Origin: an uncultured Gammaproteobacteria bacterium
GTDB taxonomy: Bacteria > Pseudomonadota > Gammaproteobacteria > CAYTUN01
DNA length: 64,000 bases
Assembly: GCA_964441315.1 (NCBI GenBank)
Contig: CAYTUN010000001.1
Coordinates: 12,807-76,806, forward strand
Reading direction: 5' to 3'
In this document: positions 1-64,000 of the stretch, in pieces
How the letters are laid out: each line of letters starts with the position of its first letter
How positions within the stretch are numbered: the first letter of the stretch is position 1
The notes under the pieces: generated by a model
Told to the model about the DNA's origin: nothing
Databases searched by the model: none
What the model saw: the letters and a program-made list of their open reading frames with translations, nothing else
Program-made: the position numbers and the translations under genes

Positions 1-39
1 GCGCAATAACACCTAAAACTTATCCGTTTTGAGTATAGC
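1..39. repeat. right arm of a family-E element truncated by the window edge
   Basis: gcgcaataacacctaaaacttatccgttttgagtatagc matches the 50990-51019 arm. Confidence 0.6.
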
Positions 40-43
40 TAAA

Positions 44-520
44 TTATTTAACTAAACTACTCCGCAACATCCAAGCAATTTTTTCATGTTCCGTCATTAA
101 ACGCGTATACAAATCATCCGTCACTTTATCATTCGCTTCCTGCGTTAATAAGGAATGCTCGCGATATTTTTTAATTAGCAGTTCATGATCATGCAATAGT
201 GCCTTTAGCATTTCGTTAACAGAAATTAAGCTATCGCATTCGCTAATTTCAGTAAGTTTTAAAAATTCTTTAAACGAACCTGGCGCACGTTGGCCAAATT
301 GACGAATGCGTTCAGCTAATTCATCAACCGCATCGCGCAATTTCGTATATTGCTCTTCAAATGCTTCATGAAACATAAAAAAACAACCCGACTCAACATT
401 CCAATGAAAGTTTTGCGTTTTTAAATAAAGCGCGTAAGTGTCTGCCAGCAAATGCTGCAGAGAAGTCACAATTTTATCGCTGTGGTTTTTATTGATACCG
501 TTATCGACTGAAATTGACAT
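44..520 (-). CDS. dps: Dps (DNA starvation/stationary-phase protection protein, ferritin-like)
   Basis: 158 aa; ferritin-like Dps signature LYLKTQNFHWNV..FF.FHE.FEE.Y and conserved length. Confidence 0.88.
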   Translation of the reverse strand: MSISVDNGINKNHSDKIVTSLQHLLADTYALYLKTQNFHWNVESGCFFMFHEAFEEQYTKLRDAVDELAERIRQFGQRAPGSFKEFLKLTEISECDSLISVNEMLKALLHDHELLIKKYREHSLLTQEANDKVTDDLYTRLMTEHEKIAWMLRSSLVK

Positions 521-714
521 TATTTTCTCCTGAAGAATATTCAGCGGTTTCCGCTGGAAAAGAGTTTGAAAGCTTCAGCTAATTGTAGCAAAAATCGGTG
601 ATTTCATCTGAAGAATTGGGTTTTTAGACAGGGAACCACTGATCGCCCAATAATCCGCTGGCACCCAACCCCATTTTTACCTAGAATACGCGGTTTTATG
701 TGACGTTCTAATCC

Positions 715-2070
715 ATGCAAAAAGTCTATATCAAAACCTACGGCTGCCAGATGAATGAGTACGACTCTGGCAAAATGTTTGACGTGTTGAAGGCCCATGG
801 CGGCGCGGTGAAAGTCGAGACGCCGGAGGAAGCCGATATTATCCTGCTCAATACTTGTTCCGTGCGGGAAAAAGCGCAGGAAAAAGTGTTTTCGGATATC
901 GGACGGCTGCGGCCCCTCAAAGCAATTAACCCTAATTTAATCATTGGAGTCGGCGGCTGTGTTGCCAGCCAGGAAGGGAAAGCTATCGTTAAGCGTATGC
1001 CCTCAGTAGATTTAGTATTTGGTCCGCAAACATTACACCGGCTGCCGCAAATGCTGGCACAGCGCTTGGCTGAAAAAAAACCGGTGGTGGATATCAGTTT
1101 TCCAGAAATTGAAAAATTCGATCAATTGCCAAAACCACATGCCGATGGCGTTTCCGCCTATGTCACCATCATGGAAGGCTGCAGCAAATATTGCAGTTTT
1201 TGCGTGGTGCCTTATACCCGCGGCGAAGAAATCAGTCGCCCGTTTGATGATGTGTTGGCCGAAGTTTATCAATTGGCGGAACAAGGTGTGCGTGAAATTA
1301 CGCTTTTGGGACAAAATGTTAATGACTACCGCGGCTTAATGCATACCGGTGAAATCGCAGATTTAGCTTTATTAATCCATTATCTTGCGGCAATCGATAA
1401 TATTCTGCGTATTCGTTTTACCACTTCGCATCCAGCCGCATTTTCTGACAGCTTGATCGAAGTTTATGCCAATGAACCTAAATTGGTGAATCATTTGCAT
1501 TTACCGGTGCAATCCGGTTCTGATCGAATTTTGGCAGCAATGAAACGCAATTACACCGTATTGGAATTTAAATCGAAAATTAAAAAATTACGCGCCGTAC
1601 GTCCCGACATTTGTATTTCCTCGGATTTTATTATCGGCTATCCCGGCGAAACCGAAAAAGATTTTATGGCGACGATGAATTTAATTCATGATATCGGTTT
1701 TGATCATTCCTATAGCTTTATTTACAGCCCCCGCCCAGGAACACCAGCAGCAAATTTGCCAGATGATGTACCACTTGAAGTGAAAAAAGAACGTTTAGCC
1801 ATTTTGCAAGATCGCATCCAATTAAAAGCCCAAGAAATCAGCCAAAATATGCTGGGAAGTCTCCAAACCATTTTAATCGCGGCGCAATCGAAAAATGATG
1901 CCAATGATGTGATGGGCCGGACAGAAAATAATCGCAGTACTTATATGGCAGCGGAAATTAATGGTATGCCGGTCGCGCTTGAAAATTTAATTGGGAAAAT
2001 GGCAGAAGTTCGAATTACTGAAAAATTTCCGAATTCTTTGCGAGGGGAGATTGTAGAAATATTAAATTAG
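715..2070 (+). CDS. miaB: tRNA-i6A37 methylthiotransferase MiaB (radical SAM)
   Basis: 451 aa; N-terminal MTTase cysteines (YGCQMN, NTCSVRE); radical-SAM CSKYCSFC; TRAM C-terminus; conserved miaB-phoH-ybeY synteny. Confidence 0.95.
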
Positions 2071-2162
2071 TTGATTTGTTATTTTGTTAAGGAAAAAATA
2101 CTATTTTTCACTTAAATTAATGATAGAATTTTCACTAAACACCTGCTGAAAAGGAACCTAAC

Positions 2163-3134
2163 TTGGAAAAACCACGCCATCGCATCCAGTTCGATTTAAC
2201 TGCAGAAGATAACCGCCGCCTGCAAGACCTTTGCGGGCAATTTGATCAAAACTTACGCCAAATTGAGCGTTTTCTCGGCGTTGAAATCAATAATCGCGGC
2301 CAACATTTTCAAATTATCGGCCGCAAGAAATTTGCCCTGCAAGCGCGCGATGTCATTGAAAAAATATTTGAAGAAACCAAGACACCTAATGTCGTTAACG
2401 GGGAGAAAGTGCACTTGATATTGCAATCGGTTGTTCACAAAAATGGCGATAATGTATCGGCCGATGAATATAAATCTGCTGGCATTAAAACGCGACAAAT
2501 CGTCGTCACACCACGCAGTGAAAATCAATATCACTACATTAAACATATCCAATCACACGATATCAATTTCGGCATCGGCCCTTCCGGCACCGGAAAAACT
2601 TATCTAGCCGTCGCCTGCGCCGCAGCAGCGTTGGAAGCAGAAAAAGTACAACGCATCATTTTAGTGCGCCCCGCTGTCGAAGCCGGTGAAAAATTGGGAT
2701 TTTTACCTGGCGATCTAGCGCAAAAAGTCGATCCTTATTTACGCCCACTATACGACGCACTTTACGAAATGATGGGCATTGAAACCGTCGACCGCTTAAT
2801 TCACAAAGGCGTCATCGAAGTCGCCCCCCTCGCCTACATGCGCGGCCGCACATTAAACGAAGCCTTTATTATTTTGGACGAAAGCCAAAATACCACCAAA
2901 GAACAAATGAAAATGTTTTTAACCCGCATCGGCTTTGGCTCTAAAGTGGTCATTACCGGCGACATCACCCAAACCGATTTACCGCATCACAATACATCCG
3001 GTTTAAGGCACGCGATTGATATTTTAAATGATATTAATGAAATTCATTTTACTTTCTTTCAGGTGCTGGATGTGGTGCGTCATCCGTTGGTGCAATTAAT
3101 TATTACGGCTTATGAAAAATCTGAGCGTCGTTAA
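2163..3134 (+). CDS. ybeZ: PhoH-like ATPase (YbeZ)
   Basis: 323 aa; Walker A GPSGTGKT; N-terminus aligns to YbeZ (…LCG.FD.N..Q.ER.LG.EIN.RG.HF…); TTG start 8 nt after AAGGAA RBS; overlaps ybeY start. Confidence 0.9.
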   Translation: MEKPRHRIQFDLTAEDNRRLQDLCGQFDQNLRQIERFLGVEINNRGQHFQIIGRKKFALQARDVIEKIFEETKTPNVVNGEKVHLILQSVVHKNGDNVSADEYKSAGIKTRQIVVTPRSENQYHYIKHIQSHDINFGIGPSGTGKTYLAVACAAAALEAEKVQRIILVRPAVEAGEKLGFLPGDLAQKVDPYLRPLYDALYEMMGIETVDRLIHKGVIEVAPLAYMRGRTLNEAFIILDESQNTTKEQMKMFLTRIGFGSKVVITGDITQTDLPHHNTSGLRHAIDILNDINEIHFTFFQVLDVVRHPLVQLIITAYEKSERR

Positions 3135-3570
3135 GGTTAGTTTGACGCGGGAAAGACGATTTAGTGATTGCCCTAGTTTGAAGCAATTTACTTGTTGGGT
3201 TAATGCTGTTTTTGAGGAATTGGAAGTTGAAAAAAAGTATGAGATTAATATTCATTTAGCTAATCATGAAAGTGCAAGAAAAATAAACTTTGACTATCGC
3301 AATAAGAACTATGCAACCAACATACTTTCTTTTAATTATGACCTTTTGCACCAAAAACATATTGAAGCAGGCGAATTAATTTTTTGCCCTGAAGTGATTA
3401 TGAAAGAAGCAGAAAATGAACATAAAGACTTAACCTCACATTGGATGCATTTAACCATCCACGGCACGCTACATATTTTAGGACTTGACCATGCAAACAA
3501 TAATCAAGCTGAAATAATGGAAAGCTATGAAAAAATAATCATAACCAACCTAGTAAAATTTTCTAGTTAA
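3112..3570 (+). CDS. ybeY: rRNA maturation endoribonuclease YbeY
   Basis: 152 aa; metal-binding HxxxHxxxxxH motif (HLTIHGTLHILGLDH); position after phoH. Confidence 0.9.
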   Translation: MKNLSVVKVSLTRERRFSDCPSLKQFTCWVNAVFEELEVEKKYEINIHLANHESARKINFDYRNKNYATNILSFNYDLLHQKHIEAGELIFCPEVIMKEAENEHKDLTSHWMHLTIHGTLHILGLDHANNNQAEIMESYEKIIITNLVKFSS

Positions 3571-6500
3571 AATAGCCTACTAACAGAATTGGACCTACGA
3601 TCTAGTTGTTTTTCCATAGTTGCAAAAGCTTCCTCTACTGGCCCCGAAAAAGACAAATGATTATCACTTAGCGACTTTCTTAATAGCGTTTTTAGTCGCA
3701 AAAGCGATATTTTATTATTTACCATATCACTTTTATCTAAAAAATACTGGCCAGATAAAATACTTACTAGCTCATTTTTTAATTTATAATTTCTTATCCC
3801 CGATTGGATCAACATCACCATAACTTTAGAGTAAATTAAATCACGGTATTTTTCTTCAAATCTATCTCCCAATGTGGCATTCAAATATGAAACAACTCCT
3901 TGAGCAATGATAGGTTTATTATTAGGCGGCAAAGAACAAAAATCATTCAGCCACAAGTTAAAATTTTCATAGAACTTTTGCGATCTACTGCCAGATGAAA
4001 AACTGTTTGCAATTAAAGAACTTTCGTCATCATGAGAATAAAAAAGTCTCTCCAAAAATAATGGGATAAGTTTTACGTTATTTAAAACGATATTTATTAA
4101 AGGGAGTCGTAAATTTTTTAATAATGCATCTGAATCATCAGTATCATCGTGGCCAACACACAAATTAAAAACACAAGATAAAATAACTCTTGCATTAGAC
4201 TCTAAGACCGCAGACTCATCAGCATGCAATAACTGACATAATTTTCTCTCGACCAGATTAATTAAAACTTGCAACATACTTGCTGTAAATGTTTTTCTCC
4301 GTGCGAAAACCGCTACAATTAAGGTCATATGACTTGGATCCTCGGACTTCGTCAACAACTCTACAAACAGGCTGGATCTTTTCAATATTTTTTGCTCACA
4401 AAAATTTAATAAATAATTTAAATGTAGTTGTATAATAGCAGGGGATTGATAAAAAATTTTACGCCATAAATCATCACTTATTTTTTCACCTTTAGTTTTT
4501 ATAGTAGGTGATTGCATAGTTAGCAAGAGTGTGGCAACAATTTTTTTTACTTGTGGTTTATGCTGAGTAATGAGCCAAGCATCAGTATAAATATCTACAA
4601 CGTTAGACTCGTGCTTTATCTTATATATTAAATTAGTCCGAATATTAGAATTAGTCTTTTTAGCAGCATCTAACAGCGCACTGGTTAAATAGTCTTGAGC
4701 AAAACATCTTGCTGTTGATAACAGATTTTTTATATGGGTAGAAAAAAGATTGCTAGATGCCCCATATACTCTTTCGAGCATTTTAGATTTTAATAAACGC
4801 GGAGCTTCTTTAAACATAGAATATGCCATCAAAAAAGCATAAACGTTATCATGCGGTAAAGCAGAAGCTCGGCTTTGTAGTGACAATAGCAAACCTGTTT
4901 CTACCTCACCATCATTTAGCAAAGTATGCTGTGCTTTATAAAGAAGGATCCTAGCTAGTATTATCAAGGGAAACGTTGAAACCATGTCTACTATTATTGA
5001 TTTTTGAATTAGTTGATCAAAAACTTCAAATAAAGAAGATTCATCACCCCTCAAAAATAAGTAATAAAAGTATAATGCATAATATTCTTGGTTTAGAGGG
5101 ATGGAGCTATATTTGCGAGTTGATTTTTTATCAGAGCTTTTATTTTTTTCTAATAACTGATATCCATATTCAAAAACAGGCAAGTTTTGAAAAAAAATTT
5201 GAAATAAACTCTGATGATCCACGGCATCATCTTTTAAATCTATTTGTTTATCATGCTGAATCATGTAATAAAATAACTCCACCTTCAGCTTATCAGACAA
5301 GATTTCAGCAATGGATAATTTATTAGTCACAGCAACAAATAGAAAATAATGAATTATAGTGTTTCTCAGAGGATGATCGGACCAATATTTTAATATACAC
5401 TCCAACCACTGATTCAATTTCCTTTTAAACAGATCGGGCTCACGTTTCGAAAGTTCTTCTACAAATTTAGCCACCTCGAAAAAATTGGCACGACTCATAC
5501 ATGCGTCGATCACGCATCTATCGGGTATATTATTTAATAGAATATCAGAAAGCAAAGGATAACGTATTATTTTATAGCTACTATCATCGATTGATAATAG
5601 ATAATATTTTTTTAATGAAATTAATAACTTATAAGATTTTTCAGGCTCTAACTTACTAAATATTGCATTAATAAACACGCTTCTAGATTTACTTTCCAAT
5701 TGACCTAAAAATTTATTAAAGATATTTATATCATCTTGATCATCATAATCAACACTTTCAGAAATTGAATCAGCTATTATAAACAATATGCTAAGACTTT
5801 CTTTATTTACACCCTGATCAAATTTTTTTCTTAAAAAATTTATTAGAATACATAATTGCATGTTTCTATTTTTGACAAAATCATCGTACATAACATTAAA
5901 AAAAGATCTGGCAAATACATTATTTGAATTATTATTTTGTAACGCGATTAAATTTTTAAAAAAATCTTCCAGATTAGCTGAAAATGATCGCCTAGTTGGA
6001 TTGTTATCTCTAAAGACTTGTAAAGCTTCTAAAGACTTATCATAACTAATTTCTATAAATTTGCCTGTTTTTATTTCTTCTGGACTGGTAGTTTGATTGG
6101 CATGAGCATGAACAATACTTTGATCAAATAAATTTATCGATTCAGCTATAAATTCAAATTGCCTAATGTCTACAAATCGAAATAAAGAATTCTCGAAGTT
6201 AATTCTTAAAAGATAAAATAAATAATCATAAAAAATCTCCAGAAAGTACTTTAGCAGCGGCCCAGATTCAAAAAACACTGATGGCTCGTAGCTAAAATCT
6301 CCCTCTAAAGGAATAAACCTATAAAAAATTTTGAAATCAGCTTTTTTGATTTCAAAATTTTTCCAATCTGATAGAATTTTTTCTAATGTGCCAAGACCAG
6401 ACAACAATTGACACAAATATTCAAACTTATACGCACCATCATAGCTTTTATAGTGACCAATTCTTCTTTGAAAGACATTACTACTCAAATCAATGAATCT

Positions 6501-8579
6501 ATCATAAATTTCAGATCGATGTATTTTATTTTTTTCAAATACTTCTATCCACCACAAAAAATCATTCAAATTTCTATAATCAATTTTTATAGCTTCAATT
6601 ACCTCGGACAATTTAAAAATAAAAAAATTTACTTTGATTAATTTTTTATAATCTTGATTTTTCTCTACTTGATCAAGCAGGTCATATAAAGGGTCATATA
6701 AATCTTTTAAATCTTTAAAAAATTTAAGCAAAGAAGAATATCTAGATAATCTATTTTTTTGAGCATCATCGCTAACTAAAAAATTACGAATAAGATACAA
6801 AAAACGCGTTATTCTGCTTCTAATTTTCAGTATTTTCACAACAGGCATCAATTTTTCTTCCACAAATTCTCTCGACTTACCAAGCAAATCACCTTCAATC
6901 TCTTTTAGTTTTTCTGATATAATTTTACTTTTACGTTCAGCTTCAAAATATACTTGGACTAAATGAACTACTTTTAATTCAATACCAGAAACTGGCAAGT
7001 TTACATTTTTATCAAAAATTAATTTATAAAAATTAGTAGTATCAATGAAAACTTCACCATAAGTGTCATGAGGATAAATTATTTCAAAACCCAATATTAA
7101 TATAGAATCGTATATGGCTATATCGAGAGGTATTTTCCTAACCAAACCATCAAAAAAATTATTAAAAAGTTCTTCTATTGCGCTTTGTTTTTGAATTAAT
7201 TTATCTAAAGAAGAAGCGTGGGGTCCCCTTAATAGAGATTCTACTTGTAGACAAGCCTGATCAAAAGTTAAGATATCTTTATTAGGATTTTTATCCTGGG
7301 TTTTTTGTTTATTAGCAGGAAATAAATACTCATATAAAGGGACTTTAATCCGTAAAATATCGAGATAAATTGTTTTTATCAATGAAAACAAGTAATTGTT
7401 ATTATAAAGAAATTTTCTTCCAAAAATTGATTCGGTAATAGCTAATCCTTGAAAAATCTGATAAAAATCAAAAATTATTTTTCTGGGATAGTCTATATTC
7501 AACTGCTTTAAGTCTTGATCATTTCTAAAAGCATGAATAGCAATTTTTTGTAATTGTACTGTGGCACGTCTTATTAATTTTCCCTGCTCGACTAAAATTG
7601 GCTCTATTGCCTGGATTATAGCAGGAAGTATGCGCCTGATACGGCTTATAAATATGGGGTTTTTAACCATTAAATGATTGATGCCATCTCTCTCAATTAA
7701 TAATTTTTTGAATATAGCTTTAATTGATGTTTTTTTTGATTTTTTACTTTCTGTTATTATATTTTTTGATAGTTCTTCAACTATATGCCAAAGTGATACA
7801 GAATTAATTGATTCACCATTTAAAATTTCAAAAATTTTTACATTATTATCTGCTATATTTTTTAATATTACTAATAAATTTATCTCTGATAACAACCTAG
7901 ATACATTGTTAAATTGAATAAGAAACCTGTTAATCAGAGTTAAGTTAGCAGATTTATAAGAATTTGGTATATCTTCTTGAGATGTTATTTTTCTCACTTC
8001 CTCTGTAGTAATATTGATTGATGCAGCAAACTTGTTTATTTTTTCTATATTAAAAGCAAGCCTAGTAGCCTCGCCCAAAAGGGGGCCTTTCAAAGCTTCA
8101 ATGCCCTCCATTTTAGCAAGCGTTATATTTAAAGAAGTTTGATAATTTTTTGATTCTGATATTTCAAAAAAATTTTTTTTATTTTTACGAGAGCGGGTCT
8201 GTTCTAGCTGCTCTTCATAAATGCGGAATGCTGTATAAAAAAGCATACCACTGTTATCGTAATCATAAAGCCTTAAATATACTAATTTTAATATATTTCT
8301 AATTTGTTCAAGAGTTTCTATAGTATAGCTATTAATTAGAATATCAAAACTTTTTACACTATCTTCATTTTTTCTAAAAATCCATTTTTCAATGATATCT
8401 TCAAATTCTTCAAATTCGAGCGCAGAATCATTACTCAATCCGACTTTTAACTCGTCCAGTATATGTGCAAATAATTTTTTTTTTGAAATACTGTCAAGCA
8501 CATATACAATTTCATTGACAAGATTGTCTTTTAAACTTGTTTCTAATGCTACGACATTTAATATATTACTATCTTCCAT
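3567..8579 (-). CDS. giant hypothetical protein (1670 aa), alpha-helical, no recognisable domain; candidate secreted effector
   Basis: Uninterrupted 5-kb ORF at about 30% GC against about 43% in the flanks; Asn/Lys/Ile/Leu-rich; no signal peptide, TM segment or internal repeats; Glu-containing C-terminal tail (…GPVEEAFATMEKQL…SRLF); overlaps the ybeY stop by 4 nt, convergent. Confidence 0.6.
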   Translation of the reverse strand: MEDSNILNVVALETSLKDNLVNEIVYVLDSISKKKLFAHILDELKVGLSNDSALEFEEFEDIIEKWIFRKNEDSVKSFDILINSYTIETLEQIRNILKLVYLRLYDYDNSGMLFYTAFRIYEEQLEQTRSRKNKKNFFEISESKNYQTSLNITLAKMEGIEALKGPLLGEATRLAFNIEKINKFAASINITTEEVRKITSQEDIPNSYKSANLTLINRFLIQFNNVSRLLSEINLLVILKNIADNNVKIFEILNGESINSVSLWHIVEELSKNIITESKKSKKTSIKAIFKKLLIERDGINHLMVKNPIFISRIRRILPAIIQAIEPILVEQGKLIRRATVQLQKIAIHAFRNDQDLKQLNIDYPRKIIFDFYQIFQGLAITESIFGRKFLYNNNYLFSLIKTIYLDILRIKVPLYEYLFPANKQKTQDKNPNKDILTFDQACLQVESLLRGPHASSLDKLIQKQSAIEELFNNFFDGLVRKIPLDIAIYDSILILGFEIIYPHDTYGEVFIDTTNFYKLIFDKNVNLPVSGIELKVVHLVQVYFEAERKSKIISEKLKEIEGDLLGKSREFVEEKLMPVVKILKIRSRITRFLYLIRNFLVSDDAQKNRLSRYSSLLKFFKDLKDLYDPLYDLLDQVEKNQDYKKLIKVNFFIFKLSEVIEAIKIDYRNLNDFLWWIEVFEKNKIHRSEIYDRFIDLSSNVFQRRIGHYKSYDGAYKFEYLCQLLSGLGTLEKILSDWKNFEIKKADFKIFYRFIPLEGDFSYEPSVFFESGPLLKYFLEIFYDYLFYLLRINFENSLFRFVDIRQFEFIAESINLFDQSIVHAHANQTTSPEEIKTGKFIEISYDKSLEALQVFRDNNPTRRSFSANLEDFFKNLIALQNNNSNNVFARSFFNVMYDDFVKNRNMQLCILINFLRKKFDQGVNKESLSILFIIADSISESVDYDDQDDINIFNKFLGQLESKSRSVFINAIFSKLEPEKSYKLLISLKKYYLLSIDDSSYKIIRYPLLSDILLNNIPDRCVIDACMSRANFFEVAKFVEELSKREPDLFKRKLNQWLECILKYWSDHPLRNTIIHYFLFVAVTNKLSIAEILSDKLKVELFYYMIQHDKQIDLKDDAVDHQSLFQIFFQNLPVFEYGYQLLEKNKSSDKKSTRKYSSIPLNQEYYALYFYYLFLRGDESSLFEVFDQLIQKSIIVDMVSTFPLIILARILLYKAQHTLLNDGEVETGLLLSLQSRASALPHDNVYAFLMAYSMFKEAPRLLKSKMLERVYGASSNLFSTHIKNLLSTARCFAQDYLTSALLDAAKKTNSNIRTNLIYKIKHESNVVDIYTDAWLITQHKPQVKKIVATLLLTMQSPTIKTKGEKISDDLWRKIFYQSPAIIQLHLNYLLNFCEQKILKRSSLFVELLTKSEDPSHMTLIVAVFARRKTFTASMLQVLINLVERKLCQLLHADESAVLESNARVILSCVFNLCVGHDDTDDSDALLKNLRLPLINIVLNNVKLIPLFLERLFYSHDDESSLIANSFSSGSRSQKFYENFNLWLNDFCSLPPNNKPIIAQGVVSYLNATLGDRFEEKYRDLIYSKVMVMLIQSGIRNYKLKNELVSILSGQYFLDKSDMVNNKISLLRLKTLLRKSLSDNHLSFSGPVEEAFATMEKQLDRRSNSVSRLF

Positions 8580-8672
8580 ATTTTTTTCCTTTTTACATTA
8601 GTTATTAATTTTTTTATTTTATTACTATTTCTGCTAAAAACACTAATATGACGCTGTATCATTAACAATTGA

Positions 8673-11600
8673 TTAGAAACGCACTCCAACACTTGTGTGA
8701 GTGAGTTTTATAGACTCTTCCAACAAAGAATTCAGTTCCTGCTTTATTTCATTTCCCCAAGGTTTGATTGCGATATTAGATTCAAGCTTGTTTAATTCAT
8801 CCGAATTCAAGCAGTCGAAAAAGTTAATTATTCCCCGCCTAACTTCCGATGAGAAAAAATGAGTGGGAGACATAAACCTGTTGCGTGTTGTCAGATTAGC
8901 TTTTGGTATTAAACTATCCAGCATGCAAACAAAAACATCACTTTTATTATATTTCTCGTGCCATTCATAAGTAGCAGATTTGATATAATTTATCATATCA
9001 AGAAATAAAACGTGTTTACTATTCTTATCTAAGTCGAGCTTAGAGTATTCTCCAAGCCAAAACTTGTAATCAGAAAAAAATATTCTTTTCATGAATGCAT
9101 ATTTGTCAATTTTTCCACTAGCCACTTGCTGCCATAGAAGCAGTGCAGCTGAGATATACCCTGCCTTGTCCAGGTTATACTGCGGTTTTACAAGATCATT
9201 GAAATAGTAAGTCAAAGCAGCATCAGTGCTAATCTCATGTTCTGGTTGTGACGCTGAATTAAAAAGCCGGATAACCCAATCACATATAGCATGAGATTTT
9301 TGATGATCCAGCTCTGTCTCTACTTCAGACTTTTTATCTGAAAAATTTTTTCTGGGAACCTCTTCTAAAAAAAATCTTATTATTATCAATGATTGTTCGG
9401 TATTAGCTCGTTTCAATAAATGGATAAACAGAATTGTGGTATTTAATCTAGGTTTAAACTGAAGCAATTGATAAAAACGCACCTCAATTTCTTCATTTTT
9501 CGAAAAAATATTCTCCCAATATAAATCTTGATCAATGCACGCACCTTCCGTTAAAAGCAAAGGAGATTTCATGTGTGAAAGGAATTTAGTGAGTTGACGC
9601 ACTTCTCCTTCATTGTATTTATAAAAATATAGCTGCTCCACCTGTTGATAAAACTGCCGCTTCACTTCCGACATGGCAGCGAGCATATCTGCTTTAGCTG
9701 GCGCGCGATAAGCATAATTTTTAATAGCGACCTCTAAATTATCCAGCATAAAGATATTATGATAAAAAGCTGCCGCAAAACTAATTGCGGAAATTTTATA
9801 TTGAAAAGCCTCAGGATCATCCCAAAGCCCTGCTAGTAGCTCGCCTTGTTTTTTCAAATCTAGTAAGCGCAATAATTCAACTGCCCACAGCCAATTGCCA
9901 AACTCAAACTGTAAAGTTGAAATCTTCACTGCTGCTATTTCCTGAACATTTAGCATGCTTTTGATGGCATAGCCTGCATGTGGTGTAACTAGCACCGGTT
10001 CAGTATTAATGTTTATCAGACCAATCAAATTCGAAACACATTTTTTGATTTTGATTGGATCAAATTTACTTAATACACAATAATGTAAGAAAGTACCAAG
10101 GGAATACTTTTGCAAATCTTCTTGATCAAACATTTCACTTGGGTGATAAATTCTAGCGTTAAAAATGGCCACTAATTTTAACGATTGCTTCAGCTCTTCC
10201 AGAAGTTCATCTTTTTTCAGACCAGCAATTTCAATATTTGAATCATAAAAGTCCATCAAACGTATGAATAAGGATTTGAGTTCATCATATTTGACAAATT
10301 CAATATTTTTTTCATCCAAGTGTGGCCTTAAAACTATTGAGCCTCTTAGAAGAAATGTTGCAATCGTTGTATAAAAAGGGTGCTCACGCCAAACTGAGTT
10401 GAGCCGGCTAAACCTTATTCTTAGCTCCTGAAAGTTGGCGGGCTTATGCTGGGACATTGCTTCTAATATTTCTTCCTGGGTTTCCAAACTAAACAAATAA
10501 TCAACTTCACAAAAACCTGGAAATTCTTGGCGATCAGGAAAATCTCTTGGGTAAACGACTGTTTGCCAATTCGTAGCATCTAGACGTGAATGATGGGGGC
10601 TGACTAGCACTAAAAAATGATAACGGTTTTCTGGCTTTAATAATGCAAAAACTTTATTGATAATGTATCGACTGGTAAAATTTTTAACATGCCTGAGTAA
10701 TTCATTTAACCATTTTAGATGTAATCGCCAGTTTGGCTCACGCAAATTATCAATAAAATAATCTTTTAAAGCTTTACTGAATATATCTAGCAATAAGTAA
10801 TCGTTTTTTTTACCTAAATATCTAATTAAATGCGTTAAATGAATAAAAAATTTAAAATCTTTAAGAGAATCATAAAAATAATTATATATGGGTGTATTTT
10901 CAGTTCCAGGATGTAGTGGATTTTGCAACAGGTGTAGTAAATATTGTCTACTACGTTTAAATGTGCTTGATTTGAGGTTATTTATACCCTGATTACCAGT
11001 ACGCTCTCCTATTAACGCATGTATATAACTAATCGTTTTGTCATCAGATGGTCGGCGTGAATTTAGAGCAGATTGCACTTGCTGTTCTGGTATTACTACT
11101 TTTTCAAAACATAAAGCGTCAGCAAAAAGTAATCTATGCGCCAATTTAGTAACTAAATCACGAGAGTAATTCAAAACTTCTTCAAAAAATTTTTTAAGCA
11201 GGCTTTTCTCCAAATTGTCAGTTGCCAAAATGGTTCGCCTTACAAATGTTTGCAATTGTTTAAAATCGAAACTATCTGCTGAAAATTTTAGTATATTTAC
11301 CGGCTGCATTATGTGTTCTAAAGCTGCAGCCCATAAAAGTAGATCGAGAACATGTTGTTGTCTGAATTGAAAATCACCATCCTGATTATAAACTGCCTTC
11401 AGCCGACATTCTGCAAATTTTTCCAACACTTTATGAAAATGCTCGACTGTTAATGGTTGGGACATAAAACCAAAAAAATCTTTAAATTTGATAAACTTGC
11501 TTTCCACTACACCAATCATATAGAGAGTGTTGAAAATAAGGTTGGAAAATTTTATATATCGCTGGCACTCAATATAATGCAATGTTCTTGATAACGAAAT

Positions 11601-19746: not shown

Positions 19747-20877
19747 TTATTTTTTCATGGAATCGCTGGGGGGAACAAGCTTCTCCAAGCTCTGATGAAA
19801 TTCTTCCAGAAATTTTTTAAAACGACCATCATTATCTTCAACCCAACTTAATTGCTCTTGGTTATATTTATCTGTTCCCTCATTACCAAAGGTGGAAATA
19901 TAAAATGATTTTATAGCACTTGTATATTGATCGTATAAATCTTTAGCTTTTGGGTCTGCTTTGGTTTCTTGGATTTTTTCCAAGCTTTGCATAAAATCGC
20001 TTATAGATTTAATGGTATCTTCAACTGACAATGACCGCAAAGTTTGTAATATTATTGCGCAATTTTTAGTTACTGTTTCATTAAGGACACTGTTTTTTTT
20101 GAAATTTTTCGGATCAGATATACTTAATAAATCACCCTTTACTTTTGATTTTCCGCTCATAAAGGACTTCAAAGCGATTTGTGTTCTTTGGAATCTCGTA
20201 TTTTCTTTCTCAACTGACTCTATAACCTGATCTTCTTCATCAGAAGAAGCTTTCATTTCTTTTTCTTTTAATTGAATAGTATTTGAAATCGGATCGTAAA
20301 GTATTTCTTCTATCATTTTTAGCCAACCAAAATCTATATAAGCTTTAGCAGCCAAATCTGATAATAGTATTATATTATTATCTTCTTCTCTTTTAAAAGG
20401 CTGTAATGAATCCTGAATATAAAGAGTATAGGCAATATATTCGTCTAAGTAAGTTTTGCTATTTGTGTCTAAATTTTGTAATGAAAAAATCAATTCTGGT
20501 TTTTCTTCTTTTAACGATTCAATTATAATTCTTATATTACTACCCAGGATATGACGTCGGACTTCTTTTGTTATTGCTGCATTTTGCTTAAGAAAATTTT
20601 CTTTTAATGATTTTATAGTTTCTGAATATAGTGTTAAAAACAATTCTTTATTTTTGTCTCTATGTTTATTTTCCAAGTCATTTAATTCATCTAGAAATTT
20701 CTTAGATTTACTGAGATTCAATCGCATTTCATCTAATATTTTTTTATAGGATTCTTTTTTTTCTTCTGTTTGAAATTTAATGCCTTTAAAGTCTTTTGTA
20801 TTTTGTCTTAATGCATCATATCTAGACTTATACTCTTCTGATATTTCTTTAGCACTTTTTGATTTTTCTTCTGACAT
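19747..20877 (-). CDS. hypothetical Lys/Glu-rich coiled-coil protein (376 aa); effector-like
   Basis: Highly charged, predicted coiled-coil, no signal peptide; low GC; followed by a 35-bp perfect hairpin plus U-run. Confidence 0.55.
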   Translation of the reverse strand: MSEEKSKSAKEISEEYKSRYDALRQNTKDFKGIKFQTEEKKESYKKILDEMRLNLSKSKKFLDELNDLENKHRDKNKELFLTLYSETIKSLKENFLKQNAAITKEVRRHILGSNIRIIIESLKEEKPELIFSLQNLDTNSKTYLDEYIAYTLYIQDSLQPFKREEDNNIILLSDLAAKAYIDFGWLKMIEEILYDPISNTIQLKEKEMKASSDEEDQVIESVEKENTRFQRTQIALKSFMSGKSKVKGDLLSISDPKNFKKNSVLNETVTKNCAIILQTLRSLSVEDTIKSISDFMQSLEKIQETKADPKAKDLYDQYTSAIKSFYISTFGNEGTDKYNQEQLSWVEDNDGRFKKFLEEFHQSLEKLVPPSDSMKK

Positions 20878-21248
20878 ATATCTAACCTTCGATTTTTTAA
20901 CTAATTATTGTTAAGACATGTAAACCCTAATCAACACAAAGAACGCATATGAGATTAAGTTTTAAGGATAAAACCATTAACAATTTAAACCGATAATGCT
21001 TAAAATTTTATTAATTAATGCGTAAGTTTCTGATTTTTTGATAACAAAGCCCATGATCAGATCTTTACATTCCTTTCACTATTTCGCAGCCATTAACACA
21101 TTATCCATACCCCTGAAACCACCTTGCCACCCCCACCCCACTACTATAAAATCCACCACCTACCTCGCCCGCAACATCGCTTGCAATGATTTTCATCAAG
21201 GCGAATTCCTATATTTATCAAAATCTTCACACTCCCTCAAGGACCCGC

Positions 21249-22493
21249 GTGATTAAAACACTGGCAATTATAGGCTCCGGTATTTCCGGGTTGACTTGCG
21301 CTTATTATTTGGGGCAGCGCTATCGGGTTTCCTTGTTTGAAAAAAATGCCTATTTGGGCGGGCATACTTGCACAGTTGATGTGAAAGCGGCGGATGGGGA
21401 TTATGCGATTGATACGGGGTTTATTGTTTGCAATGACCGCAATTATCCGGAATTTATGAAATTGATGAAGCAATTTGGTTGCGAATTGCTGCGGACGGAA
21501 ATGAGTTTTTCGGTTAAATCGGAGCGGTTTAAGCTGGAATATAAGGGAAAAAATTTGGCGACGATGTTCGCGCAAAAACGGCAATTATTCAATCCGGCGT
21601 TTTATGGTTTCATCGGCGATATTTTGCGGTTTAATCGGGATGCAAAATCACTGATTAAAAATCCAGTGAATTTAACTTTGAAAGATTTTTTGGCGAATAA
21701 TCGTTATGCCAAATTGTTGCGTGAAGGTTATTTGATTCCGATGTGTCAGGCGATTTGGTCTTCTGATCGGGAAGAAATCTTGAATGCCGATATGCAATTT
21801 TTAAGCCGGTTTTTTGCGCATCATGGTTTGCTCGACCTGACTAACCGGCCGCGCTGGTATACGCTTAAAAATGGCGCGCGAAGTTATATTCCGCATTTTA
21901 TTCAACATTGCTATGGCGGCATTTATTTAAATACGGCGGTCAAAGCGGTGCGGCGCACGGAAAATGGCGTGGTGCTACAAACGAGCGCTGGTGAGCAAAT
22001 TTTTGATGCGGTCATATTTGCCAGCCATAGCGATCAAAGTTTGCAAATGCTGAGTGATGCCACAACGGCAGAAAGAGAAATTTTAGGCGCTATCCGTTAT
22101 CAACCGAATGAAGTTGTATTGCATCATGATGCGCGCGTCATGCCAAGCCAGAAGGCGGCTTGGGCGAGCTGGAATTATGCGGATGAATTTATGCAGCCGC
22201 ATGCAACGCTGACTTATCATATGAATCGATTGCAATCGCTTGCCAGCGAGAAAAATTATTTTGTGACGATGAACCAAAGCAGTAAAATCGCGCCGGATAA
22301 AATTCATTTCAAAACTTGCTATGAACATCCAGTGCTCAATCAAAGCGCCTCACAAGCACAGCGCAATTACAGTGAAATCAACGGCAAAAACCGCAGTTTT
22401 TTTTGCGGCGCTTATTGGGGCAATGGTTTTCACGAAGATGGCGTCGTAAGCGCTTTAAAAGTGATTGAAGCGATTGAGGCCACTCATGTTTAG
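21249..22493 (+). CDS. FAD-dependent amine oxidase-like oxidoreductase (NAD(P)/FAD-binding)
   Basis: Rossmann GxGxxG near the N-terminus ([13 protein letters not shown]); amine-oxidase-family profile; first gene of the conserved oxidase-DUF1365-CFA synthase cluster; GTG start at 21249 preferred over the longer ATG at 21186. Confidence 0.75.
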
Positions 22494-23226
22494 TAATTGT
22501 TTGATGATCGGCAAAATGCGCCATCGCCGCTTCAAAACAAAACCGCATGAATTTCATTACCGCATGCTAATGTTTTATGTCGATTGCGCGCAATTTGAAA
22601 CTTTAAACAGCCATTTGCCCTGGTTTATCCGATTCAAACGCCAGCAGCATTTTTATCATGAAACGGGAAAATTATTTGATACGGTTAAAAATTGGATAAA
22701 AATAAAAACTGGCGACGATCATATCAATAAAATTTTTTTGCTGACGCAGCCGGCTTATTTTGGTTATTGCATGAACCCGATCAGTATTTATTTTATTTTC
22801 AATCAAGAAAATAAAATGTCGCATTTAATTTTAGAAGTCAATAATACGCCTTGGGGTGAGCAACATTGCTATTTATTGTCGGAATTAGAGTTAATTTCAG
22901 ACAACACGTGGCAAACTGAATTTACTAAGGCGCTACATGTTTCGCCATTTTTAACAATGGATTATTGCTATCGAATGAAATTTACTTTTAAGGACGATAA
23001 AATCGTCATGCATATTGAAAATTGGCAGGGAGAAAATAAGGATTTTGATGCAACGCTGCAATTGGCGGCCAAAGAGTGGAGCCGTAAAAATATTGTTTAT
23101 TTTTGCTGGCAATATCCGCTGATGACTTTTAAAACGATTTTCGCAATTTATTGGCAGGCAATGCGGCTTTGGCTGAAGCGCGTGCCATTTGTTCCTTACT
23201 CAAAACGAAAGGGACCGGAATGTTAA
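22486..23226 (+). CDS. DUF1365 family protein
   Basis: N-terminal GKMRHRRF…[17 protein letters not shown] matches the DUF1365 signature; start ATG overlaps the upstream stop (ATGTTTAG); conserved partner of CFA synthase. Confidence 0.75.
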
Positions 23227-24410
23227 ATTCGATTTTTAAAAAATTAGTATTGAGCTATTTAAAAAAATTGCATTTTGGCAGAATAAAACTGATTGATGAA
23301 AATCAGCAGGAACATTATTTTGGCAAAATGGATCAGCCATTTGCTGAAATTAAAATCTATCAACATTCTTTTTATCAAAGCATCATCACGCGTGGCGTGA
23401 TCGGTGTCGCTGAAGCTTATATGAAAGCCGATTGGGATTGTGCTCATTTAAGCAATCTCGTTGAAATTTGCCTGGTTAATTATAAATCGAATGATTTATT
23501 AAAGTTTTTATCGGCTGTAAAAGCTTATTTCACGGTACCTCTGAGTTTTTTTAATCGCAATACGCCAGTTAATACAAAGAAGCAGATTCACGCGCATTAC
23601 GATCTTAGCAATGATTTTTTTCAGCTGTTTCTTGATTCGCACTTGATGTATTCGGCTGCCTATTTTGCAGAAGATCATATGAATTTGGAGCAGGCATCGC
23701 TTAAAAAAATGCAACGCATTTGTGAGCTTATGCAATTATCGGCAAACGATCAGGCGCTGGAAATTGGCAGTGGCTGGGGCGGATTTGCCACTTATGCTTT
23801 GCTGAATTATGGCTGTGCGTTAACGACAACCACCATTTCAGCGGAGCAATATGCTTATTTCCAGCGAAAAATTTCAGCTAATCCCGCGTTAAAGCCGATT
23901 AAATTAATTCAACAAGATTACCGCGCATTAAAAGGCCAATATAATAAAATTATTTCAATCGAAATGCTGGAAGCCGTCGGCCACCATTATTTCAAACGAT
24001 TTTTTAGCCAATGCGATCAATTACTCAAACCCGAAGGCAAGCTTTTTATTCAAACGATTTTAATTAATGATCAAACTTACACCGAAGCAAAATATAAAAA
24101 TGATTTTATTAAAAAATATATCTTCCCAGGCGGCTGCCTACCCTCTTTAGCCACGATTTTACAAATCACTAAAAGCAAAACCGCGCTGCGCCTCATCGAT
24201 TTAAAAGATATCGGCCAGGATTACGTAAAAACGCTACAAGCCTGGCTAAACCAGTTCGAGAGCCGCTTAGCCGAAGTGCGCCAACTCGGTTTCAACGAAT
24301 CATTTATCCGTATGTGGCGTTTTTATTTATGCTATTGTCAAGCAGGGTTCAAAACACGGTATATTACCGATGTCCAACTTTTATTTGATAAACCTAAAAT
24401 ACTTATTTAG
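23220..24410 (+). CDS. cfa: cyclopropane-fatty-acyl-phospholipid synthase
   Basis: SAM-binding motif [11 protein letters not shown]; CFA-synthase C-terminal region; ATGTTAA overlap with the DUF1365 stop. Confidence 0.85.
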
Positions 24411-24417
24411 CAATACC

Positions 24418-24441
24418 TTGCCGCAAGCGGCAAATTATTGA
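24418..24441 (+). terminator. GNRA-tetraloop hairpin (ttgccgCAAgcggcaa) downstream of cfa
   Basis: Perfect 6-bp stem with GCAA loop 8 nt after the cfa stop, followed by a T-rich tract. Confidence 0.4.
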
Positions 24442-24532
24442 AATGTAGTAAAAATGTATTATAAGTCAGTCAGTGGCAGCGAACATCAGCAACGCCATTG
24501 TTAATTTCGAAGAAATTAAAAGGAGTCTTGAA

Positions 24533-25300
24533 ATGCTTAAATTATTTTTGTTAGTCTGGTTACTGATTATCATCATCATGTTAGGCGTTTGGTTATTTTA
24601 CCGTATATTAAATAATCCCACCGTCGTTGATGTCGGCTGGACAGCGGGCTTGGTCATTTCCGGCTTCATTTATTTATTTGCTAATGCTTTCAATGCAAGG
24701 CTTTGCTTGATTGCGGCTTTATTATTAATTTGGGGCCTCAGGCTTGGCGGCTTTTTGTTTCAGACGCGTCTTAGAAAAGGCGTGGTAGATAAACGCTATG
24801 TGGAATTAAGCGCTAATTGGAAAATCGCCAAATCCTTAGGCTTTTTTTTGAATTTTCAGCTGCAAGGCGTTTTCGTTATGCTGGTCTCGCTGCCATTTTT
24901 ATGGATCGGGAGTGATGCCAGCGCGCAATTAAATTGGCTTGATGCAATCGCTGTTATTTTGATTTTATTTGCCATATTGGCGGAATCGGTTGCCGATTAT
25001 CAACTTTACGCATTTCAACAAAGTAAAAATCCTGGCGTCTGTAATAAAGGCCTATGGCAATATTCACGTCATCCGAATTATTTTTTTGAATGGTGCGTCT
25101 GGCTCGGTTTTAGTTTATTTGCTTTAAATAGCTGGCCGGGGTTGTTTGCGTTGATCTCGCCGCTCACGCTTTATTTAATTATGACAAAAATTACCGGGCC
25201 TATTACTGAAAAAGGTTCGTTAGCGTCACGTGGCGATGCCTATGTGGCATATCAACGTAATACGCCAATGTTTTTCCCAAATTTTTTCCGGAAAAAATAA
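24533..25300 (+). CDS. DUF1295 family membrane protein (steroid 5-alpha-reductase / isoprenylcysteine carboxyl methyltransferase-like fold)
   Basis: Multi-TM protein; AGGAG RBS 6 nt before the ATG at 24533; conserved between the two CFA-synthase-family genes. Confidence 0.75.
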   Translation: MLKLFLLVWLLIIIIMLGVWLFYRILNNPTVVDVGWTAGLVISGFIYLFANAFNARLCLIAALLLIWGLRLGGFLFQTRLRKGVVDKRYVELSANWKIAKSLGFFLNFQLQGVFVMLVSLPFLWIGSDASAQLNWLDAIAVILILFAILAESVADYQLYAFQQSKNPGVCNKGLWQYSRHPNYFFEWCVWLGFSLFALNSWPGLFALISPLTLYLIMTKITGPITEKGSLASRGDAYVAYQRNTPMFFPNFFRKK

Positions 25301-26313
25301 TGCTGGATTTTCTGCTAAAAAATAATTTATTGCCTGATAATTTGCTAAAGCTCGGTATTCGCTTGCAATTAGCAAAGCGTATCAAGGCAGAAAATGCCTT
25401 GATACAATCCAATCCAAAACATCATCAGGAATTATTAGACTCCTTTAAAAATGCGCCAATTGCCATCGCTACTGATGCCTCTTTATCACAGCATTACGCT
25501 GTACCGACCGGATTTTTTAAGCTGGTGTTAGGGCAGCATTTAAAATACAGCGCCGCTTATTGGGAATCTGCCAAGGATTTACATCAAGCTGAAGAAGCGA
25601 TGCTTTCGCTCTATTGCGAGCGCTTAAAAATTGAAGACGGAGACAAGATCCTGGATTTAGGTTGTGGCTGGGGCGCAACTACTTTATATATCGCAATGCG
25701 CTTCCCCAAAGCGCATGTCACCGCACTTTCCCATTCAAAAACACAAGCCGATTATATTAATGATCAGGCAAAAAAAATGCGTTTAACGAATATTAAAACC
25801 ATGACGGTTGATATCAATCAAGCAGAGCTGGATCCGGTATTTGATAAAATCATCTCGATTGAGATGTTTGAACATGTGCGCAATCATGCGGCTTTATTAA
25901 AAAAACTGGCGCAGGCTTTAAAGCCAGGCGGTAAATTATTTGTCCATCATTTTTGTCATCGCAAGCTACTTTATTTATTCGAGAATGAAAAAAGCTGGAT
26001 GGCAAAGCATTTTTTTAGTGGCGGCATGATGCCGAATTTTCATTATTTGAAGAATTTTACCGAAGATTTTTTGCTCTCTCAGTATTGGGAAATTAATGGC
26101 CTGCATTATCAAAAAACTGCTTTAGCTTGGCTGGACAATTTAAACAAAAATAAATCTTCAATTATAAAATTATTTTCTGAAAATCAAATTCAGCAAGCCG
26201 AATTATATTGGCAATATTGGCGTTTATTTTTTCTTTCATGCGCGGAATTGTTTGGTTACAATCAGGGCCGCGATTGGTTTGTGGGACATTATTTATTGAT
26301 CAGGAAAGCTTAA
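25300..26313 (+). CDS. CFA-synthase-family SAM-dependent methyltransferase (second paralogue)
   Basis: SAM motif LDLGCGWGATTLY; shorter N-terminus than the upstream cfa; start overlaps the DUF1295 stop. Confidence 0.8.
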   Translation: MLDFLLKNNLLPDNLLKLGIRLQLAKRIKAENALIQSNPKHHQELLDSFKNAPIAIATDASLSQHYAVPTGFFKLVLGQHLKYSAAYWESAKDLHQAEEAMLSLYCERLKIEDGDKILDLGCGWGATTLYIAMRFPKAHVTALSHSKTQADYINDQAKKMRLTNIKTMTVDINQAELDPVFDKIISIEMFEHVRNHAALLKKLAQALKPGGKLFVHHFCHRKLLYLFENEKSWMAKHFFSGGMMPNFHYLKNFTEDFLLSQYWEINGLHYQKTALAWLDNLNKNKSSIIKLFSENQIQQAELYWQYWRLFFLSCAELFGYNQGRDWFVGHYLLIRKA

Positions 26314-26316
26314 ATC

Positions 26317-26997
26317 ATGAAAGTACTTTTTATTCTGACCTCTGCTGACAAAATTGGTAAGGAAAACAAACCGACGGGTTTTTGGTATGAAGAATTGACC
26401 ATCCCTTACTACGAATTAATCGACAAAGGTTTCCAAGTGGATTTCGCCTCGCCCAATGGCGGCAAGCCGCCATATGATCCGAATAGCTTGGCTGCGGATA
26501 TTTATCCGGTTTCAGTTGAGCGCTTTTTGAAAGATGTGAAAGTGCAACAGCAATTTCAGCATAGCCACAAAATTTCCCGGGTGAATTTCGATCGTTACCA
26601 AGCGGTGTTTTTTCCGGGCGGGCACGGGGCGGTAGTGGATTTGCCGAAAGATAAGGATTTAGCGGAAAAATTAGGCGCTTTTTTTGAGAAAGGCAAAATT
26701 GTGGCTGCGGTCTGTCATGGCCCGGGAGCTTTGATTTCGGCGCGTAAAAGTGATGGCAAATCGATTTTGTATGAAAGGAAAGTTAGCTGTTTTACGAATA
26801 CTGAAGAAGAAAAAACGCATTTGAAGGATGATGTGCCGTTTTTGTTGGAAGATAAGGTGGTTGATTGCGGGGCGCGGTTTGAGCGCGGTGAAGATTTTGA
26901 GGAGTTTGCGGTGCGTGATCGGAATTTAATTACGGGGCAAAATCCGGCTTCTTCGAGGAAGGTGGCGGAGTTGTTGGTGGGGGCGTTAAGGAAATAA
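26317..26997 (+). CDS. DJ-1/PfpI-family protein (class I glutamine amidotransferase-like)
   Basis: Nucleophile-elbow cysteine in AAVCHGPGAL; family-typical 226-aa size. Confidence 0.8.
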   Translation: MKVLFILTSADKIGKENKPTGFWYEELTIPYYELIDKGFQVDFASPNGGKPPYDPNSLAADIYPVSVERFLKDVKVQQQFQHSHKISRVNFDRYQAVFFPGGHGAVVDLPKDKDLAEKLGAFFEKGKIVAAVCHGPGALISARKSDGKSILYERKVSCFTNTEEEKTHLKDDVPFLLEDKVVDCGARFERGEDFEEFAVRDRNLITGQNPASSRKVAELLVGALRK

Positions 26998-27030
26998 CAG
27001 GGATCAAGCTTTTGAAAAGTATTTTAGATC

Positions 27031-27212
27031 ACCCCTCATCCGGCCCGTTGGGCCACCTTCTCCCGCAAGGGGAGAAGGACAACTTCGTGAACATCTGCCG
27101 ATACAAATAAACTTAAATGCCATGAAATAAACCTTGTTATGAAAGGCTATTGAAATTTGAAGAGACCCTTCTCCCCTTGCGGGAGAAGGTGCCCGTAAGG
27201 GCGGATGAGGGG
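27031..27212. mobile_element. MITE family A copy 2
   Basis: TIRs acccctcatccggcccgttgggccaccttctcccgcaaggggagaagg / ccttctccccttgcgggagaaggtgcccgtaagggcggatgaggggt; the inverted repeat extends outward (gaaaagtattttagatc / gatctaaaatacttttc). Confidence 0.8.
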
Positions 27213-27346
27213 TGATCTAAAATACTTTTCGAAAAACCTTACCTTGATGTCAAAGCTGCATAATTTGATTAAATTTAAAAAATGTATTTTTATCACATAG
27301 AGCATAAAAAAAATCCTATTGCCAGAGATGGGTAACGTAACCTAAT

Positions 27347-28096
27347 TTACACCACCGGCGTCGTCTGCAAACGCGACAAGCCACCATCTACTGCAAACAC
27401 CTGCCCACTGATCCAATCATTCGCTGGATCCAGTAAAAATAAAATCATGCGCGCGATATCTTCAGGCTCACCTAATCTGCCTAATGGATGCGAAGCAAGC
27501 GAGATTTTGCGGGCTTTTTCGGTTTTAGTGATGTGTTCTGACATCGGTGTTTGCACCAAACCCGGGGCGACGCAGTTAAAGCGCAAATGGTTTGCGGCGT
27601 ATGTGGCGGCAGCTGCTTGCATTAAACCGATAACGCCAGCTTTAGCGGCAGCGATGGCTTCATGATAAGGCATGCCAGTCAAGCAAGCAGCGGTGGTCAT
27701 TAATACGACTGAGCCGCCTTTTTTCATCATTTGTTTGCTGGCAGAACGGACACAGGCGAATGCGGAAGTTAAATTTTGCGCGATCGTTTCTTCCCATTCT
27801 TTTAACGTTAATAAATGCGCGGGTTTTAGCATAATATTGCCGGCTAAATTTACCACACCATAAATATCTGGATATTGTTTAAATATTTCCGCAAAAAAAT
27901 TTTCGACTGCTTCGACATTGGTTGCGTCCACTGTTTTATAAGGCATGTCATATTGCTCAGCTAGTATTTTTAATTTCGCTTCATCACGCGCTGCTAAATA
28001 AACTGTTGCCCCTGCTTCACAAAGCATTTTTGTCAGTGCTGATCCGATGCCACCACTTGCACCAATAATTAAATATTGCCGATTTTGTACTGCCAT
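27347..28096 (-). CDS. short-chain dehydrogenase/reductase (SDR)
   Basis: N-terminal IIGASGGIGSA (TGxxxGxG) and SDR fold; start moved to the ATG at 28096, preceded by TAAGGAGA RBS (ORF-track start at 28174 lies inside a repeat). Confidence 0.85.
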   Translation of the reverse strand: MAVQNRQYLIIGASGGIGSALTKMLCEAGATVYLAARDEAKLKILAEQYDMPYKTVDATNVEAVENFFAEIFKQYPDIYGVVNLAGNIMLKPAHLLTLKEWEETIAQNLTSAFACVRSASKQMMKKGGSVVLMTTAACLTGMPYHEAIAAAKAGVIGLMQAAAATYAANHLRFNCVAPGLVQTPMSEHITKTEKARKISLASHPLGRLGEPEDIARMILFLLDPANDWISGQVFAVDGGLSRLQTTPVV

Positions 28097-28113
28097 TTTA
28101 TTTCTCCTTAGTA

Positions 28114-28275
28114 GGGTCTGCTGACAATTGCCTTTTCTACTGCAAAAAGCAAGGGTTGGCCAAAATCGCATCAAATTTTCGTTACATAGAATAACTATGC
28201 CGCCTCAAATTTGATGCGATTTTGACTCAACCCTTACTTTTTTCGTCACGAAAAGGCAATTGTCATCAGACCCTA
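28114..28275. mobile_element. nested-palindrome MITE family C copy 1 (ggtctgctgacaattgccttttc…gcaaaaagcaagggttg…)
   Basis: About 160-bp element with outer and inner inverted repeats; lies between the photolyase stop and the SDR start and supplies the photolyase stop codon. Confidence 0.75.
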
Positions 28276-29699
28276 ATTTTTTGATAAAGCAAAAGCGCGC
28301 GTTCGCGCGCTAAGGTGTGATCGACGATTGGGGCTGGGTAATTTTCACCCAGTTTTATACCGGCTTTTTTTAATATGTCTTCGGGGGCTTCCCAGGGTTT
28401 ATGGATGTATGGCGCTGGTAGATTTTTTAATTCGGGTAGCCAGTGGCGGATGTATTTTCCTTCTTTGTCGAACTTTTCCGATTGTAATGTCGGATTAAAA
28501 ATTCGGAAATAAGGGGCGGCATCAGCGCCACTGCCAGCGACCCATTGCCAGCTGGCGGCATTATTGGCTAAATCGGCGTCGACTAAAGTGTTCCAGAAAA
28601 AATCCTGGCCGTGTCGCCAATCAATTAATAAATCCTTGATTAAAAAAGAACCGGTAATCATGCGCAGCCGATTATGCATCCAGCCAATTTGCCATAATTG
28701 ACGCATGCCGGCGTCAACGATGGGATAGCCGGTTTCACCCCGCTGCCAACACTTTAATAATTTTTCATGATGCTGCCATTGAAAATTATCAAATTCGGAG
28801 CGGAAATTTTTTTTATCTAATTCAGGGAAATGGTATAAAAGATGATAGGAAAATTCGCGCCAGATAATTTGTGATAAAAATTTATCAAAGCCATTGGCTT
28901 TAATTTTAGTTTGTTGTTTAAAATTTTCGGTGTGATACCAGACTTGTTTCGGGCTGATTTCGCCTAAATGCAAATGTGGTGATAATTGCGAAACGCCATT
29001 TTCGCCAGGGAAATCGCGCATATTGCCATAATCAGCGGCATGGTTTTCTAAAAATGCTTGCAATTTTTTTAGCGCGGCAGTTTCACCAATTTGCCAATAG
29101 CTCTCAAATGCTTTTGCCCAATTGAGTTTAGTCGGCAGTAATTGCCAATCCTGTAATTGCTCGGATGCAATTGAATTAATAGTGTTAATTTTACGTGGCG
29201 CTGGCAATGGATTTAATTCGGGTAAATTGATCAAGCAATTTTTGTAAAAAGGTGTATAAACTTTAAAAGAACCCCCTAAGGAATTTTGCACTTTCCAGGG
29301 TTCAAATAATAAAGCGGTTTGAAAGGACTTAGCTTGGCAACCGGTTTTTTCTAGCTGCTTTTTAATTTCGGTATCACGCGCTATCGCATAGGGTTCATAG
29401 CAACGGTTCCAATAAACCGCATCGGCTTGAGTTTCTTGAAGGATTTTTTCTAATACCGTCAAACAATTTCCCGAGCGCAAAATTAATTTGGCATTTTTTT
29501 TTTCAAGCGCTTCATTTAATGAATTTAAGCTATGATGCAACCACCACTGTTGCGCTTCTCCCATCGGCCAGGGATTATTTTTATCACGTTCATAAATATA
29601 AAGCGGCACAATTTTTTCGGCAGCATCTATTGCCGCTGCTAAAGCAGGATTATCTGCTAAACGCAGATCTTGACGGAACCAAACGATGATTGTCTTCAT
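28266..29699 (-). CDS. phrB: deoxyribodipyrimidine photolyase (cryptochrome/photolyase family)
   Basis: N-terminal photolyase domain (IVWFRQDLRLADNPAL); C-terminal FAD-binding domain with WREF and GWMHNRLRM motifs; start at the internal ATG 29699. Confidence 0.9.
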   Translation of the reverse strand: MKTIIVWFRQDLRLADNPALAAAIDAAEKIVPLYIYERDKNNPWPMGEAQQWWLHHSLNSLNEALEKKNAKLILRSGNCLTVLEKILQETQADAVYWNRCYEPYAIARDTEIKKQLEKTGCQAKSFQTALLFEPWKVQNSLGGSFKVYTPFYKNCLINLPELNPLPAPRKINTINSIASEQLQDWQLLPTKLNWAKAFESYWQIGETAALKKLQAFLENHAADYGNMRDFPGENGVSQLSPHLHLGEISPKQVWYHTENFKQQTKIKANGFDKFLSQIIWREFSYHLLYHFPELDKKNFRSEFDNFQWQHHEKLLKCWQRGETGYPIVDAGMRQLWQIGWMHNRLRMITGSFLIKDLLIDWRHGQDFFWNTLVDADLANNAASWQWVAGSGADAAPYFRIFNPTLQSEKFDKEGKYIRHWLPELKNLPAPYIHKPWEAPEDILKKAGIKLGENYPAPIVDHTLARERALLLYQKIRV

Positions 29700-29924
29700 A
29701 AGCATTAGACTTCCATTTAATTTTTTCAGCGGAAACGCTGAAAACACTATACCAATGATGTTTTAGTGATATGAAAAATTCAAATAGTTGGTAAAAACAA
29801 TATCTTAACAAACGCCAAGCCCTATGTCCCGCCTAGTTCTACAAGCACTCACTTTTGCAGTGAAAACCGCTGAAAATGATTAATTTTCATAATGAGATAT
29901 AATTCAGCAACAGTGCCATTCGTT

Positions 29925-30032
29925 GTCAGGAGATTGCCGCGCTTTGCTCGCAATGACAAATGAGTGGCTTTTCGCTCGTAATGACAAGGCTTCCTTTTTG
30001 TCATTGCGAGCGAAGCGCGGCAATCTCCTGAC
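29925..30032. repeat. palindromic element family B copy 1 (gtcaggagattgccgcg…gtcattgcgagcg…cggcaatctcctgac)
   Basis: About 108-bp imperfect palindrome immediately upstream of blc. Confidence 0.8.
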
Positions 30033-30075
30033 TAAAACTAGCAGCAGATTATTTACAAACTCCAATGGAAAAAAC

Positions 30076-40670: not shown

Positions 40671-41453
40671 CTATCGCTTTTTATCCACCGATCGCGAAAT
40701 ATTTTTAATGTCAAAAATAATTTCACCTGCTGAATTTGTCACAGACAAATCCGGCAAAGGAATTTTCCACGCATGCCCATAAATAATTTCGAACACGATG
40801 TTTATTTCATTTCTTTCCAAAGATAAAAATTTATCGGTATCAAGATAATAGCCAAACCCCTGCTGCCGCAATTCCCTCAAAGATTTTTCGCTAGAAAAAT
40901 AACGATATTCCAACCATTCCGTATCCATCACCGGCTGATGAAAACCGGCCTGCATTAACTGATCACCAATATCATGAATATCGGGAAATTGATGATCGAT
41001 TTTTCGGCAATTTTTTAAACTATCCGTACCAAGAGCGCTAAACATAAACAACCCATTGTCTTTTAAAACCCGTTTAGCTTCTGCCACTAATAAATCCGGT
41101 TCATCAATCCACTGCCACAATAAATTGCTATAAACTAAATCAAAACTTTGATCTGCTAAAGGTAAATGCAGCGCATCAGCACAAAGCGCATGTTGCCTTC
41201 GGAAAAAAATTTTTCGGCTGGCTTTGTTTTCTTGCAGCATTTCCCTCGATAAATCCAGGCAAATAATGTTCGCTTGAGGAAATTTTTCTGCTAATAATTT
41301 CGCGCCAAAACCAGTTGCAGAGCCTAAATCCAAAATCATCTTAGGCTCATGCTTGATATAAGCAAAACGCTCAATCAAACGCTGGTTAATTTCTCGCGCC
41401 AAAATCGCATTTTTTTCGTAATCTTTGGCAAGTGGTGAAAAACAATTTTCCAT
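40671..41453 (-). CDS. class I SAM-dependent methyltransferase, BioC-like (malonyl-[ACP] O-methyltransferase family)
   Basis: Motif I LDLGSATGFGA; post I/II motifs; length and profile typical of BioC; next to comF, which commonly neighbours biotin genes. Confidence 0.65.
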   Translation of the reverse strand: MENCFSPLAKDYEKNAILAREINQRLIERFAYIKHEPKMILDLGSATGFGAKLLAEKFPQANIICLDLSREMLQENKASRKIFFRRQHALCADALHLPLADQSFDLVYSNLLWQWIDEPDLLVAEAKRVLKDNGLFMFSALGTDSLKNCRKIDHQFPDIHDIGDQLMQAGFHQPVMDTEWLEYRYFSSEKSLRELRQQGFGYYLDTDKFLSLERNEINIVFEIIYGHAWKIPLPDLSVTNSAGEIIFDIKNISRSVDKKR

Positions 41454-41609
41454 ATCAGCGGTTCCCGCTGTAAAAGTGATTATTGATGCAAGCCGCCAAT
41501 CTCAAGTTTTGATCCCCCATAAAACACTCGTTTTTACAAAACCTGTCTTAAGTTAATTAAGCAGCGTAAACTTCACCCCACCCTGCGTCAGCGGGAACCG
41601 CTGACGGTA
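41454..41609. repeat. pair of REP-like hairpins cagcgg-nnn-ccgctg in inverted orientation flanking about 110 bp (bioC-like/comF divergent intergenic region)
   Basis: cagcggttcccgctg (41454-41468) and gtcagcgggaaccgctgac (41589-41607); the same unit recurs at 542-557 and 29727-29741. Confidence 0.6.
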
Positions 41610-41645
41610 TAGCTTGCTCAGATAAATCCTGCCAATATTTTTCGC

Positions 41646-42347
41646 ATGAAAAATATCCTAAAAGAAATGCTTTATTTCGCCCTACCCAATCACTGCCTGC
41701 TTTGTCAAAGGCGCGCCGCAAAAACGCAGCCGCTGTGTGATTTATGTGAATACGAAAGCGATAAATTCATTCCAGGCTGCCAACGTTGCGGATTAATCCT
41801 GTCAAACGCTGCAAGCGTTTGTGGTGCTTGTCAAAAGCGCCCACCCAGTTATTCCCGATTCATTGCTGGTGTGCCTTATCGATTTCCCTTTGATCACTGT
41901 GTGACACAACTAAAATTTCATCAACGCTTTTTAATGGCGGATATTTTAGCTTATTTACTTGCTAAGCAAGTAAATAAAGTGCCTTCTGTCATTCCCGATT
42001 TTATTATTCCGGTGCCTTTGCATATTACGCGTTTAAAAGAACGCGGTTTTAATCAAGCGGATTTCATTGCTAGACGTTTGCAAAAATATTTGCCGGTTAA
42101 AATCTTGCAGGGGGCTTGTCATAAGATTAAAGCGACACCGGCACAAACGGAATTATCGGGCAAGCAACGGGTAAAAAACCTGCGTGGGGTTTTTGCTGCA
42201 GAAAAATGCTTTGATGGTTTGCATTTGGCAATTGTCGACGATGTGGTGACGACCGGGGCTACCGTTGATGAATTAGCAAAAGTTTTAATTAAAAATGGGG
42301 CTAGGCAAGTTGATGTGTGGACGGCGACAAGGGCGTTGCGGTTTTGA
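41646..42347 (+). CDS. comF: ComF-family protein (phosphoribosyltransferase domain)
   Basis: N-terminal zinc-finger cysteines (CxxC…CxxC) and C-terminal PRTase motif IVDDVVTTGAT. Confidence 0.85.
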   Translation: MKNILKEMLYFALPNHCLLCQRRAAKTQPLCDLCEYESDKFIPGCQRCGLILSNAASVCGACQKRPPSYSRFIAGVPYRFPFDHCVTQLKFHQRFLMADILAYLLAKQVNKVPSVIPDFIIPVPLHITRLKERGFNQADFIARRLQKYLPVKILQGACHKIKATPAQTELSGKQRVKNLRGVFAAEKCFDGLHLAIVDDVVTTGATVDELAKVLIKNGARQVDVWTATRALRF

Positions 42348-43656
42348 ATTCCGCTGAAATTTTGGGAAATTTCAGCACGAATTCCATATACTCGCCTTCC
42401 ATCGAATTAGCTTCAATCGTGCCACCAAAACTTTGCATTGCCAGACGACAAAATGCCAGGCCAATACCGGTGCCATTTTCTTTTTGGCTTTGATAGCCGG
42501 CAAACATGCGTGCGACAATGACTTCGGAGGCGCCGCCTGCCGTATCTTTGATGCGAAGCAAATTAACATTGTCCTGGCTTTCCGTGGTCAAATAAATTTC
42601 ACCGCATTGTTTCAAGCGGAGCTGCTCAAATGCATTGTTTAATAAATTAAACAAAATGCGTGTCATTAATACTTCATGCCCAAAGAAATCAAATTCTGCC
42701 TGTTGTTGCCAATGCAGTTTTTCACGCTCGCCTGCGCGGAAGGGGTAGCGTTCCAACGCATGGTGTAGACAGTGCCATATTGAGCAAGGCGTTAAGTCAT
42801 CCTGGCTCAATTCTTTTGCGAGAGTTTTACTGAGTGTTTTTAAAGTGGTGTTGATAAATTGCTGCATTTCCGCAATCGTTTCCGTCATGCGCTGGCCGGT
42901 TAGGGCCAGATATTCTGGCGTCAGCTGTGGCGGTAATTGGCGGATAAAATTCTCACCGACTGTACTTGTTGAAAGTGATTGCTGACAGGCTTTCAAACAA
43001 AGTGGCCAATATTCTTTAACGGCTTCTGCTTCCATCGCCAGCATGGCGATCGGAGTGCGTAGGTCATGGGCAATGCTGCCTGCCAATACCATCACCGCCT
43101 GCCTTAATTCCTCTTCAGCCTGTGCTTTGGCTTGCTCTTCGGCTGCTTGTGCTAAAGCCACTTTTTCGCGTTCTTCAGCGATTTTTTGGGCGGTGATGTC
43201 GAAGGAGATGCCCACAATACCCACAATTTCTTTTTTATGGTTACGCAGCGGTACTTTTTGTGAAAGGTAAATCCTGGGGCCATTTGCCATGACTGCATAT
43301 TCTTCAGCAACATGTGGTTCGCCAGTCTCAATTACTTTAGCATTCAGCGCATTCAAATGCTCAGCCTGGTCTTTCCAGATCATATCAAAATTGGTTTTAC
43401 CAACAATTTCATCTCGTGATTTAAAATTGGCATTTTTTGCCTGTAGATCATTGCATCCTAAAAATATATTGTTTGTATCCTGCCAATACACGTGGCCTGG
43501 CATAAGCGAAATAATATTTTCATAGTAATCCTTGAGATCTCTTAGTGCGACTCGATGTTGAATTTGCTGTTTTTTTAATTGCTTTTTGAGTCCATTAATT
43601 TTTTCTTTGTAAGATGATAAAGCGATGCTTCTCGGTTTAATTGTTGGCTTTGTCAT
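42301..43656 (-). CDS. cytoplasmic PAS-domain sensor histidine kinase (orphan: no response regulator nearby)
   Basis: N-terminal coiled-coil, PAS fold (aa 50-165), H-box SIAHDLRTPIAML, N/G boxes (LLNNAFEQL; GTGIGLAFCRL); no TM; start overlaps the upstream gene stop by 4 nt. Confidence 0.85.
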   Translation of the reverse strand: MTKPTIKPRSIALSSYKEKINGLKKQLKKQQIQHRVALRDLKDYYENIISLMPGHVYWQDTNNIFLGCNDLQAKNANFKSRDEIVGKTNFDMIWKDQAEHLNALNAKVIETGEPHVAEEYAVMANGPRIYLSQKVPLRNHKKEIVGIVGISFDITAQKIAEEREKVALAQAAEEQAKAQAEEELRQAVMVLAGSIAHDLRTPIAMLAMEAEAVKEYWPLCLKACQQSLSTSTVGENFIRQLPPQLTPEYLALTGQRMTETIAEMQQFINTTLKTLSKTLAKELSQDDLTPCSIWHCLHHALERYPFRAGEREKLHWQQQAEFDFFGHEVLMTRILFNLLNNAFEQLRLKQCGEIYLTTESQDNVNLLRIKDTAGGASEVIVARMFAGYQSQKENGTGIGLAFCRLAMQSFGGTIEANSMEGEYMEFVLKFPKISAEFKTATPLSPSTHQLA

Positions 43657-44831
43657 ATTTTGCTCGTTGTTATAAATAATTCATCTGATGAAGAATTTTC
43701 CGCTAAAGCTCTTAATAGTGCTTCTTTATCTTCTCTAGGAATATGTGCTTCTGTAACAGCCTTACCTAGTATATACAGTCGCGAAATACTTTGATTACTA
43801 CTAAAAATACCCAAATCACCAAGTGTTTTAGCAGGGAAGAAAGGAACATTATGCGTGATCTCAGGTAAACTATCCGACGATAATGAATCATTTGAACGTG
43901 AGTAAGTTTTCATCAAAATACTCACAAATCCCCAGCGGGCTACCTTATGAGGTTCAGGCGTATAACTAATTAATTTTTCTGATAAATCATCCTGCACCTC
44001 TGTCGCCTTAAAGGTTTCAGAGCGAATAAAATGTATATGGGCGGGCTCAAACCATTTCGGCATTTTTCCAGCATAAAAAATTAAATTGTAGTTGCCTTTC
44101 GCAGCCACAGGCACTAATTGGGTTTCTGCAGTAAGGTATTTTTCAGAAAAAACTAATTTATCCTGTTTTGGCTCATTACTCTTTCTTTTAGAATATTCTT
44201 TTGCAGTTTCTTCCACTGCACTTTTAATTTTACTGATAGAATCGCAGTATCCCATAAAGGTTTTTTCATCGACTAATTCATTACTGCTATATTTTTCTAT
44301 CCATTGACGCCAACAGATTATTTCAAATTTATCCTTGCTGATGGAATTTATTGCACTAATTTTTTTTTCTAAAAGATTAACGCTGGCTTCATCTTGATCA
44401 TTACCATGAGCGTCTTTGATATTGGTGATTTCCGGGGAGATAAGCTTATTTTCTAATGTTTTTTCTGTTAAACCAGAAATCTCAAGAAAATATTTGAAAT
44501 GTTTTTTAATCCAATCACTACCTAAGCCATAAGCTTTTCTTTTAAACTCATCCGCATCTTCATCATTTTTATGATTAGCGGCAGCCATTAAATTATATTT
44601 GTGCAACTCATCAACGACCAAAAATGTGACGAATCTAAATTGCTGAATCACATTTCTAGCAATCACACCAAAATTTTCTTCTTGGTAAGATTTATTTCCA
44701 GAAATGCTAATGAGGACTAAAGCACGAGCTTCTTTAAGCTCTTCGGGTGAAAAAATTTTTTTTGCAGCGCTATCAAACTCAGCAGTCAAAATTCCATTCA
44801 AGGGTTTCTTTTTGTGTTTAGGCATAAACAA
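43653..44831 (-). CDS. hypothetical protein (392 aa), translationally coupled to the PAS histidine kinase
   Basis: Long ORF with no recognisable motifs, hydrophilic, no signal peptide; ATGA-type overlap with the downstream kinase. Confidence 0.5.
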   Translation of the reverse strand: MFMPKHKKKPLNGILTAEFDSAAKKIFSPEELKEARALVLISISGNKSYQEENFGVIARNVIQQFRFVTFLVVDELHKYNLMAAANHKNDEDADEFKRKAYGLGSDWIKKHFKYFLEISGLTEKTLENKLISPEITNIKDAHGNDQDEASVNLLEKKISAINSISKDKFEIICWRQWIEKYSSNELVDEKTFMGYCDSISKIKSAVEETAKEYSKRKSNEPKQDKLVFSEKYLTAETQLVPVAAKGNYNLIFYAGKMPKWFEPAHIHFIRSETFKATEVQDDLSEKLISYTPEPHKVARWGFVSILMKTYSRSNDSLSSDSLPEITHNVPFFPAKTLGDLGIFSSNQSISRLYILGKAVTEAHIPREDKEALLRALAENSSSDELFITTSKI

Positions 44832-45108
44832 GCTCTCTTATAAAGAAAGGCAGCTAATATCATGTCATTTCTTATTTTTATTATCGGCTTGTTAGCTGTT
44901 GAATTTTTATATTTGTACTTTTTAAAAGCATCCGTGCTGAATTTGAAAAATTCCTGGAATTCAAATTTAAGTTAATATATTTAGCGATTTGAACTCTATT
45001 AAGTTCGTTGGTGCTTTTTACGCTATACTGATTCAAAAAAATTTTTTAGCCTAAGTTAAAAATAGCGCTTAGAAAAAAATTACTTTAACTATCGCTCGCG
45101 ATGACAAT

Positions 45109-45672
45109 TTACGCCACCGGCAAAGTCACCCCCATCTGCTTCATGTATTTTCCACCACGGTCTTTATAGGAAACTTCACAAACTTCATCCGTTTCCAAAA
45201 ATAGCATTTGTGCCACACCTTCATTCGCATAAATTTTTGCGGGTAAATTAGTGGTATTGGAAAATTCCAAGGTCACATGCCCTTCCCATTCGGGTTCGAG
45301 TGGTGTCACATTTACAATAATACCGCAACGTGCGTAAGTCGACTTGCCAACGCAAATCGTTAAGACATTGCGTGGAATGCGGAAATACTCAATCGTCCTG
45401 GCAAGGACGAATGAATTTGGCGGAATGATGCAAACATCGGCTTTTACATCAATAAAACTTTTGCCATCAAATGCTTTGGGGTCGACAATGGCGGAATTAA
45501 TATTGGTAAAAATTTTAAATTCATCGGCGCAGCGAACATCGTAACCATAACTTGAGGTGCCATAGGAAATAATTTTGCCTTTTTCATTATAACGGACTTG
45601 TCCGGGTTCGAATGGCTCTATCATTCCATGCGCCGCCATGCGGCGCATCCATTTGTCTGATTTGATTGGCAT
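45109..45672 (-). CDS. dcd: dCTP deaminase
   Basis: 187 aa; full-length match to the Dcd pattern (…[10 protein letters not shown]…; dUTPase-like fold). Confidence 0.92.
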
Positions 45673-45698
45673 GGGTTCGGCTCCTCAGCTCCAGCAAA

Positions 45699-46790
45699 TT
45701 AATTAGGGCCTGATTCTACAACAACTGGCGGGAATAAATGAGTGTAATCTTTCATTTGATGGGCCAGTAGGCCTGCGAGACGGCAGGCTGCAGTTATGTA
45801 GTTTTGGGCCAGTTCGCTTTCAGGTTTTGCCGATACTAATGGAACTCCATTGTCGCCCGCTTGACGCAACTCTGTGCTGAGAGGAATTCTGGCAATCACC
45901 GGCAACTGATATTCTTCGGCCAAATAATTGACGCCTTCGCTGCCAAATATCGGGTCGGCATGGTCGCAATTAGGGCAGTGATAAGCAGACATATTTTCTA
46001 GCAAGCCTAAGTTCGGCACTTTAACTTTATTAAACATTTCAATCGCCTTCTGAACATCTAATAAAGCGACTGGTTGCGGCGTGGTGACAATTAATGCGCC
46101 GCTCAAAGGGATTCTTTGGGCAAGGGTTAATTGCACGTCACCGGTTCCGGGTGGTAAATCGACAATCAGAAAATCCAGGTCGTCCCATTCGGTATCAAAT
46201 ATTAACTGCTGCAGCGCTCGGCTGACGATCGGGCCGCGCCAGACCATCGGCGTTTTATCTTCCACCAGATAAGCCATTGACATGGTTTGCATGCCATGGG
46301 CCTCAATCGGCAGGATTTTATTTTGCGGGGTAGTTTTTGCCATTTGTTTTACGCCGAGCATTTGGCCTAAATTAGGGCCATAAATGTCGGCATCTAATAA
46401 ACCCACTTGGGCACCGCCATCAGCTAATGATTTGGCAATATTGACTGCGGTAGTCGATTTACCAACCCCGCCTTTTCCCGAAGCAATAGCAATGATGTTT
46501 TTAATATTGCGCAGAGGTTTTAAACCATTTTGCACACGACGCGGAAAATATTCTGTGTTTAATTTCAACTCAACGTTCAAGCGCCCCAAATTTTTTGCGG
46601 TATGTTCATTGAACAAGCTGACCAATTTATGACGCACTTGCTGAATCGGATAGGGCAATGTGACTTGCACCGTTAACAAGTCAGGTTTCTCTATCAATCG
46701 GATATTCACGTCGGTTTTGCCCCATACCGTATCAAGATAAGGATCGTGAAAATCAGCGATAATCGTTTTAAATGATTTGGGTGAATTCAT
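45699..46790 (-). CDS. apbC: Fe-S cluster carrier ATPase Mrp/ApbC
   Basis: Deviant Walker A ASGKGGVGKST; CxxC (CPNC); divergent from metG as in E. coli. Confidence 0.92.
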   Translation of the reverse strand: MNSPKSFKTIIADFHDPYLDTVWGKTDVNIRLIEKPDLLTVQVTLPYPIQQVRHKLVSLFNEHTAKNLGRLNVELKLNTEYFPRRVQNGLKPLRNIKNIIAIASGKGGVGKSTTAVNIAKSLADGGAQVGLLDADIYGPNLGQMLGVKQMAKTTPQNKILPIEAHGMQTMSMAYLVEDKTPMVWRGPIVSRALQQLIFDTEWDDLDFLIVDLPPGTGDVQLTLAQRIPLSGALIVTTPQPVALLDVQKAIEMFNKVKVPNLGLLENMSAYHCPNCDHADPIFGSEGVNYLAEEYQLPVIARIPLSTELRQAGDNGVPLVSAKPESELAQNYITAACRLAGLLAHQMKDYTHLFPPVVVESGPN

Positions 46791-47087
46791 TTTGACCTAC
46801 TGATGTTATTAGGTTCTAAAATCTACACGCTGAGAGACAATTTACACGATTTGAAATATATACCCAGCTAAAGAAGCGATTTTTAACAAACAGCTTGCAA
46901 GCTGCTCGTTAAATTTTCGCATCTTCAGCTGTAATGGGTATAGCAAGCATTTTAAATGCGCCAACTGCTTCCCTGCGGCAATAATATGCCTGTGTGTAGC
47001 GTATAATATACTCACCGCAAGCAGCGGGGTATTAAATTTAACAAGAGCAGGATTATAATACAGCCCTTTTGTTAAAACAAAATTTAT

Positions 47088-48719
47088 ATGAATAATCAAA
47101 AACTTCTTGTCACCATGGCGTTGCCGTACGCCAACGGGCCCCTGCATCTTGGCCACTTATTAGAAGCAATTCAAACCGACATTTGGGTGCGCTGGCAAAA
47201 ATTGCTGGGAAATAGCTGCTATTTTATTTCAGGCAATGATGCGCATGGTACACCGATTATGCTATCGGCTGAGAAAAAAGGAATTGCCGTTGAACAAATG
47301 CTAGCGGAAATTCATGCAGAACATCAGCGTGATTTTGCCGCGTTTGAAATTGATTTTGACAAATTTTATAGCACGCATACGCCTGAAAATGAAAAATTAT
47401 CGCGCGATATTTTCACGCACATTCAGGCACGCGGCGATATTATTACGCAGGAAATTGAGCAGGCATTTGATGCGGAAAAAAATATTTTCTTGCCGGATCG
47501 TTATGTTAAAGGCACTTGTCCGCGCTGTGGTTCACCGGAGCAGAATGGCGATAGTTGCGAAGTTTGCGGCGCTACTTATACACCGGCTGATTTGCGTGAT
47601 GCTTATTCCATACTTTCCGGTACCAAACCGATTTATAAAAAATCGCTGCATTATTTTTTTCGTTTAGAGAATTATCGGGATTTATTAAGTCATTGGATTG
47701 AAAGCAATAGCTTGCAAACCGAAGTGGCTAATAAATTAAAAGAATGGGTCAATCATGATTTACGTGATTGGGACATTTCGCGTGATGCGCCCTATTTTGG
47801 TTTTTTAATTCCAGGCGAAAAAGATAAATATTTTTATGTCTGGGTTGATGCGCCGATCGGTTACATGGCTGGTTTTAAAAAATTCTGTGATGATTCAAAG
47901 CAGGATATTTTCGATAAGTTCTGGCGAAGCGAGGAAACACAGCTTTATCATTTTATCGGTAAAGATATCGCTTATTTTCATGGTTTATTTTGGCCAGCTT
48001 TTTTAAAAGCGGCGGATTATCGTTTGCCTTCGGCAATTTACGTCCATGGATTTTTGACCGTTAATGGTCAAAAGATGTCTAAATCGCGTGGTACTTTTAT
48101 TACTGCGCAACAATATTTAGCAGATTTTCCCGCTGAATATTTAAGATATTATTTCGCCGCAAAATTAAGCGATACGGTGGAAGATATTGATTTAAATTGG
48201 CAGGATTTTGCGCAAAGAATCAATAGTGATTTAATCGGCAAAGTGGTGAATATTGCGAGCCGCTCGGCTAGTTTTATTCATAATTACTTTTCCGGCAAAT
48301 TAGCGGATCAGCTTGCGGACAAAGATTTATTTATGCAATTTGTTGATGCGGGTGAAGAAATTAGTAACGACTATATCAATCGCCGCTATTCAGCGGCGAT
48401 TAGAAGGATCATGGGGCTTTCGGATATGGCCAATCAGTATATAGCCGAGAAAAAGCCTTGGGAGCTCATCAAACAAGGAAAAGAAACTGAGGTGCATGAA
48501 ATTTGCACAGAAGCACTTAATTTATTTAAATTAATTGTATTTTATTTAAAGCCAGTAATGCCGATTTTAGCTAAAAATGCTGAGGATTTTTTACAGATTG
48601 AGCCAGTGAATTATTTCAATCGTGATCATATGTTGCTTAATCAGGAAATTAAGGCCTATCAGGCCTTGGCAAACCGGATTGATTTAAAACAAATGCCAGT
48701 TTATGCCACGGTTGCGTAA
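47088..48719 (+). CDS. metG: methionine--tRNA ligase (short form without the C-terminal tRNA-binding domain)
   Basis: HIGH (HLGH) and KMSKS motifs; zinc knuckle CPRCGS…CEVCG; 543 aa. Confidence 0.95.
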
Positions 48720-48727
48720 TTATCAAA

Positions 48728-49339
48728 ATGACTATTGATTTAGTTAAAAACATTGATGCGGTATTGCCGCAAACACAATGCGGCTTATGTGGTCATGGCG
48801 GGTGTTTGCCTTATGCTAAAGCTTTAGCAGAAAATCGCGACACGATTGATCATTGTCCGCCGGGTGGCAAAGAGACTTTATTGCAGCTAGCAGAACTAAC
48901 GGGTCAAGCTAGCAGTCCTTATTTGGAAAAAATGACTAAAATTGCCAAACCTAACCAGGTGGTAAAAATCGACGAAGCTATTTGCATCGGCTGCACTAAA
49001 TGCATTCAGGCTTGTCCGGTTGATGCGATTGTCGGCAGTGCTAAACAAATGCACACGGTGATTGCCAGCGAATGCACCGGTTGCGAACTTTGTATTGCGC
49101 CTTGTCCGGTGGATTGTATTGAAATAGTGAGAACTGAGCCGCTGTCATTTGAACAAACGCCGAAAATAATAAGAGATTTACGACGTTCGCGTTACGAGCA
49201 GCATCAATCGCGAAAGGTTGAAAAGAAGGCTAAAGCGATAGAGGCGAATTTATCACGTTATCAACAAAACACAGCGACACGAAAAAGTTTCATTCAGGCG
49301 GCAATAGAGCGGATGAATAAAAAAACTCGCAATAATTAA
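48728..49339 (+). CDS. rnfB: RnfB/RsxB-like polyferredoxin (electron-transport complex subunit B homologue, stand-alone)
   Basis: N-terminal RnfB-type cluster CGLCGHGGC…C plus two 4Fe-4S motifs ([24 protein letters not shown]); directly upstream of nth as in rsx operons. Confidence 0.75.
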
Positions 49340-49390
49340 AAAACTACGTTTTTTACGGGGTACTCAGTTTAAGTTAAGAGCGAGTCGTAA

Positions 49391-49503
49391 TCAGGAGATT
49401 GCCGCGTCCGCCTTCGGCTCCCTCGCAATGACAAGCGGGTGGCATTGTTGCCCATTTTTTGTCATTGCGAGGGAGCCGAAGGCGAACGTGGCAATCTCCT
49501 GAC
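49391..49503. repeat. palindromic element family B copy 3 (stem carries compensatory substitutions)
   Basis: tcaggagattgccgcgtccgccttcggctccctcgcaatgaca…tgtcattgcgagggagccgaaggcgaacgtggcaatctcctga. Confidence 0.8.
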
Positions 49504-49603
49504 ATCGAATTCGCACAAGACTTACTAGCGTTGATGATCGCCTAAATAACAAATAGCAATAATTTGGAATTTATACTCAACATCCATTACTAAATTTTCT
49601 TTC

Positions 49604-50245
49604 ATGAACAAAAAAATCATCAGTGAAATTTTCAAACGCCTCAGTGAAGCAAACCCAGAACCGAAATCGGAATTAATTTATGCCAGCGATTTTGAATTAT
49701 TAATCGCTGTGATTTTATCAGCGCAAGCTACTGACAAGCAGGTCAATATTGTGACGCAAAAATTATTTCCAGTTGCTAACACACCAAAAAAAATTCTGGA
49801 ATTAGGCGAAAAAGGCTTGAAAAATCTGATCCGTTCGATTGGGCTTTATAATAATAAAGCAAAAAATATTATTGCTTGCTGCAAAATGTTGTTAGATAAA
49901 TTTGATGGCAAAGTGCCTGACAATAGCCATGATTTACAGCAATTGCCTGGCGTGGGACGCAAAACGGCTAATGTGGTGATGAATGTTGCTTTTGGCGGAG
50001 AAGTGATCGCAGTCGATACGCATATTTTTCGTTTGGGTAATCGCATTGGCATTGCCAAAGGCAAAAATCCTTTACAAGTTGAACAAAATTTAATGAAAGC
50101 AGTTCCCAAAAAATATTTAAAATATGCGCACCATTGGTTAATTCTACACGGCCGCTATATTTGCAAAGCGCAAACTCCACAATGCATGAAATGTACGATT
50201 AATGATTTGTGCGAGTATCCTTATAAAAAATTGTTGAATAACTAA
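49604..50245 (+). CDS. nth: endonuclease III
   Basis: HhH-GPD domain (LPGVGRKTANVV), catalytic Lys/Asp, C-terminal [4Fe-4S] Cx6Cx2Cx5C. Confidence 0.95.
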   Translation: MNKKIISEIFKRLSEANPEPKSELIYASDFELLIAVILSAQATDKQVNIVTQKLFPVANTPKKILELGEKGLKNLIRSIGLYNNKAKNIIACCKMLLDKFDGKVPDNSHDLQQLPGVGRKTANVVMNVAFGGEVIAVDTHIFRLGNRIGIAKGKNPLQVEQNLMKAVPKKYLKYAHHWLILHGRYICKAQTPQCMKCTINDLCEYPYKKLLNN

Positions 50246-50400
50246 GGTCTGTTTACAATTGCCTTTTCGTGACGAAAAAAGCAAGAATTGAGTCAAAATC
50301 GCATCAATTTGAGGCAGCATAGTCATTCACTGTAACGAAAATTTGATGCGATTTTGGCCAATCCTTGCTTTTTGCAGTAGGAAAGGCAATGAGACCCTGG
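50246..50400. mobile_element. MITE family C copy 3, abutting family A copy 4
   Basis: aggtctgtttacaattgccttttcgtgacgaaaaaagcaagaattgagtcaaaatcgcatcaa…. Confidence 0.75.
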
Positions 50401-50407
50401 TTTTATC

Positions 50408-50591
50408 ACCCCTCATCCGCCCTATCGGGCACCTTCTCCCACAAGGGGAGAAGGCCTTCTCATCAATATTCACTAGCTTTTCATAATTAGGACCATTTCA
50501 TTACATTGAAGTTTATTCTATCGGCAGATGTAGCCGAAAATTGTCCTTCTCCCCTTGTGGGAGAAGGTGCCCGATAGGGCGGATGAGGGGT
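50408..50591. mobile_element. MITE family A copy 4 (interior inverted relative to copies 1-3)
   Basis: Same TIRs; interior …cttttcataattagg…atcggcagatgtagcc. Confidence 0.8.
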
Positions 50592-50752
50592 AATAAAATA
50601 CCCCGCCGCAAGCGGCGTGGTATTTCCTGTTTATAATTTCGCTCGACACGAAGTAAATTCGTTGTCTACGACCTTCGGTGCGAATTGCATTCTCCCCTTT
50701 GGAAACCCCATCGCGCTTTGGAACCTCGCCGCAAGCGGCGGGGTATTAAAAT
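50586..50752. repeat. family D element bounded by GCAA-tetraloop hairpins (ccccgccgcaagcggcg … cgccgcaagcggcggggtattaaaattt)
   Basis: Related copy at 46996-47040 (caccgcaagcagcggggtattaaattt) and a hairpin at 24418-24441. Confidence 0.55.
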
Positions 50753-50826
50753 TTAATAAATAAACCCCATGGCAGGCAACGGGTAATTGCAAGTTTAAAA
50801 ATAATTTTTAAAAACTCATGCCGTAT

Positions 50827-51019
50827 AATCAAACTATACTCAAAACGGATAGGTTTTAGGTGTTATTGCGCCGAGTGATGCGTGAGATTGTCACGTTTTG
50901 ATTGAGCAAAAGTGCAGGAATAGTTGTTCTATTTCGAGCTTTTGCGATTGAAAAACGTGACAAGATCGCGCCTCAATCGGATGCAAGAACACCTAAAACC
51001 TATCCGTTTTGGGTATAAA
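50827..51019. mobile_element. MITE family E (TIR tatactcaaaacggataggttttaggtgtt / aacacctaaaacctatccgttttgggtata)
   Basis: 30-bp TIRs around about 130 bp that contain an inner inverted repeat (cacgtttt…aaaacgtgac); a second right arm is at 1-39 and an arm-like fragment at 16461-16490. Confidence 0.7.
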
Positions 51020-51075
51020 AGTAGGTTAAATTAATTTGTAATATCATCACAATAAATTAATCTGGAGAACTCTCA

Positions 51076-51504
51076 ATGTTCAACCAAGACCGCAGTCAGT
51101 TGCGTCAGTTTTTTTTTGATTGTTGGAAAAAATATCAACAGCAGCAGGCGCTTGAGCCGTTGGAAAAGCAGATTATTGCGGTGATTTTAGATCATCCGGA
51201 ATATATTTCTTTATTTGAGCAATCGGATGAAAATTTATTAGACAAGGATTTTCATCTGGATGAAAAAGAAAATCCGTTTTTGCATTTAGGACTGCATTTA
51301 AGTTTGCGTGAGCAAATTAGTACTAATCGACCGAATGGAATTAAAACAGTTTATGAAAAACTTTTTTTAAAAATGGGATCAAAATTAGCAGTTGAGCATA
51401 TTATGCTGGATGTATTACGAGATTGTTTATGGGAATTTCGAAGTTCGGGGAAATTTCCAAGTGATGAGATTTATTTGAGGCGGTTGCAGTTGTTAGTGGA
51501 ATGA
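51076..51504 (+). CDS. DUF1841-family protein
   Basis: 142 aa; conserved N-terminal R.QLRQFFFD.W.KY pattern of DUF1841. Confidence 0.7.
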   Translation: MFNQDRSQLRQFFFDCWKKYQQQQALEPLEKQIIAVILDHPEYISLFEQSDENLLDKDFHLDEKENPFLHLGLHLSLREQISTNRPNGIKTVYEKLFLKMGSKLAVEHIMLDVLRDCLWEFRSSGKFPSDEIYLRRLQLLVE

Positions 51505-51636
51505 AAAAACTTGCTGCGCAAGTTTACAAGGTTTTCGTGTAATTATTTATCCACCCCTGAGCGTCTTCACCCTCTTTACGGTCAAACCGGAAATGAGGGG
51601 GAAGACACTAACTTTTCCTGTCAGGATGACAGGAGA

Positions 51637-53178
51637 TTAGAAATAAACGCCAATCTGCGCCAGGATAGTATTTTGCACTGAGCCTTGCGCATTGTTGGTG
51701 CAGAAAGTCAGGTTGTCAGCATTATCGATGCAAATGCCGCCAGCGGTATCGGTTGATGCGTAATTAATATCATGCCGGTACTCTATGCTTTCGATTGTGT
51801 TTTTCCACACCGATATGTTCCAAACAGCGCGGTAGGAGTTTTTCGGTAATCCAGCTGCCAATGCTTGCCAGGTTTCATCATAGGATAATGCGAATGAAGA
51901 CGGCTTGGTAAAGGCACGGAAATTATAAGCACCTTCTAAATGTAGCGCTTTAGGACGGGCGCCTTGACTATTGAAAGTTAAGTTATTGGGGTTAAACCGG
52001 TTGAGTGCAGATAAATATTCCGCGTTGAAGTCATAGCTACCCAAAGTCAGACGGCCATGAACATCGCCAGCGGGTACGCGGTTGAGCAACTGCTCGGTCT
52101 GGTCGCTGATGGCAAACCCTTGGAATGAACCCAAGCCTGCGCCGGTATCTTGTAAACCTTGCGATTCAGCTAAGTCATTGACAACACTGGCGCCCACCAA
52201 TCCTGAGATTTTATCGGTTTTAAACTTGTAATCAATATTGGCGCCACCGTTATCAATACGGCGGTTTTCATCGATGGTATTGCCACTAAATGCATAAACG
52301 CTCGTGTTGAAACCGCCTTTAGCAAAGCCCAACTGAACTGCGCGTGTCCGGATGCGGCCCAAAATTTGCGGTAAAGTGCTGGAAACAAAATAGCTGCTGT
52401 AGTAACCGAAAGGCACATATATCTGGCCCATGGTTAAATAAAGTGGTGATTTCTTTAAATTACCAATGGTTAGAAAGCCACGATTGACGTATAGGCGGGA
52501 ATTGCCTTCACGATTGCCATTGCCTTCCAAGGTGGGATCCAATGGGGAGTCATCATAATTGAAGGTCATATAACCGAAGGCCCAATCACTGACTTGTGCG
52601 TAGGTATCTAATTCTGCAGCACTTAAGTCCACATCACTTTGCTTAGAGCCAACATAGGGGTCCTGCCAGATGATCTGGCTTTCCAATTTACCGCTCAATG
52701 CAACTACGGGGCTGTCTTTGTAAGCTTCATATAAATCGGCATGTTGCGTCTCATAGTCGGCGCGCCATCTTAAGAAAGTCAGGTCTTCGTTCATCGTTGA
52801 AGCAATTACGATCAGATCAGAGGCGTCATAAGCGGTACGACGTCCGACATAGGGGGCACTAATAACATAATTACCTAAGATTGGCCTGCTATTTGGGCCG
52901 CCATTGGCTGCAACTTGACTAGCGGCATTTTTATTTGTTTTGGCGTGTTTGGTAGAAGCGGTATTTGGGGATTGGGTATTGGTTTGCGCTTTGGTTTTTT
53001 TCATCTGGTTAATTTCTTTCTGCAAACTTTCCACTTGTTTTTGCAGCGCAACCGTTTGTGCTGTTACTTGTTTTAGTTCATTTTCGAGTTGTAACGAATT
53101 GTTATCCGCGGCATAGCTGCTGACAGCGGACATGCCTAAAACAAAGCTTAATGCGATGATCTTTTTAGAAAAAGTCAC
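51637..53178 (-). CDS. outer-membrane beta-barrel porin with N-terminal periplasmic coiled-coil extension
   Basis: Signal peptide (…SSYA-ADN); heptad-repeat coiled-coil aa 30-70; Gly/aromatic-rich amphipathic beta strands; C-terminal …GVYF typical of OMP barrels. Confidence 0.65.
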   Translation of the reverse strand: MTFSKKIIALSFVLGMSAVSSYAADNNSLQLENELKQVTAQTVALQKQVESLQKEINQMKKTKAQTNTQSPNTASTKHAKTNKNAASQVAANGGPNSRPILGNYVISAPYVGRRTAYDASDLIVIASTMNEDLTFLRWRADYETQHADLYEAYKDSPVVALSGKLESQIIWQDPYVGSKQSDVDLSAAELDTYAQVSDWAFGYMTFNYDDSPLDPTLEGNGNREGNSRLYVNRGFLTIGNLKKSPLYLTMGQIYVPFGYYSSYFVSSTLPQILGRIRTRAVQLGFAKGGFNTSVYAFSGNTIDENRRIDNGGANIDYKFKTDKISGLVGASVVNDLAESQGLQDTGAGLGSFQGFAISDQTEQLLNRVPAGDVHGRLTLGSYDFNAEYLSALNRFNPNNLTFNSQGARPKALHLEGAYNFRAFTKPSSFALSYDETWQALAAGLPKNSYRAVWNISVWKNTIESIEYRHDINYASTDTAGGICIDNADNLTFCTNNAQGSVQNTILAQIGVYF

Positions 53179-53375
53179 AGTTTTCCCCTATTTTTTTGAT
53201 AAAAATTTTAAAACGCCCTACAAAAAACGCAGCGAAGGGTAGCCGCTGGCAGTACGAAAGTCAATACTGTAAAATTTCAAAATTTCTGGCGAAATTTTCT
53301 AAAGTGTTGTTTGGGTTTTTCAATAATTGATGGTGTGGCAGCACTCGAAAAATTTGAATTTGGAGTCGTTATTAA

Positions 53376-54392
53376 ATGTTACGAATAAAAAAACCTGATG
53401 ATTGGCATGTGCATTTGCGCGATGACGATTTTTTAGATTTGACGGTAAAACATGCGGAGCAATCTTTTTCACGCATTTTGGCGATGCCGAATTTAAATCC
53501 TCCTTTGACGACAGTAGCAGCAGTTTTAGCTTATGAAGAACGCATTTTAAAAATAGCAAAAACATTAAAACCGTGTTTTGCGCTTTATTTGACCGATGAT
53601 TTTTCGATTAATGAAATTTTTAAAGCAGCTGAAATTTCGTCTATTATTGCTTGCAAACTTTATCCGAAGGGCGCAACAACGCATTCGAGTTATGGTGTGA
53701 GTGATATAAATAAAATTGAAAAAATTTTAAAAGCGATGGAAGAAACGGGTTTAGTGTTAGCGATCCATGGTGAAGTCACTGATCCTTCAGTGGACATTTT
53801 TGAGCGTGAGAAAAAATTTATCGAAACACATTTAATACAAATTATTCAAAAATTCCCACGGTTAAAAATTGTTTTAGAACATGTGACCTCAGAATTTGGC
53901 GTAAATTTTATTAAACAATGCCCTTCGCATATTGCTGCCACGATCACCGCACATCATATGATTTTAACGCGGGATGATTTATTGGCTAATGGTTTAAAAC
54001 CGCATTTTTATTGCTTACCCGTTGTCAAAAAAGAATCTGACCGCAAGGCCTTAATTGCGGCAGCAATGAGTGGCGACCGGCATTTCTTTTTTGGTAGCGA
54101 TAGCGCGCCGCATTTAAAACATAAAAAAGAAAGCAGTTTGTGCGCGGCAGGTATTTACTCACAACCCTGCGCATTGGAAACGCTGGCGGAAATTTTTGAA
54201 AAGGAAGGTGCTTTAAATAATCTGGAAAAATTTACGAGTATTCATGGCGCAGAATTTTATGATTTAGAAGTCAATGAAGAAATGATTAGTTTAAAAAAAG
54301 AGCCTTGGCAGATACCGGGGATTTATGAAATTAATGGTGGGGAGTTGGTGCCTTTTCGGGCTGGAGAGACGATTTCCTGGAAAGTTATTTAA
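53376..54392 (+). CDS. pyrC: dihydroorotase (homodimeric type II)
   Basis: N-terminal DWHVHLRD metal-binding motif and overall PyrC profile; 338 aa. Confidence 0.92.
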   Translation: MLRIKKPDDWHVHLRDDDFLDLTVKHAEQSFSRILAMPNLNPPLTTVAAVLAYEERILKIAKTLKPCFALYLTDDFSINEIFKAAEISSIIACKLYPKGATTHSSYGVSDINKIEKILKAMEETGLVLAIHGEVTDPSVDIFEREKKFIETHLIQIIQKFPRLKIVLEHVTSEFGVNFIKQCPSHIAATITAHHMILTRDDLLANGLKPHFYCLPVVKKESDRKALIAAAMSGDRHFFFGSDSAPHLKHKKESSLCAAGIYSQPCALETLAEIFEKEGALNNLEKFTSIHGAEFYDLEVNEEMISLKKEPWQIPGIYEINGGELVPFRAGETISWKVI

Positions 54393-54501
54393 AAATACTC
54401 ATATCTCATTAGAGCCTGTTTAAAATTGCTACTCAACCATCCTTGGCCGGTTAGATCCCGCCCTTCAGGCGGGATGACGGGATCGCGGGATGAAAAACAA
54501 A

Positions 54502-55134
54502 TTACAACTGATCAGCGTTTTCAGCTAAGTAGCTGGCAACACCTTCGGCGGTAGCTTTCATGCCTTTAGCACCTTGGTTCCAATTCGCTGGGCATACTTC
54601 GCCGTGGGCTTCGTGATATTGCAAGGCATCGACCAAGCGGATCAATTCGCCAATATTACGGCCTAAAGGCAAATCATTGACGATTTGAGAGCGAATCACA
54701 CCATTCTTATCAATAAGGAAAGTACCGCGCAAGGCAACTGCCGCATCGGGGTGTTCGACGCCATAAGTTTGGCATATGCGGTGATTGACATCCGCTATCA
54801 TGGTGTATTGCACTGGGCCGATACCGCCTTTTTCTACCGGTGTATTCCGCCAGGCGCTATGGGTAAATTGCGAATCAATCGAAATAGCAATCACTTCAAC
54901 ATTACGCTTTTTAAATTCATCGACACGATTATTCAATGCAATTAATTCAGAAGGACATACGAAAGTAAAATCTAAAGGATAAAAAACCAACAATGCGTAT
55001 TTACCGGCAGTTTGACTAGATAATTGATATTTATCATGTATTTTGCCATCAGCAGCAACAGCCGCAGCGGTAAAATCCGGGGCTTTTCTACCAACAATGG
55101 CACCACAAATATGTTCAGGCTGATTCATGCTCAA
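54502..55134 (-). CDS. ahpC: typical 2-Cys peroxiredoxin (AhpC/TSA family)
   Basis: Peroxidatic FTFVCPSE and resolving-Cys EVCPANW motifs. Confidence 0.92.
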   Translation of the reverse strand: MSMNQPEHICGAIVGRKAPDFTAAAVAADGKIHDKYQLSSQTAGKYALLVFYPLDFTFVCPSELIALNNRVDEFKKRNVEVIAISIDSQFTHSAWRNTPVEKGGIGPVQYTMIADVNHRICQTYGVEHPDAAVALRGTFLIDKNGVIRSQIVNDLPLGRNIGELIRLVDALQYHEAHGEVCPANWNQGAKGMKATAEGVASYLAENADQL

Positions 55135-55465
55135 TACCTCTATAAATGAAACGAGGGCGCTATTTTAATCTAGCCAGCTGGATTTGCCAACTTAATAAGG
55201 GCCTTTTGGGCCTTATCAAAGTGGGTGGAAACTCTCTTAGCTACATTGACATATGTTTTATTTATAAAAGTAATCATAGGACGAAGTTCCACCTACAATT
55301 TTGTGAATGGTTGTTATATTTGCCAGACAAACAATTGACTTTGATGAGATCCGAAGGATCTCATAGCAATAAATGCTTCTAAGTTAATAATTTTTTCGTT
55401 ATGCTCTTTCGCCGAGACAATTATGTGTTATGTTCATATTCTAATCAGGTTAACTAGGAGATTTT

Positions 55466-56047
55466 ATGAATTTTGAACTACCGAAACTTCCCTTTGCCAT
55501 GGATGCACTAGCACCTTATATTTCCAAGGAAACTCTAGAATATCATTACGGCAAACATCATGCGGCTTATGTCAATAAATTGAATCAGCTGATTCCTGGC
55601 AGTAAATTTGAAAACATGGGATTGGAAGAAATTATTGTCAAATCTTCTGGCCCGATTTTCAATAATGCCGCTCAGGTTTGGAACCATACTTTTTATTGGC
55701 ATTGTTTGAAGCCGCAAGGTGGTGGTGAAGCCCATGGTAATTTGGCAGAAGCCATTAAGGCGAGCTTTGGCTCTTATCAAGCTTTTAAAGAAAAATTTTC
55801 GCAAGCGGCGGTGGGCCAATTTGGTTCTGGTTGGGCCTGGTTAGTTAAAAATGAAGATGGCTCATTAGAAATTTACAGCACGCCCAACGCAAATAATCCT
55901 ATGCTGGATGATAAAGTGGCAATTTTAACTTGCGATGTTTGGGAACACGCGTACTATATCGATACACGCAATGATCGTGCCAAATATGTTGAGAATTTTT
56001 GGCAAGTCGTTAATTGGGAATTTGCTAATAATAATTTTAATAGCTAA
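55466..56047 (+). CDS. sodB: Fe/Mn superoxide dismutase (Fe type)
   Basis: LPYAxDALEP N-terminus, HHxxHH…DVWEHAYY signature. Confidence 0.95.
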   Translation: MNFELPKLPFAMDALAPYISKETLEYHYGKHHAAYVNKLNQLIPGSKFENMGLEEIIVKSSGPIFNNAAQVWNHTFYWHCLKPQGGGEAHGNLAEAIKASFGSYQAFKEKFSQAAVGQFGSGWAWLVKNEDGSLEIYSTPNANNPMLDDKVAILTCDVWEHAYYIDTRNDRAKYVENFWQVVNWEFANNNFNS

Positions 56048-56135
56048 AACAGATAGCCCTTGCTTAGGATGAGTGAGGGCTTTTTAGTAACCTTCAAGTA
56101 AATTTGACGACGATATTACAAGCAATCAAATCACT

Positions 56136-56190
56136 AGAGCCTGTTTACAATTGCTTTTTCTACTGCAAAAAGCAATTGTAAACAGGCCCT
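56136..56190 (+). terminator. 55-bp perfect palindrome plus T-run; intrinsic terminator of sodB; minimal member of the 'ggcctgtttacaattgc' repeat family
   Basis: ggcctgtttacaattgctttttctactgcaaaaagcaattgtaaacaggcc followed by ctaatttttt. Confidence 0.6.
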
Positions 56191-56201
56191 AATTTTTTAA
56201 A

Positions 56202-56405
56202 TTATTCCTCAACAAAGCTATCAGCGCCGCTGCAAGAAGAATTTAATAAATTAACGCGGCAAATCCATTGATCATAAATCTCTTTTGCGCTCGGAAAGTC
56301 ATTAGCTTCAAGATATGACTTGACTTTAGCTTGAATGTAATCTGGTAATTGATGAAACATATCTACTCTTTTTTCTTCTGCTGGGTCAAATTGATTCATA
56401 CCCAA
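56202..56405 (-). CDS. small hypothetical protein (about 65 aa)
   Basis: ORF with plausible composition between sodB and the next gene; no recognisable motif. Confidence 0.3.
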   Translation of the reverse strand: MGMNQFDPAEEKRVDMFHQLPDYIQAKVKSYLEANDFPSAKEIYDQWICRVNLLNSSCSGADSFVEE

Positions 56406-56573
56406 ACTCGTTTTTTGATTTCTGATCGGTTACTTTAACAAACAGATATGAATAAAAATGTAAGCTTTCAGAGGGAGTGTTTGTAAGACATTTGCTATAA
56501 AAACAGCTTAAGAGAAAATTAAATAGCAAATAAAGATGAATTCGGTTTAGAGAAATAAGAGCAATTGCTTGAT

Positions 56574-57110
56574 TTAATTGAGGTTTTCTTCTTTGGTTAA
56601 CGTTTGTTCAATATGATTAAACCAAGGAGCATCACGGTAATTTTTTAAAGATTCTTTTAGCAAAAGCACCTGATGATTTTCACCAAAGCGATGAATGAAA
56701 ACCAGATTATCTTTGAAAGCTTCTGGCAGCTGAGCTGGCTGTTGAATTTGTTGTGCATAAATTTTGGCAAGTTGTATTGCTTCCACCAAACGATGCGCAA
56801 CTGTTTGTTTTATGTGCAAAACTTCGCCTTTATCTACGCTATGCTCAGTTAAAAAAGCGCTCAATTGCAGATAAAAATCTTTGAAGCCTGAATAGTAACT
56901 TACTTTGAACAAACTGGCTTGCTCCTCCATGTCATACTTAATTTGATGCAATTTTTCCAATAACTCAGCGGGGGTGGCGCGTTTGATCGAAGCTGGGCGA
57001 AGACCTAATTGTTTAATCTTGTTGATGCGTTCAGAAGAGCTCAATTGCCGTTTTAGCCATTTACGGTATTGAGCAATAAACTTGAGCGCCTGAGGCAAAA
57101 ACAATGACAT
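56574..57110 (-). CDS. hypothetical protein (178 aa)
   Basis: Hydrophilic ORF, no recognisable motif. Confidence 0.45.
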   Translation of the reverse strand: MSLFLPQALKFIAQYRKWLKRQLSSSERINKIKQLGLRPASIKRATPAELLEKLHQIKYDMEEQASLFKVSYYSGFKDFYLQLSAFLTEHSVDKGEVLHIKQTVAHRLVEAIQLAKIYAQQIQQPAQLPEAFKDNLVFIHRFGENHQVLLLKESLKNYRDAPWFNHIEQTLTKEENLN

Positions 57111-57345
57111 GATAAGTCCTTAGATTTAAATTTTTTCAATACTATAAGCTGAAAAGATTAAAATAATGTTAATAATGCAATAGCTTACGCTACAAGATAA
57201 TACTACTAGAGCATGCGATTGAATTGCTTTTTACACTGAAAAAAGCAACTATTAACGCTTGTTTACCAATGCCTTTCGCCACGAAAAAGCATTGGTAAGC
57301 AAGTGCTAAGCAGCATAACCCGTTGATCAAGATAAGGAAAATTGT

Positions 57346-58941
57346 TTGTTTAACAATGTCATAAAAGAAAAATTAAGTTTGCATCAAAAACGCTTAAAAA
57401 TGGTTTCTTTGCGTCAACTATTTGAGCTAAATCCTCGGCGTTTCGATGAAATGTGCTTTTTACTCGAAGACATGGCGATCGATTTTTCGAAAAACTGCAT
57501 TGATCAAAGCGCCTTAAATGATTTGTTGCTGCTGGCAACCGATACCGGCCTTGCAAGCGCTTTAAAAAAATTATCAACAGGGGATCTTGTTAATTTTTCT
57601 GAAAAGCGCGCCGCTACGCATCTTCTGTTGCGTCATCAACTCGCTGAGCAATTGCCAACCGAGCAAACGGAGCCGGTCAACCGGATGCTGACCTGGGCAG
57701 AATTGATTAGAGAAAAACACTGGCTAGGCGCCAACAACCAAACGATCACTGATTTGGTTGTATTAGGCATCGGTGGCTCACGCTGGGGTGCGCAATTAGT
57801 TGTTACGGCATTATCAAATTATTGTCAGAAAGATTTAACTTGTCACTTTGTCAGCAGCCTCGACCCACTGGCGTTTGAAGAACTATTAAAACAGCTTGAC
57901 CCCTACCGAACTTTATTTGTGATTGCGACTAAATCGTTTACCACTATTGAGACCCTGAGCAATGCTGCTGTAGCAAAAAAATGGTGGTTAAATGTAGTCA
58001 AAAATTCTAATGATCTTAATAAACATTTTATTGCCATCACAGAAGATCGGGAAAAAGCAGCACTGTGGGGGATCGATCCCGAGAATATTTTATGGGTGCC
58101 AGAAAGTATTGGTGGACGATTTTCTGTTTGGTCAGCTATGGGTTTTCCAGCAGCTGTCATGCTGGGTAAAAAACATTTCTTGGATTTTATTCAAGGCGGC
58201 CATGAGTACGATAACTATTGCTTGAATACAGGATTTGCAAAAAATGCCGCAGTTATTCATGCTCTATTAACCATTTGGTATGTTAATTTTTGGCACACGC
58301 ATAGTAATGCTATTTTAGCTTATGATTTCCGTTTATTTTGGTTACCGAATTATTTGCAGCAACTGATTATGGAAAGCAATGGTAAAAATTTTGATCAATA
58401 CGCCAAGCCGATTAATTATGCTACTGCTGCAGCGATTTGGGGCAGTCATGGCCCAGATGCGCAACACACATTCTTTCAGCATTTATTGCAAAGCCAGGAA
58501 ATGATTCCGATTGATTTTATTGTGACAGCTAAAACCCCTGCTCATGAAAAACAACAGCATGATTTAATGTTTAAAAATTATTTAGCGCAAAGCCAGGCGT
58601 TGGCATTTGGTTGCGAATTGGACGAAGTAAAAAATTTTATTGGCAATAAATATTCGAATGAAGCAGAAATGTTACAAGCAGCCGCTTATCGTGTAGTTTC
58701 AGGCAATAAGCCGCATACTAGCATTCTCATAAATGAATTAAGCCCGAAAACTTTAGGCAAACTACTAGCGCATTATGAAATGAAAACTTATATCGAAAGT
58801 ATTTTATGGGGTTTGAATTGCTTTGATCAGCCAGGAGTGGAATTAGGCAAGACAATTTTGAAACAGTTGCAATCAGAACAAAGAGAGCCTCATATTTCTG
58901 TTACAGGACTTATGAAAATTTATCGACAATTTAAGGAATAA
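57346..58941 (+). CDS. pgi: glucose-6-phosphate isomerase
   Basis: PGI signatures (…GIGGSRWGAQ…; SNGK; GELGK); TTG start 7 nt after AAGGAA RBS. Confidence 0.92.
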   Translation: MFNNVIKEKLSLHQKRLKMVSLRQLFELNPRRFDEMCFLLEDMAIDFSKNCIDQSALNDLLLLATDTGLASALKKLSTGDLVNFSEKRAATHLLLRHQLAEQLPTEQTEPVNRMLTWAELIREKHWLGANNQTITDLVVLGIGGSRWGAQLVVTALSNYCQKDLTCHFVSSLDPLAFEELLKQLDPYRTLFVIATKSFTTIETLSNAAVAKKWWLNVVKNSNDLNKHFIAITEDREKAALWGIDPENILWVPESIGGRFSVWSAMGFPAAVMLGKKHFLDFIQGGHEYDNYCLNTGFAKNAAVIHALLTIWYVNFWHTHSNAILAYDFRLFWLPNYLQQLIMESNGKNFDQYAKPINYATAAAIWGSHGPDAQHTFFQHLLQSQEMIPIDFIVTAKTPAHEKQQHDLMFKNYLAQSQALAFGCELDEVKNFIGNKYSNEAEMLQAAAYRVVSGNKPHTSILINELSPKTLGKLLAHYEMKTYIESILWGLNCFDQPGVELGKTILKQLQSEQREPHISVTGLMKIYRQFKE

Positions 58942-58943
58942 TT

Positions 58944-59741
58944 ATGCGCTGCACTGCTTACTGCACAGCTCAAAAATATAATTTGCCAAACATTCATCAA
59001 GCAATGAAACGTAACGACATTGAAATGAGCTTACAGCGCAATGTGCTTGAATTGTATTATATTGATCAGCGCGCCGAGGTTTTTATTTTTGATCACGGTT
59101 GTTTTGTCGCCTGGAATTTTACTAAAAGCCAGGAGCAAATTTTGGTTAAGTTTTTGATGGACTTTGCGATTAATCCTTTGGAAAAAATTGAAATTGATCG
59201 TTTTAGTTATCGAATTAATGATAAAACAAAAATTGCCTCCCATCCACGGCACAATATTGACATTATTTCACTGGAAGAAGATCAAAGCCAAATCAAACTC
59301 GCGATTAGTTATGGATTAGCGCAATCGGTAAAATTAGAATCCTACGAAGAAGCAATCAGAAAAATCATCGACAAAAACCAATCGATTACTGAAAATCTCG
59401 CCACCAAAGGCAAAATCAAATTAACTGGCCGTGCTATTTCCAAACGTATGGGTGAAATTTTTTTAGAACGCAGTATTGTTAATTTAAGTAGCGAATACTT
59501 GGATATGCCTGAATTTTTTTGGGAACATCCCAGCACAGAAAACTATTATTTGATGGTAGAAAAGTTTCTCGATATCAATCAACGCGTTGCCGCTCTCAAC
59601 CGTAAACTGGATGTGCTACATGAATTATTTGATATGTTGACCACACAATTACAACATCGTCATTCTTCCTTACTTGAAATGATTATTATTATTTTAATTG
59701 GAACGGAAATTATTATTAGTTTGTTTCATATTACTATTTGA
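58944..59741 (+). CDS. RMD1/DUF155-family protein with C-terminal TM helix
   Basis: N-terminal …FIFDHGCFVAWNF… pattern of DUF155 and C-terminal hydrophobic anchor; 265 aa. Confidence 0.6.
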   Translation: MRCTAYCTAQKYNLPNIHQAMKRNDIEMSLQRNVLELYYIDQRAEVFIFDHGCFVAWNFTKSQEQILVKFLMDFAINPLEKIEIDRFSYRINDKTKIASHPRHNIDIISLEEDQSQIKLAISYGLAQSVKLESYEEAIRKIIDKNQSITENLATKGKIKLTGRAISKRMGEIFLERSIVNLSSEYLDMPEFFWEHPSTENYYLMVEKFLDINQRVAALNRKLDVLHELFDMLTTQLQHRHSSLLEMIIIILIGTEIIISLFHITI

Positions 59742-59773
59742 TGAATGTGTTAAAGATTATTGCTATTTTGATC

Positions 59774-59955
59774 ACCCCTCATCCGCCCTTACGGGCACCT
59801 TCTCCCACAAGGGGAGAAGGGACTTTTCAAAGTTCAGTAGCTTTTCATAATAAGGCTTATTTTATAGCATTAAACTTTATTCCAGCAGCAGATGTGCCCA
59901 TCAGTTGGCCTTCTCCCCTTGTGGGAGAAGTTGCCCGTAAGGGCGGATGAGGGGT
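59774..59955. mobile_element. MITE family A copy 5
   Basis: Same TIRs; interior similar to copy 4. Confidence 0.8.
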
Positions 59956-59993
59956 AGTCAATAGAATTTTCCTAAAACCACACATTTGCTAAG

Positions 59994-60782
59994 CTATTGC
60001 TGCATGGGATCCATATAGGAGCGAATACGATGGCGCCAACCTGGCAGCCAACGCCAGAGCGACATATAAGCCGGTGCTTGCTCGACGCGTCGCGTCAGCA
60101 CCTGATCTGCCGCCCAGCTAAATTGCTGCATACGGGAATAATTTGACGGCGCGTAACGCATCATTTCTAACACCTGTAATAATCCCCAGCCAGTTTGGCT
60201 GCTATAGCCAATGCCTTCGCCTTTGAAATTAATATAATCGGTTAGCGCATAAATGCCGGTTGGCGTTGAAGCAATCCGATTAAACTGATAGCGAATATAG
60301 GGACGTTCTTCAGGCGGGACACTGGCAAGCATGCGTGGTAGCGCACGCTGCATTCTTTCAATCATGTAACGCGCTTGCCAATACATGGTCGCCATGAGAA
60401 ATTGGCGCAAACTCAACATTAATGGGCTATATTGCGAAGCATAAAAATCTTCGCGGCTGATCCAGGGACAATGGGGGATGCTTTCGGTAATCAGCCAATT
60501 AGGAACACGAACGCCATGCGACTGCATATAATGCAATAAATTGGCAAAACCGCCTGCTTCATGCAAATGCGTACCAATGGGATACCAGACAAAATGACCA
60601 ATACCGACAGAGGCAAAATTTTCGCCATCGTTCCAGTCGGTCAAACCTTCTATACTGCCACCGCTTTCGTTATACCAGATTTTTGCCGCAATTCTTAAGG
60701 TTTCAGTCGAAGAAACAGAAACATTTGCCGTAATTTGCAGCGACATGATTAAAAAAAATAAGCAGATTAATTTTTTAATCAT
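59994..60782 (-). CDS. secreted hypothetical protein (signal peptide); weak resemblance to lytic-transglycosylase-type active sites
   Basis: Start moved to the ATG at 60782 (MIKKLICLFFLIMSLQITA signal peptide); motif WYNESGGS…GIGHFVWYP loosely recalls the E-S…GQFMP of MltB-type enzymes; divergent from the ATPase cluster. Confidence 0.45.
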   Translation of the reverse strand: MIKKLICLFFLIMSLQITANVSVSSTETLRIAAKIWYNESGGSIEGLTDWNDGENFASVGIGHFVWYPIGTHLHEAGGFANLLHYMQSHGVRVPNWLITESIPHCPWISREDFYASQYSPLMLSLRQFLMATMYWQARYMIERMQRALPRMLASVPPEERPYIRYQFNRIASTPTGIYALTDYINFKGEGIGYSSQTGWGLLQVLEMMRYAPSNYSRMQQFSWAADQVLTRRVEQAPAYMSLWRWLPGWRHRIRSYMDPMQQ

Positions 60783-60951
60783 AACGGGCTTCCTTAAAAT
60801 GATACAAAGTAATTCTATCCGAGCCAACGCGATCATGAATAGCTGCTAAAGTCGAATATTGCCATCTTCTATCAGCAAACGCTTTTACAGTGGGAACCGG
60901 TGACGTATGATAATCGAAGGCCCTAGAGTTAAAGCAGGTAGTCATAAGATA

Positions 60952-61557
60952 ATGAGTCACACCATACCTGATCATCCATTCTGGTACTTCTCATTAAATG
61001 CCTACGGAGAATTTCAGGTAAGGCAAATTCTGTTTCGTTGGCACCAGGAAAGACAACTGAATTCAAGTCTGGTTTTATTCTGCTGCTGGTATTCGCTCAA
61101 CAACATGGGATCTTTAACGCCAACAGAAATTAAACAATTAATCGATGCGACTGAATCCTGGCATCGGATGATTGTTGAACCTTTGCAAAAATTGCGTGAT
61201 CAAATCATGCAAAACAGCAAATTACAACATTGCATTGGCATCGCTCGCGGCACGGCGCAAGACGCCATGCAAATCGAGACACTAATAATGGCAGGGATTT
61301 TTTTGAAAAAACCTTTGCGCAGCAAACGCAGCCCGGCACAAAAGGCAGTGCAAATGATACGTAGTATCATGATCTACTGCAAAATGATGCAAATTGAATT
61401 TGATTCAAATTTAAATGAAGATATCAATATTTTAACAAACGCTTTTATTGCTGAACTCAACAGCATTGAAATCCGTAATATCAGCCAAACCGTGAAAATC
61501 GAATTGCAAAAACTTAAAATCAAACCTTGGTACCAGCAGTTGACTTTGGCAATTTAA
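60952..61557 (+). CDS. DUF2390 (TIGR02444)-family protein
   Basis: N-terminal HPFWYFSL..YG…V…LNSSLVLFCCW pattern characteristic of TIGR02444; start at the internal ATG 60952. Confidence 0.55.
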   Translation: MSHTIPDHPFWYFSLNAYGEFQVRQILFRWHQERQLNSSLVLFCCWYSLNNMGSLTPTEIKQLIDATESWHRMIVEPLQKLRDQIMQNSKLQHCIGIARGTAQDAMQIETLIMAGIFLKKPLRSKRSPAQKAVQMIRSIMIYCKMMQIEFDSNLNEDINILTNAFIAELNSIEIRNISQTVKIELQKLKIKPWYQQLTLAI

Positions 61558-61683
61558 TGATAATTTAGTTAAAGTAAAGCAAATGAAATTAATAAAGTTT
61601 TTGCCATTAATTAATCTCTTCTTAAGGTTAAATCATTAGACTGCGGCAATATTTAATTCCCCTTTAACAAATCAGGTCGAATT

Positions 61684-64000: not shown

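Follow-up and report, generated by a model that had tools for sequence, protein, structure and literature searches.

A TA-flanked palindromic repeat family, very probably a MITE, at the 3' end of a photolyase gene in an uncultured gammaproteobacterium

Introduction

The deoxyribodipyrimidine photolyase gene (phr) of an uncultured gammaproteobacterium ends inside a palindromic repeat, and further copies of this repeat lie elsewhere in the 64-kb stretch of DNA that was analysed here as a whole (the window). This raises two questions: what kind of element is the repeat, which is called family C in the following, and did its insertion give the photolyase its present C-terminus and stop codon? Bacterial MITEs are 100-200 bp long and have TIRs, 5'-TA-3' termini and long stem-loops, and fusions of such elements to gene ends have been described (PMC2229807, PMC5896051). 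The design of family C agrees with these published properties, thus supporting the reading as a MITE. We consider it very probable that family C is a non-autonomous DNA transposon of this kind.

The homology searches with photolyase, Dxs and SDR found a close relative of the host for Dxs only. One relative in a Logan assembly has a Dxs protein that is 92% identical and DNA that is 81-85% identical; otherwise, the best Dxs matches are 64-68% identical, and the named ones belong to uncultured Gammaproteobacteria, except for one Methylocaldum entry. An LbtU-type porin and, among the SDR matches, a Legionellales SDR (57% identical) point to a host that is probably Legionellales-like. Coxiella burnetii, which the repeats had brought to mind by their style, was ruled out as the host, since the host proteins are only 57-68% identical to anything outside their own lineage. 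Two adjacent ORFs on the minus strand (3567-8579 and 8673-13694), encoding 1670 and 1673 aa, have no Pfam match and lie in a stretch with 27-33% GC, compared with 39% for the whole window; these genes may encode effector-like proteins or have been acquired horizontally.

Results

Six family C loci in the window

Repeat finding, together with BLAST searches of the window in which the copies served as queries, places family C at six loci in 64 kb: three full copies (C1, C2 and C3), a small derivative (C4), a solo end and a degenerate relative. At three or fewer mismatches, the 18-mer TIR has eight matches in the 64-kb window, against 0.08 expected from shuffles. C1 (28112-28275, plus strand) lies between the photolyase and SDR genes and consists of a 160-bp palindromic body (28114-28273) with a TA on either side; its left TIR (28114-28132, plus strand) reads GGGTCTGCTGACAATTGCC, and its right TIR (28255-28273, minus strand) reads GGGTCTGATGACAATTGCC. 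C2 (32998-33161, minus strand), which has the TIRs nearest to the consensus, is located between the convergent sdaA and CDP-alcohol phosphatidyltransferase genes; P0122 was set aside as a cluster artefact unrelated to sdaA. C3 (50243-50399, minus strand) lacks 7 bp of its right TIR. C2 is opposite in orientation to C1, and C3 has the same orientation as C2; once oriented, the three full copies are 88-91% identical in pairwise comparison.

The small derivative C4 (56135-56191, plus strand) lies downstream of the SOD gene. It is 57 bp long and corresponds to a full copy in which positions ~42-122 have been deleted between the short repeats AAAAGCAA and AAAGGCAA. Since the deletion joins these two repeats, C4 is a microhomology deletion derivative. 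The solo end (54410-54430, plus strand), missing from the earlier note on this DNA, reads TA followed by GAGCCTGTTTAAAATTGCT. The degenerate relative (57207-57308, plus strand) is 102 bp long, TA-flanked and ~70-76% identical, and contains two tandem small hairpins. As to setting, convergent genes surround four of the six loci, a fifth is co-directional (phr to SDR), and the sixth, the degenerate relative, lies in the divergent region upstream of pgi. The copies, their TIRs and the nested palindrome bear out the earlier note, which had described a MITE family at several loci, with inverted repeats both outside and inside and with shortened forms. The consensus TIR quoted there fits C2, C4 and the left end of C3, but both C1 TIRs differ from it at three positions.

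Ends, hairpin and flanks

A full element measures 160 bp plus a TA on each side and has TIRs of ~18-20 bp with the consensus GGGCCTGTTTACAATTGC; in C1, the TIRs at both ends read GGGTCTG[C/A]TGACAATTGCC. The interior of a full copy is itself an imperfect palindrome, and the entire unit thereby becomes one long hairpin. Indeed, the transcribed strand of C1 folds as RNA at -101 kcal/mol, compared with -39.8 +/- 4.1 kcal/mol in shuffles (z = -14.9). Among only three full copies, compensatory double changes are found at 5 of 68 pairs; this number is reached by 3 of 500 column shuffles, and slid-register controls give 0-1 compensatory pairs. The two arms of family C therefore co-vary. In C1, one and the same T-to-G change is found in both arms; with three copies compared, it might go back to a variant master copy or to correction of one arm by the other. 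Rfam 15 has no gathering-level match in the window, where only generic long-hairpin matches (plant miRNA precursor) far below threshold were obtained.

Of the 11 family C ends in the window, 10 have a TA, all but the damaged one of C3. The flank to the right of the TA is the same, ATTT, at three copies (28276-28279, 33162-33165 and 56192-56195) despite their differing orientation; a preferred target, for instance AAAT followed by TA, may be behind this, or chance in AT-rich DNA. A 3-bp target duplication (TNA or TTA) was rejected because the family C flanks do not fit it. Stop codons occur in all six frames of the full copies.

Small palindromes of this kind might also belong to another class of repeat. 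C4 and the two hairpins at 57207-57308 look REP-sized, and most family C copies are extragenic, as would suit a REP/BIME-type palindrome of a RAYT (Y1) transposase, or an IS200/IS605-type element, instead of a MITE with TIRs recognised by a DDE transposase. However, the family C ends read TTAGGG, CTAGAG or CTAAGG, with GTAG at one C1 end only, and no conserved GTAG or CGTC tag was found at the ends of any copy in the window. The element sizes of 57-164 bp fall within the generic limit for bacterial MITEs (below ~500 bp), with no transposase gene inside, and exceed the 20-40 bp typical of REP (PMC3733652). The long true TIRs, the TA flanks and the termini that are common to unrelated interiors (see below) are, moreover, what marks elements whose ends are recognised by a DDE transposase. 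A REP/BIME or IS200/IS605 origin is thus very unlikely, and we keep to the reading of family C as a TIR-bearing MITE.

The 3' end of the photolyase gene

The photolyase gene (28266-29705, minus strand; Pfam PF00875 and PF03441) ends in ...YQKIRV and a stop. The next gene encodes a 249-aa SDR oxidoreductase (27347-28096, minus strand), and its Shine-Dalgarno sequence AAGGAG and ATG come directly after C1. The final photolyase codons are ATT (28277-28275), AGG (28274-28272), GTC (28271-28269) and TGA (28268-28266), followed by a second TGA; both in-frame TGA codons lie within the right TIR of C1. The TA at 28274-28275 has one base in the Ile codon and one in the Arg codon, and everything beyond it is element sequence. 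The element contributes the TGA, the whole Val codon and two of the three Arg bases. The Pfam FAD domain ends at Gln-489, ahead of the element-derived residues; the catalytic domain of the photolyase is therefore untouched by C1.

The best photolyase homologues are only 57% identical, and most of the named ones are alphaproteobacterial; 0 of the 120 best have a C-terminus reading ...IRV. When the C1 body and one TA are removed in silico, the protein ends in ...YQKITKEK and is followed by TAA, one base (A) and the ATG of the SDR gene, and the SDR Shine-Dalgarno AAGGAG falls within the last photolyase codons. Counted after the conserved Tyr, this restored tail has seven residues, which is the modal length (50 of 120 homologues), and the present tail has five, a length found in 4 of 120. 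Removal of both TAs also leaves an in-frame stop (...YQKI), with a tail of three residues that is seen in 5 of 120 homologues. The predicted empty phr site that yields ...YQKITKEK is CAAAAAATTACTAAGGAGAAATAAAATG, with one TA kept, and CAAAAAATCTAAGGAG is the version without TA duplication. The TA at family C ends could be the element's own terminal bases and not a duplication; at C1, the tail length after virtual excision favours a duplication without proving it.

The proposal that C1 rewrote the last residues of the photolyase and supplies its stop thus stands, considering the missing ...IRV among the homologues and the normal-length tail and tight phr-SDR junction obtained on excision. The donation of a stop is expected and not remarkable, because the element has stops in every frame. 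The early TGA is created by C1-specific TIR bases; with the consensus TIR, the photolyase tail would be 13 residues longer (...IRACLQLPFRDEKSKG before the stop). On a rather unlikely reading, a short photolyase tail was selected for and one arm was then corrected after the other; this would account for the T-to-G change, which creates the in-frame TGA, in both C1 arms.

Two further observations concern this gene. A terminator-like GC hairpin with a T-run (AGCGCGCGAACGCGCGCT TTTGCTTT) lies at 28294-28311 on the minus strand, within the last 15 photolyase codons (...ARERALLLY). The photolyase product (28266-29747, three starts tried) is absent from a 15-billion-protein collection in which the products of the neighbouring genes are present; in the source record, the gene might lack an annotation or be marked as a pseudogene, perhaps on account of the terminal repeat.

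Regulatory signals and other genes touched by family C

Lying between two co-directional genes, C1 had been suggested to act as a terminator or promoter. Neither role finds a signal here: there is no U-tract 3' of the C1 hairpin on the transcribed strand, and there is no sigma-70-like hexamer pair inside C1. A different possibility is that the C1 hairpin, perhaps on top of its MITE origin, has secondarily taken on a regulatory task at the RNA level between phr and SDR. By analogy, it might serve as an RNase III processing site, as an mRNA stabiliser or as a device uncoupling the two genes. The hairpin is very stable and lies within a co-directional transcript, the family C arms co-vary, and the ribosome-binding site of the SDR gene is left unpaired in the C1 fold, just 3' of the stem. 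Elsewhere, Correia and ERIC hairpins are cut by RNase III and RNase E (PMC10969869, PMC2229807), and by analogy with them RNase processing of the C1 hairpin is possible. However, the same structure is present at loci with quite different gene arrangements, and the covariation of the arms is explained equally well by variant master copies or by correction between palindrome arms; the missing U-tract and promoter hexamers count against co-option as well. We regard it as unlikely that C1 has acquired such a role.

The end of a second gene is set by family C. The endonuclease III gene (nth; 49604-50245, plus strand; Pfam HhH-GPD) has a TAA stop at 50243-50245, which is composed of the flanking TA and the first base of C3; the element thus supplies the third base of the stop codon. 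At the SOD gene, C4 lies downstream of the gene's own terminator-like hairpin, and C4 was rejected as the SOD terminator because this upstream hairpin makes such a role unnecessary.

Family A neighbours and other small repeats

A second repeat, family A, is an element of 200-320 bp with five copies in the window and ends reading ...TTTTGATCACCCCTCATCCGCCC: A1 (16495-16815), A2 (27024-27222), A3 (33183-33393), A4 (50400-50600) and A5 (59766-59964). A1 holds 19-bp tandem repeats (16558-16691). A5 is missing from the orthologous intergenic region of the 81-85%-identical relative, which measures 75 bp there compared with 253 bp in the window (Logan SRR27067940, contig L048, 2355-2429). This means that small repeats of this lineage are gained or lost on a short timescale.

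A family A copy stands beside two of the three full C copies, and the earlier note had raised the possibility that C and A are mobilised as a composite unit or have a specific target site in common. A3 is a neighbour of C2, and not a part of family C, at a distance of 21 nt (33162-33182); A4 abuts C3 with a spacer of 0-1 nt (50399/50400). These values replace the 8-30 nt given before, and the two junctions have no sequence in common. Whereas C2 and C3 point the same way, A3 and A4 are opposite to each other. In addition, no A copy adjoins C1, C4 or the other C remnants, and three of the five family A copies (A1, A2 and A5) have no adjacent C copy. The co-occurrence of C and A in the window does not clearly exceed chance. 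The hypergeometric P for two shared C-A intergenic regions is 0.03-0.34, varying with the count of permissive regions and with the inclusion of derivatives: it is 0.028 with full C copies only and all 46 intergenic intervals, but 0.06-0.34 with realistic numbers of permissive intervals or with all C copies counted. Bunching of unrelated MITE families is already known; the pneumococcal BOX, RUP and SPRITE elements cluster in tolerant intergenic regions (PMC10969869). Composite mobilisation or a common specific target is thus highly improbable, and we conclude that the C-A pairs are independent insertions into the same permissive spots. A2 and C1, on either side of the SDR gene, belong to different families, occupy separate intergenic regions and show no sign of being functionally linked.

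Small repeats are unusually abundant in this genome. Palindromes of a family B (TCAGGAGATTGCCGCG...CTCGCAATGACAA) are found at 29914-30043, 40516-40617 and 49391-49502; they apparently resemble repeats that are widespread in other proteobacteria and may be of the REP-core type described for Coxiella QMITE2. At 50825-51017 lies another palindrome, ~190 bp long and with ends TATACTCAAAACGGATAGGTTTTAGGTGTTATTGCGC, of which a half copy stands at the start of the window (1-47), and short GC hairpins (CCGCCGCAAGCGGCGG) in 50246-51076 recur at 24415-24452.

Termini of family C beyond the window

A 19-mer common to all four good copies was scanned against 185,579 species-representative genomes, a collection that does not contain the host genome. 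It gave 43 single chance matches and no real copy; these chance matches aside, no represented species carries that exact 19-mer. The TIR scan of JGI metagenomes returned 28 loci, most of which are chance matches in coding sequence (one conserved gene appears six times). Four contigs, however, carry small elements, of 143 bp (L054), ~320 bp (L055), ~84 bp (L068) and ~93 bp (L072), with the same TAGGGCCTGTTTACAA termini and with interiors unrelated to family C; a TA is present at seven of their eight ends. All four are bacterial contigs of 39-44% GC, and one of the elements adjoins a ribosomal-protein operon. Shared ends with unrelated interiors are the pattern expected when one transposase family mobilises several non-autonomous elements, and the shared termini in the four contigs imply what would be a common transposase.

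The window, the 28 metagenome loci, one viral locus and plasmids yielded no transposase gene with matching ends, and a Pfam screen of the genes on L054 and L072 showed no transposase. Searches of plasmids, viral contigs and the literature with the TIR string gave nothing relevant. The terminus TA followed by GGGCCTGTTTACAA on at least five small elements with unrelated interiors, in uncultured bacteria of ~40% GC, taken together with the arm covariation, might instead be read as the trace of an undescribed, widespread lineage of TA-targeting transposases, whose substrates are perhaps hairpins with a single-strand or cruciform intermediate, or as hairpins that are kept for an RNA-level function. 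We think this reading quite unlikely.

Two Logan contigs of the same organism, which encode an identical SOD protein (L044, SRR10912418; L045, SRR10912416), end 34 nt into C4; independent assemblies thus break inside this copy, as expected for a multi-copy repeat. No orthologous locus, filled or empty, was recovered for a family C copy; the contigs of the relative (L046 and L048) stop short of the C sites.

Discussion

We propose that family C is very probably a MITE that inserts at TA. A transposase encoded elsewhere would bind both ends of the element and integrate it at a TA in AT-rich DNA, thus duplicating the TA. IS630/Tc1-mariner elements and the IS427 group of IS5 insert at TA and duplicate it in this way. 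An IS630-like and an IS5/IS427-group parent appear equally possible by analogy, as both give the 2-bp TA duplication. The full copies are ~10% diverged, and present-day activity of the family does not follow from them. Copies would persist where the harm is small: for the most part between genes that converge, or right at the 3' end of a gene. As the full copies have stops in six frames, an insertion into the final codons would replace the tail of the protein and supply a new stop. In the photolyase, an ancestral end that was probably ...YQKITKEK, overlapping the SDR ribosome-binding site, would have become ...YQKIRV, and the C1 insertion would have pushed phr and SDR 162 bp apart; at nth, the junction with C3 would have formed the stop codon. 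The photolyase insertion would have been selectively neutral.

By design, the nearest known systems are Correia/NEMIS, with its full and internally deleted TA-flanked forms, and RUP. The Correia/NEMIS elements of Neisseria are likewise small and TA-flanked, with TIRs and a unit-long stem-loop, and lie beside or at gene ends; full-length and internally deleted classes coexist, and the 155-bp Correia form has stops in all frames (PMC2229807, PMC10969869). The host differs, however, and the IHF-binding motif WATCAANNNNTTR is absent from both strands of every family C copy, as is a sigma-70-like promoter from C1; this comparison is one of design and not of sequence alignment. RUP of Streptococcus pneumoniae is a non-coding element on the ~100-bp scale that has TIRs, inserts at TA and clusters with other repeats (PMC2229807, PMC10969869). 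It also has stops in all frames and is mobilised by IS630-Spn1. The cognate IS of RUP is known from TIR similarity, whereas that of family C was not found, and the host phylum and the sequence are different.

The closest parallel to stop donation comes from Coxiella burnetii, where several MITE families, in full and small versions, are likewise present in a small gammaproteobacterial genome (PMC5896051). QMITE1 and QMITE2 overlap the 3' ends of functional genes, many of them for DNA repair, and donate a few residues and a stop (PMC5896051, Table 2); the stop donation at photolyase and nth matches this description of QMITE1 and QMITE2 by Wachter et al. (PMC5896051). However, QMITE2 is marked by variable direct repeats of 7-11 bp and by a GTAG REP core that IS1111 targets, and family C has only TA and no conserved GTAG tag. 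Peptides donated by QMITE1 in Coxiella are absent from the window. The identity of family C with QMITE1 or QMITE2 was rejected on host divergence, the missing QMITE1 peptides and the direct-repeat pattern; the families are set apart by description and not by alignment. The ERIC/IRU and YPAL elements of enterobacteria and Yersinia are imperfect palindromes of 127-168 bp, with TA termini in ERIC and none in YPAL, and are co-transcribed and sometimes co-translated with upstream genes (PMC2229807). Their perfectly paired TIRs are much shorter (7 bp), and sequence kinship with family C is not evident. Having no IHF site, no 7-11-bp repeats and no GTAG tag, and living in a different host, family C is outside these named families. 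It is best filed as a further TA-flanked palindromic MITE that resembles Correia, RUP and QMITE in design, not in sequence.

The donation of a stop by a MITE is an ordinary and well-known event, and the understanding of bacterial MITEs is unchanged by it. The finding is of use mainly for annotation: in this lineage, repeat insertions determine the 3' ends and stops of genes (photolyase and nth), and assemblies from short reads are interrupted at the repeats. The shared termini in other metagenomes provide a handle for finding the transposase. In the photolyase case, a MITE has uncoupled a tight two-gene junction and swapped the tail of the protein, leaving the catalytic domain intact.

Follow-up and report, generated by a model that had tools for sequence, protein, structure and literature searches.

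The described system that comes closest to the repeats analyzed here is that of the Ssn proteins, which are single-domain GIY-YIG nucleases such as the 94-aa SsnA of N. meningitidis (Chenal et al., Nat Commun 2025; PMC11893778). Ssn binds a hairpin repeat solely as single-stranded DNA, and neither as duplex nor as RNA, and cuts one strand a few bases upstream of the repeat (PMC11893778). This repeat is termed NTS in Neisseria (CGTCATTCCCGCGMAVGCGGGAATCYRG), where its 5' part reads CGTCATTCCC... and where it represents the longer form of about half of the dRS3 copies, and SRM more generally (PMC11893778). Mutagenesis with SsnA indicated that binding depends above all on the C right behind the palindrome, and cleavage on the three bases ahead of it, while the loop of the repeat is dispensable and can be extended by engineering (PMC11893778). 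The NTS-ssnA-NTS architecture is IS-like, for which the same paper draws an analogy to REP/BIME elements and RAYT; in addition, an Ssn homologue is encoded in 81% of the genomes with >200 SRM, and SRM can be searched for with a degenerate pattern (HGTCWYN(0-2)YYVSBRHN(0-5)WNVSBRGN(0-2)RNCYNB) built from 29 genomes (PMC11893778).

We analyzed a stretch of 64,000 nt (hereafter, the window), for which a preliminary description had reported three palindromes with common termini and a common inner core, a shorter relative, and a fragment. All of these were recovered (Table 1), the three palindromes each within one base of the earlier coordinates. They are 91–112 nt long and share termini and core far above chance: the terminus TCAGGAGATTGCCGCG (up to 3 mismatches) had six matches in the window, all of them element ends, versus 0.37 expected, and the core GTCATTGCGAG (up to 1 mismatch) had nine versus 0.74 expected. 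All pairs in the window are tail-to-tail and symmetric, with a loop of 23–39 nt, and their six arms lie within 20 kb. The copies have related loops, each ending in a T-run on the plus strand. Folded as single-stranded DNA, the whole elements form one long hairpin (−46.9, −46.2, and −58.2 kcal/mol, respectively; z −12 to −15), whereas isolated modules or arms fold at −6.5 to −8.9 kcal/mol only.

Table 1 Palindromic elements, their arms, and related repeat copies in the window
Feature	Position	Strand	Description
Copy 1	29926–30031		Tail-to-tail pair of modules
Copy 1, left arm	29926–29957	−	Single module, GTCATTGCGAG-CAAAG-CGCG-GCAATCTCCTGA
Copy 1, loop	29975–29985	−	Partial third module core, GTCATTACGAG
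Copy 1, right arm	30000–30031	+	Module, GTCATTGCGAG-CGAAG-CGCG-GCAATCTCCTGA
Short relative	37205–37230	.	Two fused cores, 9–11 bp hairpin GTCATTGCGAGCGTTAGCGCAATGAC, without the GCAATC end
Copy 2	40525–40615		Tail-to-tail pair of modules
Copy 2, left arm	40525–40556	−	CGCAG triloop variant of the module
Copy 2, right arm	40584–40615	+	Module with CGCAG; closing tetramer mutated to CGCC
Solo core	45095–45105	−	Degenerate remnant GTCATCGCGAG, one mismatch (the fragment reported earlier)
Copy 3	49391–49502		Tail-to-tail pair of modules
Copy 3, left arm	49391–49432	−	Module with a GCC-GAA-GGC hairpin inserted at the loop position
Copy 3, loop	49437–49459	+	Small GC hairpin followed by a T-run
Copy 3, right arm	49461–49502	+	Same inserted hairpin as the left arm; two transitions apart

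The real unit of these elements is each arm, a module of 32–42 nt, rather than the long hairpin. Its consensus is T-GTC-ATTGC-GAG-[variable hairpin]-CGNR-GCAAT-C, in which ATTGC can pair with GCAAT, and an example from the window reads T-GTC-ATTGC-GAG-CGAAG-CGCG-GCAAT-C. The inserts at the variable position range from the mini-hairpin C-GNA-G to longer stems (e.g., GCCC-GAA-GGGC, CCAGTG-CGCA-CACTGG, and GGGGAC-GTA-GTCCCC). The module was found in at least 230 loci from many phyla. There it stands alone, is paired with an inverted partner in either arrangement, or forms arrays, with up to 29 modules in 8 kb. When one genome per species was scanned with the arm pattern GTCATTGCGAG-N6-25-GCAATCTCCTGA, at least 116 genome loci were returned; the matches listed included Chloroflexota, Desulfobacterota, Bacillota, Bacteroidota, Rickettsia, Neisseriaceae, Gemmatimonadota, Nitrospirota, and others, and among them the module was identical over 23 bases across phyla. 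Also among the matches listed, an inverted partner upstream was missing in nearly all genome loci, and an inverted partner 0–71 nt downstream (i.e., a head-to-head pair) was present for 73 of the 120 arms. The tail-to-tail arrangement, as in the window, was found with a second scan pattern in at least 120 metagenome loci.

Dense arrays were observed on several metagenomic contigs (L129, 1420–6702; L188, 4140–4462 and 12072–12722; L219, 822–4686). A few insert variants recur many times within such arrays, which points to proliferating sub-families inside one genome. Many tail-to-tail pairs (e.g., those on L126, L132, L144, L150, L166, L187, and L205) have a common loop, in which a degenerate third core precedes a T-run (AAGGGATGCGTCATTGCCAGCCTTTTTTTA or the complement), even though the flanking arms vary; the loops of copies 1 and 3 (29960–29999 and 49433–49460) resemble this shared loop.

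The module resembles NTS/SRM repeats in most of the features that describe the latter. NTS/SRM are imperfect palindromes of 20–50 nt that start with A-T/Y directly behind (not G)-GTC; the module is likewise an oriented, imperfect palindrome (ATT...AAT) able to form a hairpin, with a variable loop, GTC directly before it, and an almost invariant cytosine directly behind it. Among the metagenome modules, for which the search pattern had not imposed these bases, C directly followed GCAAT in 430 of 436 modules, and the base directly before GTC was T in 89% and T or C in 464 of 479; in the window, TGTCATT and GCAAT-C are each present in all six arms. As with NTS/SRM, the copies are intergenic and clustered, the repeat is spread across phyla (Rickettsia and Neisseriaceae included), and it flanks both sides of a ~95-aa single-domain GIY-YIG gene, although the last feature was found in related loci and is absent from the window. 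Several differences were also apparent: the stem of the module is ATTGC...GCAAT with a GA/GA internal loop, versus ATTCCCGC...GCGGGAAT in NTS; unlike in NTS/SRM, an additional covarying hairpin is frequent at the loop position; and, again unlike NTS/SRM, the copies in the window form tail-to-tail pairs that are symmetric and have a loop of the length given above. These natural covarying loop hairpins fit the engineered finding that the loop tolerates extension. The published SRM pattern had no match in the window, since the modules fail at its YY position, which the NTS consensus passes. This pattern is a search tool and not a functional definition, and because it misses a widespread class of SRM (GTCATTGCGAG...GCAATC), current counts of SRM-bearing genomes may be underestimates.

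We then asked which genes accompany the module. When the ORFs of all loci that lie no more than 400 nt from a module were clustered, one recurrent family of ~95 aa emerged, which Pfam assigned to GIY-YIG (PF01541; E 1e-12 to 1e-16). Earlier clustering within 2.5 kb of the genome loci only had found no dominant ORF family, so that the association emerged only when all loci were combined with the 400-nt limit. Across the 1.52 Mb of module-selected loci, a profile search identified 25 Ssn-like ORFs (E < 1e-10). In a set of 15 Ssn-type ORFs (the outlier L089 excluded), nine showed a module-gene-module geometry, in which a same-strand module precedes the start codon by 16–64 nt and an inverted module follows the stop by 1–52 nt, i.e., the arrangement (GTCATTGCGAG..GCAATC)-gene-(GATTGC..CTCGCAATGAC). 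The partner proteins are likened to Ssn by their size, their single GIY-YIG domain, and their repeat-flanked context; this partner family is very large and comprises 5883 clusters (E ≤ 1e-10), almost all of ~97 aa. A PDB sequence search with an Ssn-like protein returned no match, NCBIfam holds no specific model for the GIY-YIG partner of the module, searches for COG2827, YhbQ, and UPF0213 retrieved nothing relevant, and literature searches with sequence strings (GTCATTGCGAG, CTCGCAATGAC, CGAAGCAATCTC, VIARSEATKQS, and others) retrieved unrelated primer matches only.

By analogy with this described system, the palindromes in the window are probably tail-to-tail inverted pairs of an NTS/SRM-class module, and would represent recognition sites of a putative Ssn nuclease. 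The elements are best filed under this known system, in preference to a new structured RNA; what had appeared to be a covarying structured RNA is re-filed as a repeat that a newly described family of enzymes recognizes in DNA. The preliminary description had set the palindromes apart from the end of a decaying transposon, a contrast that is misplaced since modules flank the GIY-YIG gene in an IS-like manner in related loci.

Other families of small palindromes share some of these properties. E. coli BIMEs combine Y and Z REPs. REP/BIME/REPIN elements and their RAYT partners (E. coli and Pseudomonas) resemble the module in being small imperfect palindromes recognized as single-stranded hairpins, in forming inverted pairs and short/long mosaics, and in having a repeat-flanked partner gene. 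The window elements could be read as elements of this type, mobilized by a RAYT (a tyrosine HUH transposase of the IS200/IS605 type, unrelated to GIY-YIG), as they are short, imperfect, and intergenic palindromes that occur in clusters and in inverted pairs of both arrangements, and pairs elsewhere typically join a short and a long module type, like Y and Z REPs. We regard this as very improbable, because the partner of REP/BIME elements is a Y1 HUH transposase and that of the module is a GIY-YIG nuclease, whose ORF is the only recurrent neighbor family with a fixed geometry; no transposase-like cluster recurred near modules, either among the ORFs within 2.5 kb of the genome loci or among those within 400 nt of all loci. 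Moreover, the arms lack a GTAG or CGTC head and all start with TGTC-ATTGC, and REP families are normally species-specific, as opposed to the cross-phylum identity of the module.

Similarly, the window elements resemble MITEs (e.g., Correia elements and Rickettsia palindromic elements) as ~100-nt, palindromic, intergenic, multi-copy elements with conserved termini. They differ from MITEs in that their arms are independent modules, which are also found singly and in the opposite arrangement, and in that the cores lie on the outside of the gene-carrying form and its TCAGGAG ends on the inside, opposite to the order in the window elements. An assignment to MITEs was rejected: inverted termini are present, but the flanks of copies 1–3 (GTTG/CTAA, TTAA/CTTT, and GTAA/CATC, respectively) contain no target-site duplication.

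Having defined the module, we explored where covariation resides. Among 309 distinct inserts (9 nt or more), 39% form a Watson-Crick stem that is anchored at the ends and spans 4 bp or more, compared with 3.5% after shuffling, and 84 distinct insert stems were counted. In a gap-free alignment of 52 distinct 32-nt modules, evaluated against 500 shuffles, double-sided changes were found at four of the five pairs of the inner helix. The alignment contained 46 compensatory cells versus 10.9 ± 4.0 in shuffles, with none of the 500 shuffles reaching 46, and its covariation score was 0.208 versus 0.065 in shuffles (again reached by none of the 500) and at most 0.098 when the partners were slid. Among the module loci listed, symmetric pairs accounted for 3 of 76 tail-to-tail and 6 of 73 head-to-head pairs, and the arms mostly carry different inserts, in 92–96% of pairs elsewhere. 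Since covariation lies inside the module and the arms of pairs are unlike, the conserved structure of the family is the module hairpin and not the long stem. The earlier suggestion that a hairpin is under constraint, and that the palindromes are not random, therefore holds, but for the small hairpin inside each arm; it is not supported for the long stem between arms.

The preliminary description had also reported that the inner stems of the three copies differ by compensatory, base-pair-preserving substitutions. Such differences are real, yet the picture was idealized. The difference between copies 1 and 2 (CGAAG in the former, CGCAG in the latter) is the N of the C-GNA-G triloop, a loop position that tolerates any base across the family (A 43, C 21, T 19, and G 11) and at which two arms would agree at random in ~31% of cases (0.31 per element). 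Copy 3 differs by the GCC-GAA-GGC hairpin inserted at the loop position, common to both arms. The supposed compensation thus comprises just one loop base and one insertion, to be set against four uncompensated differences between arms, namely T.G in copy 1, C.C in copy 2 (where the right-arm closing tetramer was mutated to CGCC), and G.T and C.A in copy 3. The apparent compensation probably arose because each pair carries one module variant copied into its two arms, as inverted duplication or arm-to-arm conversion would produce. That the same variant occupies both arms of all three elements is unusual and shows a common origin or a conversion of the arms; it is no evidence for selection at the level of base pairs. 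More generally, matching changes in the two arms of a palindrome carry little weight as evidence of compensation when both derive from one module.

These observations bear on an alternative in which the long arm-to-arm hairpin is itself selected, either as RNA (a terminator, mRNA stabilizer, or processing site) or as cruciform DNA, so that the arm variants would be truly compensatory. Several features would be accommodated by it: all three window elements are symmetric, as opposed to the few symmetric pairs elsewhere, their stems are very stable (−46 to −58 kcal/mol), their related loops all end in a plus-strand T-run, a terminator-like hairpin lies inside the loop of copy 3 (the only such site within any of the three elements), and copies 2 and 3 are directly behind plus-strand genes. 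We nevertheless consider it distinctly unlikely, given that what covaries is one substitution at a freely variable loop position plus one insertion, that two of the four uncompensated differences are C.C and C.A, and that arm-to-arm pairing is unconserved elsewhere in the family. A role as terminator, as proposed earlier, is not borne out, as there is no T-run behind the outer stems, no terminator site was called at copies 1 and 2, and copy 1 is behind no plus-strand gene. The proposed structured-RNA role fared no better, as no Rfam family reached its gathering threshold in the window or in any of five module-rich loci.

Below threshold, the best hit of a relaxed scan was Rfam mir-4484, against which copy 1 over its whole length (29926–30031, both strands) scored 41 bits (threshold 90), and we read this as a generic match to a long hairpin and not as homology. 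A hammerhead or other small ribozyme, considered for the GAG...CGAA flanks, was likewise rejected, as the would-be core bases vary (CGAA, CGTG, or CGCG) and the Rfam ribozyme models were unmatched.

Returning to the reading as NTS/SRM-class recognition sites, we propose that whenever the DNA becomes single-stranded (i.e., when it is replicated, repaired, or taken up in transformation), each arm would offer one oriented site, one per strand. A putative Ssn encoded elsewhere in the genome would bind an arm and cut a few bases upstream, that is, inside the loop of the pair. The repeats may have spread as ends or derivatives of an IS-like module-ssn-module unit. Several aspects count against this explanation. 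The window has no Ssn-like ORF, and its modules are missed by the published SRM pattern. As Ssn does not bind duplex, the long hairpin would bury the sites in a duplex; in such a model the long stem would compete with the module sites and perhaps mask them. Moreover, the symmetry of all three window pairs, versus the prevailing unlike arms elsewhere, needs a special explanation. The symmetric pairs represent a local peculiarity of this genome. It seems improbable, though conceivable, that symmetric palindromes are made by a dedicated process in this lineage and that the long hairpin then does something beyond the single module. Possible candidates for such a process are fold-back priming of Ssn-nicked single strands and hairpin-templated conversion of arms, and the long hairpin might then hide Ssn sites in duplex as self-protection or, as a cruciform, mark or regulate neighbors such as blc.

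The window itself contains no Ssn-like ORF (profile search, best E 0.19), which would also agree with the elements being inert relics, i.e., decaying non-autonomous copies of a past module-ssn-module invasion that are functionless, have lost their enzyme, and were kept palindromic only by mutational mechanisms (template switching or mismatch correction within hairpins). Signs of decay are indeed present in the degenerate copies at 37205 and 45095, in the CGCC tetramer of the copy 2 right arm, which is absent among 676 family modules, and in the CAAAG of the copy 1 left arm, a rare variant with four instances in the family. Even so, five of the six arms keep every position found important by mutagenesis (GTC, ATT...AAT, and C), and six arms are retained within 20 kb, which together make the relic interpretation rather unlikely.

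Each of the three copies sits between genes: copy 1 separates a divergent photolyase gene from a blc-like lipoprotein gene, copy 2 is flanked by convergent genes, and copy 3 by an rnfB-like gene and nth. Copy 1 had previously been placed inside the 5' leader of blc, with an ORF reading through it. This ORF (29923–30630, with a TTG start) is mechanical, and the true start of the lipoprotein is the ATG at 30076, giving MTFFKHLFLIAATYLLTAC. Translated through copy 1, the ORF yields the peptides LAMT / FARNDK / SLRAKRGNLL, an artefact, and similar repeat-derived peptides head spurious ORFs at other module loci. MetG is 100% identical to a protein from an NCBI contig of 88,861 bp and, at the next best hit, 59% identical to a protein of Candidatus Berkiella aquae, which marks the source as a Legionellales-like gammaproteobacterium; exact look-ups with the blc and nth products retrieved nothing. 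Near copy 3, a 2.3-kb contig of the same organism from a read assembly (L119, SRR10912416; corresponding to 47088–49339 of the window) stops exactly at the stop codon of the rnfB-like gene, just before the copy; the repeats evidently break short-read assemblies.

Other repeats were also observed in the window. A second palindromic family of ~200 nt occurs at 16495–16815, 27024–27222, 33183–33393, 50400–50600, and 59766–59964, with GC-rich arms of 54–59 nt (CCCCTCATCCGCCCTATCGGGCACCTTCTCCCACAAGGGGAGAAGG); its first copy contains five tandem 19-nt units (TAAGAACATCTGCCAATAA) at 16558–16691. A third repeat family of ~168 nt (TAGGGCCTGTTTACAATTGC...GCAAAAAGCAA) occurs at 28112–28279, 32994–33161, 50237–50410, 56131–56195, and 57222–57256, and two of its copies, which are inverted, share 90% identity, and lie 4.7 kb apart, bracket the photolyase-blc region with copy 1. 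Finally, a 47-nt inverted repeat (91% complementary) was found at positions 1–47 and 50825–50871, 50.8 kb apart.

Follow-up and report, generated by a model that had tools for sequence, protein, structure and literature searches.

A predicted cyclodipeptide synthase translationally coupled to a PAS histidine kinase: a possible small-molecule signalling module in Legionella-type bacteria

Cyclodipeptide synthases (CDPSs) make small cyclic dipeptides from charged tRNAs and have been studied mainly as natural-product enzymes. Claims that cyclodipeptides serve as signals in other bacteria are disputed. For the CDPS clade found in Legionella the known product is cyclo(Ala-Ala) (cAA), and to our knowledge neither a function nor an explanation of its extra C-terminal region has been described. 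Two cAA synthases of this kind, CDPS 28 and CDPS 29, are reportedly also described by Jacques et al. 2015. These enzymes, from L. longbeachae (LLB_2968, WP_003635969) and Fluoribacter dumoffii (WP_010654300), are XYP cyclo(Ala-Ala) synthases, the activity of CDPS 28 being experimentally proven (PMC5816076 and its supplement). [quoted passage not shown] 2018, PMC5816076). Skinnider et al. 2018 (PMC5767969) noted how often PAS domains occur around CDPS genes and raised the idea of quorum sensing. The gene of a synthase beside that of a dedicated histidine kinase is also the layout of LqsA with LqsS/LqsT/LqsR in Legionella and of CqsA/CqsS and LuxM/LuxN in Vibrio, and it is the layout of the locus described here.

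This locus consists of two overlapping genes within a 64,000-nucleotide stretch of DNA, hereafter the window (Table 1). Very probably, the upstream protein, which a sequence-only reading had left as unknown, is a divergent tRNA-dependent CDPS of the Legionellaceae XYP clade, followed by a translationally coupled PAS kinase whose PAS clade travels with the CDPS clade. Together, CDPS and kinase may form a module for small-molecule signalling that is as yet uncharacterised. Both minus-strand open reading frames of the sequence-only reading (43653-44831 and 42301-43656) are real, and their 4-nt ATGA overlap bears out a two-gene operon with the kinase second. The length of 392 aa counted from 44831 has to be corrected to 390 aa, as the ATG at 44825 is the likelier start: it has a Shine-Dalgarno-like motif upstream (AAGAGAG), and agrees with the NCBI-called product P0001 and with the family N-terminus MPK....

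Table 1. Features of the CDPS-kinase locus (positions are those of the window)
Feature	Position	Strand	Remarks and basis
CDPS gene	43653..44825	-	390 aa; mechanical ORF from TTG 44831
CDPS catalytic core, aa 1-306	43908..44825	-	Rossmann-like fold; AF2, Foldseek TM-score 0.77 to 5ocd, HMM alignment with 5ocd/5mlq
CDPS C-terminal extension, aa 307-390	43656..43907	-	disordered linker 319-344, then three short helices
ATGA overlap	43653..43656	-	CDPS stop TGA over kinase start ATG; direct sequence reading
Soluble sensor histidine kinase without receiver domain, 451 aa	42301..43656	-	Pfam, NCBIfam, hydropathy
Kinase PAS domain, aa 45-166	43159..43524	-	CDPS-associated clade; identity to Legionella PAS, tree
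Kinase DHp and catalytic (CA) core, aa 186-451	42304..43101	-	best curated match LuxN-type
Spacer dcd-CDPS	44826..45108	-	promoter-like site 45002-44974; inverted repeat 44940-44967

That the upstream protein has no recognisable domain holds for single-sequence Pfam searches, where nothing matched, PF16715 included, but not overall. The curated models see little of this clade: PF16715 touches just 1 of 64 members, and the NCBIfam model TIGR04539 scores the window CDPS below threshold (E=0.004, 16.7 bits against a cut-off of 45). A single-sequence search of the PDB found 5ocd at E=0.049, and a k-mer-seeded homologue search recovered only the query itself. A full exhaustive HMMER search gave 88 relatives, the window protein recruiting the Legionellaceae XYP clade and that clade only, and the family profile matches the CDPSs of the PDB at 3e-28 (5ocd), 1e-23 (5mlq) and 2e-16 (5mlp), the best matches all being XYP enzymes. 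The alignment-based AF2 model (pLDDT 85.2, pTM 0.77; single-sequence AlphaFold gave a pLDDT of 38, and only the former was used) has a Class-I aminoacyl-tRNA-synthetase-like Rossmann fold, and its best 43 Foldseek matches in the PDB are all CDPSs, with Tyr/Trp-tRNA synthetases first appearing at rank 44. Furthermore, residues S40, Y230, E234 and Y251 (390-aa numbering) correspond to the catalytic S37, Y178, E182 and Y202 of AlbC; across 64 relatives S40, E234 and Y251 never vary, and conservation of Y230 is at least 90%. Since the curated Pfam and NCBIfam models are not passed, membership of the CDPS family rests on profile and structure evidence. With remote-homology search and structure prediction both run, the protein is no longer an unknown one. 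We considered a pseudogene and rejected it, since the reading frame is not truncated, no motif is broken and the fold is predicted with confidence. The role of ligand-binding accessory or phosphorylation target, suggested earlier, becomes unlikely as well: because this is a member of an enzyme family with its four catalytic residues intact, it is a candidate signal producer and not a receptor partner.

How close is this enzyme to those with an established product? It is colinear with CDPS 28 from residue 1 (E=4e-20, 25% identity), and shares with CDPS 28 and 29 the same insertions, the C-terminal extension and the catalytic Ser/Tyr/Glu/Tyr. The fold is that of the solved XYP enzymes Fdum-CDPS (5OCD), Nbra-CDPS (5MLQ) and Rgry-CDPS (5MLP) (Foldseek E=1e-10, with a target-based TM-score of 0.77), although at 12-15% identity in the structural alignment, and with about 130 aa more in a helical insertion and the C-terminal tail. 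The structural traits of the cAA group are found in the window CDPS, namely a helical insertion at about aa 121-165 of the catalytic core (AF2 secondary structure) and a tail of 84 aa. In the AF2 model the pLDDT of this tail falls below 50 at residues 319-344, and helices follow at 344-389. The disordered linker contains an FF motif (F329-F330), with F330 nearly invariant in 64 sequences; apart from FF, the tails of the family are variable in length and sequence, polar and Ser/Glu-rich.

Unlike CDPS 28 and 29, the window CDPS has Y-A-G for Y-P-G and D-E-L-H-K-Y-N for the invariant D-E-I-Y-W-H-N. Of the XYP signature, Y202 is present and the P203 position is Ala (Y251-A252-G253); Y-A-G occurs in 6 of the 63 other aligned relatives, and Y-T-G in one. 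Aligned to CDPS 28, the pockets read LLLVWLVI for P1 (A67V, A185L) and TEYRGMP for P2, against LLLAWAVI and TNFRGIL in cAA enzymes, and the cAA-group pocket motifs are absent from the window CDPS. Because the pockets differ, it would be unsafe to take cAA as the product. A rule-based prediction of this product was rejected on two P1 and several P2 residues, and by its sequence the protein appears to be a member of the clade that is not a predicted cAA synthase.

In 33 Legionella loci a kinase homologue lies divergently adjacent to a CDPS gene, with a spacer of 132-404 nt, and as these loci come mostly from one genus they do not represent 33 independent events. L. longbeachae is among them with a CDPS 99.5% identical to CDPS 28; a PAS kinase adjoins the CDPS gene in the CDPS 28 and 29 loci as it does in the window. 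Where the CDPS 28 and 29 loci are divergent, the window genes are co-directional and overlapping. Co-directional pairs also occur in P0002 and L048, and convergent ones in L046 and L047, with a MatE exporter beside the kinase, while the kinase is co-transcribed downstream of the CDPS in the window, P0002, L044 and L048. In L001 and L005, where the flanking DNA is long enough to show it, the CDPS gene has no adjacent kinase. The flanking genes belong to 16 different clusters on each side, so the pair persists in changing surroundings; across genomes, the synthase and its dedicated sensor are encoded side by side and remain so. The PAS sensor domain goes with this CDPS clade in dozens of genomes of the Legionella type. 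Behind the CDPS-linked kinase of L048 comes a 336-aa regulator with a full-length match to PDB 6sy9 ('Response regulator', E=9e-34), an entry that we take to be LqsR.

The sequence-only reading was right in calling the kinase soluble, with a maximum of 1.23 in a 19-residue Kyte-Doolittle window and no hydrophobic segment, and in giving it one PAS domain (PF08448, E=8e-9). Its classic HisKA/HATPase core stands for HATPase_c (E=2e-14), but HisKA stays at 17.7 bits against a Pfam cut-off of 26.9. The motifs comprise H-box His197, N box 338-345, G1 371-377, F 384-390 and G2 395-402. This core is LuxN/CqsS-like, with the NCBIfam LuxN model NF041945 matching at E=1.6e-28. Unlike LuxN, CqsS and LqsS, which are membrane receptors, the window sensor is cytoplasmic with a PAS domain whose ligand is putative, and the chemistry of the synthases is unrelated, a tRNA-dependent CDPS standing against PLP-dependent or acyl-transfer enzymes in the Lqs, Cqs and Lux pairs. 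Full-length relatives of the kinase (35-54% identical) are receiver-less PAS_4-HATPase kinases from uncultured Gammaproteobacteria, and its core is 30-49% identical to that family. Against the cores of Legionella CDPS-linked kinases, 30 of 34 gave no BLAST match at E<1e-3, and the other four weak and partial ones (35-43 bits). The window PAS, on the other hand, is 64-73.5% identical to the PAS of Legionella kinases adjoining CDPS genes, and the kinase is a mosaic of a PAS from the CDPS-linked clade and a core of other ancestry. GC3 is 0.47-0.48 in the kinase core, 0.35 in the PAS region and 0.27 in the CDPS.

The PAS domain is also what is constant among CDPS-linked kinases in general: PAS identity is 50-73%, the remaining sequence shows 16-24% identity or cannot be aligned, and the output architectures have REC, REC plus Hpt, no REC, or a double PAS. 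A neighbour-joining tree built from 152 PAS domains places the window PAS within a 29-member clade that has 28 CDPS-linked members; all 37 CDPS-linked PAS lie in one 45-member clade, and three kinases without a CDPS neighbour lie outside it. Approached from the kinase side, the most similar PAS domains are those of P0183 and P0185, which neighbour a CDPS or CDPS-like gene, and of P0188, which probably does so too. The closest full-length kinase relatives were rejected as CDPS-linked, P0093 lying next to an unrelated 508-aa protein (hhalign probability 1%) and P0101 having an adenylation and a carrier protein upstream. Because of these unrelated neighbours, the CDPS link follows the PAS clade and not the whole kinase family. 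The PAS is about 70% conserved, as against 25-34% for the CDPSs, with no covariation between PAS and CDPS pocket residues. This pattern fits product sensing no better than it fits a shared cofactor or an unrelated cue.

No response regulator had been seen around the kinase, and a phmmer search of the six-frame ORFs of the whole window with four receiver sequences confirmed this, as it found no receiver domain (nothing below E=0.2). Within the window the kinase is an orphan, with no receiver fused to it or encoded in the flanks of about 42 kb and 19 kb; related kinases have their own receiver domain or an adjacent response regulator of about 336 aa. Tailoring enzymes are absent near the pair, its neighbours in the window being housekeeping genes. 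In the spacer upstream of the CDPS, the promoter-like site has a match of 9/12, and such sites are fewer there than in shuffles. The inverted repeat once read as an operator does exist (AATTTGAA-12 nt-TTCAAATT, or arms of about 12 nt with a 3-nt bulge), but an equal or better one arises in 169 of 500 dinucleotide shuffles of this AT-rich, 277-nt spacer. The repeat, or any shared motif, is absent from the upstream regions of the 33 related loci, and no Rfam family matched in 42000-45400.

So what might the pair do? The mechanism that we favour, at somewhat less than an even chance, is that the CDPS makes an untailored cyclodipeptide and the cytoplasmic PAS kinase senses it. The enzyme would use two aminoacyl-tRNAs with small residues and release a cyclodipeptide that is read as untailored because the pair has no tailoring genes around it. 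This small diketopiperazine would build up in the cell, probably diffuse between cells, and bind the PAS domain, altering autophosphorylation at His197. The phosphoryl group would then pass to a response regulator encoded elsewhere, presumably an LqsR-like one in the related locus with the protein of about 336 aa. As such, the pair would act like an autoinducer synthase and its cognate sensor kinase. Its cytoplasmic location could also let the sensor read the flux through the CDPS, and with it the supply of charged tRNA. A wider reading, tentative and on balance doubtful, is an undescribed cyclodipeptide circuit widespread in Legionella-type bacteria, where the charged-tRNA pool would be converted into a membrane-permeant diketopiperazine read directly by the PAS, bringing amino-acid sufficiency and cell density into one phosphorelay; this may feed LqsR-like regulators in some lineages and ArcB-like phosphorelays in others.

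It is also conceivable, though unlikely, that the kinase senses an unrelated cue such as redox or oxygen and controls cyclodipeptide production, the product acting elsewhere, for example on a host amoeba or on competitors. ArcB is a redox sensor, and its model NF008302 matches both the PAS and linker region of the window kinase (E=4.8e-24) and the full-length L. longbeachae kinase (E=5e-93); some CDPS-linked kinases even have its HisKA-HATPase-REC-Hpt layout. All ArcB-model scores lie far below the equivalog cut-off (84.6 against 838 bits), and unlike ArcB-type hybrid kinases the window kinase has no transmembrane anchors, REC or Hpt. The divergent arrangement of the 33 Legionella loci is typical of a regulator and its target, and the absent covariation points the same way, as do the host-directed roles proposed for CDPS products of intracellular bacteria (Aravind et al., PMC2922099). 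Conversely, most loci have no DNA-binding component linked to the pair, the kinase in the four co-transcribed loci lies downstream of the enzyme instead of upstream or divergent, and the fact that one specific PAS clade has stayed with the CDPS through swaps of the kinase core argues for a more direct link.

Direct contact, closest to the earlier idea of a 'sensory partner', would have the CDPS tail dock on the PAS kinase, with the enzyme as aminoacyl-tRNA co-sensor or under control of the kinase. The C-terminal extension (PMC5816076) and the PAS-kinase neighbour are both particular to this CDPS clade, the FF motif of the linker is nearly invariant, and the translational coupling of the two window genes makes equal stoichiometry more likely. 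Divergent and convergent arrangements need no co-translation, however, and the tail is otherwise very variable where the PAS is highly conserved, which makes such docking improbable. More improbable still is a role of the CDPS as an effector, secreted or translocated, that makes cyclodipeptides from host aminoacyl-tRNAs, with its variable polar tail as the secretion signal and the kinase merely timing expression. Tails of the family are indeed polar, Ser/Glu-rich and variable, 24 of 132 members have Cys among their last six residues (about 6% expected), a strict CaaX ending occurs in three members, another window protein ends in the prenylation motif CIIL, and an intracellular, Legionella-type way of life seems likely for the source and its relatives. 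Yet the window CDPS has no CaaX ending, the enrichment of Cys is modest and takes no account of relatedness, and CDPS 28 and 29 make cAA inside E. coli, and so work in a bacterial cytoplasm (PMC5816076). That an orphan kinase lies beside an accessory gene by mere chance is scarcely credible: GC3 differs between CDPS and kinase core, which suggests different histories, and the closest full-length kinase relatives have other neighbours, but the ORFs overlap, the pairing recurs in three orientations with 16 flank types, and the PAS clade result, like the other comparative data, already contradicts it.

Returning to sensing of the cyclodipeptide by the kinase, one PAS lineage that follows the CDPS through changes of gene order, flanks and kinase core offers a concrete candidate receptor for a cyclodipeptide. 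If true, this would be a second chemical signalling system beside LAI-1/Lqs in Legionella-type intracellular bacteria; it would give Legionella cyclo(Ala-Ala)-type synthases their first physiological role, define a receptor for a CDPS product for the first time, and help settle the old question whether diketopiperazines are genuine bacterial signals. At the least, about 90 clusters of 'hypothetical' proteins can now be named, since the clade as a whole escapes the Pfam and NCBIfam models now in use. The named relatives of the window CDPS family are from Legionella, Tatlockia or Legionellales, and the source organism and its relatives resemble intracellular bacteria of the Legionella type. The DXS of the source is at most 68% identical to all of its matches, one contig at 92% excepted.

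The protein encoded upstream of the window kinase, which the sequence-only reading had described as without recognisable domain, is blank in Pfam alone; profile, structural and catalytic-residue evidence identify it as a cyclodipeptide synthase (CDPS). Remote homology and structure prediction, which that reading had proposed for the 392-aa ORF, both point to this family. As a single sequence the protein has no Pfam domain, a sub-threshold NCBIfam match to TIGR04539 (tRNA-dependent cyclodipeptide synthase, E=0.004) and two sequence matches in the PDB, both of them CDPSs. While a k-mer-seeded search of 5.8 billion proteins returned the protein itself and nothing else, exhaustive HMMER against 1.84 billion representatives yielded 88 relatives of 350-520 aa, with 25-36% identity to it. 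The family profile built from 64 of these matched solved CDPSs alone in the PDB (5ocd, 3e-28; 5mlq, 1e-23; 5mlp, 2e-16). The AlphaFold model made from the family alignment is confident (pLDDT 85.2), and its best 43 Foldseek matches in the PDB are without exception CDPSs, with Tyr/Trp-tRNA synthetases coming next. Furthermore, it is the CDPS catalytic residues that occupy the invariant columns of the family: S40, E234 and Y251 never vary, and Y230 hardly does. Their AlbC counterparts are S37, E182, Y202 and Y178, respectively.

The closest characterised reference is CDPS 28, encoded by LLB_2968 of L. longbeachae, of which 95% of the product is cyclo(Ala-Ala) (cAA; Gondry et al. 2018, PMC5816076). 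Since its sequence agrees with the consensus of the window-CDPS family and aligns colinearly with the window CDPS (25% identity, E=4e-20), the latter can be regarded as a very divergent member of the same clade. It reads Y-A-G instead of Y-P-G, and D-E-L-H-K-Y-N instead of D-E-I-Y-W-H-N. Its specificity pockets likewise differ from those of CDPS 28, with LLLVWLVI instead of LLLAWAVI in P1, and TEYRGMP instead of TNFRGIL in P2; we therefore dropped cAA as the predicted product. A small-residue cyclodipeptide would be our inference.

Both minus-strand ORFs are as previously described, sharing the four nucleotides ATGA (coordinates of these and other window features are tabulated below). The CDPS more probably starts at ATG 44825 than at TTG 44831, giving 390 aa, because this ATG is preceded by an AAGAGAG motif 8-13 nt upstream, its product is identical to the NCBI-called protein P0001, and it restores the family N-terminus M-P-K-x-(K/R). 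At its 3' end the kinase overlaps a convergent comF-like gene by 47 nt (42301-42347), and a terminator-like hairpin lies within this overlap. The kinase is indeed soluble, lacking any hydrophobic stretch (maximum 19-residue hydropathy 1.23), and carries one PAS domain (PF08448). Of its supposedly classic HisKA/HATPase core, HATPase_c is matched, whereas Pfam HisKA stays below threshold; the H-box (His197) and the N, G1, F and G2 boxes are all intact. Using phmmer with four receiver queries against all six-frame window ORFs, we found no receiver domain better than E=0.2, which makes the kinase an orphan within 64 kb and agrees with the earlier statement that no response regulator lies within 20 kb on either side.

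Features of the window discussed in the text
Feature	Position	Strand	Remark
Tandem pair of giant ORFs (1670 and 1673 aa)	3567-8579 and 8673-13694	-	no Pfam domain
376-aa ORF	19747-20877	-	no Pfam match
244-aa protein	39732-40466	+	no Pfam domain
comF-like gene	41646-42347	+	
Kinase ORF	42301-43656	-	451 codons
Terminator-like hairpin	42324-42339	+	
CDPS ORF	43653-44831	-	392 codons counted from TTG

The soluble PAS kinase, plausibly active, is thus co-transcribed with a CDPS homologue whose catalytic residues are intact, and the CDPS clade and the PAS clade have stayed associated in evolution. With a sub-alignment as query, a scan that took one genome from each species gave 37 Legionella or Legionellales loci, which we pooled with three more fetched from the representatives. 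A homologue of the window kinase lies beside the CDPS in 33 of the pooled loci (phmmer E 1e-37 to 1e-62), there divergent from it across a spacer of 132-404 nt; four loci end at a contig edge, and two with adequate flanks (L001 and L005) have no such kinase beside the CDPS. At the L. longbeachae locus, where the neighbouring kinase is a hybrid one, the CDPS is 99.5% identical to CDPS 28. As the genes outside the pair belong, on either side, to 16 different clusters, CDPS and kinase are kept as a unit in changing surroundings. Besides the overlapping operon of the window, arrangements include a CDPS followed by a hybrid kinase (at the homologue P0002), and a CDPS followed by a double-PAS kinase and a 336-aa response regulator (locus L048). 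At L046 (3536-7354) and L047 (3618-7629) a MatE efflux pump gene, possibly the exporter for the cyclodipeptide, is found directly upstream of the co-directional kinase, with the CDPS convergent. The regulator of L048 (8196-9206) and a 338-aa one of L041 (7256-8272) adjoin receiver-less kinases of the window-kinase family; both combine a receiver with an unknown C-terminal domain, and they share 29% identity. The former matches PDB 6sy9, which we take to be LqsR, over its full length (E=9e-34). In Legionella tunisiensis (L031, 7914-9584) three separate ORFs encode the N-terminus, core and receiver of the CDPS-linked hybrid kinase, which reflects either a pseudogene or an assembly error.

The kinase is a mosaic, in which the PAS domain is the constant part. 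Its PAS domain (aa 45-166) shares 50-73.5% identity with those of Legionella CDPS-linked kinases, compared with 16-24% for the DHp and catalytic regions in a forced alignment. By BLAST, the window core left 30 of 34 CDPS-linked cores unmatched and gave weak, partial matches to the other four; it is 30-49% identical to a large receiver-less PAS_4-HATPase kinase family of uncultured Gammaproteobacteria, and among curated models it matches LuxN best. The output side of the CDPS-linked kinases comes in at least five architectures. When 152 PAS domains were arranged by neighbour joining, that of the window fell into a clade of 29 with 28 CDPS-linked members, and all 37 CDPS-linked domains grouped in a single clade of 45. 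Three kinases with other demonstrated neighbours (P0093, P0101 and the second L043 kinase) all fall outside these 45. Among the most similar PAS domains of the kinase-side search, P0183 and P0185 clearly have a CDPS neighbour, and the neighbour of P0188, at 523 aa, is weakly CDPS-like (hhalign 83%). The similarity breakpoint coincides with a step in GC3 within the operon (42301-44825), from 0.27 in the CDPS and 0.35 in the kinase N-terminus and PAS domain to 0.47-0.48 in DHp and CA (window ORF mean 0.39, sd 0.07), a gradient compatible with a composite origin. At L043 (3781-7698), a stand-alone adenylation and carrier protein (AMP-binding, PP-binding) is encoded 140 nt upstream of the PAS kinase P0101, with the second PAS kinase of the family 4 kb beyond the latter; it may be common for kinases of this family to be found with small-molecule biosynthesis genes.

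So what could the kinase sense? The earlier observation of the pair was largely right, but its interpretation only in part, since the 'unknown' partner is a candidate signal-making enzyme rather than a receptor or substrate. We infer that the CDPS product would be the ligand of the PAS domain, the two proteins forming an autoinducer-like or charged-tRNA-reporting circuit. This draws on analogies: the gene pair resembles the synthase/sensor pairs of Vibrio and Legionella, the core is LuxN-like, some loci carry an exporter, and L048 a response regulator. Against product sensing count the far stronger conservation of the PAS domain than of the CDPS, without tracking of the CDPS pocket residues, and the resemblance of the PAS domain to the redox-sensing region of ArcB. 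That the kinase and CDPS instead stand as regulator and target is possible, if unlikely.

Docking of the CDPS on the kinase would involve the tail (aa 307-390), in which a linker, disordered but with a conserved FF motif, leads into short helices. Within the CDPS family this motif is nearly invariant though the disordered tail otherwise varies, yet we consider such docking quite improbable. The Cys-rich C-termini of the family hint at a translocated effector: among P0002-P0088 and loci L001-L047, 24 of 132 sequences have a Cys in the last six residues, against ~6% expected at 1% Cys content, and three end in a strict CaaX (P0004 CSQI, P0018 CSSS, P0022 CCRA). For the CDPS such a role seems very improbable. 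The locus offers a testable receptor hypothesis. PAS domains near CDPS genes have been noticed before, with speculation on quorum sensing (Skinnider et al. 2018, PMC5767969), and the general idea is therefore not new; new here are the specificity for one PAS clade, the mosaic nature of the kinase and how far the pairing is conserved.

The inverted repeat proposed as an operator does exist in the upstream spacer, but it is equalled or bettered in 169 of 500 dinucleotide shuffles and absent from 33 related upstream regions; the spacer region has no Rfam match. Of the 33 divergent kinase-CDPS spacers (L004-L040), 16 contain the 12-mer AAAAAATAACCA, which could be a regulatory site that they have in common or just reflect species relatedness. 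The operon is flanked by housekeeping genes (dcd, mrp, metG, rnfB and nth on one side; comF, bioC, dxs and ispA on the other), with no cyclodipeptide-tailoring enzymes among the genes around it; the window DXS is 92% identical to that of one contig and at most 68% to all else. Elsewhere in the window, the 244-aa protein ends in ...KDCCIIL, a canonical CaaX prenylation motif (CIIL), a hallmark of Legionella-type effectors lipidated by the host. The giant ORFs, very low in GC at 0.29 and 0.34 (GC3 0.22 and 0.28), resemble one another colinearly but only faintly (23% over 318 aa, E=0.07; 29% over 104 aa, E=0.009), and may be ancient paralogous effector-like proteins. The lowest GC of the window (0.285; GC3 0.21) is that of the 376-aa ORF.
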